A DNA stretch of 63,471 nucleotides, the filler included, from Atractiella rhizophila (taxonomy: Eukaryota): assembly GCA_021432655.1 (NCBI GenBank). It is 52 parts of 52 records of this genome, joined end to end, with 100 filler letters (N's around TTAATTAATTAA, not from the genome) between each part and the next. Parts side by side here need not be neighbours in the genome. Positions count along the whole stretch, not along the records: positions 41,048 to 42,150 come from MU273127.1; 51 more parts are not named here. The stretch is one strand, 5' to 3'. Position 1 is the first letter of the stretch. Each line of letters begins with the position of its first letter. The notes under the pieces were generated by a model. It was not told the origin of the DNA. It ran no database searches and saw nothing but the letters and a program-made list of their open reading frames with translations. Below, in pieces: positions 1 through 63,471 of the stretch. The position numbers and the translations under genes are program-made.

Positions 1-19
1 TATGTAATATACATCGAGA

Positions 20-161
20 TGTAGTGGTGGTGACCTCAGAGTATTCTCTTAGGTTTACCTCCACTACAGGTTAGTCTTCTCATGCCATACTATTCACTTA
101 GGTTTACCTCCACTACAGACGCATCACCCCTCAGCGACCACACATAGTGTTTGCCCTAACA
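20..161. repeat. Terminus of a dispersed repeat (LTR-like end ...CCCTAACA), shared with 44447-44555
   Basis: 22-bp direct repeat CTTAGGTTTACCTCCACTACAG at 48-69 and 97-118, plus an imperfect inverted copy at 20-39. Matches the reverse complement of 44447-44555, and both copies end in CCCTAACA. Confidence 0.75.
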
Positions 162-748
162 ACACACTTACATTGAGTCACATTCCCTACCTCTTAGCCA
201 ATGCAGCTACAGCACTCCACAGGAGCTCATCCACTCGGCTTCCCAGAGGGGTTTATTGCTAGATGTGCCGTTTGTTTTCTCACATATTGCCGCTCGGTTT
301 GGGGAATGTTATGTGGCTTATGTAGCTTCTCTTGCATGAACTCACAGGAGAAATTATGGGTAGTGTCAGGTTTGCATCTTATGCAAATCGGCGCCCATCC
401 GCCGGATTGCGTCTCCTATCGCCCATTGGCTTTCCCCGCGAATCGGCGCCTGTTCGCCCGTTTGCGTTCTATACAAATCTGCTAACCGTCACCACTCTGC
501 GTCTTCCGTTCGCCCATTTGCACCTGCATCACCACTTAGCCCATTTGTGTCTATTCTTCTCTTATTAACTCTGCATAATTCCACTGTCACTTCCCCTTTT
601 TAGTTCTCTTACATGTTTCATCTGCTCTCCTCTACACTCTGTGGCAGTATTATTCCGCTTGTATATATTGATCGGATCTTGACTTGGAAATGGGTGACAA
701 CTGAAAGTATTCTCTGCTGCAATAAAGCTAAAATACTAGATTATCATG

Positions 749-1183
749 TTAACCCCGAGTAAAGAGGTCCCTCAGCACTGTATCTCGTCTCCTCTTCGCA
801 TTTTGGAGCATTTGCACACTCACATCATCAGTGATCCCATTCCATGCATCCTCTCAGTTGTCAGCTCCATCCTCATCACAACATTCAGCAGCCCTTGATT
901 CAGCCAGTTCCCTTCACCTCACATCCTAGCTCCCCCCGTGCTTTGGATGATAGTGAGTGATATTCTGCTAGATCTTCTACCATGTCCCCCATATCCAAAC
1001 AGATGTTGTGTACAATCATCATTGAAACAACACTGGCATATATGTCATTGCATGTAATCCCTGGTCATTCCATGAAGAGCAGGAAAATGACCTTGTTGCT
1101 AACATTAGAGTATCAAAGTTGCAAGGAAGAAGAAAAGCTAACCTTTCAATACACCAAATGCATTTTCAATAATAACACGAGCT
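749..1183 (-). mobile_element. Degenerate PIF/Harbinger (HARBI1-like DDE) transposase, C-terminal part
   Basis: Translation ARVIIENAFGVLK-[intron]-GHFPAL...MMIVHNICL...acidic stretch...AKRRRDTVLRDLF matches the Harbinger R-x-x-IE-x-AFG-x-LKGRF...LHN motif. Stops and frameshifts are present. Confidence 0.75.
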
Positions 1184-1283
1184 NNNNNNNNNNNNNNNNN
1201 NNNNNNNNNNNNNNNNNNNNNNNNNNNTTAATTAATTAANNNNNNNNNNNNNNNNNNNNNNNNNNNNNNNNNNNNNNNNNNNN
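1184..1283. other. Artificial contig-joining linker (first of 51 identical copies; last at 62300-62399)
   Basis: N44-TTAATTAATTAA-N44, with stops in all six frames, recurring every ~1.2 kb. The contigs between linkers shrink steadily from ~1175 to ~1072 nt. Confidence 0.99.
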
Positions 1284-1804
1284 CGCCTGTTTGATCGAGA
1301 GTGCTGATGGATACCAGGGAGAGGGACAAGGCTATTCGTCGACAGAATGCCTGGCAGCAAGTCAGAGAACTAGCACTTCGCAACTCGGATGGAAGGATCA
1401 CCAGCGAGGCCCGAATAGAAGAGCAGATCGACACCGTCATGTTCCCTGCAAAGGACGAAGAAGCCGATGATACATTTGAGCCTGATGCCATGACACGGGT
1501 GTCTCTAGATAACCCAACCTTGGAACACGAAGAGACAGACATTCAAAATGAAATGGTTTGTTTCGTCACCTGAGCCCGATTCGATTTCTGACTCTCTTGC
1601 AGCAAAAATTCCCTGCAACCCGCTCCAAAGCTCCGCATGTGCGGCGTAAAGTACGTTGCCTGCTCACTTCTTCAAGTTATCTCATAAATTACCTTCCCTT
1701 AGAGCGTAATTCCCCTCGATCCAACCACATTGCTCGAGCTGTCACAGCATCGTTCCCTGGAATGGAGGGAGCATTCCAATGAACCTGATCGTGAAGAGTC
1801 ATGA
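1284..1804 (+). CDS. RTS1: PP2A regulatory subunit B56 (Rts1/Par1-like), 3' end
   Basis: With two GT-AG introns it reads RLFDRVL...RQNAWQQVRELALRN...HVRRKSVIPLDPTTLLELSQHRSL, resembling the B56 C-terminal W-x-x-x-x-E-x-A helix and the RRKS-x-LP-x-DP motif. Confidence 0.7.
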
Positions 1805-2040
1805 GTACTTCTCTGTTGTGTTTTGATTCGCTGTTATTTTCTATTGGCTGAGCGGCTGTATTGTTAAGCGTAGAAAATTGAATGCGTCAAGTGAATCTAT
1901 GTTGAGACTCCAGACTGTCTGAAGCCAACTTGGAATTTGTTGCGGAATTGAGCTTTATACTGTAAGCTTGACTTCAATGCAACGAATTAGTCATCGTCAA
2001 CCAGAACAGATATCCCTCACTTCTCTCACTTGCTCTCAGG

Positions 2041-2344
2041 ATGGAAAAGCGAAAGAGTAGTGCAATATCCTCCTCAGAAGACGAACAGGACGCTAGAAAA
2101 AAGAAATTCTTCAGCAATCAAGTTACATTGGAGCAGGAAGTGGAGGGTTCGAAGAAGGTGGACGCAGTCGAAGCCAAAGACATGGATATGAATGAGGACG
2201 ATGTTTTGTTTGTGAACAGGACAGAGATAACGGATGAGAAGAAAGTCACTTCAAAGCACGAGAAGAAGTCAGCAAGTCTGGGGGGACGGGGGGGACATGC
2301 AATCATCAAACCTCAGGTTGGGTGGACGCGCAAATATATTGGAG
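2041..2344 (+). CDS. First exon of a protein with a charged N-terminus; possibly Rad5 (start of HIRAN domain)
   Basis: The ATG ORF ends in WTRKYIG just before a GTAAGC donor, similar to the start of the Rad5 HIRAN domain. The contig ends before this can be confirmed. Confidence 0.35.
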
Positions 2345-2558
2345 GTAAGCGTTTTCCTTTCTCCCTTCCTTGAACAATGGGTCTATGAAGGAGAACGAGC
2401 AACGAGTGACCTGTTACTCCGTTCTCCCAGTATAAGTTCAAAAGCGTTGTTCCTTTCANNNNNNNNNNNNNNNNNNNNNNNNNNNNNNNNNNNNNNNNNN
2501 NNTTAATTAATTAANNNNNNNNNNNNNNNNNNNNNNNNNNNNNNNNNNNNNNNNNNNN

Positions 2559-2812
2559 AACACTTCCGAAACTGCATTCCTCCAACACTTCGCCACCCGT
2601 GCAAAGCGGAAAAGATCCCGCTGATACAGTTGATATTTGATCTGGTATTTGTACGGGTATCGTTCCGATCCTATGACATCCACAGGACGCGGATAATTGT
2701 GATGTCGCTTGGTTGGCGCAGACGTGGGCGGGTTGGAGAAGCTGAAGTGGTCTGGACTAGTGGGACGGGTAAATTTGAATATCTCGACGAGGGTATCCAC
2801 TGGGAGCGACAT
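2559..2812 (-). CDS. F-box-like protein, N-terminal fragment
   Basis: MSLPVDTLVEIFKF...RDLFRFARVAKCWRNAV fits the F-box pattern LP-x-E/D-x-L-x-x-IF...V-x-K-x-W, with a long insertion. Confidence 0.6.
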
Positions 2813-3593
2813 GCTGCTTACTATGCTTGCGGTGGTGGCAGAAATAGAGGCGAAATCGTTTAAATGCTAGAGGTAGTAGTTAGATCAAGTCAAAGCAGAG
2901 GCGAGTTCGGTCCCATTAACAACTCCATTCCCTGAGATCACGGTATCAACCGCGAGCGAACGAGGAGATTAGGCGGTTCTGAAGCCTCGCTTTTGGAGAG
3001 CAACCTGCAGCTGATCATGTAGTCTAGCTTTCAATGATAGCCAAGTGTATGTCGGAATTTTATACCAAACATATCGTTTGGCATGCATTCTCAAGATTAA
3101 CACCCCTAGTTTCATGCACGAGTATCGGTGCGACCGTAGAGTAGTATGTGCGCACCAGCACATCATTGCTGATGTTCAATTATGCAATTCTCACGTTCAA
3201 CTTGTAATCATTGAAGGGGAGATGTGCTGTGGAGCTTGCAACCGATGGCACTGAACATCGAAAGTCCTAACCGACCTTGCTCTCATCAGGTAACACGCGC
3301 CATCTGACCATGGCGAGTGATGGGCAATCAAGTTCTTTACTGCATAATTCTCACAGATATAACTTTTCTTGCTTACGTCCCATCATTCCCTGGACCACTG
3401 AATGAACGATGTAGTGATGCGGAACAGCTCACCGTTTTGCAGCTAATTCACGTCAACCACTTGTTCTAATAATCTGCTTCTACCTCATATATAATACTAG
3501 ATTCCCCTCCATTCACTTCTCTGCGTCTTCGTCGTTCCCTGTTTGAATGATGTAGTCACATCTTGGCGACTAGTGAAAAGGGACAGAGGCTGA

Positions 3594-3733
3594 GTCAGCA
3601 GACCCGTCGCCCAAGGGGTCGGAGACCGTCAGGGTTAAAACTGGTCGAAAACTGGTCGACCAGTTTTGTGCTGTGGGGAAACTGGTCGACCAGTTTTGAG
3701 CAGACTCGCCCAAGGGGTCGGAGTTGGTCGGCG
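3594..3733. repeat. Palindrome-containing dispersed repeat (probable transposon terminal/subterminal region), copy 1
   Basis: Perfect palindrome AAAACTGGTCGACCAGTTTT at 3648-3667 and its 18-bp core at 3679-3696. GCCCAAGGGGTCGGAG occurs twice. The same modules occur at 19944-20004. Confidence 0.8.
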
Positions 3734-4027
3734 NNNNNNNNNNNNNNNNNNNNNNNNNNNNNNNNNNNNNNNNNNNNTTAATTAATTAANNNNNNNNNNN
3801 NNNNNNNNNNNNNNNNNNNNNNNNNNNNNNNNNCGAAGCCTGAGCGTCCGAGTTGGTTGGGGTTGCAGCTTGAATAAAACGCCGGTGGCAGTATCGAAGC
3901 GGCCAGCCTAAAGTGACGTTACAACAACAACCACCATTCGACTCGGAGCACTTTTCTTCTTCTTCTTCAGTGTCTTCTTCTCCCTCTTTTTCAAGATTTT
4001 CTAGAAAATAAAAGTACGAATAGAGCA

Positions 4028-5005
4028 ATGCAAAACGTACTCACCTCTTTCCGTTCTTTTACAGACATGAAGCTCGAAGCTTTCCGTTCGAAATTGCACA
4101 TACACGAGACGCGACCTGTCGGGTTGCAACATCAGGAGAGGGAAGTGGAGGTCATTAAGGAGGCAGGGAGGTGTTTGGTGCATTTAAGGAGCATTGAGGG
4201 GGAGATGCAAAAGTCAGCTTTCCTCGTTTTAAGTGTTGTTGACATCGCTGACGAGGGAACAGGTATAATTATCTCGCGTCCCTCAGGACAAATAATCACG
4301 ACGTGTTCTACCGACTGCTAATCGACAATCTCTCAGTATGTCACTCTCTAACTTCTACGCCGAAACAAGGCAATTGTGAACTCATTTTGGTGCTAGGAAA
4401 TCACGCCTCTAATCTACACGCCTACAATAGGAACAGTTTGCGAGACTTTCTCTCAACTTCCTCCTCCGCTCACGACATCTCACCCTGCGCTCTACCTCTC
4501 CCTCAAAGATAAAGGCAGGCTCGAGAGCATCATCGCCAACTTTCAATGGAAGAAGAACGCACCAGTGGACATGATTGTCGTCACTGACGGATCGCGAATT
4601 TTGGGTCTTGGAGATCTTGGAGTAGGAGGCATTGGTCCGTCTCCCAATCTGTCGTGCCATATTGTTCTTGTGTTGACATTGGCTGGTCCGAAGGTATACC
4701 CATTGGCAAGCTCAGTCTCTACGTTGGCGGAGCAGGTTAGTCTTTGGCCCTTTCTATTTCATAAAGCGGTTCTGACCACGATGTTGGACAGGTCTGCATC
4801 CCGAGCGCACTCTTCCAGTCGTCCTTGATTATGGCACCTCGACGAAACGTCTTCTGGAAGACCCAAACTACATCGGTCTGCGAGAAGAACGCATTCCGAA
4901 TGCAGAAGCGAAGGAATTCGTCCGCGAGTTCCTTCATGCCGTGCACAAGCGATGGGATGGGCAAGCCATTGTTCAATTCGAAGATTTCAACACAGAGCTC
5001 GCTTT
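4028..5005 (+). CDS. MAE1: Malic enzyme, 5' part
   Basis: Spliced translation: KYNYLASLRTNNHDVFYRLLIDNL...PLIYTPTIG...[29 protein letters not shown]...LPVVLDYGT...VQFEDF. Four short GT-AG introns (e.g. 4213-4262). Confidence 0.95.
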
Positions 5006-5144
5006 NNNNNNNNNNNNNNNNNNNNNNNNNNNNNNNNNNNNNNNNNNNNTTAATTAATTAANNNNNNNNNNNNNNNNNNNNNNNNNNNNNNNNNNNNNNN
5101 NNNNNTCCTGCTTGAAATCTCGCTAACAGGACGGCCAATATACC

Positions 5145-6276
5145 ATGTCTGAAGCGCTAGGGTCTACAATACCCGCTCTCGAACGACACGCTGTGTCCGT
5201 CAGCTTGCCCACCTGGAAAGATGTAGTTGACTACGAGTTGGGGGAGAAGAGGGTGATCGGGAGCATGAACAGTGGGTATCCGAGGTTTTTTTGGCATCAG
5301 GATGTTCAAAAGGTGCGTCTTTCTTGTTATGAGGAGAATAAGTGGATTGGGAAGTGTAATGAGCTTCTGTATTCTGTGTCGGCGGAGTCACAATGCTGCA
5401 TCCTTTATTTGTGTCGACAAGCTTCTTGAGGTTGCAAATATTGAATACGTGACAATAGATATGTATTGGGATCAAAAAACTGTTGAAGAGCTTCTTTCAC
5501 GCAAAGAACCTCCTTAGGTGTCCCCTCCCTCCCTCGATCCTAGTCTGCGTCCTATGTTTTAGGCATACATATTTCTATAGCCTTGTTTAAAAGGGAAAGA
5601 TGTAGTAACATGACTTATTTTAGCTGCGAAAAAGCGTATCTTTTTCTTACACTGACCTAAGAAGCGCCTCAGCTTCTTTGTCGCATTTTTTGGTCTGGTG
5701 GCCAGATAAGGCGATTAGCGCTTCTCGTTATTTGCTGCCAACTTCGCACGAGTTTTCTGTCTTGCCGCTTATGAGTTTCAAATAGAAAATAACTGGAATG
5801 TGGGTGCCATTGAATGTTTAACAATCGTCAATAACTTTCGTGACATGAAGTTCTGCTAGCGGGTTTGTTTTTTGGTACATTTCTCCTGACACTACATTTC
5901 GATACCTCATTCTGTTCTGTTCGTGTTGTACAGTCATTTGTGCTGCCACAGGAAAAGCTTCGAATCTTCGCCATGATTCTCAATCGCATTCTGCCACCAC
6001 TCCGTTATGTGGGACACAAAAACTGACTTACTCCTCTCACCTCTGGGTTGATAGTTATGCCGTATCATAGAAACGGAATACGGTTCTCAAAATCTTTCAG
6101 AACGCTGTATATTGTTCCCAATTAGCTCCTCAGTGGAAGAATGTCTCAGCTTCCTCTCCTCCCGCACTCCTCCTGTTAAATGTCGATCGCTCCCAATCGA
6201 CATCGAGAAACGCATCCGGCTCTACGCAGTCTTTGTAGCCGAGGACGATTTTGGAAGGATCAAAGAGTTCTGGCAG
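5145..6276 (+). CDS. STR2: Cystathionine gamma-synthase (Str2/Met-7-like), exons 5145-5312 and 6055-6276
   Basis: LGSTIP...[17 protein letters not shown]...[14 protein letters not shown] joins in phase 0 to [10 protein letters not shown]...RCILFP...KEFWQ across a 742-nt GT-AG intron. Confidence 0.9.
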
Positions 6277-6536
6277 NNNNNNNNNNNNNNNNNNNNNNNN
6301 NNNNNNNNNNNNNNNNNNNNTTAATTAATTAANNNNNNNNNNNNNNNNNNNNNNNNNNNNNNNNNNNNNNNNNNNNGCAGAAGCGAAAAGAGTCCACGGT
6401 CCGTGTCACCGACTCATGCACTACATGCTTTAGATCGCTATTGTTCAAACGAGTTGGCCATGATTCGATGATTCGATGAAATGAAACTGAAATGAAATTG
6501 AAGTGCGAGAAGACACGAAAAGAAGGATAAGATCCT

Positions 6537-7541
6537 CTACATCACGAAGAAGAGCGATACGACGCCTCCTAGAAGCATGAGAGGAGCTGAAAAGGACCAA
6601 GTTGACGCTCCTGAACTTCCTCCAGCAGCTTCAGATGGAGTGGTAGGTGTTGGTGACGGAGATGTGGTAGGAGTCGAGTCAGTGGCGTTAGGAGTCAATG
6701 TTGGAAGAATACTCGATGTAGTGGAAGTGGAGGAGACAGTGGATGTAGAGCTGGTGACAGCAGTCAGCGAAACAGTTCCTCCAGGGTTTCCTCGAGCAAG
6801 GAAGGCGTCGATCATCGTAGTGTTCTGATGGTTCGTTGCTCCACAGTCTCCAACATTAGTGAAGTAGAAGTAATGATCTTTGGAAACAAACGTCAAATTA
6901 ACACTTGACGTGACGAGGAAAAGCGCACCTTCGAGCGAGGTACTGGTGCCTTGGTCACGAGGCATGCAAGCGGCGTATCCTAGTCCATCTTCGAGCCAAC
7001 AGATCTCCCAATTCATTCCAGTTGACGTAGAATTGTAACCGTAATCTGTGATCAACGTATCAGTTCAGCTCAAACTGTATCAGGCAAAGCAACACACAGT
7101 AGAAGGGAGTTCCAGCATGAGTCTAAATCCCAATCAAGTCATCATGTCAGTTTCTGTTTCTGCGTGTTGTGGACAAGCGTACATAGTTCTCAGATTCAGG
7201 AATGCTGACGTCCGAATATCAGACCTCTACTTCAAGACGATACCAAACTCTTACATTTCCGTAATCAGGTCATTTCCAGCCACAGCACGCTCTCCTGCTT
7301 CTCCGTTGAACCTGTTCGGCTTCAGAATCACCCGGTCTGGATTTTAAAGCAAGGCATACCTAACGTTGTAGAAAGTGGCACCGGCTTCATTGAAGGTCCT
7401 AGGTTGCCCTTGTCTAATGATGCTATGTTAGTCTTGTCTGGAGATGTGAGAAGGCTGCACATACGAATGAGAATAATATGCGATCTGTTGGACCTACACA
7501 CCCGAACATTGTTGAATGACTGCGCTGAGGATGAACAGACG
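6537..7541 (-). CDS. Putative GPI-anchored Ser/Thr-rich cell-surface protein, 3' part
   Basis: Cys-containing domain, then an S/T/P-rich stalk, a small-residue omega region (GGSSGAS) and a hydrophobic C-terminus (APLMLLGGVVSLFFVM). Several introns. Confidence 0.65.
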
Positions 7542-10170
7542 NNNNNNNNNNNNNNNNNNNNNNNNNNNNNNNNNNNNNNNNNNNNTTAATTAATTAANNN
7601 NNNNNNNNNNNNNNNNNNNNNNNNNNNNNNNNNNNNNNNNNAGAAGGCGCTCCCCTCCTGGAAGCAAGAAGGCAGCAGCAGAAATGTCCTCGTAAGGATT
7701 GGATAGTTCAACGTAGGATTCACCGGAGAAGGAGTTTATCAGCAAGTTCAGAGGACGGAGTAGCTGCTGACTTCCACAACTAGAATCTTCGCTGGCTTCA
7801 CCCTGGAGTGCTTGCACCGTAACCTTACATCACGAGAGTGCAGCTCGTGAGGCTCAACCCTGAAAACTAGATTGATTGGCTATTGGAGGGCGACCTGACA
7901 TATATGATGGATAAACAGCGGGAGCAAACCTTCCACATTTCAACGACTCAACCTTCCGATGCTTGAAGTCTACTCTTAACCTTCCCTCTCTCGCTGAACA
8001 CACAATCTTGAATGCTGTCTGTGGCCTGGCAACGAGACCGTACTGAGCATGGACTGGATAAAGTCCCTAATCACATCCCTTAAATGGACCACGAGCCTCC
8101 GTCATCATCGGCGTCACGGTAAGAAAATGTTTCAATATCGATGTTGGTTCCTTGGTCAATAATCACGGACACCACCACTTAAATTTAGTCTTCGCAAGAC
8201 GAGGTATGTTTGGAGAAACAGAAAATCCGCTGAACCCTATAATGGATGCAGTCAAGAAGCTTTGTTGAGCAACTGGACCTTCAAGTCTACTTCGGATTGG
8301 TTGAGATATGGCTTGTCCGTGTGGCGCCGTGCAGCACAGGTGGCTGGAGGTTCCGACTCGAATTCAAAGGAATAGGTATTCTAACGAGATATAAAATTCA
8401 GATAGATGAAGATCACTGAGCAGCGAGACATTTGGGCAGCGCGTGACGGCTGTGCCGTTTGCCCAGCTGCGAAGCGACAATTGTGACGATGAAAGACTGA
8501 CACTAACGGACAGCAATGGTTGAAATGGACGGGAGACAAGACGGCTACTTATGCCATTTTTCTGGCTATTCCTTCCACCTTTCACTCATTCGTCCATTTC
8601 TCTCCTTTCTTTCCACACGCAGCCTGTCAACCCACAGTTGCTGGGACCATTACTATAACGCGACTAAGTGTGAGCTGGCAAGGCTCGTTTAGCGGCGGTG
8701 AGTTCGAAATAACGGGTTCTAAAACATGTTTGCATAGTATAAGAAAAGGAACATAGAAGCATAAGTAACAATGAAGTATGCGTACCTAAAACACCCAAAG
8801 AGTCCGNNNNNNNNNNNNNNNNNNNNNNNNNNNNNNNNNNNNNNNNNNNNTTAATTAATTAANNNNNNNNNNNNNNNNNNNNNNNNNNNNNNNNNNNNNN
8901 NNNNNNAGCTGTAGCATAAATGTCGACACAAACATGTCTTGTACAAGAGAGAACGCAAGATGTATAAACTACCTATTGGTGTTCGGGGAGTTGAAGTATG
9001 CACAAACCGAGAGTGCCAGGGAAAAAGCCTGGCTTTTGATATTGGTTACCCATTTTTGAGAGGTTGTGGTGTAGGTTGGATTACGACTCGGAAGATTGTG
9101 CAGCTTATATCAATCCGTTTCAGCTCTTGACGACCATCGAGTTGATTCAACCAAAAATTATGAGGTCAGACTGTCACATCCCTCCAGTGAGCCGTCCAGA
9201 TGCATTTTGATTGCATTAGCGGATCTTGGAATTCTTTGGTTGGGAATATCAAGTCATATACTTTATGCTTCACTTCATAGTAGATCTCGGTGTGTGTTGT
9301 CGTTCATTCACTTGTGACAATAGCCCTGCCCTGCTTCCGGCATCTAATTGATGTGTCCAACGATGTCACACCTTTGAATCTAAAAACGACAGATGTCGAG
9401 TATGGAAGCCATCATTTCCTGGTCCGTGCCTTGAATGCCGCAGTGCAGTGCAAACTGCAGCCAATTGTATATTATGGTCGGTCGACGCAGTCTTCCAACC
9501 TTGCCTTCTCGACAATCACAAAACCTTTCTAGCCTTCGCTTATTCTACAAACCAAGTAACATCTTCGATGTTAGCCAAATTGTGTTGAGAAGCTCACGGA
9601 GCTGTTCTACATCAATTCAGTTGGGACGGAGAGCATGAAGGCAGCGATATATTCCCAAATGACTTTTTCTACCAGTTGATGATTTCAACAACTGTCTGTC
9701 AGCTAGACGTGGGGTTCTGCATTGTAGACTTCTTCGATTCCTCACTTGTATTCCTTAGTTCAACCAACGAGGACGGTGGCTCAGGATACATCTTACCTCT
9801 ACTAGGCCGAGTGGACCGACGAAAGTTTGCTAGAGTTGGAATGTATGGATAAAAATCGACGTCTTCGCTTTGAACTCGATTATGGAAAAGATGGTAAAGA
9901 CAAACATCACTTCCGTTACACGAGGCACCTGAGTATCAGATAGTATTTTGACTGGGATGTTTGACTGGGATGTTTGACATGTCTATTATCACAGTGACAA
10001 CCTCGTTGCGGTGCATTTTATCACCGAAGTAGAAAGAGACACATCGTCTGCAATTCCTTATATTTACTCANNNNNNNNNNNNNNNNNNNNNNNNNNNNNN
10101 NNNNNNNNNNNNNNTTAATTAATTAANNNNNNNNNNNNNNNNNNNNNNNNNNNNNNNNNNNNNNNNNNNN

Positions 10171-10741
10171 ATTCAGCTCGCCATCATTTTCTCCATCGTC
10201 GCCGCTACGAAATACGATAAACCAGAGGACCAAGATACTGTCAAAACACTGCGGTACGCTTTACCATCGTCCTAACGCTACCTTGACGACGGCGTGTTGT
10301 AGTACCCTATCCTCTGTCATAGTGTTGTTGGATTTAGTTTTCGTCCTCCTTCTCATCCTCGCTCTCCTAGTCGTCATGTCTACCAAGAAGCTGTACGGTT
10401 CAAGAACATCGACCATCGTCATCTTCATAGGAACAGGACTTCTCGTGCGTAATCCCTGCCCATCCGGGAATGAAACCTGACTGAATGCAAAGCTCGTCAT
10501 ACCCGCTTATCGATTGGTGACGGGGAGCAACACTGACATATTTTCGAAGACGGCCAAGATTGAGTTTTACCTGTTGCAGCTCCTCCCTGAATTTCTTACG
10601 ACGGTTCTGGTTGTGCTGTGCAAGCTGAAGGAGATGTTTGGAATGCAGAAGGTTGATGAGGAGGAAAAGGAGAGGATGAAGCGTAAATATCCTCATGGAA
10701 GAAACAGGATTGTCAAATTGCTCGGTGCAGGATACTTCTAG
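10171..10741 (+). CDS. Multi-pass membrane protein (RTA1-like C-terminus), 3' part
   Basis: Hydrophobic segments joined by two short introns. PAYRL...FYLLQLLPEF resembles the RTA1-like YR...FY-x-L-x-x-LPE pattern. Confidence 0.5.
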
Positions 10742-12874
10742 AGTTAATTTTCTGTATGTGCAATACATTCTTTGTTGTCAATGTAGTAGCCCGACAGGTT
10801 TTCGTTGAAGTCCTACTCCATCACAACGTGGCGCTCAATGCTTGAATATTAGAACTCCAAGTCACCGGTATCATGATGTATACTTATAGGAGTAGCTTTT
10901 TACCTACCCGTTGACTCTCTTTGACATTCAATTCAAGCAAAAGATGCGTGAACGTGCGCACTAGTACTTGATACACATTGGTCCGCCGTTCATCAACGAT
11001 AAGTTTGCTCTTGTCTTGCCGACTGGCTGATAGAATGCTTGAATAGAGTTTGCGAAAATCCTTCTCTGTACTAAAAGTTATCCTGATCATGAAGTTTCGT
11101 GAGAGAGTAATTCGATTGCAAGGGATGTGGGCTGAAATCAGTCCTTCTTGCTATTCGACCCCAGCAGGTGAACGAGTTCTTTCCTCCTGCACTCCAAGGT
11201 CCGAAAGATGATTCCTATCGACACCATTCCAGCTGGTATTCCCAAGCGGGAAGAGGGAGCGGGGATCAAGGAAGAGATTGAGTAATTAGCGATAAAGCGT
11301 AAATGCGAGCTGAATACTTGCAATACTCNNNNNNNNNNNNNNNNNNNNNNNNNNNNNNNNNNNNNNNNNNNNTTAATTAATTAANNNNNNNNNNNNNNNN
11401 NNNNNNNNNNNNNNNNNNNNNNNNNNNNATCTGGCAATCACCAAAGGTCTGACTTTCACTGGCAAGGGAGGTCAGATGGGATGCCGTATGAAATGAAATA
11501 ATTAGATGGTAGAACTGGAGGCAAGAGGATGAATGTGCTTGCAAATTGGGAGGTGGATTTGGAAGGACAGGAAGATGCGTTTCAACAAAGCCTTCGCTCC
11601 AGGAGGACATTTGAGCAAAACGTAAAGAATGCAGAGACGTAGCTGTTTGCCAAACGAAAGTGCAAACGAAGGTGCTACATTTTGGCGAGAGCTCTCCATG
11701 ATTTTACAGATTGGGGAAAGCTTGAACGGATCGACTTCATCCATTTGATTCCTAACGACATGCAAGACGACACACGTAGAAGGGCAAGTTTCCTCATGTC
11801 ACAGCATAGAATGGAGAGAACAACTGAGCGCCTCTAGGATCCTGCTTGGGTCGTTCTGGTTGATTCAATAGGGCTTTGCTCTTCCATAACTAGATGACAG
11901 CGCAGAAAATTCTGCATACTACGGAGTAAAACCACCCACAGCATCATCTACCAAAAGAGCAAATAAATGTATTTCCCAATCTCTGTACCTAGCATAACGA
12001 ATATACAAATGGTTCACACACCTTGGCCAGTCTGGCTGCCCTTTCCGTTTACAGTCCAAATGCAGCTTCTGTTCATCAGGGACTTACTACGGTCTATTTA
12101 TCCACAGGCTTTAGTATCTCGGCGATGGTTGGCTTCGGAAGATTAACGTGGCAATCTTTAAGCCACTGTAAACAGCCACAAACAATCCAATTTTGTGGTA
12201 TATATAGCTGGTTCTGCAGTATATTTTACACGATGCACCATTCTGCGTTCTTGGCTCAGTGGTAGACGACTCGGAAGCCGTTCGCCAGTCCTCGGGGGCC
12301 CCAACGAGTCCTGGGTTCGGAGCACCGTCTCGTCTCTTTTTTCACCTCTGACAACTACAACCAAACAAAGCCCATCTCCCCTTTTTACTTCCTTTTTTTG
12401 TATTGGTAACTGCTTTCCTCTTTTTACATTCCATCTGAAGTGCTTACGAAGACCGCTGCTTTTTGCACCTTGTCGAATGTCAACATTCAGAATATTCCGA
12501 TTACTGAATGGAAGAATTGAACATTATGGGCCCGGGCAGGGAAGTTCCTGGGAGAGTGCATTGAAGTGAAATCCATAGTATCACTNNNNNNNNNNNNNNN
12601 NNNNNNNNNNNNNNNNNNNNNNNNNNNNNTTAATTAATTAANNNNNNNNNNNNNNNNNNNNNNNNNNNNNNNNNNNNNNNNNNNNGAGTCCGAAGACGGT
12701 GAGCGCGAGAGCTACGGAGCTACTCAGAACAGCGCTGCCGCTCATTGAGGCGACGTTTGAGGCAAAGATGTGGTTTGATTCTGGGTTTTCTAATGGGCAG
12801 ACGGACAATTCTGTGATTGTGCGTATCCTAATAGATTTTCTTTCTTAATCATTCAATATAAGCTGCCCACTTGG

Positions 12875-13527
12875 CTATCGAAGTACTACACCTCGCCCGC
12901 GTAACTCTAAGTAGCTTTGGATCGTATGAGGATGCTAATGCCTGGTGTGAATCTCCCTACGTAAGTTCAAAGAGAAACGCACGAATCCTTTGATCACCTC
13001 ATAAATCTCAACGGAGTCATAACGAAGTTGCGTTTTTGGATCGACGTATTTGGCTTCTAAGCCAGTTACGTCGCAATATTTCTTGGGAGGAAGAAGTGAA
13101 GGCGGAGCTTGGTAGTTATGATCTGAAGACAATGAGAAAAAATATGAGGACCGCGTGAGATTCTCACAGCACATCCAATCCCCACCGTCTTCTTGATCTT
13201 CCATCACCACGTCCTCGCCGGCTGTACTGTTCTTCTTCGCTTCTCTTTCAGCTCTGATGGCTGCCGCCCTTTCTCTCTCCTGAGTCAAAATCTGTTTGAG
13301 GTTCTTGTTCTTTCTAGAATTACGTGAGTCTTGGTACTTGGTGAAATTGGGATTTTTCCATGGCCGCGGTGCACCAGAGTAGGAAAGCGTTTCTGCTGGG
13401 GACTGAACTGCTGGCCCAGGAGTTCCACTTTGAGGCGTGTCTTGAGCAGAACGAGATTTCGTTGACCCTCGCGGTGGTGCCCTTCAAATACTGATGAGCA
13501 TATTCTGAAAAGGGAGAGAACTCACAT
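12875..13527 (-). CDS. IES6: INO80 complex subunit Ies6 (YL1_C domain), apparently complete
   Basis: RPWKNPNF...KNKNLKQILTQERE...APPSLLPPKKYCDVTGLEAKYVDPKTQLRY...QSYLELRG. Three introns; the start codon is split AT/G by intron 13525-13482. Confidence 0.92.
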
Positions 13528-15196
13528 TTTGCAACTTGAACAACACAATTGCAATGGTGTTCGTTAGGTTTGTTTGGCGCGAAGCAGTTACAAGACTCGG
13601 AAGAGTGTTTTGCCGACAACGGGAATTGCAGTTTGCTCATCTCTGCCTCATATTTGCGAGCACGATAACATTAGGGACTCACACATCGACACGTCTCTGT
13701 GAGTGACCGAAATAAGCAAATTGGGAGTACTGAAGTTCAAGCCGAACTCGTGATAGCACGAGAGCAAACTAGCATTTGACGTTTCCTTCCACTTGAACTT
13801 TGGGCAGTTATAAAGGTTTGTACTTCTCTTATCCCTGAGATTNNNNNNNNNNNNNNNNNNNNNNNNNNNNNNNNNNNNNNNNNNNNTTAATTAATTAANN
13901 NNNNNNNNNNNNNNNNNNNNNNNNNNNNNNNNNNNNNNNNNNTAAATTAGAAGAATAAAGTAGAATAAGTTGCTGGATGTTGTTGGAGAGGATGCTTCAT
14001 ACCCGAAAAAATTAAAGTGTCCTAATCAATTCATAAGGTTTCGGGCGGCCGGAAGGCGGCTCCCATCATGTGACCAACAACACCATCCAAAAACATCGTC
14101 CACATTCCTTCCCTTTCATCCTTCCTCCGTGCTTGCTTTCCTCCCCAAAGGTCGAAATCGGTACTCTGCATACAGCGCACATGCCATAGAAGTTAAGTCC
14201 CATATCGTCAGAGTAAACTGAAGAAGGAAGAGGAAGGGAGTGGGAAAAGCGGCAAGGGTTGGAGTTCAGTGCTGAGGGCTAAGCATAGAGAGCATATAGA
14301 GTGTGTGCTTTGCATGATGACGGGTGCAAAGGGCTGGGAAGGAATAATTGGCCTCAAAATGCCTTTTTCGGAGGCATAAGGGGTTTGAAGGATGCCTGGG
14401 CTTACATCCGTCATCTCATATGACTGTTCGTCTTACTGCTCACCTTTTTTCGTTTATACTCAATATAGGTGTTATGTTACTATTGCATTTTATTTTACTG
14501 TATCTGTTCCACCTTCTCAAAATAAGCAAAGAATTGCCAGAAAGCTGCCAAAAAAAAAAGTGAGACCAGGAGAGACTTTGAGGAGATACATCGCGATGAG
14601 CACTGAGTTTTTTGTGGAAAGAAGGCTGGCGGTCGGAAAAGGAATTGATTGGGACACTTTACTTTGCTCATACCCAGTTTCAGCTCGTACGACCTCCTTT
14701 TGCCAACAACTCAGCTTAACTGGCTTAGCCATCACTACTTCCTTTGAAAGCCGCCATTCACCTCCATTGCTCTCAACCTCAACTCTCAACGGCATGGGTG
14801 TGTTGTAGGAGTAGATTACATTTGGGAACTGCGCTAGGTTTGTTTGACGCACTTAACAGGTTCATGTCAAAGCCAGACTTGCTGAGGCGGTGATAAGGTG
14901 AGCAACTTGGCAGCAACAATGAACTGCTTTTTACCAACCAGCTGCACAGTCGCCTTTGGCACATTCGATCCCAAAAGCAAAGATCGCCTCACATGTCTCC
15001 GCATCCCTGAACCTCAGGTGGAGGGTTCCTCTGTCCTGGGCATTCTGCTTGAAGTGCACACGCTTCAGTGCAGCATCTTTACGAACGACTACAACTNNNN
15101 NNNNNNNNNNNNNNNNNNNNNNNNNNNNNNNNNNNNNNNNTTAATTAATTAANNNNNNNNNNNNNNNNNNNNNNNNNNNNNNNNNNNNNNNNNNNN

Positions 15197-16349
15197 TTTA
15201 CCAGCGTGCGGATGGTTTCCACTATCTTCGACACGGCGGATACGGCCGTGGTGTCGGCTTTGCTGAGCGTTTCTGAGAGGGTGAGTAGGCTAGAGAGACT
15301 CGCTGTCTGGAGGCATACTTGTTAGTCGTTGCTGTGCTAGATATATATCCACCGACGCCATGGATGGTAAACTATAGGTTCGAGCTCTTCTTCATGGTAG
15401 TTATGGAATCTCATCTGTTTGGAGACGAGAGAGCCCATCAACAGTCTCAAGCTCCGTCAACATAACTTTCTCTGACAGTCAGGCTGAAACTACTTCATGA
15501 TCGAGCGTTTGCTTGGTCTGCATACAAATACTGCAATATGCTAAGTCCTGCTGAAGCGACATGCAATCACTGGAATAAACCCATGTTGTGTGCAAAAAAA
15601 AGCCTCCTTGGTCACAATTCTCACGAGGAACAAACGCGAAAGGGATGTTGATCGAATGTTAATCGCTGCTGCCCACTAAAGGCTATTCCTTCTCTTGCTG
15701 CAGGAATGTATTCACAGCCGCTGTGACAAGAGGAGAGCGTCAAACATGAAATGTAAGTCTCGCATTATCGAACTCTTGCTAAGGATCAATAGTGCAGACA
15801 TGCTTGCTTCCTCATACACGGAGAGCTTGAAATCACCTCAGAAGCCATCCCTCGCTTAAGAAATACGAGTTGAGATCGCCCACAAAGTGACCCTCATTCA
15901 ACCATTGCGACAAAATACCATGTCTACGTCTGATTGACATACCAGTCACTGAAGAGGATACATGCTCAACTAGGTGGGTGCTGCTAACATCAGATGAGAT
16001 AGAACTGTTCATAACACTTCACAATAGGACATCTTTTGCTTTCGTCTTCAATACGATGGGAACCGCCTAACAAAACAGATAGAGGCAGATAATCCTTCTG
16101 CTCGTAATAAGATCAGACGCGCTTGAATCTCCAACATTGCACGTTCTCACCCAATGAGCTGCACTATTGAGGGAGGATATTACAGCCACAAACCACAATC
16201 CAATCACACCCTAGAAAGCACAGCAAGAAGGAGAAGTCGCTCACCTTAACCTCTGCCCCTGCCCATCCATTCCAACCCCTGACATCCCCCAGCCCTTTCT
16301 TGTCGACCACCCCTTTTAACTGTTCCATCATTGTTCCCGGATCATTGTC
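15197..16349. repeat. Diverged duplicate of contig 26369-27501 (haplotig or paralogous segment)
   Basis: Colinear over the full length in the same orientation. Ends are nearly identical; substitutions and indels lie in the interior. Confidence 0.95.
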
Positions 16350-16915
16350 NNNNNNNNNNNNNNNNNNNNNNNNNNNNNNNNNNNNNNNNNNNNTTAATTA
16401 ATTAANNNNNNNNNNNNNNNNNNNNNNNNNNNNNNNNNNNNNNNNNNNNTGTGATGAGGGGCGAAGGATACCGTGAATACTATTTTCGTTCCACTGCCCT
16501 GTTCAAGGTAAGGGTTAATTTATTTCTTCATTTGAACAATGCTTAGCATGAAATAAAGGTTGAGCCACCACTGCCCACATTAGTGCAGCAATCAAGAGCA
16601 TCAACAATCGTGCCCAAGGTGCAACTATCGGAAGACACCTTGTCAATACGTCGAATGACAATCCCGTTGATGGCTTCCTCTGCTTCGATTCGCCCCCCCT
16701 ACACTCAAACCCACAACATGTTCATGATCGTCCTTAGGCATGGCTCGATATGCGTTAAGCAGTGAGCAATGAGCAGTGATGTAGCCATTTCTGCAGGAGA
16801 GCAGCACCAATCAAACCCAGGACGAGGTTGTCAGTAACTATTGTGAACACTTCTGCAGAACGGTCAAATGTCAAATTGCTCTCTGCCCTCAAGGCTTCTG
16901 ACAAATGTGCGAGCG

Positions 16916-17007
16916 CTGCGAAGTGCGAGATAACAAATAAGTGTGTAAACATTTAGTATGTAAGGGAACTACATTACCTGCGAAGTGCGAGATAACAAAT
17001 AAGTGTG
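16916..17007. repeat. 30-bp perfect direct repeat flanking a 32-nt insert
   Basis: CTGCGAAGTGCGAGATAACAAATAAGTGTG at 16916-16945 and 16978-17007. Confidence 0.95.
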
Positions 17008-18499
17008 AGTCTCGCACTTGCAGGTGAAAGGCTTTTATAGCTAAGATCCCTGTGGCAAAAGAGAAGTTGCCACAGTTCCAGAACACGCTCGACGAAAGTG
17101 GAAACGCGCAAGTGCGCAAGTGGCGAAAGGAGGAGGCGTACGATTTTGTCAGCTTCCAGGAACAGCATGAAAATGGATCCCAGAATCTCTTTCCATGGAA
17201 TAAGGAAGCCTTCCCTCGAGACAACGATGAGAGGTATAGTTCCAGATCCCAAGGTCATGGCACACGCCACGTAGACATCTTCCTGATGGATTCGATGTTA
17301 ACCTCGACCTAGAAGAGGGACGTTGGGATAGAAGCTTTTCACCATAGTGGAACTACGATTGTTGTAGATAGTATTACTAATGTTCATCGTACTCACGTTG
17401 CATTGCACATAAATATTGTTCATTTGTTGAAGCAAAATTCTGACGACCTCCTTCACCAGTCCCACAACACCCTCACACCTGACTGGTAGTCCGAGCAGGA
17501 CGGAGTTCGTAGAAGCTATGACTTGAAGCTCTTCCGCGCCAGATCGGGCTCCGTTCTCCATACTGTATTTGCACCACACGTGGGACAGTACTGTACCCNN
17601 NNNNNNNNNNNNNNNNNNNNNNNNNNNNNNNNNNNNNNNNNNTTAATTAATTAANNNNNNNNNNNNNNNNNNNNNNNNNNNNNNNNNNNNNNNNNNNNCG
17701 TTCTCAACATTCTGAACGCTCTCAACGTTCAGCCAGATTGAGTGAGCTTGTGACGGTGACTTGATGATGTGTTGTTTCCAAATTAGTCCGGCTTTGACAC
17801 AGTTCCCACACCTGCCAATTGGAGGCCCGAAAGTTGTCAGTTCTGACGTTTGGGATCAAAACTTGACCTTCCAGCTGGATTATTTTCCGCCGAGATGCTA
17901 TCGAAAGTTCTTAGGGTCTCGCGTCGATGTGGCACTGTTCAATCCCTCAAGGTCCCCATTTCCGATGGGCGATTCAATCTACTAAGAATCGGGCAATATT
18001 TGGAGTGCAATTTACACTGACATAAAGCAGAGTGGAGATTAGGAATGGTGGGCTTCGAGATGTCCAACATTGGCAGGTTGACACGAGACTCGCTGTGTCT
18101 TCAGGTGGGGCAGCCTCGCTTCGGAGGAAGTATCTGACACACGAAACATCTACGGGATATGGATGACTTTGTTTATTGCTTCGTAGGACCTTCAAACGAA
18201 ACTGACGGCCAAGTTACCTCGCCGGAAATGGATAGAAACCCCATTCTGTGGTCTCTTACAGTAATAAAAGCGACAGTAACACTTCCCGTAACCGTACCTG
18301 GACATCAACCAATCCTATCCCATTAATCATTAGCCTAATAGAATGGAGCCATACCCCACTACTAAGGACTGGAGATTCGTTGCAAGTTTCCCACACCTTT
18401 CCTTGAACCGTCCGATTCGTCATGACGTAGGAAAAAACCGCGAGCGGATACAAAATCGACATCAACGGAGTGCAGCACGTTTTGCCTGAAGACGTTGTA

Positions 18500-18670
18500 T
18501 TGGAAGTCGTTATTAGATTTGGAAGTCGTTATTAGATTTGGAAGTCGTTATTAGATTTGGAAGTCGTTATTAGATTTGGAAGTCGTTATTAGATTTGGAA
18601 GTCGTTATTAGATCTGGAAGTCGTTATTAGATTTGGAAGTCGTTATTAGATTTGGAAGTCGTTATTAGAT
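18500..18670. repeat. Minisatellite, 9 x 19 bp
   Basis: Unit TTGGAAGTCGTTATTAGAT. Copy 7 has a T>C change at 18614. Confidence 0.98.
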
Positions 18671-19943
18671 TGTTCGCCAGTGGCTTGTGAGAGCCGCTGA
18701 AGGTGTGATCAGCCGCCACTTAAATCTTCCTTGGTGGACGATCGTGTCATTAGTAATACTCTGCTCTTGTTGAGCTTCGAGAAACAATGTCCAAATTATG
18801 TTGCCTTGAATTTCAGCTTGTCAGTTTTCTAGATGTGAGTTTCTTANNNNNNNNNNNNNNNNNNNNNNNNNNNNNNNNNNNNNNNNNNNNTTAATTAATT
18901 AANNNNNNNNNNNNNNNNNNNNNNNNNNNNNNNNNNNNNNNNNNNNCCTCTTACACCGGATTTTCCGGGATTCATCAACTTCTTTCAAAGATATGTTCGT
19001 TATTCTTTCTTCAACACCATCAGTTTGAATAACAATCCTTGACAGGTTGATGAGGGTTGTGGGACGACGACTTTTGATTTGGGGCCGAACGATTCTTCGG
19101 ACCGTATCAATGCTGTTAAGGTCTGGCCAGAGTGGAAGCCTGAGAAATTTGAGAAGTACCTGAGCACTGCATAAAACGGATACATAGTGCTTATAGTCTC
19201 TGAAACTGAAATCGAGAACAATTATATTGAGAAGCACATGTAGCAAAAACGAAGTGGTTTGTGGGAGGGGGTTAGCTCACCTGGGGCAGCGTGGATGTCT
19301 GGGATGCTGTACTAGCCAGTTTCACGGCAAACTAGTCGCCCATAGGTTTGGCGCCTCAATTTTAGGGGATTTGTGCCGCTTTGGTCACCACCATAAAAGT
19401 GGCCCTCGTGGACGGCCCAATTGCAATCCGGAGTGATGAACATGTTCTAGGAGAATTCTATATTCAATATTTCTAAAATTTCTGAAGCCAAACAAGCGAA
19501 ATAACAATGTAATAGGTAAAAAAAACCATTACCAATGTCATTATAATCTCTCAGTATCATTTGGAAGACGATGTCGTGAATTGGGGCATATTTATAGCAT
19601 AACTATTGTGATTCTCGGATTGACATCAAACCGGGGTTTAGGGCAGGATATACTCCTTAATAGCAAGTGGCTATGCAGCCATTAGAATAGTTGCAGAAGT
19701 CTCGTAACTTCATACAATCGCACACGCTTGAACGTCACAGCATCCTCCGTTTAGGTAGTTCATCTTGCCTGTGCATGCAGAATGATGTCACATTTTGCGA
19801 CGGGGTATTCCAGTTTGAGGATCAATAAAGAAGTTGATTGTGGATGTATTTAATTCGTAAGTCCAAATAAATAAAAGTAGGATCTCAGTTGCAACTTGAA
19901 ACAACAGCTACTCAGTACAGAAAGAGCAGTTGGGAGGTGACTA

Positions 19944-20086
19944 CAGCAGACTCGTAGCCCAAGGGGTCGGAGTTGGTCGGCGAGAAAACTGGTCGACCAG
20001 TTTTGACCTTCTTTTTGGCAGCAAATTTTCTCAAAATTCAAGCGCAAAACCATTTTTCGCTTGCGGCCTCCGGCCGCTTTCGCAAA
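19944..20086. repeat. Palindrome-containing dispersed repeat, copy 2
   Basis: CAGCAGACTCG..GCCCAAGGGGTCGGAGTTGGTCGGCG, then the palindrome at 19985-20004 and a GC hairpin GCGGCC-TCC-GGCCGC at 20063-20077. Confidence 0.8.
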
Positions 20087-20186
20087 NNNNNNNNNNNNNN
20101 NNNNNNNNNNNNNNNNNNNNNNNNNNNNNNTTAATTAATTAANNNNNNNNNNNNNNNNNNNNNNNNNNNNNNNNNNNNNNNNNNNN

Positions 20187-21323
20187 GCTTCCTCGTTCAT
20201 CTGGCGAAGCCGCTCAACCTCGCCGATGCTATAAATGCAGCGCGCTCGACCTTCCTCATCTTCCAAGAGAAGAAAGAGCGCCTTCGCCTCCTCGAAGTAC
20301 TCCAGAGCTTCCTTGTTCCTCCTATGAAGCCGCTCAACCTCACCGATGCTCCAAATGCAGCGCGCTTGACCCTGCCGATCTCCCACCAGCACATACAGCT
20401 CTTTCGCTTCCTCGAAACACTTCAGGGCTTCCTTGTTCCTCCGGCGAAGCCGCTCAACCTCGCCGATGCTATAAATGCAGCGCGCTTGACCCTCCTCATC
20501 TTCCAAGAGAAGAAAGAGCGCGTTTGCCTCCTCGAAACACTTCAGAGCTTCCTCGTTCCTCCTACAAAGCTGCTCAACCTCACCGATGCTCCAAATGCAG
20601 CGCGCTTGACCTTGCCGATCTCCCACCAGCACATACAGCTCCTTCGCCTCCCCGAAACGTTTCATGGCTTCCTCCCACCAGTGAGGATTTGATGGTTCGG
20701 TGATCTTCTCTTTTTCTTCCGTTTTTCTTGGTCGAGAGAAATCAAGGCTTGGAAGGAAGTACACGAGATTGCCGTTCCGCGGGCCATGATAGTTTTCCTC
20801 ACTTGTTGGGACGAGCGTTGGGGCAAACTCATGAAGGTACCATTCGTCGGGAAATTCAAGCGTTATCACTGTCCATTAGAGATCAGTATGGTTGAGCTGG
20901 TAAGCGGACAGTTACCCTGTCCCTCTTCCTTAAAGTAGATTTGGCAAGTCTCCAACAAGTCGGTGGCTTTCGCAACACTCCAAGCGTCAGGATCAAAAGT
21001 CCACTGCGACTTAGTAGCTCCTTAGTGATTTTGTATACTTTGACATAAATAAATAGAGGTACCTACCATCTTACACAATGCAGAGAGGTCAAAGTCAGAA
21101 GAGATGGCGCCTTTGTTGTCCGGTCGCAGCTGTCTTCAAATGTCAACCACAGGTTACTCAGGAATGTCAGACGGCATACTGTTAGCATAGCGTCAAGAAG
21201 AATATTCAAGGGATCACGATCCTGACAAACCGGAAGACACTGTCTGCCATCTCCTGTGAACAGTATGTTAATAAAGAACTACTTAAAGGGAAGTATCATA
21301 CCACAGAAAACCATAAGTGTTCC
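20187..21323 (-). CDS. TPR-repeat protein (NLR-type 40-aa repeats) preceded by exons with a PIF1-helicase-like motif; internal fragment
   Basis: Exons 21323-21302, 21253-21180, 21129-21067, 21003-20916 and 20868-20187 splice into one open frame. It contains about four 120-bp TPR units of the form EEAK-x-L...G-Q-ARCI-W/Y-SIGEVE-x-L. Confidence 0.85.
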
Positions 21324-21423
21324 NNNNNNNNNNNNNNNNNNNNNNNNNNNNNNNNNNNNNNNNNNNNTTAATTAATTAANNNNNNNNNNNNNNNNNNNNN
21401 NNNNNNNNNNNNNNNNNNNNNNN

Positions 21424-22560
21424 ATGTTCTGACCCCTGTCCTGGTCTGGCATCAAAGGACATCCCACAATTGACAACTTACCTGAACGGAACAAGTGTTG
21501 TGGGTGGCGGTAATCCATTGATCACAAAGCTTCCTCAAGCCTTGTTTAGAAAAAAGTACAGCGATCTCACAAACTCGCAATAAAACCGAATCAAAGTTCA
21601 CGCAACACAACTGTTCCCATGGCACAACTTCCATGATCTACAAATTGTCTATGCAGCTACCTGTAGCAAAGTAATGACGAGATTCTCGTCCAAGAGAGAA
21701 CCTTTACTGCGGGTAGCCTGCTTCAAGATCCAATGGGATCCAATCTTCCTCCATCAAATATCAGTCAAGCTTCCCAAGTGTGAAAGCGCAAGTTTACACA
21801 GAAAGTCTACCGTAGCAACAAGCTGAACAAGATCTATTGCTACCATGCCGATCTTGCGGAGATGCTTTCTATCCATCTTGTTTTTATGTTAAAAGCAAAT
21901 CTGATGAAAATTCAGGATCCCGCTGATCCCTTCCTTAAAATGGCTCGTCGTGCATCAAATGGCCACTTCCAAGATAGAAAGCTGTTCATTGGTTTAACCA
22001 AAGTGATGCTCCTTAAAGAAGACCACGAACATAGCGGGAAACAGCTCAAAGGAGCCATGAAATACAGTGCAGAGTTCGATCAGTTCTGTCATGTTCTAGT
22101 CGTTACCTCCCCCCATGCATATCAGATCATCAGACAGAGTTTTGCTGGACGTCGCGAAAGAAGCTTTAGGTATATTTGAGCTTCAAGTCTATCAAATATT
22201 AAGCAAGGGTTAGGGCTATACGTGCAAAAGACGAACGTTTCCAGCTAGGAATCATGGAGCGGAACTTCAAGATGGTGAGACAATATTTGAAGAAGCTGGA
22301 CTACAACGGTCCCTTGGGAGTCTCTGTGGATGACACCGAGTGCCATCCTGATATATGACCATGGAGTGATGTTGTGGGGAAGAAGGGGGTCAGGTATTTC
22401 GTTGGAGGAGTTGGAGAGCCAAAGGAATTTACGGCGGCGACCCTTGAGCAAGTGCTTAAAGAGGTCCATGATGGAGGGTTGGCAACCAAGGTCTTTACTG
22501 GATCCCTCTCCAAGTAGTTCTGATGGTTCACTACTATAGACTCATCTCTACCCGCTTAAT
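21424..22560 (+). mobile_element. Degenerate P-element-superfamily (THAP9-like) transposase, copy 1
   Basis: KYSAEFDQFCHVLVVTSPHAYQIIRQSF...GPLGVSVDDTECHPDI*PW...LATK carries the SP-x-AY segment and the first catalytic Asp region. Homologous to 43454-44446; stops present. Confidence 0.7.
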
Positions 22561-23087
22561 NNNNNNNNNNNNNNNNNNNNNNNNNNNNNNNNNNNNNNNN
22601 NNNNTTAATTAATTAANNNNNNNNNNNNNNNNNNNNNNNNNNNNNNNNNNNNNNNNNNNNATCAAGCAAGATTTGGCGAAGTCGAAGAGCGAGAGCACTT
22701 GAGGCCCTTCATTGCATCATGTGCAGAGTGTCAATACCTATGCAATGTATAAATATATTCTGTAACGGTGTGAATACAGCGTTATATCGCTCTATGTGCA
22801 GCAGAGTGAGCAAGTCAGGTGCTTGCTGATATCAAACAAGGTTCTGGGACAAAGTTTGGGCAGGAGCTTTCATTCGCAGCATTTACGAGCACGAGCAAGA
22901 CGACGTTCGAGACGACCCTGTCATCTTCAAGCGTCTGCGTCTGGCGCAGTGTGAGACGATTCAACGAAGACCTGCACCCTATCCATATTAGGCATACGAA
23001 TTCCGAACTCCAGACAAACGAGTGTAACGAACAGCACACAATTCCTCCAATTTAATATTTTCCATCTTTCTCTCGTCCCGCTCCTTG

Positions 23088-23796
23088 ATGCCCAAAATGG
23101 CAGGATTCAAGGCATTCTGGGGAGGCATCGTGCATGGATCTCCGCCGGCTTCGGATACCGCCAACCTACGAACAGACCCAAATCGTCTCAAGCGAAAGCC
23201 GTCCGCCTCTTCCTCCTCCTTTGGACGAACCCAGAAAGGATCCAAAGGCACAAAGAAGGCGAAGAAATCGAAATCTAAACCTTTTTCCATATTTTTTGAA
23301 CGCAAGTCAAAGCTAGTACCTTTTGAAGAAACAGGCTCAGTTTCAGTGGATGAGGAGGACTGGGTGGTAATTGATGAGGGAGGGAATGGGACGAATGCTG
23401 CGCGGATCAGGAATGGCAGTGGATATTATGCTTCGAGTGTGAGGAGTCGTGGTAGTAAGGGATCGGGCAAGCTAGGATCTCGAAAAAGAAAGCGCGGATG
23501 GATGTGTAAGTCGAGCACTTCGCCTTGGAATCTTGACCCAATGATGAAGTGTTTATGACAGCGTCGCGACGCTCAAATCAAGCTGCATCTTCTGGTAGCA
23601 TACGTTCACATCGAAACCCTCACTCCCCTCCCACTCCGGCGACTCTCCAACTTCGATCAGGTACCCCAACGTTTGGTCGCAACCGTCGAGAGATCAACTC
23701 TTCTGATGCTCTCATGAAATCTGTCATTGGGTTGTGGGATGAGAACGGCGTTGTTCGGCCTGACGCGTTCCAGAGCACAGAAAAAACGACCAGGGA
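23088..23796 (+). CDS. Hypothetical low-complexity Ser/Lys-rich protein, 5' part
   Basis: Two long ORFs joined in frame by a GTAAGT...CAG intron (~23507-23561). Confidence 0.6.
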
Positions 23797-23896
23797 NNNN
23801 NNNNNNNNNNNNNNNNNNNNNNNNNNNNNNNNNNNNNNNNTTAATTAATTAANNNNNNNNNNNNNNNNNNNNNNNNNNNNNNNNNNNNNNNNNNNN

Positions 23897-24480
23897 TCCC
23901 AGCTTTTTACTGGCTGGGTGATCGACGATGCTAGAGGGTCACGATACAGGGCATATTCGTGGGCTGACAGTTTCTCTACGTTCTTGGATGCATATGGTGC
24001 GGAGTGACCAAAAACGAGTCGAGGATTGTCAAGCGTGTCACTCCACCAGGAGTGCAGTCCTTTGGTCCATCCTACAAAGCCCACTGCAACGGGTTTTCCA
24101 TCTTTACCGTCATTGACTCTGTAGATCCAGAAGCACAGAACTACGGCCATCTGTAAAGTCCAAAGGTTGGCTTGATTTTGTGACAGCGGTGGCGGGGTCA
24201 CAATTGAAGCAAGCATCCACACTGTAGGATTATCAGCTTTTGCTTTGCACGTAAAGGCTTGGAGACTGGACCTAGAGCCATGTACACATTATGGATCTCG
24301 TATCGCGTGTCGTAATAATTGACTGTAGTTGGAGGTTTAACATAACGATCTTCATTCCCTTGATAAGGCCTCAGGAACTTGTTGTACACCTCGATGAACT
24401 TGTCTTCATCACTAGACCTTTGCAGGCGGTGTCTACCTGTTCTGATCTCATGTACAACTTCTTCAAAGAAGCTAACGATC
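23897..24480 (-). CDS. Hypothetical protein, internal exons
   Basis: Two open exons (IVSFFEEVVHEI...MALGP and WMLASIV...PVKSW) separated by a short GT-AG intron. No family recognised. Confidence 0.4.
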
Positions 24481-26368
24481 TATAACGGCGTCAACTCCAG
24501 CTGTTATGCTGATGCTCTCTTACCTCAATCATCGTCCACTTGCAAGCAGCCCACCGGGTGGTACTATGGTTGAACTGAGTTCTGATGTCTGTAGACATGA
24601 TGGTGCTGTGCGGAGGTATCAATGGCATCCGCCACTTTTATAGACGACCATTTTCGTAGTCTTCGTGAGCCTTGTTCTACCATTGCCTTGATGAATGCTT
24701 GTTGCCTTCCATAAACGTCGTCCTGCTGAACAAAGGGCAATGTATCACTAACTTATTGACTCACTGAACTTCTTGTTGCCTATAAACGATTTATTACCTT
24801 GGAACAAAGGATGATCCACGGGCATCGTATTACTTGCTGAGTACTTGTTGCCTTCACTTACGATTCACTGATTTTAAAAGAGGACAATCTAACACTACCT
24901 TATTCCCTGAGGGAGTTGCCGACGCGAACGATTTACCGCCTTTGATCAAAGGACGATACGATCCAGTCCCAGCTTATCACTTTGCTGAGTCCTTTGTGTC
25001 TACACGAATGGTTCGATCAGCCCTTGATCAATNNNNNNNNNNNNNNNNNNNNNNNNNNNNNNNNNNNNNNNNNNNNTTAATTAATTAANNNNNNNNNNNN
25101 NNNNNNNNNNNNNNNNNNNNNNNNNNNNNNNNTGTAGCAACGATGAGGACAGCTTCGCAATGGAGCTCACCAAAAATGTAGGACTATAGGATCATGATGT
25201 TGACGTTGACAACTGCTCTGGAAACAGCCGAAGAGATTATGTACCTGAAACAGAGAAACATTTTGGCCGGATAGTCGAGCCGAGAATATCCTGTCAGTGG
25301 CGTGTAGAGTTTGATCATGTTGAATAACAGAGCCGTCTGTTCAGGAAGATAAGCTGGTGAGTCTAAAGAGTCTTCTGACACTACCTTGTTCAAGCAGCTG
25401 CAGCATTTCCCATTTCCCTCGCGCGCGGTATTGGAGCTAGAGGGAAACCTGTTGAAAATGATCGCATGATCTAGCAATATGCAGACACACCTCTTGCTTA
25501 GACTCCCGCCAATCCTTCATGATTTCCCTGATGCGAAACCCAATAGCGTCAACTGTTGCTAGAACGAAAGGATCCAGCACTTCGTCTGCCGTTGAAGGTG
25601 GCGCGATTATCTCCTCCATCAGACTCAACAATAAGTCCATCTGGATCAGGCGATTTTCGAGGTTCTGTCTGATTGTCGTCAACTTCTTCTCGATTGTCGT
25701 TTGCGGAATCTGTTGATGTAGGTAGATTAGCACGGGTAAGCGAAGGATTCTCAAGACTCAAGACATTAATCCATGTGGGGTTGCAAATTTGTTCGAATGA
25801 ATGCGATGTTCGTTGCAATAGCAATGCCCCACCACTTTTATAGGAAGCTGTTGCGTCCTTTGTGTCGTTTCGGTTCAAGTTAGCCTTTGGGCTTTGCACC
25901 CTCACGGGGGACAAAATTAGCTCCGTAGCCAGATTTTTCGGCTCCGGATAATATCTCCGGCCCCGATAATCCCCCCTTGACAAAGTGCCTCAATCTCAGG
26001 CTGCCTACGCTAGACAGCCCCAGTAACACCGTAGAAACTTAATAACACAAAGCGTCTCAAAGGTGGCGAAGGAATTCGGAAAAGGGAAGTTTGCCGTTTC
26101 GGAAGGATCGGATGACACAAGTAGCGGTTTGCAGGTATAAAGATTTCAGGTATGGTTTTTATCATCCTCTGCTTTTCTTTCACTTCTTTGGCGTCTCGGT
26201 ATAGTTTATTCTATCTGACTTTGAACTTCTTCCTCCTTCTTCGTGTTCCTCTTCGTCCCTCTCCTCTANNNNNNNNNNNNNNNNNNNNNNNNNNNNNNNN
26301 NNNNNNNNNNNNTTAATTAATTAANNNNNNNNNNNNNNNNNNNNNNNNNNNNNNNNNNNNNNNNNNNN

Positions 26369-27501
26369 GGAGTGTTTACCAGCGTGCGGATGGTTTCCAC
26401 TATCTTCGACACGGCGGATACGGCCGTGGTGTCGGCTTTGCTGAGCGTTTCTGAGAGGGTGAGCAGGCTGGAGAGACTGGCTGTCTGGAGGCATACGGGT
26501 TAGTCTTTGCTGTGCGAGCTGTAAAATTCGCCACGCCATGCACGGCAAACTATACGTGTGAGCTCATTCTCCTCTTTTCGGAGACGAGAGAGCCTATCAG
26601 CGTAGAATCATATCAAGCATCAAGCTCCTTCAACACGGACCACGACATTCGTCGTCATGCTGAAACTATTTCACAATCGAGCGTTTGCTTGGTCTGCGTT
26701 CAAATACTGCAATATGCCAAGTCCTGCTGAAGCGACATGCAACCACTGGAATAAACCCATGTTGTGTGCAAAAAAACCACCTTGGTCACAGTTCTCACGA
26801 GGAACAACCGCGAAAGGGAAATTGATCGAATCTTAATCGCTGCTGCCCACTGGAGGTCATTCCTTCTCTTGATGCAGGAATGCATTCACAGCCGCTGTGA
26901 CGAGAGGAGAGCATCAAACATGAAATGTAAATCAAACTCTGGCTATGGATCGATAGTGCAGACATGCTTGCTTCCTCGTACACGGAGAGCTTGAAATCAC
27001 CTCAGAAGCCATCCCTCGCTTAAGAAATACGAGTTGAGAATCGCCCACAAAGTGACCCTCATTCAACCATTGCAACAAAATACCATGTCTACGTCTGATT
27101 GAAATACCAGTCACTGAAGAGGATATATGCTCAACTAGGTGGGTGCGGCTAACATCAGATGAGATAGAACTGTTCATAACACTTCACAATAGGACATCTT
27201 TTGCTTTCGTCTTCAATACGATGGGAACCGCCTAAAAAACAGACGGAGGCAGATAGTCCTTCTGCTCGTTATAAGATCAGACGCGCTTGAATCTCCAAAG
27301 TTGCAAGTTCTCATCCATGAGCTGCGCTATTGAGGGAGAATATTCCAGTAACAAAACACACATCCAATCACACCTAGAAAGCATAGCAAGGAGAAAGTCG
27401 CTCACCTTAACCTCTGCCCCTGCCCATCCATTCCAACCCCTGACATCTCCCAGCCCTTTCTTGTCGACCACCCCCTTTAACTGTTCCATCATTGTTCCCG
27501 G
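26369..27501. repeat. Diverged duplicate of contig 15197-16349
   Basis: Same start (TTTACCAGCGTGCGGATGG) and end (CCATCATTGTTCCCGG); colinear throughout. Confidence 0.95.
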
Positions 27502-28834
27502 NNNNNNNNNNNNNNNNNNNNNNNNNNNNNNNNNNNNNNNNNNNNTTAATTAATTAANNNNNNNNNNNNNNNNNNNNNNNNNNNNNNNNNNNNNNNNNNN
27601 NGGAAGGAAGAACAGGAGGGATGGTGCTGTTGTCGCCTTGGCTAGGCAGAAATTTGGAGCGGGAACGGTGGTTACCAGCAAAGCGGAGGATCAAGTTGTG
27701 AGATTGGAATTGGGAAAGGCAGTGAAGAGCTCTTTGGTGCAGGGTGCGTCGAAGTATGCTCTCCCATTCGTGTGTCAATGTCTCGGGATAATGTGTTGTG
27801 TGGCCAAAGCCTATAGCCCGTTTTGCGGCGTAGAAGCAGCAGAGAAGAATTGCGATTTGTGCGGAATGCCAGTACCTGTGAAGTTTCTGATCAATTAGAG
27901 ATCATGAACCCCTTTCAATGATGAAGATGTTACGTTGTAACGCATTCGGAATCTCCTGCTCTTTATTTGCGGCTTTGCAACTCTCGGCTTGCGGACTGAG
28001 CTTATGCTTAGGTCCCGACTGTGTCATCAGCTGTATTATTGGTTTTCTTTATGGATTTGTCTGTCATACCATCACCGTAACCGCCGCTCCTTTGTTCAAA
28101 AGTTGTGGCCTAAATACGGCACTTTCCAACATCGCCCCAATTTTGCATTTTCATAGCTAAAATCTAGCTCTCATTATTAAACTACCGTCATCTCTTCGCT
28201 GACCGACTCCAATGTAGAGTTCCTCTCTTCCCAATACACGCCAGAGCATCTTTATCCATGGCACAAATTTTACCACGCTTTCAACACCGACACCATGACG
28301 CGAGAACAGGAATCCCTAGCAGAAGCTGTTTTCATGACCGCATCTCGATCGTCCAAACTCCTGGCTGACCGCAGAGGTGCGTCTCTTAGTCTTACCATAT
28401 GCTATGTAAAGCTCACATCCTAGACAGACGTTCGTACGTTTAAACTACCACCTCATCTGGAATGTCTGACCAGAAACAGGGTCGAAATTATGGGAATCTG
28501 CACTCGCAATGACCGAGTCTCGGGGAGTGACGAAAGGGAAATTGGGCATGGAGACGTTAGCGATACTCATTTTGCTCTTGAATGCATTCCATCGTCAGTT
28601 CCTCTCAGGCTCTAGCTCCCTATCTCCCCAGCTGAAAAGGTGATAGACGAGCCGGATCAAACGACTAATATACGACTGTACACTGTGCTGGCATGTGAAC
28701 AGCTCAAAATTTACTTTGAAAGCACACCCACAAANNNNNNNNNNNNNNNNNNNNNNNNNNNNNNNNNNNNNNNNNNNNTTAATTAATTAANNNNNNNNNN
28801 NNNNNNNNNNNNNNNNNNNNNNNNNNNNNNNNNN

Positions 28835-29967
28835 ACGGGAGGATGGATTGCCCTCATGCTTGGACGATTGGGAATGACCGTTCAAGAATGCATCCGTGCG
28901 TGCGAACAGATTGTGCAGCAAGTCTTTTCCGAAGAACTCCAACCTCGAATGGAGGCTGCGTGTACTCCGCGGAGAGGCTCGAAGCCGTCTTCCACGGCAT
29001 CATTGCTCGACATGCTTCATCATCTGTGCCATCGTCCCGTCTTCCTATGAAGGATGACAAAATTGCAGATCGATGCAAAACATTCATCGTCTCAAGATAC
29101 GAATCAGATGCCGTCGTTTCGACAGAGATGCGCACGTACGACGTCCCCCATGCAGCTCGCTTTGCTGCTCAATATGCAGTGTGGAAGGCAGCAAGAGCAA
29201 CCTCCTCTGATCCTAACTTCTTCCCTCCCATCGTCATCGGCAACACTAAATATGTCGCCATGGGAAACAATAACCCAGCAGCATTAGCGATTGACGAGTC
29301 AAAGAGGATTTGGGGAGAAAGAAGCCAAGTTGCCTGTCTCGTATCTTTGGGGTCAGGGCTTGCTCAAGCTGTCTCATTGGGTCATACGATGGCTGAGATT
29401 GAGCAGGCTGTGAATGCCATCGTCGAGGACTGCTCCCGCGTGGCGAATCAGGTGAAAATGACGATGCAAGAACAACGTCTGGGTCATCGCTACCATCCCT
29501 TTTCCGACCATACGGTGGAAAGCATCAAGAGGGAGGAGTGGGAGCGAACTCAGGTCGTGGTCGGCCGTACGAAAGGCGTATATCGGCGCCATGGTTCATG
29601 AAGCTCGTCCTGCTGCTGACCATCTCGTACAAGGTATGATCCCTCACCTCCCGTTTCGTTCGTTACTATGTTGATGTTCTGATAGTGTGCAGTGAACGGA
29701 TTACAGTTCGTCGAAGGTTTCCGTTACCGCCTCCACGGCCTTGCTTTGGGCGAGAGGCTGAGATCCAACTTGCGAGAGAAGCTATCCTTAGTGGCCGTCA
29801 CGTCGCGATTGTTGGTGGAGCTGGAAATGGAAAATCCACCGTTGCACTCGACACATTGCACGCAGGGGAGATCAAGCGGGCCTTCGCAGCGGACACTCGA
29901 GAAGATCTCCGCTTTTGGGTTCGCTGCGACAACTTTGACAACTTTGCCAGGCTTTCAGATCACATTT
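28835..29967 (+). pseudogene. Patatin-like phospholipase fused to a STAND (NB-ARC-like) NTPase: fungal NLR, disrupted
   Basis: TGGWIALMLGRLGMTVQECI, VWKAARATS..P.FF, NNP and CLVSLGSG are patatin motifs. After intron 29634-29685, CFGREAE...IVGGAGNGKST is a P-loop. Frameshifts near 28929 and 29573. Confidence 0.85.
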
Positions 29968-30845
29968 NNNNNNNNNNNNNNNNNNNNNNNNNNNNNNNNN
30001 NNNNNNNNNNNTTAATTAATTAANNNNNNNNNNNNNNNNNNNNNNNNNNNNNNNNNNNNNNNNNNNNTGTTATTTATCTTAGCCGACTTATCCACATTCG
30101 ACCCGCCAGCCATTATAGCACAAACATCATTACCACTGCTTCGAGAATCGCTCAATTTGGAGTGGATCTGTTGTACCATATTTTCCCTCGGTGTTTGTTT
30201 TTCGCAGGATTGGAAGCTCAGAACCCACAAGATGTATGTCCTCCAACCTACGGGGCCGCGCTGATTTGGTACAAAAGTATCATTGGGTATCGACTTGTTT
30301 TGATCATATGGCTTCCGCCGGATGGATTTGTGCAAAACCGAAACAGCTCATGAACGAAATCCGCGAGGAAGAAACGAAATCAGGGACAATTCAGCTGACA
30401 GAAAACATTTTACAATCAGAGTATTATGTTGTTTTGTGATTGTGATATTAATTGTGATACTATATGTATGTTTACACAACACACTAATTTGTGCCCCAAA
30501 ACCGAAGACTTTGTTGCCCACTTCTTTGTCCACCAGAGCAAGCATGAGATCACGCCCCAGAAGAGCCAATCGAATCGAAGGTTCGAAACGAGTCTCTTAT
30601 GGATGACTGGACCCATTGGCATCAAGGAATGCGACAGCGACTACGTGGCCTTTCCTCCAGCATCCTAATGAATTCCACCGCCACCAAAAGGGCACCGGTG
30701 GTGCTGCTCGACCTCCAAATTGGCATGCTGGTAGAAGTTGGTGTCTCTCCGCGAAGAAGGAAGGCTCGGCTGTTAGAAACCCATTCACACGGTCCACTTT
30801 CTGCAGATACCAGTCAATACGAAATTAAGATGGAAAGCAACATAC

Positions 30846-31199
30846 CTTAATTCTTCTTTCACAATCTTGGAGGCGGCTTCATAAACTGTCCAAACATCTT
30901 CTGAGACTTCCTTTGTATTCGTCATCTAGACATCCGGCTTGGGCATCTTGAAGATAACTCTTAGTTCGGAATCCTCAACCATCAAGAAAGGATGTTTCCT
31001 TCTTGCACAAAGCAGTGCAACCCAAAAGCGAAGACGTTTGGGAAAATAGGGAAAGACTGGAATGCCATCCTGTGGCATATGTCCCACCATCCCGTCTAAC
31101 CGTCCATATCCAAAGCCATACTCATCCAGAGTGTTGCTCGCTCGGTATTGCCTCGCAAGCTTTTACTGCCGCTATCACGCCGTTTGTTAGATTCCCAGT
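30846..31199 (-). mobile_element. Degenerate hAT transposase fragment
   Basis: LRFWVALLCARRKHPFLMVEDSELRVIFKM.KPDV*M...VSEDV matches the hAT RPF-x-x-VED segment. In-frame stops. Confidence 0.6.
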
Positions 31200-31299
31200 N
31201 NNNNNNNNNNNNNNNNNNNNNNNNNNNNNNNNNNNNNNNNNNNTTAATTAATTAANNNNNNNNNNNNNNNNNNNNNNNNNNNNNNNNNNNNNNNNNNNN

Positions 31300-32429
31300 C
31301 GCTTCGTCCTCACTACTCAAATCACTCAGCACCTCATCATCGTCTTCCTTCTCCCGCTCTTGTGATTCGCTTCCGACCGATTCAGGCTCGATCACGACAC
31401 CAGCACTCATCCTGTCGTCCGTCGCAACATCGTCACCGTGTGAGACAGATGAATCGGCATAGTCGTCTAAATCTCGCTGTGCTTCATTTTCCTTCGAGTC
31501 GGCATTGGTCATCTCGACGTCTGCGCATTGTTCGACGGCCACGTCTGCAGGGATGGAATTTGATGTAACTGGGATCTCGTATCCTTCCACCTCCGCATTC
31601 GAGGATGTGGGCAGAGCTGTAGACTCGACTTCTTCATTCGCCTTTGAACTGGCATCGAGAACAGAGGAAGTCTCTTCAACGAATTCGATAGGCACCACAA
31701 CCGTCTTATTCTGCGTCGATTCTGTCTGGACTTCTGTTCGTACATATCAGTATATGCAACGCTTAAATAAACGCTATAGCTTACCTTCTAAAGTTGGAGC
31801 AATAGCGACATTATCCTCTAACTCCTTCTCCACTGCTTTCGAATCGACTTCGACTTTCTCCTCAGTTGCTGTGACTTCAGCTTCGACAGGAAGAGAGTCC
31901 ACTTGCATCTTCTCCTCAGTCACTGGGGCTTCAACGACTTTCTCCTCAGTTGCTGTAACTTCAGCTTCGACAGGAAGAGAGTCCACTTGCATCTTCTCCT
32001 CAGTCACTGGGGCTTCAACATCGACAGGAGCGGGAACTTGTTCTGAGCAACCACATCAGTAACCGTGTTTCTGGAATCGAAGGTAGACATACCATCATTA
32101 TTATGCCTGTTCCTGTGTTCCCATTCTGCCTTGACTTTCCCTTCCAACTCCTGTAGTGCTTCTTCCGCTCTCAGCACCAATCTCTTCCTCTCCTTCCTTA
32201 CTTCCTCCTTCCCTTCGCTATCGATGCCGTCCAACTCCAGCAAGAGCTTCTCCAGCTGTTCCTTCTGTGTCAGATAAGCGATGTTGGATTGGTGGAATCC
32301 AAGGATAGGGGAAGTAAGGTGCAGTGTTGACGAAGAAGGCAAAACAGTAGACGCCAGAGTTGTCAACTTGCTCGCAATCTTGGCCAAGCGTACAGAAGTC
32401 GCAGTCGGTATGAGGTCTGGGATTGGAGA
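31300..32429 (-). CDS. BAG-domain protein with an acidic repetitive tail, internal fragment
   Basis: EQLEKLLLELDGIDSEGKEEVRKERKRLV is a BAG signature. There is an 84-bp (28-aa) tandem duplication at 31851-32019 and two introns. Confidence 0.85.
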
Positions 32430-32529
32430 NNNNNNNNNNNNNNNNNNNNNNNNNNNNNNNNNNNNNNNNNNNNTTAATTAATTAANNNNNNNNNNNNNNN
32501 NNNNNNNNNNNNNNNNNNNNNNNNNNNNN

Positions 32530-33422
32530 GCAGGCCGTGGTGTTTCCGGTGAAGCGGTTGGAGTTTCGCCTGCAGCCTCCTTCCGTTCCCTCCTCTCCTG
32601 CGCCAACTTAGCCTTCTTCTCCCTCGCCTCCGCCAACACCTCAGCTTTCTTACGATCCTCTTTGTCCTTGCGCCTCTGGTCCCTCAACCGCTGCTGGGTC
32701 CTAACGACACCTTCCACATTCACAAGCCTGTCTGGACGTTTTCGGAAGTAGTAAAGCTTGACTCTCCGCTCTCTCCTAAGAAGCTGCAGCCCATGACTCC
32801 TAGCTCGCCCTTTCGCCGTCGGTCGCAAGACGACGTGGATGTGCTTGATCGTGGGAGAAAGAAGCTCGAAACGTATTTCGACGCCAGCTTTGTCGATTAC
32901 GTTTCGAAGACGGAAGGAAGTCCCCATCCCATCGCCCTTCCTGTAAATTCCCATCAAAACGCCGCTGAAGGTGGTGAACGGTGGCTCTGGATTCTCGGCT
33001 GTCGGAAGCTGCGTCCAGGTGTCGACGGTGAGAACGCTGCCTGGCAGAATTCGCTGAGGATGCCGTCGCGCAAAGTAGGGAACGATTCGTGCCAAGTGAG
33101 GAGGCACGAAAGCGCTTAAACGGCTGTTGACCTCTGAAAGGACGTTGTTTTGGGTCTTGCGGTATTTGGAAAGTGGCACTTTTGGCGCTTCGGCGGGATA
33201 AACGGCGATGTTTCGTGCGAAAGGGTAGTATGGAGGAGGAACGACAGGGGCTTCTGGAGTCTGAACCACTTCTGATACACCTCAACTCCTTAACCTTTGC
33301 AGGGAAAATTAGGCGATCTCACCTGTATTGGAAGCTGCAGCTGAGCTCGAGAATGCTCGCAAGCTTCCCAGAGGTCGTTTCAGTCCATTTCTCGCGCAAC
33401 TCCAAGCTAAGCGGCTCTCCAT
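32530..33422 (-). CDS. IMG1: Mitochondrial ribosomal protein bL19m (Img1-like)
   Basis: Presequence-like first exon (MESRLAW...RAFSSSAAA), one intron, then PGSVLTV...FSGVLMGIYRKG...TSFRLRNVIDKAGVEIRFELLSPTIK...RRVKLYYFR. Confidence 0.9.
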
Positions 33423-33802
33423 TTGACGCAGATAGCTATAAGACCTCCTCCAAAGTGAGCGAGCAGATACTAATCCCAGCACTGAAATGCTGGAAACTCC
33501 AATATTGTCGTTTGGCTGTTGGTCAATGTGTTTGTTGTTTGCTGTTCGCCTTTGCCTGAAAATGTTAGGTGTAACAAACTCAGCCCGAACCCGAAGTCGG
33601 AGGAGCGGCACGCACGGCCGCCAAGCATCAACAGGTTTAAGACCACCACCAAGACCCNNNNNNNNNNNNNNNNNNNNNNNNNNNNNNNNNNNNNNNNNNN
33701 NTTAATTAATTAANNNNNNNNNNNNNNNNNNNNNNNNNNNNNNNNNNNNNNNNNNNNACTCACCTTCTCTTTCTCTTTATCTGCTTATGTGGGGAAATTT
33801 AG

Positions 33803-34884
33803 GAATTCGGCACACCTTTGCAAGATGCTGAGCGAAGAGATTTCACCATTAACTCCTTATTTTACAACGTACATAGTGAGGAGGTTGAAGACTTTACGGG
33901 AAAGGTTCGTAAATGAACGGTTGGGGTCGCGACATTTTTCCAAAATCCTTTTCACAGGGACTTCAAGACCTCGAAGATCGCGTGATACGGACGCCGTTAG
34001 ACCCTAGGGAAACCTTCAAAGACGATCCGTTGCGCATACTGCGTGGGATCAGGTTTTGCTCACGGTTCAAGGGCTTCAAGCTGGACAAGGCCATTGAAGA
34101 AGCCGCTAAAGAGGAGAATATAAGGGTGCGTTAGTAGGATGTCTCTACTTTCGGCTGATGGAGCACTAGAATAGATCGCACTGGAACAAAAGATTTCGAG
34201 AGAGCGAGTTGGGATTGAATTGGACAAAATGCTGGAAGGTGCGCATCTTCCTTTTTTCTCTGAACTGAAATGTTTTGGACCCACATGCTCTATGTGTCAC
34301 TCAGGTCCCTCGCCTGTCCTCGCCCTCAGGTTGATTGAAGACTTCAAACTCTACAACATCGTTTACAACGTGCCATCCTCCATTAAAACGTCGTTTAAGC
34401 CTTCCAACAGTTTTATCGCCTCTAAAATTCCATCGATTCAAACGACTACACCGCCAACAGTCCTGACGCAAGCAATCGAAAAGCTTCACTCCTTCATCAA
34501 CCTGACTTCCGACCTCCATCCTCTTCTTCAACACAATGTAGATTTGATCAAAGGCGACAAAGCCCTGAGACGACGAATGTTCCTCGCTGTCTCGATGCTA
34601 CCTCTCATTGATACCGAGTTCGAGGAAAAGAAAAGGACGAAATGGATTGGGGATAAGGTGATGACCGAAAGCTTGAAGAGATCAAACGATGATCGAGATT
34701 TTGTGCTGCACCTCTTTGCAAGATACCGGGAGGCGGAATCGAAGAAATTGTCTGCACTGGTGAACGCGAAAAGCCAGAGGTCAGAGGTCGGTACGTCGTT
34801 TTTCTTCTCGTTAATTCACAGCGAGCTGAAATGTGGTAACAGGACAGCTTCTGAGGTCACTCAAGAGGGAGAATCCAAACGGAC
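33803..34884 (+). CDS. CCA1: CCA tRNA nucleotidyltransferase, internal fragment
   Basis: FGTPLQDAERRDFTINSLFYN...GLQDL...IRTPLDPRETFKDDPLRILRGIRF...KISRERVGIELDKML. Confidence 0.95.
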
Positions 34885-34986
34885 NNNNNNNNNNNNNNNN
34901 NNNNNNNNNNNNNNNNNNNNNNNNNNNNTTAATTAATTAANNNNNNNNNNNNNNNNNNNNNNNNNNNNNNNNNNNNNNNNNNNNGC

Positions 34987-36103
<1,117 letters not shown>

Positions 36104-36610
36104 NNNNNNNNNNNNNNNNNNNNNNNNNNNNNNNNNNNNNNNNNNNNTTAATTAATTAANNNNNNNNNNNNNNNNNNNNNNNNNNNNNNNNNNNNNNNNN
36201 NNNCCTACACTCCTTCTTCAGAAATTCAGATGCTGTCGGATCCATAAGGCATTGACACAGTTTTGTCTTTTGCGAAGACCGCAAGCCCGCCCGCGACCGT
36301 ACCTCGCACGGGTATCCCCACGGGGGGGTGGGAGTTTCCCCGTGAGACGAGGACGGTGCGAGTGACGGTCTTGATTTCGAGGATGACGATGACCGTGGTC
36401 CACCGTGGGGTTGACCGTGAGCATCGACGGGGGCACGGGGGGCACAGGGGTACGGAGGAACTTGCGAGGGAATGGCGAGGTTGCGAGGGGATGGGGAGAT
36501 GGTAGGAGCATTAGGCGGAGGGAAGGAGGACTGATGGTCAGGCTTATATGTGCCATACTGTACGGTCCATTTTTTTTTCTTTGCAATGTGTATCGTGTAT
36601 CCCGCCCATC

Positions 36611-37317
36611 ATGCCCGCCGTCCCTTCCGCTGACCCCGCCCCCAATCAAGAGCCTGTTGCTCCATCCAGTAATGTTGTGGACCTTACTGGCTCTGCCCCC
36701 TCCCCCCCTGAAAAAGCGCTCTCGCTCGTACTCCGATTCTGAAGAAGACATAGTTGGTGTTGACGACGTTGAAGATGCCGGCTATGGGTAGCATTTGTGA
36801 GGAGACCACCAGAAGGGATAAAGAGTATTGTCGGATACGATGCTATCGCAGGCTGGTCTGATCGTGAAATCATCGGTGAGTATTCATGTTGATTGGATGA
36901 GGGAAATAGAGGTGATGCGGGTTTGTGGCTACAGACCTTACACGTTGGAAACAGTCTGAGTGCTATAAGCACTTCAAACTGGTGCCAGTGCTGGAGCGAA
37001 CAACATTTTAGAAGAGCACTCAATCCGGAAACACTGGTGACCTCCGCATCAGGTACACCTGGACATGCAAGCATGACCCTTCGCACAAATTTAGCCGCTT
37101 CCGCGATCAAACCAGCACGAAGGACATAACAGCAGATGTCAAAAAATGTGTGGTATGCATCTCTTTCGCTTTGAGCTGCAAGAGCCTCGCTGAGTATCTG
37201 GCATTACCTAGGCAAAACTTGTAAAGAAGCAGACAAAGCTGGCTGCCACTGGAGACACAGTGACAGTATCCGAACAGTTTTCACATGGGGACAGGACATT
37301 TGCGTCTCGAGTCTATC
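36611..37317 (+). mobile_element. hAT-type transposase N-terminus with a BED-finger-like region, degenerate
   Basis: WKQSECYKHF...YTWTCKHDPSHKFSRFRDQTSTKDITADVKKC resembles basidiomycete hAT BED-like fingers. In-frame stops; preceded by a cluster of ACGG/CCGT motifs. Confidence 0.55.
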
Positions 37318-37417
37318 NNNNNNNNNNNNNNNNNNNNNNNNNNNNNNNNNNNNNNNNNNNNTTAATTAATTAANNNNNNNNNNNNNNNNNNNNNNNNNNN
37401 NNNNNNNNNNNNNNNNN

Positions 37418-38323
37418 GGAATCGACATTCTGCCTTTTATGATGGCCATTGTCGTCTTTTCTGCACTCTCCGGGGTGTTCATTACTGGTAAGTTTCTTTA
37501 CTCCATCTTTCTTTTATGCTGAGCTAAGATGACACAAGTTACCGGTCACTATTACTACGTCATTGTCCTCACCCCTGCATTGCTTTGCGTTGGGTCTGGT
37601 CTGCTCTACACGCTCAAGGGTGAGGTCATCTTCCCTTGACTGTATACACCTTTGATAAATGTGTATAGCTGATTCGTCGGATGCCAAACTGTATGGCTAT
37701 CAAGTTATCGCGGCTGGTGGAGTTGGTTGCGTCCTGCAGAACCTGTGAGCTGCCTTGTCGCTCATCTTTCTGGGTATTGACGACGACAATAGCATTATAG
37801 CGGTCCAGGCTAATGTGGAACATGAGAAGGATGTGCCACAAGCCACTGCTTTATTCAACTTCGTCCAATTGATAGGCGGAGTAATCGGTCTTTCCGTGTC
37901 GAACACTTTATTTGGAAACGAGCTCACAAAGGGCTTACACAAATTTGCCCCCGACGCACCATTCGATATTGTCCGATTCAGTGTTGAGGGAATTAAGCTC
38001 ATCGTAAGTCTACATCGACGTCCTTGGCTGCCACGCTAATGTAAACTTGCTGTGATAGGACCCAGCATTACGTCCTGGCGTAATAAAAGCCTACGTTTAC
38101 GCTTTAGACCACACATTCCTCTTTGGTCCGCACTTCCTCTTTTCTGACACATCTGGCTGACAAGGATGTGAAGGGATTGGCACAGGATTGGGTTGTATGA
38201 TCTGCTCAGCATTTATAAAGAACATCAGGTATGTTGTATCTCGCCAGTCAGAATAGACGAGACTGACTTTCCCTTCTTTACAACAGCATTAAGGGGAAAT
38301 CACTTGTCGCGGCAGCAGCCTAA
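37418..38323 (+). CDS. MFS drug:H+ antiporter (DHA2/Azr1-like), 3' part
   Basis: GIDILPF...TGHYY...VGSGLLYT...LYGYQVI...IIAVQA...FVQLIGGVIGLSV...VIKAY..AL, across about six short introns, ending in stop TAA. Confidence 0.9.
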
Positions 38324-41047
38324 CTGCGTTGCGTGGTTCAGCGATACCCTGATTCTCCTATGTCATTTATTGTTTTACTGATCACAGATTATCATATATA
38401 CCACACGTCATTAGTACATTGCCTGCGATAGATTGTTGGAAATGCATGGACTGTTCATAACATGAATTATTTCAGTTCGTGCAAGACTTCCACATCCAAG
38501 GAAACAGTCGCACACCCCGCAGGAACAACGNNNNNNNNNNNNNNNNNNNNNNNNNNNNNNNNNNNNNNNNNNNNTTAATTAATTAANNNNNNNNNNNNNN
38601 NNNNNNNNNNNNNNNNNNNNNNNNNNNNNNAGAGGATTGCTCGAATGAGTACTCACAAGTTTATGTCGAAAGTTTTATTGGACGCTCTGGAGGACGAGAA
38701 GGGAACATGGCGAAGCCGGACAGACAAGGCAGTTTCTCGGGACACTCTTCTTTCCAGCAGCAAGAGGAAAAGGTTACCATAGAAGCAGATGGAAACAAGA
38801 GGCTGAGGAGTTCTAACACTCGATAACATTCGGGTTGTAAACTTCACCGATGCGGAATAGAGAAACAGGATTTTCAGTGAATTTACAGAAAAATTCTAGA
38901 AGAGTTTGGCAATCAAAGAGAGAGAGGCTGTGAAACTTGCAAATGTCTTTAAATTTTGAAAAGTGCATGCAGCCGTTTCAAGTATAGTGTCGCGAGCAGA
39001 CCGCCCGACAAACTGGTAGGCCGTGGGGTTATTTTTAATATTCATTTTGAATATACTGCTGATGCTTGACTCGAGAACAAGCCTCGGTAGTATTGAAACT
39101 TGAGTGCCTCATCCATCTGCGCCTTCTGCTCTGACATCACAGCCAACCTCGATATCATATCCGAGCTTGTACCTAAAGAAGGGTTTGCTTCTGCAGGAAC
39201 CTTACATCACTAGTGTCAGTCTCTTCCGTTTTACCCAGGCTGGCGCCCTTTCTCTACGTCTCCCTCCGCTCGTTCTGCCATTTTAGTCAACTCTGAGACG
39301 ATTCACAGCTCATCCATCTCTTTATTATTCTTCTAAGAGCGTTGGGTTTCTTGGCGTGAGTCATAAGACGCACTGTTGAGCCCTCACACCTCCCACACCA
39401 TGCACAGTAGAATGAAATGAACTATACCATCATAACTCATATGCTTGCCCCTTTCTGAACCTGCAAGGAAATTTTATTCTGAAAGGGTTGAAAAAAATGC
39501 GTTTTGTGCTGGGCTCGAACCCTTGAAAGCAAGGGAAATAGCCACCACTGTCCCCGCAATTCCGCCGCAGCAGCCCCGCAATAAACCAAATTCTGCCGCA
39601 GCAGCGGTGCCCAGAATTGCCCTGCATGCAATTTTTTTTAGCATGGCTTGATCTTTTCTCTGATCTCAGGTTGTGTGCCAAAGTTGGCTTTTGCCTTTCA
39701 TGAGGGAAGGAAAGGACTGATATGTAAGTGAAATATAGTCTGNNNNNNNNNNNNNNNNNNNNNNNNNNNNNNNNNNNNNNNNNNNNTTAATTAATTAANN
39801 NNNNNNNNNNNNNNNNNNNNNNNNNNNNNNNNNNNNNNNNNNAGGGCTACTGTGAGTAACCAAAGTGGTGGCTTGGCAATTATGACCAGACAACTGTTTA
39901 ATTGGGCAACGAGAGCGAGAAGTCCACACAAACGCGCCGTTGCCCTTGGTCCTGCATACTTCGTGCGTGACACTGAGATGGTGCCAAAAAGAATTCACTG
40001 TAGGATATAAACGTTTCCAAAGAGGATGCACAGGCTACGGTCTGCCTCTTTGGGCGTGCTGGAACATCAAAGAGATAAAAATAAAAAATACCGAGTACTC
40101 AAAAAGGTTTCAGACCGTAAATTGCTGAATTGGTGCCCTAGACCAAGAAGCAATCTGAAGCAAACATCTAGCTTGTAAAAATGCTTGACAGAGTTGGGCT
40201 TCAGCTATCTCATGGTCTTGAGCATGAGTTGTTACCAGCTGTTCCTCTGTGACAGCAATGTGGTACGGTATGTTCCATCCAAAATACGTCGCTTACTGAT
40301 GTGCAAAGGACGACGACGACAGGCTCCACGAGCAATGGTTGCTAAAGAAGGTTCTTATGGGCCAGAATCAAGGATCCCAGACAAGTATGCAATGAACGAA
40401 GCTTTTGTTTTTATTTTCCTGTCACTCACTCCCTGCCAGTAATCCCAAAAACGATTATTCATGGTGTTTAACCGATCGAAAGAGTTTCTTGTCGCTTGTG
40501 CAGTGCACCAAGCAGCAAATAGAACCGATCATGGCAGAGACTCATAGTTGCGAAGCTAGCCCACTTCTGGAATTGTGGACTGAGTTGTGGCGATCGATCG
40601 ACACAGAACACCGAACGTCGAGGAACACGAGAAGGCATATCAAGAAACGAGGCTGTTTCCTGGAGTGTGGCTGGAGAAGCAATCTCGATGCATTTCGCTT
40701 GGAACTTTGATTGGCGAGTGGGTCTGCTGAGACCAACGAAGGGTGAAGGGAAGGAAAAGAAGAACACACTATTGGTTTCCAGCATCATGTCCTAAGGCCA
40801 ATTGCTCAACATCCTCCTTCATGTCTCCATGTCCTGAGGCTTCCTTTGAGCTTGAAGAAGCGCGCGAGGTCGCAGGATGGCGCGGCGGCAATGCAGAGCG
40901 GGAAGCGGAGACGGCGATTGAGCGATTGAGGATGGCAGTTCGGAACANNNNNNNNNNNNNNNNNNNNNNNNNNNNNNNNNNNNNNNNNNNNTTAATTAAT
41001 TAANNNNNNNNNNNNNNNNNNNNNNNNNNNNNNNNNNNNNNNNNNNN

Positions 41048-41586
41048 CAGGTAATCCATTAGGTATTACTGCTAATGTTGAAAGAACACCAATACATCCT
41101 TATTTTACTTTTAAAGATTTAATTACTATTTTTTTATTTTTATTAATTTTTAGTTTTATAATTTTTTATTATCCTAATTTATTAGGACATAGTGATAATT
41201 ATATTCCTGCTAATCCTATAGTGACACCTGCTTCAATTGTACCTGAATGATATTTATTACCTTTTTATTGTATTTTAAGAGCTATTCCTAATAAATTATT
41301 AGGTGTTATTGGTATATTTGCTAGTTTAATTATTTTATTATTTATAGGTTTATTAGATTTATCAATAAAAAGAGGTAATGAATTTAGACCTATTTTTAAA
41401 TTCTCTTTATGTGGTTTATATTCAGTATTTTTTATTTTAATAATATTAGGTGCTAGACATGTTGAACAACCTTATGTTATTTTAGGACAAATTTTTACTT
41501 TATTATATTTTTTATGATTTTTAAATTTACCTATTTTAAGTTTAATTGAAGGTACTATAGAAGATTTTTTATATAAAAATAAATAA
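41048..41586 (+). CDS. cob: Mitochondrial cytochrome b, 3' half (TGA=Trp; ATA apparently Met)
   Basis: GNPLG...HPYFTFKD...[28 protein letters not shown]; open for 178 codons when TGA (41248, 41515) is read as Trp. The contig is very AT-rich. Confidence 0.97.
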
Positions 41587-43453
41587 ATTTAAATTTAATA
41601 TAAAATAAATAGATTCATTGAGGAAAAGAAAAAAAAAAATAGATTTAAATTTTCTATTTATAAATATCTTCAATAGAAATTAAAAAAAATTTTTTTTTTT
41701 TATTTAATAAAAGAAAAGAAATATAATTTAATATAGAATATAAAATAAAATAAAATTATTTTATAACCATAAAATAATTTGTGAAGATTTGTATTACCTT
41801 TATACTATTCATTTATATACCTAAATATGGTTTAAAAAGTAGCCTTGCTAAGGCTAAATTAGATCTCTGACTATATGCTCAAATTATATTCTACTCTATA
41901 ATTACCTACATCTACTATTTTACTTTATAATCATCATATTTTATATATATTCATTTGATATTTTATATATACTATAATTATAAGAATTCCATTTCATAAT
42001 AATTATAACAAATAAGAATACATAATAATTACAAGCTATATATCTTATAAATACTAGATTTTATATGATAGACTGCGTAATATATTATCATTCTTATGTA
42101 TTTTATTAAAATGTATCATAATTCATATTTTATAACAACAACAGAATTTTNNNNNNNNNNNNNNNNNNNNNNNNNNNNNNNNNNNNNNNNNNNNTTAATT
42201 AATTAANNNNNNNNNNNNNNNNNNNNNNNNNNNNNNNNNNNNNNNNNNNNCAAAGAAGTTTCCAGCTAAGACTTACCATAGAGCGACAGCCGACATGTTT
42301 AAAGAATTGGCGGGAGACAGCAAAAAGACAAGTCCGTCGTTTCTTGACGCTCACAAAAAATTTGTGCGGAACCGAAAGTCGCATTTTCGATCACAACTAT
42401 CCGGTGTTTTGGACCAATTTTCTGTCATCATTTTATTTCTGCATCTTTCTTTCTGGGTTACAGTAAGTAGGCAGCCTACTTCACAAATCTCTTAGTGCCC
42501 ATGGTGAAAATGTGTAAGGGAGAAGCTTGAATTTGCCCGTGAGTGCTCTAAGTCTCAGTCAGTTGTCAGTCCCGTTTCAGCTTGGTCCCTCAACTGCGCA
42601 TCAACTCCGACTCATGCGGTCACACTTTGTTCAAGTCCCGACTCAACTCTACTACTTTAACATCTTCGTTCTTCATCCTGCAAACTTGTCATGAGGTCTG
42701 ATTATGAGCGGAATATAGGGAATGAAATCCCATCGCTCTTCCCCTTTGAGCACAACTTATTTTGGAAGCTCGAGTTCGAAGTAAGTGATACTTTTGTGAT
42801 TCGGCATGCATGGCCTAGTCTGAGATAACCAGACCAGACAAGGACAGCTCAACGCTATTTGAGCCTTTATCGTTGTAACCTTGCCTCCTATACACACTTG
42901 GATTCAGACGAAGGAACATCAGGTCCTTGTTGATATGTCATATCTTCAAGATACAGATACATCGTCTTCGAAACGCTTATTTGACTTGGCCCAAAATCAC
43001 CACCTGGTCTCATGTCACAGCTGTTCAAACTGGGTGTGTTGCAGGTACTGTTGACCACCGCACCACTCAGCCAAAACTTTGGCACTACTTTCATCCTTCA
43101 ATCTACTCCTAATCCCAATAGAAGACAGCTGTGCCTTCTATTCCATCGTCACGACTGCGTTTGAGCATTCGTGTCGTCTGGAGTGTACTATGGTTATTTT
43201 ATTGATCCTGTCACTCGGTCATACTGCCCCAATTCGTTCAAGGCAAATGCCGAAGGTTTTAAACAAGCATTCAAGCTCAAGGTCCTGTATCCATTCGAGT
43301 CTTCAGTCATCTGAAGCTTGATCCTGCTTCGACTCAACAGTATTACTTGATGCNNNNNNNNNNNNNNNNNNNNNNNNNNNNNNNNNNNNNNNNNNNNTTA
43401 ATTAATTAANNNNNNNNNNNNNNNNNNNNNNNNNNNNNNNNNNNNNNNNNNNN

Positions 43454-44446
43454 CTTTCGACAAACTGCTTCCAACCTGCAAGGAAGAACTTTGCTCTCAA
43501 GGCCATTTCCACACGCTCAATCAACTGTAGCCTTCGATTCTCCCATGCATCCAGCAATTCTCCATGGACAAAGTTATAAACAATGAGACCCAACTCTTCA
43601 GAGCGAGTTTCTACGAGGTGCTCCAGAAGCAGAGCAGAGAATACGCGAGCAGCTGAACGGTCATCTTGTCGATCACTACCTTCGATGTTGCGATGGAGGA
43701 GTGGTCGCTGGTTTGTTTCTGAAAATGCGATGTCATAAAGTTAGGCACAATAGACAGTATAGTCTCCTAACACAAGAATACGGGCGCCTGTTGTGCCGTT
43801 GTTGTGAGCAGTTTTGACGCCATGTTTGTAATCCTGAAGTGTCACAAGCAGGTTTTGCTGTCGTGGTGTGTAGCCTCGAATGTGAGCTCCTTCTGAGGTC
43901 CTGGAAGGAAGGGTGCCGATGTACTATATCGAGCAGATGGATAGGAAGCATGAAACAAGTGTTGCGCCTGGCGCTTGCTTTCTGTTCCATCTGAGCAGTA
44001 AGAGATGATGCGCAGATGACTTGGCGATGAACTCAAACAGTTTGCATTGCAGAGTTGCTAGAGCAGTGGCAGGGTTTTTAGATGAGATTGGCAGAAGTGC
44101 TAGAAAGGTTGGAGGAATATCCGGGAGTGGTATATTGAGAAGGTAGAGACGAATCTAGTAAATTGTCGACAGCGATTCAAGTAAACAATAATGAGCAGAC
44201 CTTGGTTGCCAGCTCTCCACCATGCACCTCTCTCAGCACCTGTTCACGTGTTTCCACCGTAAACTCCTTTGGCTCCCCAACTCCCCCAACAAAGTACCAA
44301 ATCTTCTTCCCGTCAACAATGTCATTACAGGGTCGCACATCAGGGTGGCACTCGGTGTCATCGACTGAAATCCCTAATGGACCAGTGTATTTGAGTTTCT
44401 GTAAATGTTCTGCTACCATCACAAAGTTGCGCTCTGTAATCCCTGG
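43454..44446 (-). mobile_element. Degenerate P-element-superfamily transposase, copy 2 (catalytic core)
   Basis: GISVDDTE...ISYCSDGTE...LQDYKHGVKTAHNN...DRQDDRSAARVFS. This gives D...DG...D-x-x-H-x-x-K-x-x-(R)N, typical of P/THAP9 transposases. One stop, a frameshift, and an interruption at 44447. Confidence 0.75.
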
Positions 44447-44555
44447 TGTTAGGGTGGACACTGTAGTGGAGATAAACCTAAGGGCATGATATGACATGAA
44501 GACTAACCTGTAGTGGAGATAAACCTAAGAGAATACTCTAAGGTCACCTCCACTA
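44447..44555. mobile_element. End of an element (starts TGTTAGGG, LTR-like) inserted into the P-like transposase
   Basis: Transposase homology stops abruptly at 44446. CTGTAGTGGAGATAAACCTAAG is repeated at 44461-44482 and 44508-44529. Homologous to 20-161. Confidence 0.65.
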
Positions 44556-44957
44556 NNNNNNNNNNNNNNNNNNNNNNNNNNNNNNNNNNNNNNNNNNNNT
44601 TAATTAATTAANNNNNNNNNNNNNNNNNNNNNNNNNNNNNNNNNNNNNNNNNNNNGTGCTCTCCTCGCATACCAGTAGACCAAAATTATTCGAGGATTTC
44701 TTTCTTTTGCGCCATCTTGCCCTCGAAAGCGAATGTTCAAGCAAGCGGCCCCACCCACCCACATCGCATCTTGGTACAGTTCTCTTTGCATCGCAGGAAA
44801 GAGAAAGAAAGAGCGAGAGTGGATGGACGACCTGGTGCCCACCATATTCCCGACGATCCCGATCGCGATGAACAAAGCAAACCTAAGCACGTATCTGCCC
44901 GCGGTATTCTGTAAATTTTGTGTGTACAGGGCCGATAGAGGAAGGAGGAGATTGCGG

Positions 44958-45062
44958 TCCAAAGCGGCTGTTCATTCTTTCACCATGTCGCTTCGTGCGG
45001 ATTTGAAGGCAACTGGCCATCGCGTTCAGGTAGTGGAGTCCATGCAGCGGTCGTCAACTTAG
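44958..45062 (+). pseudogene. Short-chain dehydrogenase fragment
   Basis: SKAAVHSFTMSLRADLKATGHRVQVVE is the SDR segment after the catalytic Tyr. The Tyr and upstream motifs are missing, and it ends early. Confidence 0.5.
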
Positions 45063-45852
45063 TGTCCCTTGCAAGAACGAACGTGGGAGGTTGCGATGTA
45101 CAAACTAAGTAAGGGTAAAGGGGGGGCAAGGGGAACGTCGACGCATTTTTGCGAGAACAATGTGTTGTCGATTTCCAATAACGTTTGCACCTTTTCTCTT
45201 TCTCCAGAGCTCATTATCAAAATTGCATTTCCCAAGAAGACTGTGCGTCAAGCAATTTATCGGATTAGATTTTCGTCTTGAAGAAGAGGAGGTATGGGAA
45301 CCCGCAGAGGATCATGGATGCTCGTTTATCATCTCCTTCTTGGTGAGTTACACTGAAGAATGAAGCACGCTCCTCGGACTCGGAAGCTACGCTGTAGTTC
45401 CTCTCGTTGAAGACCACTCGCTTAAAATACGATTGGTCTGAGAGCGATCGTCTGATGGTGCAATTGAGGCCACTGGCTGAAGAAGAGGGGAAACTTGACG
45501 GACGACGATGTAGAGAGCTTTTTGCCATGGAGATGGATAGGTCGAACAAATGTCTATAACAATGAGTTACTACGTTGTTGTGATTTTTGCTTACTTGTAA
45601 CGATTACTTGACGAAATTAAATTTGTGTGAACAATGACATCGTTGCTCTATTCCTCACCTGCCTCTTTTCTCCTCTCAAGCTCCATCTGCCAAATCAGCT
45701 TTTGCCTCGCCCTCTCCTCCTTCCTCTCCACCTCCTCACTCTCCTTCTTCTGNNNNNNNNNNNNNNNNNNNNNNNNNNNNNNNNNNNNNNNNNNNNTTAA
45801 TTAATTAANNNNNNNNNNNNNNNNNNNNNNNNNNNNNNNNNNNNNNNNNNNN

Positions 45853-46949
45853 TATATATATAATACTAAATATATATCTATTACCTTTTATGCAATATAA
45901 AGAGCAATATCTAATAAAAGATTAGGAGTAATAACGATGTTAGGATCAATATTAATATTAACAATAATATCATATTTACATAATCATATTTTAATTTATC
46001 TAAGTTTAGACTTATATATTTATATTATATTTAAATCATCCTATGATATTTATATTAGGTTTTGTAGTTTTATTAATTATTAGAGGTTTAAATAATGTTG
46101 TTTTAGCTATATTTAAGAGTATTACCAAATTTTATTATATAGTAAACTGTATCAATGATCTTCTTACCATTAATTAAATATTATTATAAAAGATATATTT
46201 AAAATAAAATATAAAATATAAAATATATTATTTATATAGATAATATATTATTATTATTATTATTAATTATTATTATAATTAGTATATATATAAATATAAC
46301 AAAAATAGTAACCAAAGAGATTGTTAAATGGATATAAGCGAATATGGAAAAAGGGGTGGTCTAAATAGCGTTAACGAAATTAATAAGATTATTAATGCGT
46401 TTTTTTACCAAATATATTCTAATATATAACCCTAAAAGAAATTCAAGTAAACAAATTTTTTTACTTCAATTTATTAAATAATAAAAATTAAAAAAATTTA
46501 TTATTTATTAAATAATATTTGTTTAATTACATTCTGAACCAAAACAGCGTAGTAAGAATAGGAATAAAAATCAAAAGAGATTTCAAAAGTAGTGACGAAC
46601 GAAATTGAAATTAAGCAAAAATATTAATTTAAATTATAATATTCATTTAACTATTATTTTATTTATAATAAAATGAATATAAATTATTAATATAACATAC
46701 TTTATCTTATATATTTATAAATATAAATATAAATATAAATATATAAGTAATAAAAAATTAATTTTTTATGAATTATTAAAAAAAAAAATAAAACTTTTTA
46801 AGAAAGATATATTCTTATTATTTATTATAAATTAAGGTATTATGCCTATATTATTTATAATAGATCTATTCTAATAAAATAGAATATATAATATCTAATA
46901 TTATATAATAGAGATAAGAATGATTTAAACCATAGAAGGAATGTTATAT
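45853..46949. other. Extremely AT-rich mitochondrial-type contig
   Basis: Composition resembles 41048-42150 and contrasts with the nuclear contigs. Contains a cob remnant. Confidence 0.8.
45875..46140 (+). pseudogene. cob: Decayed second cytochrome b fragment
   Basis: YLLPF-(Y)AI*RAISNKRLGVITMLGSILILTIISYLH...FILGFVVLLII, with frameshifts and a stop. Confidence 0.75.
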
Positions 46950-47049
46950 NNNNNNNNNNNNNNNNNNNNNNNNNNNNNNNNNNNNNNNNNNNNTTAATTA
47001 ATTAANNNNNNNNNNNNNNNNNNNNNNNNNNNNNNNNNNNNNNNNNNNN

Positions 47050-48142
47050 GTTCCTATTCCACTGAAGTGGGTGTTAAGCAAGAAGAGGAAGTTGGGGGGC
47101 GAATTTCTGAAATATAAGGCGCGACTAGTTGCCCTTGGAAATAAACAGGTGGAGGGTCGAGATTTTACGGAAACCTACGCTCCGACGGTACGCATGTCCA
47201 CAATCAGAGTTGTCCTTGCGCTTGCTGCCATAAACGGATGGACCCTGGGACAGTTTGACGTTGGAAATGCATTCTTACATGGAGAATTGGAGGAAGAGAT
47301 ATATGTCCAGGAGCCACCGGGCCTTGTTGATCCCGAACATCCTGACTAGGTTTACCGAGTAAAGAAGAGTCTCTACGGGTTGCGACAGGCGGGGAAGAGT
47401 TGGAACGAAGAATACAGCATGATGATGAAGGAGGATGAATTCGTGAAATCACAGGCTGATCACGGAATGTATGTTAGACAGGATCATAGGGGACTGTTAA
47501 TAGTACTCTTACACGTGGATGATGGACTCGTTGCATCGACGTCGACGGATTTGCGAGACAGTTTGATGAAGAAAATGGTGGCGGTCTTCAAGAGAGTTAC
47601 ACACGGCGAAGTTGGAGAGTACCTTGGGATGCGGATTACCCAGGATCGCGAGAATCGGCATATAACGATGGATCAGATCTACTACATCGGGAGATGTATT
47701 GCGAAATACGGTTTCAGGACCATTCTGTTGTCAGCACACCTTGCGATCCAAAGGACAAGTTGACAAACGATATGTCACCGAAGACTGAACGGGAGAAGGC
47801 GGAAATGGGAGGGATACCATTCTCGGAGGCAGTTGGTGCGTTGATGTATCTGGCAGTCAACACGCGGCCAGACATTCTATATGCTGTAAATCGAGTGAGT
47901 AGGTATATGATAAACCCGGGGATGGGACATTGGAAGGCAGTAACGAGGATTTACCGATATTTGAAAGGGACGACCGGAAGGGTTTTGAGATGGGATGGGA
48001 AGGGTACATCGACTGAACTGGTGGGCTGGTGCGATGCGGATCATACGGCGGACATCGACAGTAGACGGTCGATATCTGGTTGCCATTTCAATCTGGCGGG
48101 CGGGATGGTCTCTTGTTTTTCGACTGCTCAGAAATCGGTAGC
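47050..48142 (+). mobile_element. Ty1/copia LTR retrotransposon pol (RT to start of RNase H), disrupted
   Basis: KYKARLVALG...ETYAP...QFDVGNAFLHG...KSLYGLRQAG...LHVDDGL...TRPDI...GWCDAD...RRSISG. TAG at 47347 replaces Trp; frameshift near 47710. Confidence 0.97.
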
Positions 48143-51100
48143 NNNNNNNNNNNNNNNNNNNNNNNNNNNNNNNNNNNNNNNNNNNNTTAATTAATTAANN
48201 NNNNNNNNNNNNNNNNNNNNNNNNNNNNNNNNNNNNNNNNNNACTTGGTGGAACCCGGTTTGTACTTTCGAAGTTCGTGTTCTTCGTGATGATGTTGTAT
48301 CCTTATACCCATAATGCGCTTGTTCGAATCACATTGTGTCTCAGTTCAGTTGAATGACAGTTGCATACTGTACATCTGATGAACATTCAAATATTCAAAC
48401 CTTCGACTCGATTCTACAATAAGGAACCTAAGGTAAACGTACGATCCTCACAACTATTCAACATATGGGTAAGGTACGTTCTTCCATCTCTTACCGCCTA
48501 ATTGTACTTGCTCTGCTTGAACGTCGAATCACAAATCTTTCTGGAAACGACATGGGTTAGTTGGTAAACCGAACTGTATTGTATTCAATCGCTGCCATCA
48601 AAGCTGCATCTAGCAACTCAGTAATCATAATCAAAGCTTGCCACTCTTTCGACATTGAAAGTCCTCCACATCTCATGGATGTAAACGGTCAAAGATCATA
48701 ATGTTCGAAAGAATCGACAGAATGGCGGACTGGCGAATGGTGCTTGGTGCCTGCACTACGCCGTCTGGACCACATAAAGGCTGCTAACTCACGGAGTCTG
48801 AACCTCCCATTACTGTCGACTTGTCTCCCAAGACGAAAGATGCTAAACTCCAGAAAGCAGACAGGGTCTTGGTCTACGAGGAGGGTAATAATGTAATGGT
48901 CGTGATGATACAGTCTTCCCGTATCCCGTTTATGGATCAGTGGTAATGCCAAGTTTATGCAAATTCCAAACTTGTTTATTGTAAACAGGTCCTTCGCAAT
49001 TCGAACCGCAGATTGATCTCACCTGCCGGAAAAGACCACGCAATCACGGTCTCTATTCTGCTTTATTGGATATCAAATGTTGAACAGCCTTTGATGTACT
49101 GATGGGAAGGAGTCAACGACGACGGTTCAGACTATTCATTCTCCAGCTTCAATGCTCCACAGGCGGGCTTAACAAAACAGCGACGTTCGCCGCAGGGGAA
49201 TGCTTAAGGGCAAATGAAGTACAAAGTACTATTCAAATGGAAACATTCATCGATTTACAACATTTAGAGATGGAAAATATACAACCTGCACAAGAAACCA
49301 GTCAGTCTCATTCTCTCCGTACATCATACCAAGNNNNNNNNNNNNNNNNNNNNNNNNNNNNNNNNNNNNNNNNNNNNTTAATTAATTAANNNNNNNNNNN
49401 NNNNNNNNNNNNNNNNNNNNNNNNNNNNNNNNNTGAGGGATCGAGAAGGTGGACGAGGGTCGGAGACGGTGCTACGCCTAGGGAAGCGGCCAAGCTGACC
49501 AAGGCGGCGTCTGAGAAGATGTAGTCCAACAGCAACTCTTTCGTCCTGTATATCAGCTTGGTTAGTCATTGCCTGTTTCATTCATTCATTCAACGCCGAA
49601 AAGGCATTCGAAGTTAAAGAAAAACAAGTTCCTCCAATCAGCGGAGGACTTTGAATTCGATGTATAAATCTTTAAGAGCTCATCCCTCTGACGATCTCTG
49701 GTCATACGCACGACATCCCCCTTGTATGTACACCACTCGAAGCCTCCTCTTCCTCTGCAATAGAGACTTGGGGGCTGCCAACTCGAGCTCCTTCGGCATA
49801 GGCCAATAGTGTTTCTTCCTACCAGCATACGCATAATTTTGTACCAAGTTACAGTTATCAAGTGGTAGTCTTTGTCAGTCGTGAAAGTCAAGAAGAAAGA
49901 CAAGACTCTTGTCGATATCCTTCCTTAAATTAATCTTTTCCAATATTTTACGCATGGCCCATCTGCTTCTTCACAATGATCAAGAAAACGTATGTGCGTA
50001 TGCAGCGGTCGTGTGTGAGAAACAGAAAGTCCCCGTCTCCATGAAGAAATAGCTGGACGAATTTTTGGTCTGAAGTCACATCTTTCAAGCCTTGCATATA
50101 ATATAAACAGCGCGGCGTTCCTTCCCTTCCTCCTCACATTTCCGACGTGCCTCTCTCTCACCCTCTTATTTGAGGGTTCAGTATATACTGTTCGTCAGGA
50201 CAGCAAATTAACCCAATGAAAAGCAAAATACGTGTAATCAAGAAACGTAGACGTTTTAAAGAACATTGAAAGCGATTCAATCTTATACAGCAAAGGAAAG
50301 GAGATGAAAGGAGAGGAGAGGAAGAACAAAGTTCTACACCTCACACGACAACCCAGCAAGAGGAAAAGGTGACACACCTAACAGGCAACCAAGGCCACCT
50401 CGCCTGAATCTCTTCCGCACCCAACAGCCTCATAACGCTCTCACCCTTAGCCTTCAACTCCGTATTGTCCTTCCTGCTCTCATCCAAAAAATGGGTCCAC
50501 TCCCCCTTCCCGTCCTTTCCTCNNNNNNNNNNNNNNNNNNNNNNNNNNNNNNNNNNNNNNNNNNNNTTAATTAATTAANNNNNNNNNNNNNNNNNNNNNN
50601 NNNNNNNNNNNNNNNNNNNNNNGAAGCATCTTGAAGCATCTCCAGATGTGCGCACACAGTGAGAAGGTGCGATGATACTGAGTTTCTCCTAGCCGTGCTT
50701 CCTAAAAGTACAGAGTGTTCATCTGCACCGGCCTTCAAGGACATATTTTCTTCTTTTTGTATCAAGGAGAAAGTGAAAGTACCAAACATCGTTCAGTCGT
50801 TCAGGAGAGTTGGAGCTCTCTCGAGTCGGAGTTCAGGTATTCTTATTCCTGTCAATCAGTCTCTCGAATTCAAGTTGGAGCTCCAGTTCTGAACTCCGAC
50901 TCCGAGAGAACGACTGTGGGCGCGAGGGCGATTCCTTTTCTGAGAGTTCGATGATAGTGAAACGTCGAAACGTTCATACGTCCAGTTGGGCTTGCGCGTT
51001 TTGAGAGCTGACGCGAATATTATGATAGGAAGTTTGTCCGGCATCCGGAGTTTACTTATGCTTATACTTTAGAGTTGTCATAGAAGGAAAGTAGAATAGA

Positions 51101-51804
51101 GCTGTGATCCATACTTTTACGAGATTAGATAGCGTTGGATGGCGATAGTCGAGTTTCAACTCCAATCAGTGGAGTCTGGTGTCTGTCAGGATTCCCGTGT
51201 CGGAGAAACCACATGCGAGTTTTAATAATGATGCATCAGAATCATGTTAATGCCCAACATGACATTGAGGCATTGGTGTTGTATGCCTTCATAATCATTT
51301 GCAAGGTGTGTCCTCAAACTCAAATTCAATTTTTTTGGCTTTCAAGATTTAATTTTCATTGAAGAGCAGGTCAAGTTATAGCTAGCACAGACTTGTTGAC
51401 ATCCTTTTTTGGCTGAAGGCTGTGAATTGCCAGGTTCAAGAATCGGCTGGAACGAGCCTTTTTGATGTTATTAACGCGATTTCGAGAGCAACTATAAAAA
51501 GTCATATTCAAGAATATTCAAGTTTAGATAATCGAGCGTTCAACTTCTAAGCCAGAAATTCCAAGTTGGATTCTTTCAAGATGCCATTGAACATTGAACA
51601 GCTACTACTTGATGAGGGCATGTGTAATGGGGAGTCGAGAGCAGTGACTTTTTTTGCCGCGCCACTTCGCCGACACTGCATTGTGTCTATCAAAGCGCAG
51701 CAGGNNNNNNNNNNNNNNNNNNNNNNNNNNNNNNNNNNNNNNNNNNNNTTAATTAATTAANNNNNNNNNNNNNNNNNNNNNNNNNNNNNNNNNNNNNNNN
51801 NNNN

Positions 51805-52885
51805 CAATGTTGTTCCTGCCGAGAATGTCACCCAAGGACTCATCCTGAGGATTAAAGGTCACAGAATGCCGATCAGGAAGGTGTACTGCCAAGCGAATAG
51901 CCACAGGAAAATGCTGGTGTAAAGTAAAGTGGACAATCCGGTAACAGGCTGTAAAATTGTATCAGATAAGCCTAACATCATCTCAGAGTAGTTCTAAACA
52001 CTTACCTTCAGAAGATCCAATGAATCTAGCATCCAAGTCCTCTTGAATCTCATCCACTACCCTAACATCACCTTGGGCACTATGAAGGACAGCTTGTGCC
52101 CGATCATTTCCTTTGTAGATGTATTTGAACAGGTATTTGACTGATTTGATGGAGATGTAGAGTTCCACATTGATATGAGCTGTAAACCGACAAAGGACAT
52201 AAGCATTAAATGGCAGGACCCATCGATTGTCGTAAATAAATCCATTCCACAATTTCTGAAATGTATGTCCATTGTTACGGCAACGATAGGTGGGATAGCC
52301 ATCCTCATTGATGCCTGTTTCGTCTACGAATGGCTTCGGAAACCCTTTGCCACAGATCTTTCTTCTATGATTTTAGGATCATCTATCATGCATGCAGCAT
52401 CTAGGTTGATATCTCCACAGGGTCCATGAAGCATATCATTGCAGACAATGTCAAACAATTCAGGGTCTGTATCCTTGTCAGGCAATTCGGCAGACACTAT
52501 GCGGTCGATCGCCTCAACATCCGTGATGGTATCTTCAGGATGTGAGCATGGGGAGGCCACATTTCTGAAATTCAATCACCCAGACGAAGCTGACCAACGG
52601 TCCAAAGATTGAGTTATCCTTGATGTCCTGCATGTAAGCCTTCACCTTTGCATTGAAAACTCTAGAGACCAAGTCTGGTCGATCAGCAGCTGTTTGCCCA
52701 GGAAGTAGAGCTTCTGTAATTTCTGGCCACCGTGGATTGCAAGTGAAAGTTGTGAAGATAGGAGGTGAACCTTGGTTCCCAACAATCGCCATAGCATCTT
52801 GGAATTGCTGGTTCATCTGGCGGGGACTTCCTGTGTGTGATGATGGTAGAATGGTCCGCTTCCCAACATCTGCGGCATCTCGACC
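51805..52885 (-). mobile_element. Helitron RepHel, Rep (HUH/Y2) region, degenerate
   Basis: ILPSSHTGSPRQM...QDAMA...TFTCNPRWPEI...DRPDLVSRVF...EFQKCGLP...HGPCG...DNRWV.PFN...HINVE...KYLFKYIYKG. Frameshifts; intron 52005-51949. Confidence 0.95.
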
Positions 52886-55345
52886 NNNNNNNNNNNNNNN
52901 NNNNNNNNNNNNNNNNNNNNNNNNNNNNNTTAATTAATTAANNNNNNNNNNNNNNNNNNNNNNNNNNNNNNNNNNNNNNNNNNNNGCAGACGTTTACAAG
53001 CCCAAGCCCGCTCCTCAGGAGGCGAAAGCAGCTGGAGGTGGAACGGGAGGAATGATTTGGGGTCGTGCTTTTCGAACCAGTGGAGTGTCCGTCGTCATTC
53101 TCAGTGGGATCGTCACGGCGCTCGAGGTCGCTCTGTTGGTGTTGCTATGGAGGATTGGCGATGATTGAAGTGGTGACTGCAGGTGCTGGTGAAGGTGAGT
53201 GCTAGATCTTCGTTTAGTGTGGAGGGAGGGAGGAGGTGTTTTTAACGGTTATAGAGTGCCGTACTGAGCGTCGACCCTATGCGTCACTCTGCAGCGCAAT
53301 CGAGCAGCAGCTTCCAGTTTATGTGCTCCTTGCTCCGGCCCACCTACCTCCTACAGGCAAGGGAAAGTTGGAGCGGGAACGTAAACGCTTGTGTCGAAGA
53401 GTTTTTCGTTTTTCAATCGATCTCGCGGTTATGTTAGGACGCTAGCGAATCTGATGCCATGTCTGTGTATGTAGAGTCTGTGTATTACATTGAACTCGTC
53501 TTGTCCTTCGTTAGCGACGCAAGACGAACCGTTAAATTCCATTATCTAGAGTTTCTTCGTCAATGCAACCGTGCGTATATGCCTGATGTAAATGAATACG
53601 GGACTGACGCGTCGGGTTGCTCTAGCCTTTCAAGGCATCAATGGTTGACAACTACCCAAAGGTCTAATAAAGAGGCTTGGTGCGAATGGCCTCGCTATGG
53701 AACACCTCACTGTCACTATTGTGCGAGCAATATTTGCCCAAATGAAATGCAGTCATTGGACGCAGTGCCTCATACCGAAAAGACATTCTGTAGACATTCA
53801 AGTGATTGCGTCCTCTCCCGTCTTAGTTGATTCTGGATCGGTTCGTGCAACTGTGGCCAGATTTATTTTCCATTTCACGGTACTATTCCGATACATCAAC
53901 GAAGGAGTCGGTGGGCATCTACCAAGGAAGGATCTTGTCCTCCGTGTCGACGGCATAAAACTTGTTCGCTGTTTGAGGAGTGACTTGATTAATGATGGCG
54001 AGGGAATCCTTGACGCTCATATCTGCGGTGTAAGAGGGCTGTAACGATATGTCCATGTTAACATTNNNNNNNNNNNNNNNNNNNNNNNNNNNNNNNNNNN
54101 NNNNNNNNNTTAATTAATTAANNNNNNNNNNNNNNNNNNNNNNNNNNNNNNNNNNNNNNNNNNNNCAAACATGTGGCACTTCACCGCAAGTCCGGTCTTA
54201 TAAGGAGGCACCTGGGAATCCATATTTTCTTTCCCCAATCACATCATAATACATTTCATTGTGCTCACTTCTGTGTGATTGGGGATCTTTTAGGCCTCAA
54301 GTCAAAATCTCATTGCTCGTTAATAAGCGATCGATTGGAGTTGACATGTTGACACCCGATAGCGAAATCAGGCTAAGGAGTCGGAAATCAGGTACACAAT
54401 TCGAATTCGGTGTGTTTGCGAAGCCTGTGAGGGGGGGAGGGAAGGTTCTCTCGGTGGCGTTGTTTTCTCACGACAGGAACAACTTCGGAATGCATGCTAG
54501 TCTTGATTTTGGCAGACAGGAGGAGCCACATAGAGATGCTTTGAAGACCTGGAGCTACTGGTTTGATCAGTCAGATGATGGGTAGTGGTTGTTGCCTGGA
54601 TTAGGTGGGTTCAGACATTACTGTATTTATTCTTCACTAGCGCCTGGCGAGCTATAGTGCCTCACTCTTCGATTCCGGTATCCTCACTCCCCAGATGCGG
54701 TCGCAACTAAGCCGTAAAGGATCTATTGAAAGGTCATTGTCATTCCAAAAGAATATCTGGCTTTATTACATTTGCACATCTCTGTACACAACAATCATTA
54801 ATCATTCCTTGAACCTCAAAACTGACTATCCTATCAATGTTTCTGTTGGAAATCGATGCTAAGTATGACTTAGTTATGTTTGGCTGAGCTCTTGTAAATG
54901 CATGAGCATCAGGAATATAGCTTACAGCAGTGGCAACTGGAAAGTAGCACAACATTCAAGAAAACTAAGGAACTTTGCCACTGAGTGGCACGAAACTAAC
55001 TGCGAAATCCAATAGTTTCTCATGCCACCCTGCATGTAAACAAAGCAGTTCATTATGAATCATTCGCTTTTAACCATCTTTTTCACCTCTTCAATCCCCT
55101 TCGGTTCAAAATTCCAAAACGCAGCTTCCGCCTCCTCCTTCTCAACCTCCACAAACCCTTCGCTGCCATTCCCTTTCGGGCTCGCTCCAGTGCCAGCGCC
55201 AGAACTTTCCAAGAACCTCTTCTTGACCAACACTTCGTTATTCCTNNNNNNNNNNNNNNNNNNNNNNNNNNNNNNNNNNNNNNNNNNNNTTAATTAATTA
55301 ANNNNNNNNNNNNNNNNNNNNNNNNNNNNNNNNNNNNNNNNNNNN

Positions 55346-56423
55346 AGCGTGTCAATGAGCTCAACTCAAATTATCTTCCACTTCGTTTTCCTCTTCTGTT
55401 TCCATATGGGGACCAAGGATGGCATCCGCAGATTCCGTATTGAGACCTGCCTGCAGATCTTCCTCCACGAGCGATAGCACTTCAATGATGATGGCATACA
55501 AGTTGGTAATTCTGGGGTTCGACAATGTGTCAGCCAAATAGAGTTCTATTCTTACATGTGGCATCAACAAAATGATATATTCTCACTCCCTCTCTACAGT
55601 GGTCGGCTACTGCAAGAATTGGTAGTCGATGCTTATGCTCAAAGTGAGGCGAATCGACTCCGCTATCTGCGGTTCAATCAGTCTATTCTTCGAGCCGAGG
55701 TGTATCAAGGTCTTACGGATGCCCTCGCAGAAGGCTATTCTTTAGAAGATATCGGGAGGCGGACTATATTACCATCAAGTTTCACTAGCGGTCCATGTTC
55801 AATGAATCAGCTGTTCCAGGATGCAATGAGTATAATTGGTGCCAATGGACCTCCAATATCTTTACAACCTTCACTTGCAACCCACACTGGGCAGAGATCA
55901 CGGAAGCCCTCCTACCAGGCCAAAAACCAGAGGATCGACCAGATTTGGTTTCAAGGGTTTCAAGGGTTTTTCGACTGAAGGCTCTGGAGTACATCAAGGA
56001 TTTAGTGGTACGACAGATCTTTGGAAGGGTTATTGGTATGTCTGGGTCATTGAATTTCAGAAGAGAGGTCTACCACATACCCACATCCTGTTGATTCTTC
56101 ATCCTGAAGATCTTATCAGGGATGAGGCAGCCATTGAAATAGTCACCAAGCATATGCTACATGGCCCATGTGGTGAACATAATCCAGATACACCTTGCAT
56201 GGTCAATGGGAAGTGTGGCAAAGGGTATCCCAAGCCTTTTGTTGAGGAAACGAGAATCAACGATAATGGCTACCCTACCTATCGGCAGCGTAACGACCGC
56301 CGGGTTTTTCGCAAGATGATATGGGGATAAGAGTTTATATATGATAATCGATGGGTAGTGCCTTTTAATGCTTGGGTCCTGAGGAAGTTTCTGGCTCATA
56401 TCAACACTGAGATCTGTATCTCA
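55346..56423 (+). mobile_element. Helitron RepHel, Rep region, degenerate (related to 51805-52885)
   Basis: NRLRYLRFNQSILRAEVYQGL.DA...ILPSSF...EFQKRGLPHTHILL...HGPCG...C.KGYPK...GYPTYR...DNRWVVPFN. Frameshifts and a 9-bp duplication (VSRVSRVF). Confidence 0.95.
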
Positions 56424-56523
56424 NNNNNNNNNNNNNNNNNNNNNNNNNNNNNNNNNNNNNNNNNNNNTTAATTAATTAANNNNNNNNNNNNNNNNNNNNN
56501 NNNNNNNNNNNNNNNNNNNNNNN

Positions 56524-57600
56524 ACGGAAATCTTTGCAGTGCTTCCCTCACAGTTCTGTGCAGGAGGAAAGCGTGACGCGTCATCCGAACGATTACAAAC
56601 GAGGTGATTTCTCGTGGCTCGGCCAGACGTGTTGAACCGCATTCATAGAAGTGACAAAGACTGAAAACATCCTGGACTTCCGGATCATACGTGAAATTGA
56701 AGTGGAACTGGGTCGCTCTCCATCTGTGAAACATTGTGACGAGTTGGTAGAGCCGTTGGCAAACCTCCTCAGCCCCTTCACGATCAAGATCAGGTAGGCT
56801 ATGTCCTTCAGTTGTATTTAGTTGCAAGTTGAGATCAGATGAAGGAAAAAGCAATAGCTTACTGGCGTAACAGAACGTGCGCGTTGTCGCCTCTTGAGCG
56901 GCCCAGGACACATCCCAGAATTCCTGGTCATTTTCATTACATCCGAGATGAACTTCATAAAACCAGAATCCGTTGATGAAAAGTCTGTAATCAATTTTGG
57001 AATTACATTCCGGGTAATATTTTCGGTAGTGTTCGTTGGTTCTATTGTCAGCAGTTTGAGTCGATCTAAGAGGCAACGAGCGCAACGTACAAACTCGGAA
57101 GGGTTCCTCTGATGGAGTTAATTAGGTTATCCGCCTTCATCGATCGATTGTCAAAAACTATTTGAGAATGACAGAATACACACCATAATTATGTGCTCGA
57201 GGTAGAAACACCTGAGCCTCTCCTTCTCCTTCTCCTCTGCAGCTGTCCACAAGTTGTTAAAGTGTTCCACGACTAAATCAAAAGCCTCTCGTGTGACGCC
57301 AGAAGAGTTCTTAAAGAAACCTAACAGCTCGAGCAAAAGTGCTAGATTCGTTTCATTCGCCTGGCGCAAAGGGGACGAAGGTGCAAGTGCTAAGGCAAGG
57401 CAATGCTCATGTAAATAATTGGCGGCGGCTTTCCTAGCCTTTCCTTGCTCACGATAATCATCTTCTTCATCCTGAAGTTCAACGGGAATGGTTCTCCTGG
57501 CGGACCTCCCCAAAATCTCTGAATGATTGGACATTTCTGCTCCGAGGGCGAGAATATAAAGGACCAAGACGTCCAGGCGTGTGGTATCAACTTGGGGGTC
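56524..57600 (-). CDS. Hypothetical helical protein, internal fragment (possibly a transcription-factor middle region)
   Basis: Long open exons (~150 aa and ~185 aa) with a GTGTGT donor near 57180. No family motif recognised. Confidence 0.5.
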
Positions 57601-58877
57601 NNNNNNNNNNNNNNNNNNNNNNNNNNNNNNNNNNNNNNNNNNNNTTAATTAATTAANNNNNNNNNNNNNNNNNNNNNNNNNNNNNNNNNNNNNNNNNNNN
57701 GGCAAAATGAGGGAAACGGCAAAGGGGAAAGAAAACTAGAGCCACAAATGACGGTGGCACGAATGCAGCTTAAAATGGTGCCAAACTCTGACAGATGCTT
57801 GGAATGTGCTAGGACGATCTAGTCCTCCGTTCTCCCCCTAATGACCCTACACTCTTGCTCTACACTCTTCGGTGGAATCGGGAATTGTGCGGGCGATGGC
57901 ACCCTTTTCCGCCTGTGATCACATGAAGGACCCTACTTAGAATCCAATTCTAGACATGGTTTTCACAATGGCCATTGTCAACTCAAAGCCCTATCCATTT
58001 GGGGCTGTCTACCCAAGTCTACCTAGTGGTTCGTTTCTTTTTTTGTGTTCATTTGTATCTCGGTTAGAGGTCGCAGATGACAAACTTCTAAGAGTTGGAG
58101 TAGCCTTTGGCTGGGGAGGTTTCGCAACCGTTTTGAAGCGCATCTCAGTACAATGAGGGTGGCTCTCAATATTACAGCGGTTGGAGGATAATGAACGATA
58201 GGAGTCAAACTCAGATGGACTACTTTAAGAAAGAAGATGCTTCATATGATATGGGGGGGTCAGTTCCTAAGGTCTATGGATGCTACGAAGGTGTGGAGCA
58301 GCGGTTTGGGATCATTGTGGTGAAAGTACGAGAAGTAACGTTCAAAGAGGACTACAGGATGTGTCGTTGAGGCTAGATGGGCAAGGGTTAGCTGATTGAG
58401 CATGATGAATACCAAAGCTCTAGACGCTATGAAGGAAGTGTACAAATTAGACGTGCTTCCTGGAGATATCCGACAGCAAACTCCCCCTCTGGCTGCTGTT
58501 GTCCTGTAAGAATAGGCTGTTGTTCAAATAACTATCCCACGAATCTATTTCCCACCACGTTCAGGGCATAAATAATGGAAGGGGAATGAGTAAAGGGAAA
58601 GCGCACCAAAATCGAAGATAGCGTTCGGTAGAGATTCTGGATGGAAGGCGGACAGCTGCGTGCTGCTGAAGCCACCGAAAACGTTGGACGGTGTAACATT
58701 TGCCAAACCGTCTATTGGGCCAGCGTTGATGATTGGGTTAACATTGGGTGTCGAGAATCCAAATACGTCTAGTAAGGNNNNNNNNNNNNNNNNNNNNNNN
58801 NNNNNNNNNNNNNNNNNNNNNTTAATTAATTAANNNNNNNNNNNNNNNNNNNNNNNNNNNNNNNNNNNNNNNNNNNN

Positions 58878-59953
58878 GGAATGGTGGCTGAGGCGGAAGC
58901 GAGGGAATTGTTCGAGTTGTGAGTGTCTCCCAATCTACCTTTCTTTATTTCTGGCCTCGCATCGGCTCGGCTCTTCCTCTACGTGTGTAATAGTGATGGC
59001 TGATGCAATGCTGGAATAGCTATATGGCTTACTGCCATGCTTTCATTCCCCTCCTTGATCCTACCTACGACACCTATGCCGAATTCAAGGGACGCACCCA
59101 GTTCTGTTTCGACGCAGTCCTTAGCGTCGCCGCCAGGGTTAAATACACGCAAGGGAGTGCGTGCCACCTTCTATCCAGCGTTTATAAGAGGGAGAGAGAA
59201 CTGATGGATGGAACAGCTACGAGCTTAGAAGTCCTCAGGGCGACGAGCGAAGAAGCGCATGGCATAGCGAGGAGCACACTCTTTGCAGCCACCGTCAGGA
59301 TCGAGGCTGTACAGGCTGGTTTGTCGTCCTTTCTACTACCGGTGGAGGAAGAAATTTGCTGATTGTTTATATGGCTGCATGTAGTCACCATCCTCGCTGC
59401 GTGGAGTGATAAGGGATACCTTGCTAGTGGACTCGCCTCTAGGATGGCCCTCGAGATGGTTCGTTTCTTCGGCTCCATATATTCATGATATCGACGTTTT
59501 GTGAATTTAGGGCTTGAATCGGGCTCTTGAGAAGCTGGAAGACGGATCGAAAGAGCGTACGGAGGCAGAAGGACGAGATCTAGTCGTCAGCGCGAGGACT
59601 TGGTTGAGTGTTTACTACCTCGACTACGTGTTCGTACCCTCGCCTTCTTCAATGTTAGGACGATCTAAATGATGACGGGTGCACTCCAGCATGTCTGTAG
59701 GAAATGGTCGCCCCGTCCTTCTCTCCCCCACCCACATCCCGACCCGTGCCTTCCTTGGCTCTCCGTATGCGACAAAGACAGACATCAAGCTCGTGGCCGA
59801 CATCGAGCTCTTGTCTCACAAGAGTAGGATAGGCGAGTCGATCGCGAGCTTTGGAGGAGCGGTGGATGAAAGGACACTCGGGTTTGTGAGGAGGGCTAGG
59901 GGAGATTTGGAGGGCTGGTTCGCGAGTTGGGATGGAGAGCTTTGTTCGTCTTT
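58878..59953 (+). CDS. Fungal-specific transcription factor domain (PriB-like Zn2Cys6 family middle region)
   Basis: EAEARELFEL/YMAYCHAFIPLLDP.YDT...ILAAWS...RMALEMGL...VSARTW...LD..MS.GNGRP, across five introns. Confidence 0.85.
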
Positions 59954-60053
59954 NNNNNNNNNNNNNNNNNNNNNNNNNNNNNNNNNNNNNNNNNNNNTTA
60001 ATTAATTAANNNNNNNNNNNNNNNNNNNNNNNNNNNNNNNNNNNNNNNNNNNN

Positions 60054-61127
60054 TTTTCGCACTTCTTCGTTTCGATCCCCCAAACCATCGCCTTTAAGCA
60101 ATAGAGAAAAGACCTGGCGCACATTGGATGTTGTGTATGACGAAGCAAGAAGCCCCAAGCTCAAAGCGATCGCACGCCTTTCTTTCCATGGGTCTTGACG
60201 ATCCAAAGAAGCTTCGATCACCATCCCGAACCTGAAGCACCGTTCAGCCTACAACATATCCAGCTGATGTCATGCCTACTTGTCGTATTCGATTCCAAGT
60301 GGTTTGTTCTTGTATCGCCTTGAGCGTTAACAAAGTCAAAAAAAGCCACGTACTTTCACTTGGTACAAGCCCACCAAAGCTGTTAGAACGTCGTCTACTT
60401 GCTCTGGGTACAATGTGACGGCTGTAGCGATACTGTGTGCAGCAGAATCTCGAACAACAGCGGACGTGGATTCTAAGGTTCGTGTTAGGGAATAGAGCAT
60501 CATCAAAATGACGCACCCAGATATTTAACGAGGACAAGGACTTCTTCAGCAGGCACATCTAAACCATTTTCTTCCCACACTTCGGTTGCTGCCTGCTTAG
60601 TCTTGCTATCCGAATCGTGACACAAGATCCAAAGCTCAGGTGACCATGTCAAATCTGTTAAGTCCAAGGCCTAGCGACTATCAGCACTGTCTGAGATACG
60701 CAATAGAGCCCTCACTAAAAGAGCCTGGGCACATGCTTGACGGACTTGCACGTGATCAGTAGCTGAAGACTGTAATAATACCTCAATTTCCTCATTTGAG
60801 GCATTCTCTTTAGAAGCGCTGGCTACGTCCTCTAACGCTGCGTTTGCTGTTCTGACCAGCTGAGGATATGTGGAGAGAACCCTTATGAGAGTTTGGATGA
60901 TCACTACTCGAGGAAAAGCAGAATTGCTGCCTGGAAACGAAACTGAGCATGCGAACACTTCAAAGTTGACCACTTACAAGAACGGCCATGAAAAGAAATA
61001 AAATCCACAGCCAACGTGATTTGTTCGTACGCTTCATCTGTAGCTTCTCGACCCAGGCCTTGGCCACCTTCTGTGATGACTCTCTGAACCAATTGCAAGG
61101 CAACAGAGAATGTTCCGACGTCAAAAG
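60054..61127 (-). CDS. GCN1: Translational activator Gcn1 (HEAT repeats), internal fragment
   Basis: DLTDLTWSPELWILCHD...VWEENGLDV...FGMVIEASLDRQDPWKER...GLGDRNEEVRK. Confidence 0.88.
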
Positions 61128-61769
61128 NNNNNNNNNNNNNNNNNNNNNNNNNNNNNNNNNNNNNNNNNNNNTTAATTAATTAANNNNNNNNNNNNNNNNN
61201 NNNNNNNNNNNNNNNNNNNNNNNNNNNAGATGCGCAATTCAGGACGCCAAAGAATGACTTGGATGCGCGGGCTCTCCAGGATGTCGTTCAAATTTCTGCT
61301 GGGCCAGTCCTAGATCTCAAGCAGATTACGAGACTCTCCTCCGCGACTCCGTGTCCTTGGGGGATTCCTCCTATATGTCGTCCACGCGAATGAAGGAGCA
61401 TCTGGCCATGCTCAAGGAATTGAGTCGGTTTCAGGCATGCGTTCGCTCGACATTCACCCCGATACTACCTTGTTCCAAAGTTGTCTGAATCTGGCGCTCG
61501 TCGTTGGATAGAGACAATTCTGTTTCGAGTAACAGCTATGGTCCCCAGTGGGGAGAAAGCGTCTGCATCCAGACTTTCCTGTGCCTTTGCCTGGAGTCCT
61601 CGAAACAAACGTGTCGACAATCACAGTAAAGCTAGCTTATGCAATATTTATTGTAAATGAAAAGGCTCCTGGTAAGCATATCTCTGAGTTGTCGGTCTTT
61701 CATTCATTGACATAACAGATTCATCCGTCAAATCCTGCCGCGAGAGATAGCAGTTAACCAGCAGCGCCT

Positions 61770-62155
61770 TATTGCTTTTTCCTCGGTTCGAGTAAAAACG
61801 GGCGGACTGATCGAGGAGCATATGCCGCAAGCAATTGCTGAGATGTAGGTCAGCGCAAAATTTTTGGGGTAAGAGTATACTTCTCTCCCTTGTGTGGCAT
61901 TATGTCTGTTCTGTAGAAAAAGCATCATTCCGAGGGGCCTTATCCAACAGAAAGCAGTGGCTATTCCTCATTCTCCGCCTCAATGATGACGGTACTCCCG
62001 GTGGAACTTATAAGAATCGAACTAGCTGTTTTTCAATCGACGACCCAGACTCTTCGGTATTGAATGGGCCAGATTTGATTGAATGGGCCAGATTTGGTCG
62101 CTGGTATCTTGTCTTCGTGGGTGAATATGATTTGCAATCCCTTACTTTGGTTTAA
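61770..62155 (+). pseudogene. Possible restriction-endonuclease-fold (PD-(D/E)xK-like) family remnant
   Basis: VK...EEHMPQAIAEM-[intron]-FRGALSNRKQWLFL resembles the (E-x-K)...Q...G-x-x-T/SNG-x-x-W-x-F pattern. The upstream part of the contig is frameshifted. Confidence 0.4.
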
Positions 62156-62399
62156 GCGACGGACAGATACGCAACTGTTATGAAGACATTGCAGGAGGTG
62201 ATTGTACAAATCAAAGCTCAAAAGAAACAATGGATGATGATACAAAACAAATCGAAACATGAGGAATGTATGAAATCGAATTAATTACATGTATTGAAAN
62301 NNNNNNNNNNNNNNNNNNNNNNNNNNNNNNNNNNNNNNNNNNNTTAATTAATTAANNNNNNNNNNNNNNNNNNNNNNNNNNNNNNNNNNNNNNNNNNNN

Positions 62400-62836
62400 C
62401 GCTCGTATCATCTCTCTTAGCAATTGCTCGTTGTCTTACGGAGCACCCTGTATGTTCTCAGCTCTGTCTTTTCAACGATTCCAAGATAATGACCGCTGCC
62501 TACAGCGCGACATTCAAAATCGCTTTGCAATCTTCGCGCGAGAGGAGGTCTCAAGTTGGTACACAACGCACCACAAGCCGACTAACGATCCTTTGACGCG
62601 GGAAGCAACCAAAGAAGCTGTGAACGCAGTAGTAGCAAGAGCTAGAGAATTGTCTTGCCGGATGGAAAGAGAACGGGTCCGTGCTTTCACCCTCGAGCCC
62701 TTGAAAAGTTTAATCACTTCAAAAAAAGGCAAACGGTCTAACTCCCGTGACACAAACCATTCTAGAGCTGATTAACATGTCAACGAATCCTTTCCACCTT
62801 GCACACATGGAAGCGACCTGGTTCCCGTGGTTGTGA
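62400..62836 (+). CDS. TRA1: Tra1/TRRAP C-terminus (FATC)
   Basis: FAIFAREEVSSW...ARELSC-[intron]-PVTQTILELINMSTNPFHLAHMEATWFPWL*. Confidence 0.9.
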
Positions 62837-62980
62837 TCAGTTTGTAGTCTGTCTTGAATCTTGTTTCTCTGAAGTTGTGTTTTATTCTTCGTTCCGATGT
62901 TTAACCTGATTGGCTGCAGGGTCGAAACAATATGTATAACATGCACTGCAATTGTCACATTATTCACATCATTTCTGAAG

Positions 62981-63471
62981 CTATAAGAACACGCCTGTCT
63001 GTTCCTCCTCTTCCACAGGCTGGATATTCCTAGTGGCTGGTGCAGGCGCGTTGGTTGAAGAGGAAAGTTCAGATATTGCCACAGTCGCCGCAGTTGACAC
63101 AGTAGGTGATCTTCCTGCCAACTGGACACTGACTGATTGAACATCTGCAGGATCAGTGGTGGGCGCATAATGGGGATTGTCGGCATCCAACCCAGTTTTC
63201 TGTGAAATGGCCGTACGGATCATCCTTATTCGTTCGTCTTGCCTTTCACTTTTTCCGAGAAATTCAGCCTGGGTATGGGCTTCTTCGATAAGGAGAATGA
63301 GAGAACGAGGCACTTACATGGCCACAACATTCTCGTCGATAACGCTCGCATATTCATTTTTCACGCTTGCGTCGTTTTCTTCTGCCGAAAACGCCACAAG
63401 TTCCTGAAACTTCCCTTTAGATACGATGATTATACGTAGAGAATCGATCCTGACTTTGTTGGACCGCTTGA
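62981..63471 (-). CDS. Hypothetical fungal protein, 3' part, convergent with TRA1
   Basis: Open exons: ...SVIDENVVAM-[intron]-QDERIRMIRTAI...EEEEQTGVFL*. Confidence 0.55.

Follow-up and report, generated by a model that had tools for sequence, protein, structure and literature searches.

ATA is probably decoded as methionine, and not as isoleucine, in the mitochondria of the fungus Atractiella rhizophila; TGA and AGA are read as tryptophan and arginine, respectively, as in the mould mitochondrial code (NCBI table 4). This reading is drawn from the sequence of one gene fragment, the 3′ part of the cytochrome b gene (cob) with 178 sense codons, which contains nine ATA codons, five of them informative. 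A first-pass annotation of the same DNA had proposed an independent AUA=Met reassignment; the analysis supports the methionine meaning and its separate origin from the yeast and animal codes, but the change is probably not confined to this lineage, as cytochrome b proteins of rust fungi carry a similar signature.

Mitochondrial contigs and the cob reading frame

The window, which is the whole stretch of 63,471 bases that was analysed, consists of about 52 contigs of 1.07-1.18 kb each, ordered by length and separated by N44-TTAATTAATTAA-N44 spacers. Fifty of the contigs have a G+C content of 43-54%, and the other two, which are assigned to the mitochondrion, are very AT-rich (17.9% and 14.7%). 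The first of these, at 41048..42150 (G+C 0.179), has assembly spacers on both sides and a depth of 686-1091 in the DNA run X2. The second, at 45853..46949 (G+C 0.147), carries part of the gene for the mitochondrial large-subunit rRNA on the plus strand (46529..46609; Rfam LSU positions 164-244, 48 bits, E 1e-11). No tRNA was found on either AT-rich contig by ARAGORN in its standard mode or by Rfam; the matches returned by ARAGORN under permissive metazoan-mitochondrial settings were taken as chance in AT-rich DNA.

The cob frame lies on the plus strand of the first contig (41050..41586) and ends in a TAA codon at 41584-41586. It matches the C-terminal domain of cytochrome b (Pfam PF00032, E 8e-33) with 113-119 bits, compared to a gathering cut-off of 20.7, and it contains the PEWY motif, in which W is encoded by TGA. 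Thousands of cytochrome b proteins match the fragment in a database search, with a top identity of 64%. A recount of the 178 codons gave 0 ATG, 9 ATA, and 18 ATT, identical to the counts in the first-pass annotation, together with 0 ATC, 2 TGA, 0 TGG, and 5 AGA. CTN and CGN codons are absent (0 each), G or C is the third base in just 2 of the 178 codons, and T-ending codons are preferred approximately 4:1 over A-ending ones.

For a comparison by columns, the table-4 translation was aligned with 116 full-length homologues taken from the best 120 database matches, from which the fused or duplicated forms P0003, P0071, P0116, and P0122 were left out. The TGA of PEWY (41248..41250, plus strand) corresponds to a position that is W in all 116 homologues, and the second TGA (41515-41517, plus strand) to one that is W in 106 of them. 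All five AGA codons fall on Arg columns, and AGA is also assigned to arginine by a codon likelihood. The earlier claims that TGA is Trp, that AGA is Arg, and that CTN and CGN are lacking are thus matched by the codon counts and the column alignment.

ATA codons at conserved columns of cytochrome b

Five of the nine ATA codons, all of which are on the plus strand, fall on columns where methionine dominates among the homologues. They are found in TP-ATA-HPYF (41092..41094; M in 60 of 116, F in 54; RNA-library contig X11 identical), in ANP-ATA (41218..41220; M in 112 of 116), in GVIG-ATA-F (41314..41316; M in 114 of 116; sequence identical in two RNA-library contigs, each from a different study), in LLF-ATA (41344..41346; M in 80 of 116, L in 33), and as the first of two ATA codons side by side (41440..41445; M in 101 of 116). 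These are the five sites that had been named from the sequence alone as usually Met, and the columns bear this out. The other four ATA codons are located at a variable hydrophobic column (41158..41160; F52/I46/M8/L6), at an Arg column that is uninformative for Met versus Ile (41365..41367; R in 115 of 116), at a W/Y/F column, which is the second position of the adjacent pair, and at a Leu-dominant column (41557..41559; L107/I7). Isoleucine is seen at the ATA-bearing Met columns in 2-4 of the 116 homologues. Viewed from the side of the columns, seven are Met in half or more of the homologues, of which five are ATA in cob and the remaining two are TTT and GAA.

The ATT codons are distributed differently. 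Met-dominant columns hold 5 of 9 ATA codons versus 0 of 18 ATT codons (116 homologues; Fisher p ~0.0016), and ATT, never ATA, is the codon at each of the five columns where at least 95% of homologues have Ile. The Ile sites of YIP, SIV, ILR, AIP, and GVI (41203, 41236, 41272, 41284, and 41308) are every one ATT, in line with the earlier statement that conserved Ile sites (YIP, SIVPEW, ILRAIP, GVI) use this codon.

Because the cob protein is divergent, the retention of Met columns was compared with that of other columns. Under table 4, 83 of 97 non-Met columns that are conserved at 85% or more are kept versus 0 of 4 Met columns (p 7.5e-4), and at a threshold of 50% the figures are 106 of 147 (72%) versus 0 of 7 (p 2e-4). 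When ATA is read as Met, 5 of 7 Met columns (71%) are kept, which matches the rate for other residues. The overall composition points in the same direction: the 116 homologues contain 12-24 Ile and 3-11 Met, and both counts of the table-4 reading (27 Ile, 0 Met) fall outside these ranges, whereas both counts of the ATA=Met reading (18 Ile, 9 Met) fall inside. A Codetta-style likelihood over the nine ATA columns yielded a Met posterior of 0.9997, with Leu, Ile, and Phe each at 2e-4 or less, and a Met-over-Ile likelihood ratio of ~10^4; by the same likelihood all other codons with at least 3 occurrences decode according to table 4, and the two TGA codons are Trp. The Pfam PF00032 score is 118.8 bits for ATA=Met versus 113.2 bits for ATA=Ile (+5.6).

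The controls were 80 environmental cob loci among the JGI metagenome matches listed, many of them at 24-28% G+C. At least two ATG codons are present within the span of the fragment in 79 of these 80 loci. At the seven Met-dominant positions the 80 loci hold in total 7 ATA and 5 ATT or ATC codons, and no single control has more than 2 ATA there, compared to 5 in the Atractiella fragment. Two controls (L007 and L018) are likewise without ATA at conserved Ile columns; since a few table-4 controls avoid ATA at these columns, the avoidance is weak evidence on its own. Elsewhere among the databases searched, no JGI metagenome contig among the matches listed is more than 62% identical to the cob fragment, and the contig of protein P0133, which is described below and must be part of that collection, is absent from them; viral contigs gave a single cob match at 47% identity, and the cob matches in prokaryote genomes are solely alphaproteobacterial.

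In several environmental cob loci with a G+C content of 34-46%, ATA is wholly unused. Such loci would fit a stage at which the codon had vanished before its capture by Met. With respect to tRNA genes, the ATA-free loci L003 and L032 have two tRNA(CAT) of 17 tRNAs and one of 13, respectively, and four partial, ATA-using control loci with many tRNAs (L013, L030, L050, and L053) have three tRNA(CAT).

The region upstream of the fragment is represented by the JGI protein P0133 (262 aa), which is 100% identical to it over 128 residues and extends it by 134 further residues. Judged from the protein alone, its LILIIATAF stretch shows I-I where M-M occurs in 112 and 104 of 116 homologues, and another I stands at a column with M in 54 of 116. 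P0133 retains the M of the near-universal GQM motif, which implies that ATG is still present in the gene. The earlier observation that ATG is absent therefore holds for the 178-codon fragment and not for the whole gene. At its end P0133 is frameshifted, which is explicable by one extra T in a T-run, and the unshifted version of the fragment is supported by contigs of X2, X4, and X5.

A cob-like relic of approximately 96 nt is located on the plus strand of the second AT-rich contig (45874..45969). One nucleotide is deleted, a TAA stands in frame, and the Pfam score of 20 bits is under the cut-off; invariant residues are changed, and the upstream PEWY is missing. Its codons place ATA on Ile columns and ATG on a Met column, with a preference for A-ending codons. 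At the nucleotide level it is 84% identical to L049, the cob of another fungus, versus 77% to the resident cob. The relic was considered as counter-evidence to ATA=Met and was rejected as such, for it is decayed, non-working, and nearer to another fungus's cob; perhaps it is of foreign origin.

Origin of the contig and competing readings of ATA

The nuclear contigs of the window encode a Helitron, a Copia reverse transcriptase, malic enzyme, BAG, YL1, and the mitochondrial ribosomal protein L19. The L19 frame (32532..33281, minus strand; Pfam PF01245) is identical in 244 of 248 residues (98%) to an Atractiella rhizophila protein, with the next matches at 44% or less, and Atractiella belongs to the Basidiomycota, Pucciniomycotina, Atractiellomycetes. 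The basidiomycete host that had been assumed at the outset is borne out by this frame, and a place within the Saccharomycetales agrees neither with it nor with the scores of cob. The fragment scores 187-198 bits with the best PDB COB chains, which we take to be those of Saccharomyces, Yarrowia, and Candida, versus up to 241 bits with the best database matches. Among the best 120 matches, 14 are named by organism, all of them presumably Basidiomycota (Parajaminaea, Jaminaea, Ustilaginaceae, Macalpinomyces, Puccinia, Cantharellus, Cyathus, Phallus, Elmerina, Cutaneotrichosporon, and Pascua). The fragment also shows 60% identity with a Rhizopus protein, and in a cob tree of 31 rows the fragment is placed on a long branch (0.94 versus a median of 0.12) inside an unresolved fungal polytomy, so that cob alone is no proof of a basidiomycete origin. 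That the mitochondrial and the nuclear contigs come from one organism is suggested by their co-assembly and by ecology: sequence words of the cob contig occur in soil, root, and rhizosphere sequencing runs, which fits the ecology of a root endophyte; small fractions of these words in many soil runs were left out of account.

It would be extremely unlikely, in our estimate, that the pattern is due to an artefact or to foreign DNA, namely a contaminant with an AUA=Met code (budding yeasts or animals), a decaying nuclear copy, or transcript editing to AUG. The yeast mitochondrial code (table 3) is likewise compatible with TGA=Trp, with an extreme AT content, and with the lack of CTN and CGN codons; the assembly is fragmented, and a second, different cob-like piece is present. 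A contaminant is opposed by the higher scores with basidiomycete-like COBs (241 versus 198 bits for the PDB chains), by the basidiomycete assignment of the 14 organism-named matches, by the Atractiella identity of the nuclear contigs, and by AGA on Arg columns, which excludes most animal codes. A nuclear copy, which the first-pass annotation had itself raised, is ruled out by the depth of 686-1091 in a run of only 45.9 million letters in its entirety, far beyond the reach of a nuclear locus; moreover, the cob frame is unbroken and retains the conserved motifs. As for editing, two RNA-library contigs show 0 differences from the DNA: X11, a 358-nt contig of a soil metatranscriptome, spans 41048-41405, and X5, which is 323 nt long and comes from the root RNA library of another study, spans 41239-41561. 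Jointly they span the nine ATA codons, and the DNA contigs of X2 and X4 agree too, so that the same sequence is found in four independent runs, RNA libraries included; this RNA evidence consists of contigs, in which rare variants, and with them rare editing, would be hidden, and RNA libraries may carry DNA. In combination with the methionine meaning of ATA, it is likely that the cob contig is genuine mitochondrial DNA, present in high copy number, from an Atractiella-like fungus.

A rather unlikely explanation, although the least so of the competing ones, is that ATA still means Ile and that AT pressure and relaxed selection have truly turned conserved Met into Ile by ATG to ATA changes. Conserved sites do change in this lineage, as is evident from the long branch and from the two Met columns replaced by F and E, and the Met kept in GQM is consistent with selection sparing only the most important Met residues. 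With 2 of 178 codons ending in G or C, the change from ATG to ATA is a single step favoured by AT pressure; Ile does occur at the ATA-bearing Met columns in a few homologues; and the proportion of 4 ATA codons away from Met columns to 18 ATT codons agrees with the ~4:1 bias of T over A endings, which alone is compatible with ATA=Ile. However, relaxed selection would have to strike methionine specifically, since none of the 7 Met columns is kept as opposed to 72% of the other majority columns, and under ATA=Ile the fragment would contain 27 Ile and no Met, both beyond the range of the 116 homologues. ATA is also missing from the five columns that are Ile in at least 95% of homologues, and AT-rich controls (G+C 0.24-0.28) retain ATG at Met columns. 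When Met columns are substituted in 228 reference rows, the substitute is Leu in 102 cases versus Ile in 24. In the rust COBs, which keep 95-96% of the other conserved columns and show the same Met-only loss, relaxed selection is insufficient as an explanation. A further reading, which we regard as very unlikely, is that ATA is in transition and is decoded ambiguously as Met or Ile, or poorly, by tRNA-Met(CAU) and a remnant tRNA-Ile, so that both residues are inserted. Ambiguous intermediates are an established model for codon reassignment, and ATA is found on five Met columns and also on four where Ile, Leu, or Phe is usual; yet these four columns, hydrophobic and variable or else non-conserved, accept Met as well, and the likelihood strongly favours a single Met meaning.

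If ATA is indeed Met, the change could have come about by the loss of the lysidine-type tRNA-Ile(CAU), the usual reader of AUA, after which the elongator tRNA-Met(CAU) would have gained AUA beside AUG. Extreme AT pressure might then have swapped most ATG codons for the synonymous ATA, leaving few ATG codons, for example that of GQM. We infer this course of the tRNA change from the features of other AUA=Met codes.

Relation to known codes and to rust fungi

AUA=Met is well known as a kind of change, and Atractiella would be a new independent case of it. The open-access full-text literature searched contains no description of AUA=Met for Basidiomycota, Pucciniomycotina, or Atractiella. According to PMC10701893, reassignments of AUA and CUN typically define Saccharomycetales, and table 4 is used in other fungi, which leaves this budding-yeast order as the sole AUA=Met case among fungi. 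The budding-yeast mitochondrial code resembles the one proposed for Atractiella in AUA=Met, UGA=Trp, AGA=Arg, a very AT-rich fungal mitochondrial DNA, and the absence of CGN, and differs in that the host here is a basidiomycete and its cob is closer to basidiomycete COBs than to the PDB chains, which argues for an origin separate from that of the yeast AUA=Met. In yeast table 3 CUN is Thr, and the Atractiella cob fragment holds 0 CTN codons. Animal mitochondrial codes (NCBI tables 2, 5, and relatives) combine AUA=Met with UGA=Trp and favour ATA over ATG in AT-rich genomes. The combination is the same in Atractiella; in the animal AUA=Met codes, however, AGA is Ser, Gly, or stop, whereas the five AGA codons of Atractiella are on Arg columns and the protein is fungal. 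The mould code (table 4), by which basidiomycete mitogenomes are translated, agrees in TGA=Trp (2 of 2), AGA=Arg, and the other tested codons, and disagrees in that ATA does not behave like an Ile codon. A change of AUA from Ile to Met is also known from green-algal organelles, where it was detected through conserved columns (PMC6551751 and PMC6486808); it is likewise an independent organellar change, but in a different kingdom.

A small group of homologues, with Puccinia horiana among its members, repeatedly shows Ile at Met columns. In six named rust COB proteins, 222-228 of 233-238 conserved non-Met columns are kept (95-96%), whereas of 10 conserved Met columns only 3-5 are kept and 4-6 have Ile. 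This Met-specific loss is significant in all six by a one-sided Fisher test (2e-4 to 3e-7), compared to p<0.01 in 2 of 114 reference rows. GQI is found in Phakopsora and Austropuccinia versus GQM in Puccinia and nearly all other fungi, and the total number of Met residues in the Phakopsora COB is 6 as against 9-23 in the reference rows. Among the columns that vary between the six rusts, 7 of 60 contain M and I only, which makes this the second commonest type. The proteins P0112 and P0144 share the rust-like pattern at Met columns, and P0144 has 0 Met in 264 residues. At Ile-dominant columns most rows of the group are without Met, and several rust rows have one, which depends on the alignment.

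Regarding the tRNA genes, Table 5 of PMC7951889 gives six rust mitochondrial DNAs with only two tRNA(CAT) genes each and, in five of the six, one tRNA-Ile(GAT), for which P. graminis has no entry in that table. According to PMC13347111, Atractiellomycetes are sister to Pucciniomycetes in one phylogenomic analysis and placed elsewhere in another; the same paper acknowledges a colleague for unpublished Atractiella genome data. The signature of the rust COBs suggests that the change may predate the genus Atractiella and be shared within Pucciniomycotina. We lean slightly towards AUA=Met being part of an old, so far unrecognised mitochondrial code variant (table 4 with AUA=Met) common to Atractiellomycetes and Pucciniales, the latter being represented here by protein sequences.

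Sense-codon reassignments are rare, and a second independent origin of AUA=Met in fungi would be a natural replicate, in which the roles of AT pressure and of the loss of tRNA-Ile(CAU) could be tested. If ATA is Met, the translation of Atractiella mitochondrial proteins by table 4 would be wrong at approximately 5% of residues (9 of 178 here). Should the change be shared with the rusts, all mitochondrial proteins of these fungi that were deposited under table 4 would show Ile where the cell inserts Met, and such errors in the sequences of major crop pathogens would affect models of cytochrome b as a fungicide target as well as mitochondrial phylogenies.

Composition of the window and the T-run of cob

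The window consists of approximately 52 length-sorted contigs separated by N44-TTAATTAATTAA-N44 spacers and is not a single molecule, and therefore the adjacency of its stretches is uninformative on linkage. Among its nuclear contigs, two bear a total of three open frames with Helitron helicase-like domains, and a Copia-type reverse transcriptase is also encoded (52538-52885, 55478-56327, and 47350-47760), from which it follows that the small contigs of the assembly are commonly of transposon origin. P0133, the JGI copy of the window cob, terminates in a frameshift, for which one additional T in the T-run at approximately 41425-41432 would account. The window version of this run is supported by contigs from three runs, and the two copies differ here through either a homopolymer error or variation between strains.

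A cob-like relic and rnl on the second AT-rich contig

The second AT-rich contig carries a decayed cob-like relic at 45874-45969, which shows A-ending codon usage and is disrupted by a 1-nt deletion and an in-frame TAA. Its nucleotide identity is 84% to the cob of another fungus, compared to 77% to the resident cob, and the relic is therefore possibly foreign DNA that a mobile element left behind. In addition, a short match to large-subunit rRNA at 46529-46609 corresponds to model positions 164-244, and thus this contig contains the mitochondrial rnl gene in its 5′ part.

ATA in other fungal cob genes

Twelve environmental fungal cob genes (L002, L003, L005, L006, L020, L026, L028, L032, L047, L051, L052, and L055), having G+C contents of 34-46%, lack ATA entirely across the 178-codon span. 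For two of these loci with many tRNAs in view, L003 and L032, at most two tRNA(CAT) were seen. The ATA-free loci may represent mitogenomes in which ATA is unassigned.

Two COB homologues closely match the consensus apart from the Met columns. P0144, a JGI protein encoded on a 42-kb contig, has no Met in 264 residues and shows Ile at four of the five conserved Met columns that it covers (7/7 by a looser test), and in P0112, a Logan protein, 6 of 10 such columns are occupied by Ile, one of them giving GQI. These two proteins probably belong to further lineages with AUA=Met, mistranslated with table 4.

AUA in rust fungi

For six named rust fungi, the COB proteins in the databases (P0038, P0254, P0257, P0258, P0260, and P0261) were compared by protein alignment. 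Ile occupies 4-6 of the 10 conserved Met columns, other conserved columns are 95-96% retained, and GQI replaces GQM in Phakopsora and Austropuccinia. Moreover, a published table gives only two tRNA(CAT) per rust mtDNA (PMC7951889). Collectively, the Ile residues at Met columns, the GQI motif, and the two tRNA(CAT) suggest that AUA, probably read as Met in Atractiella, may be read as Met in rust fungi as well.
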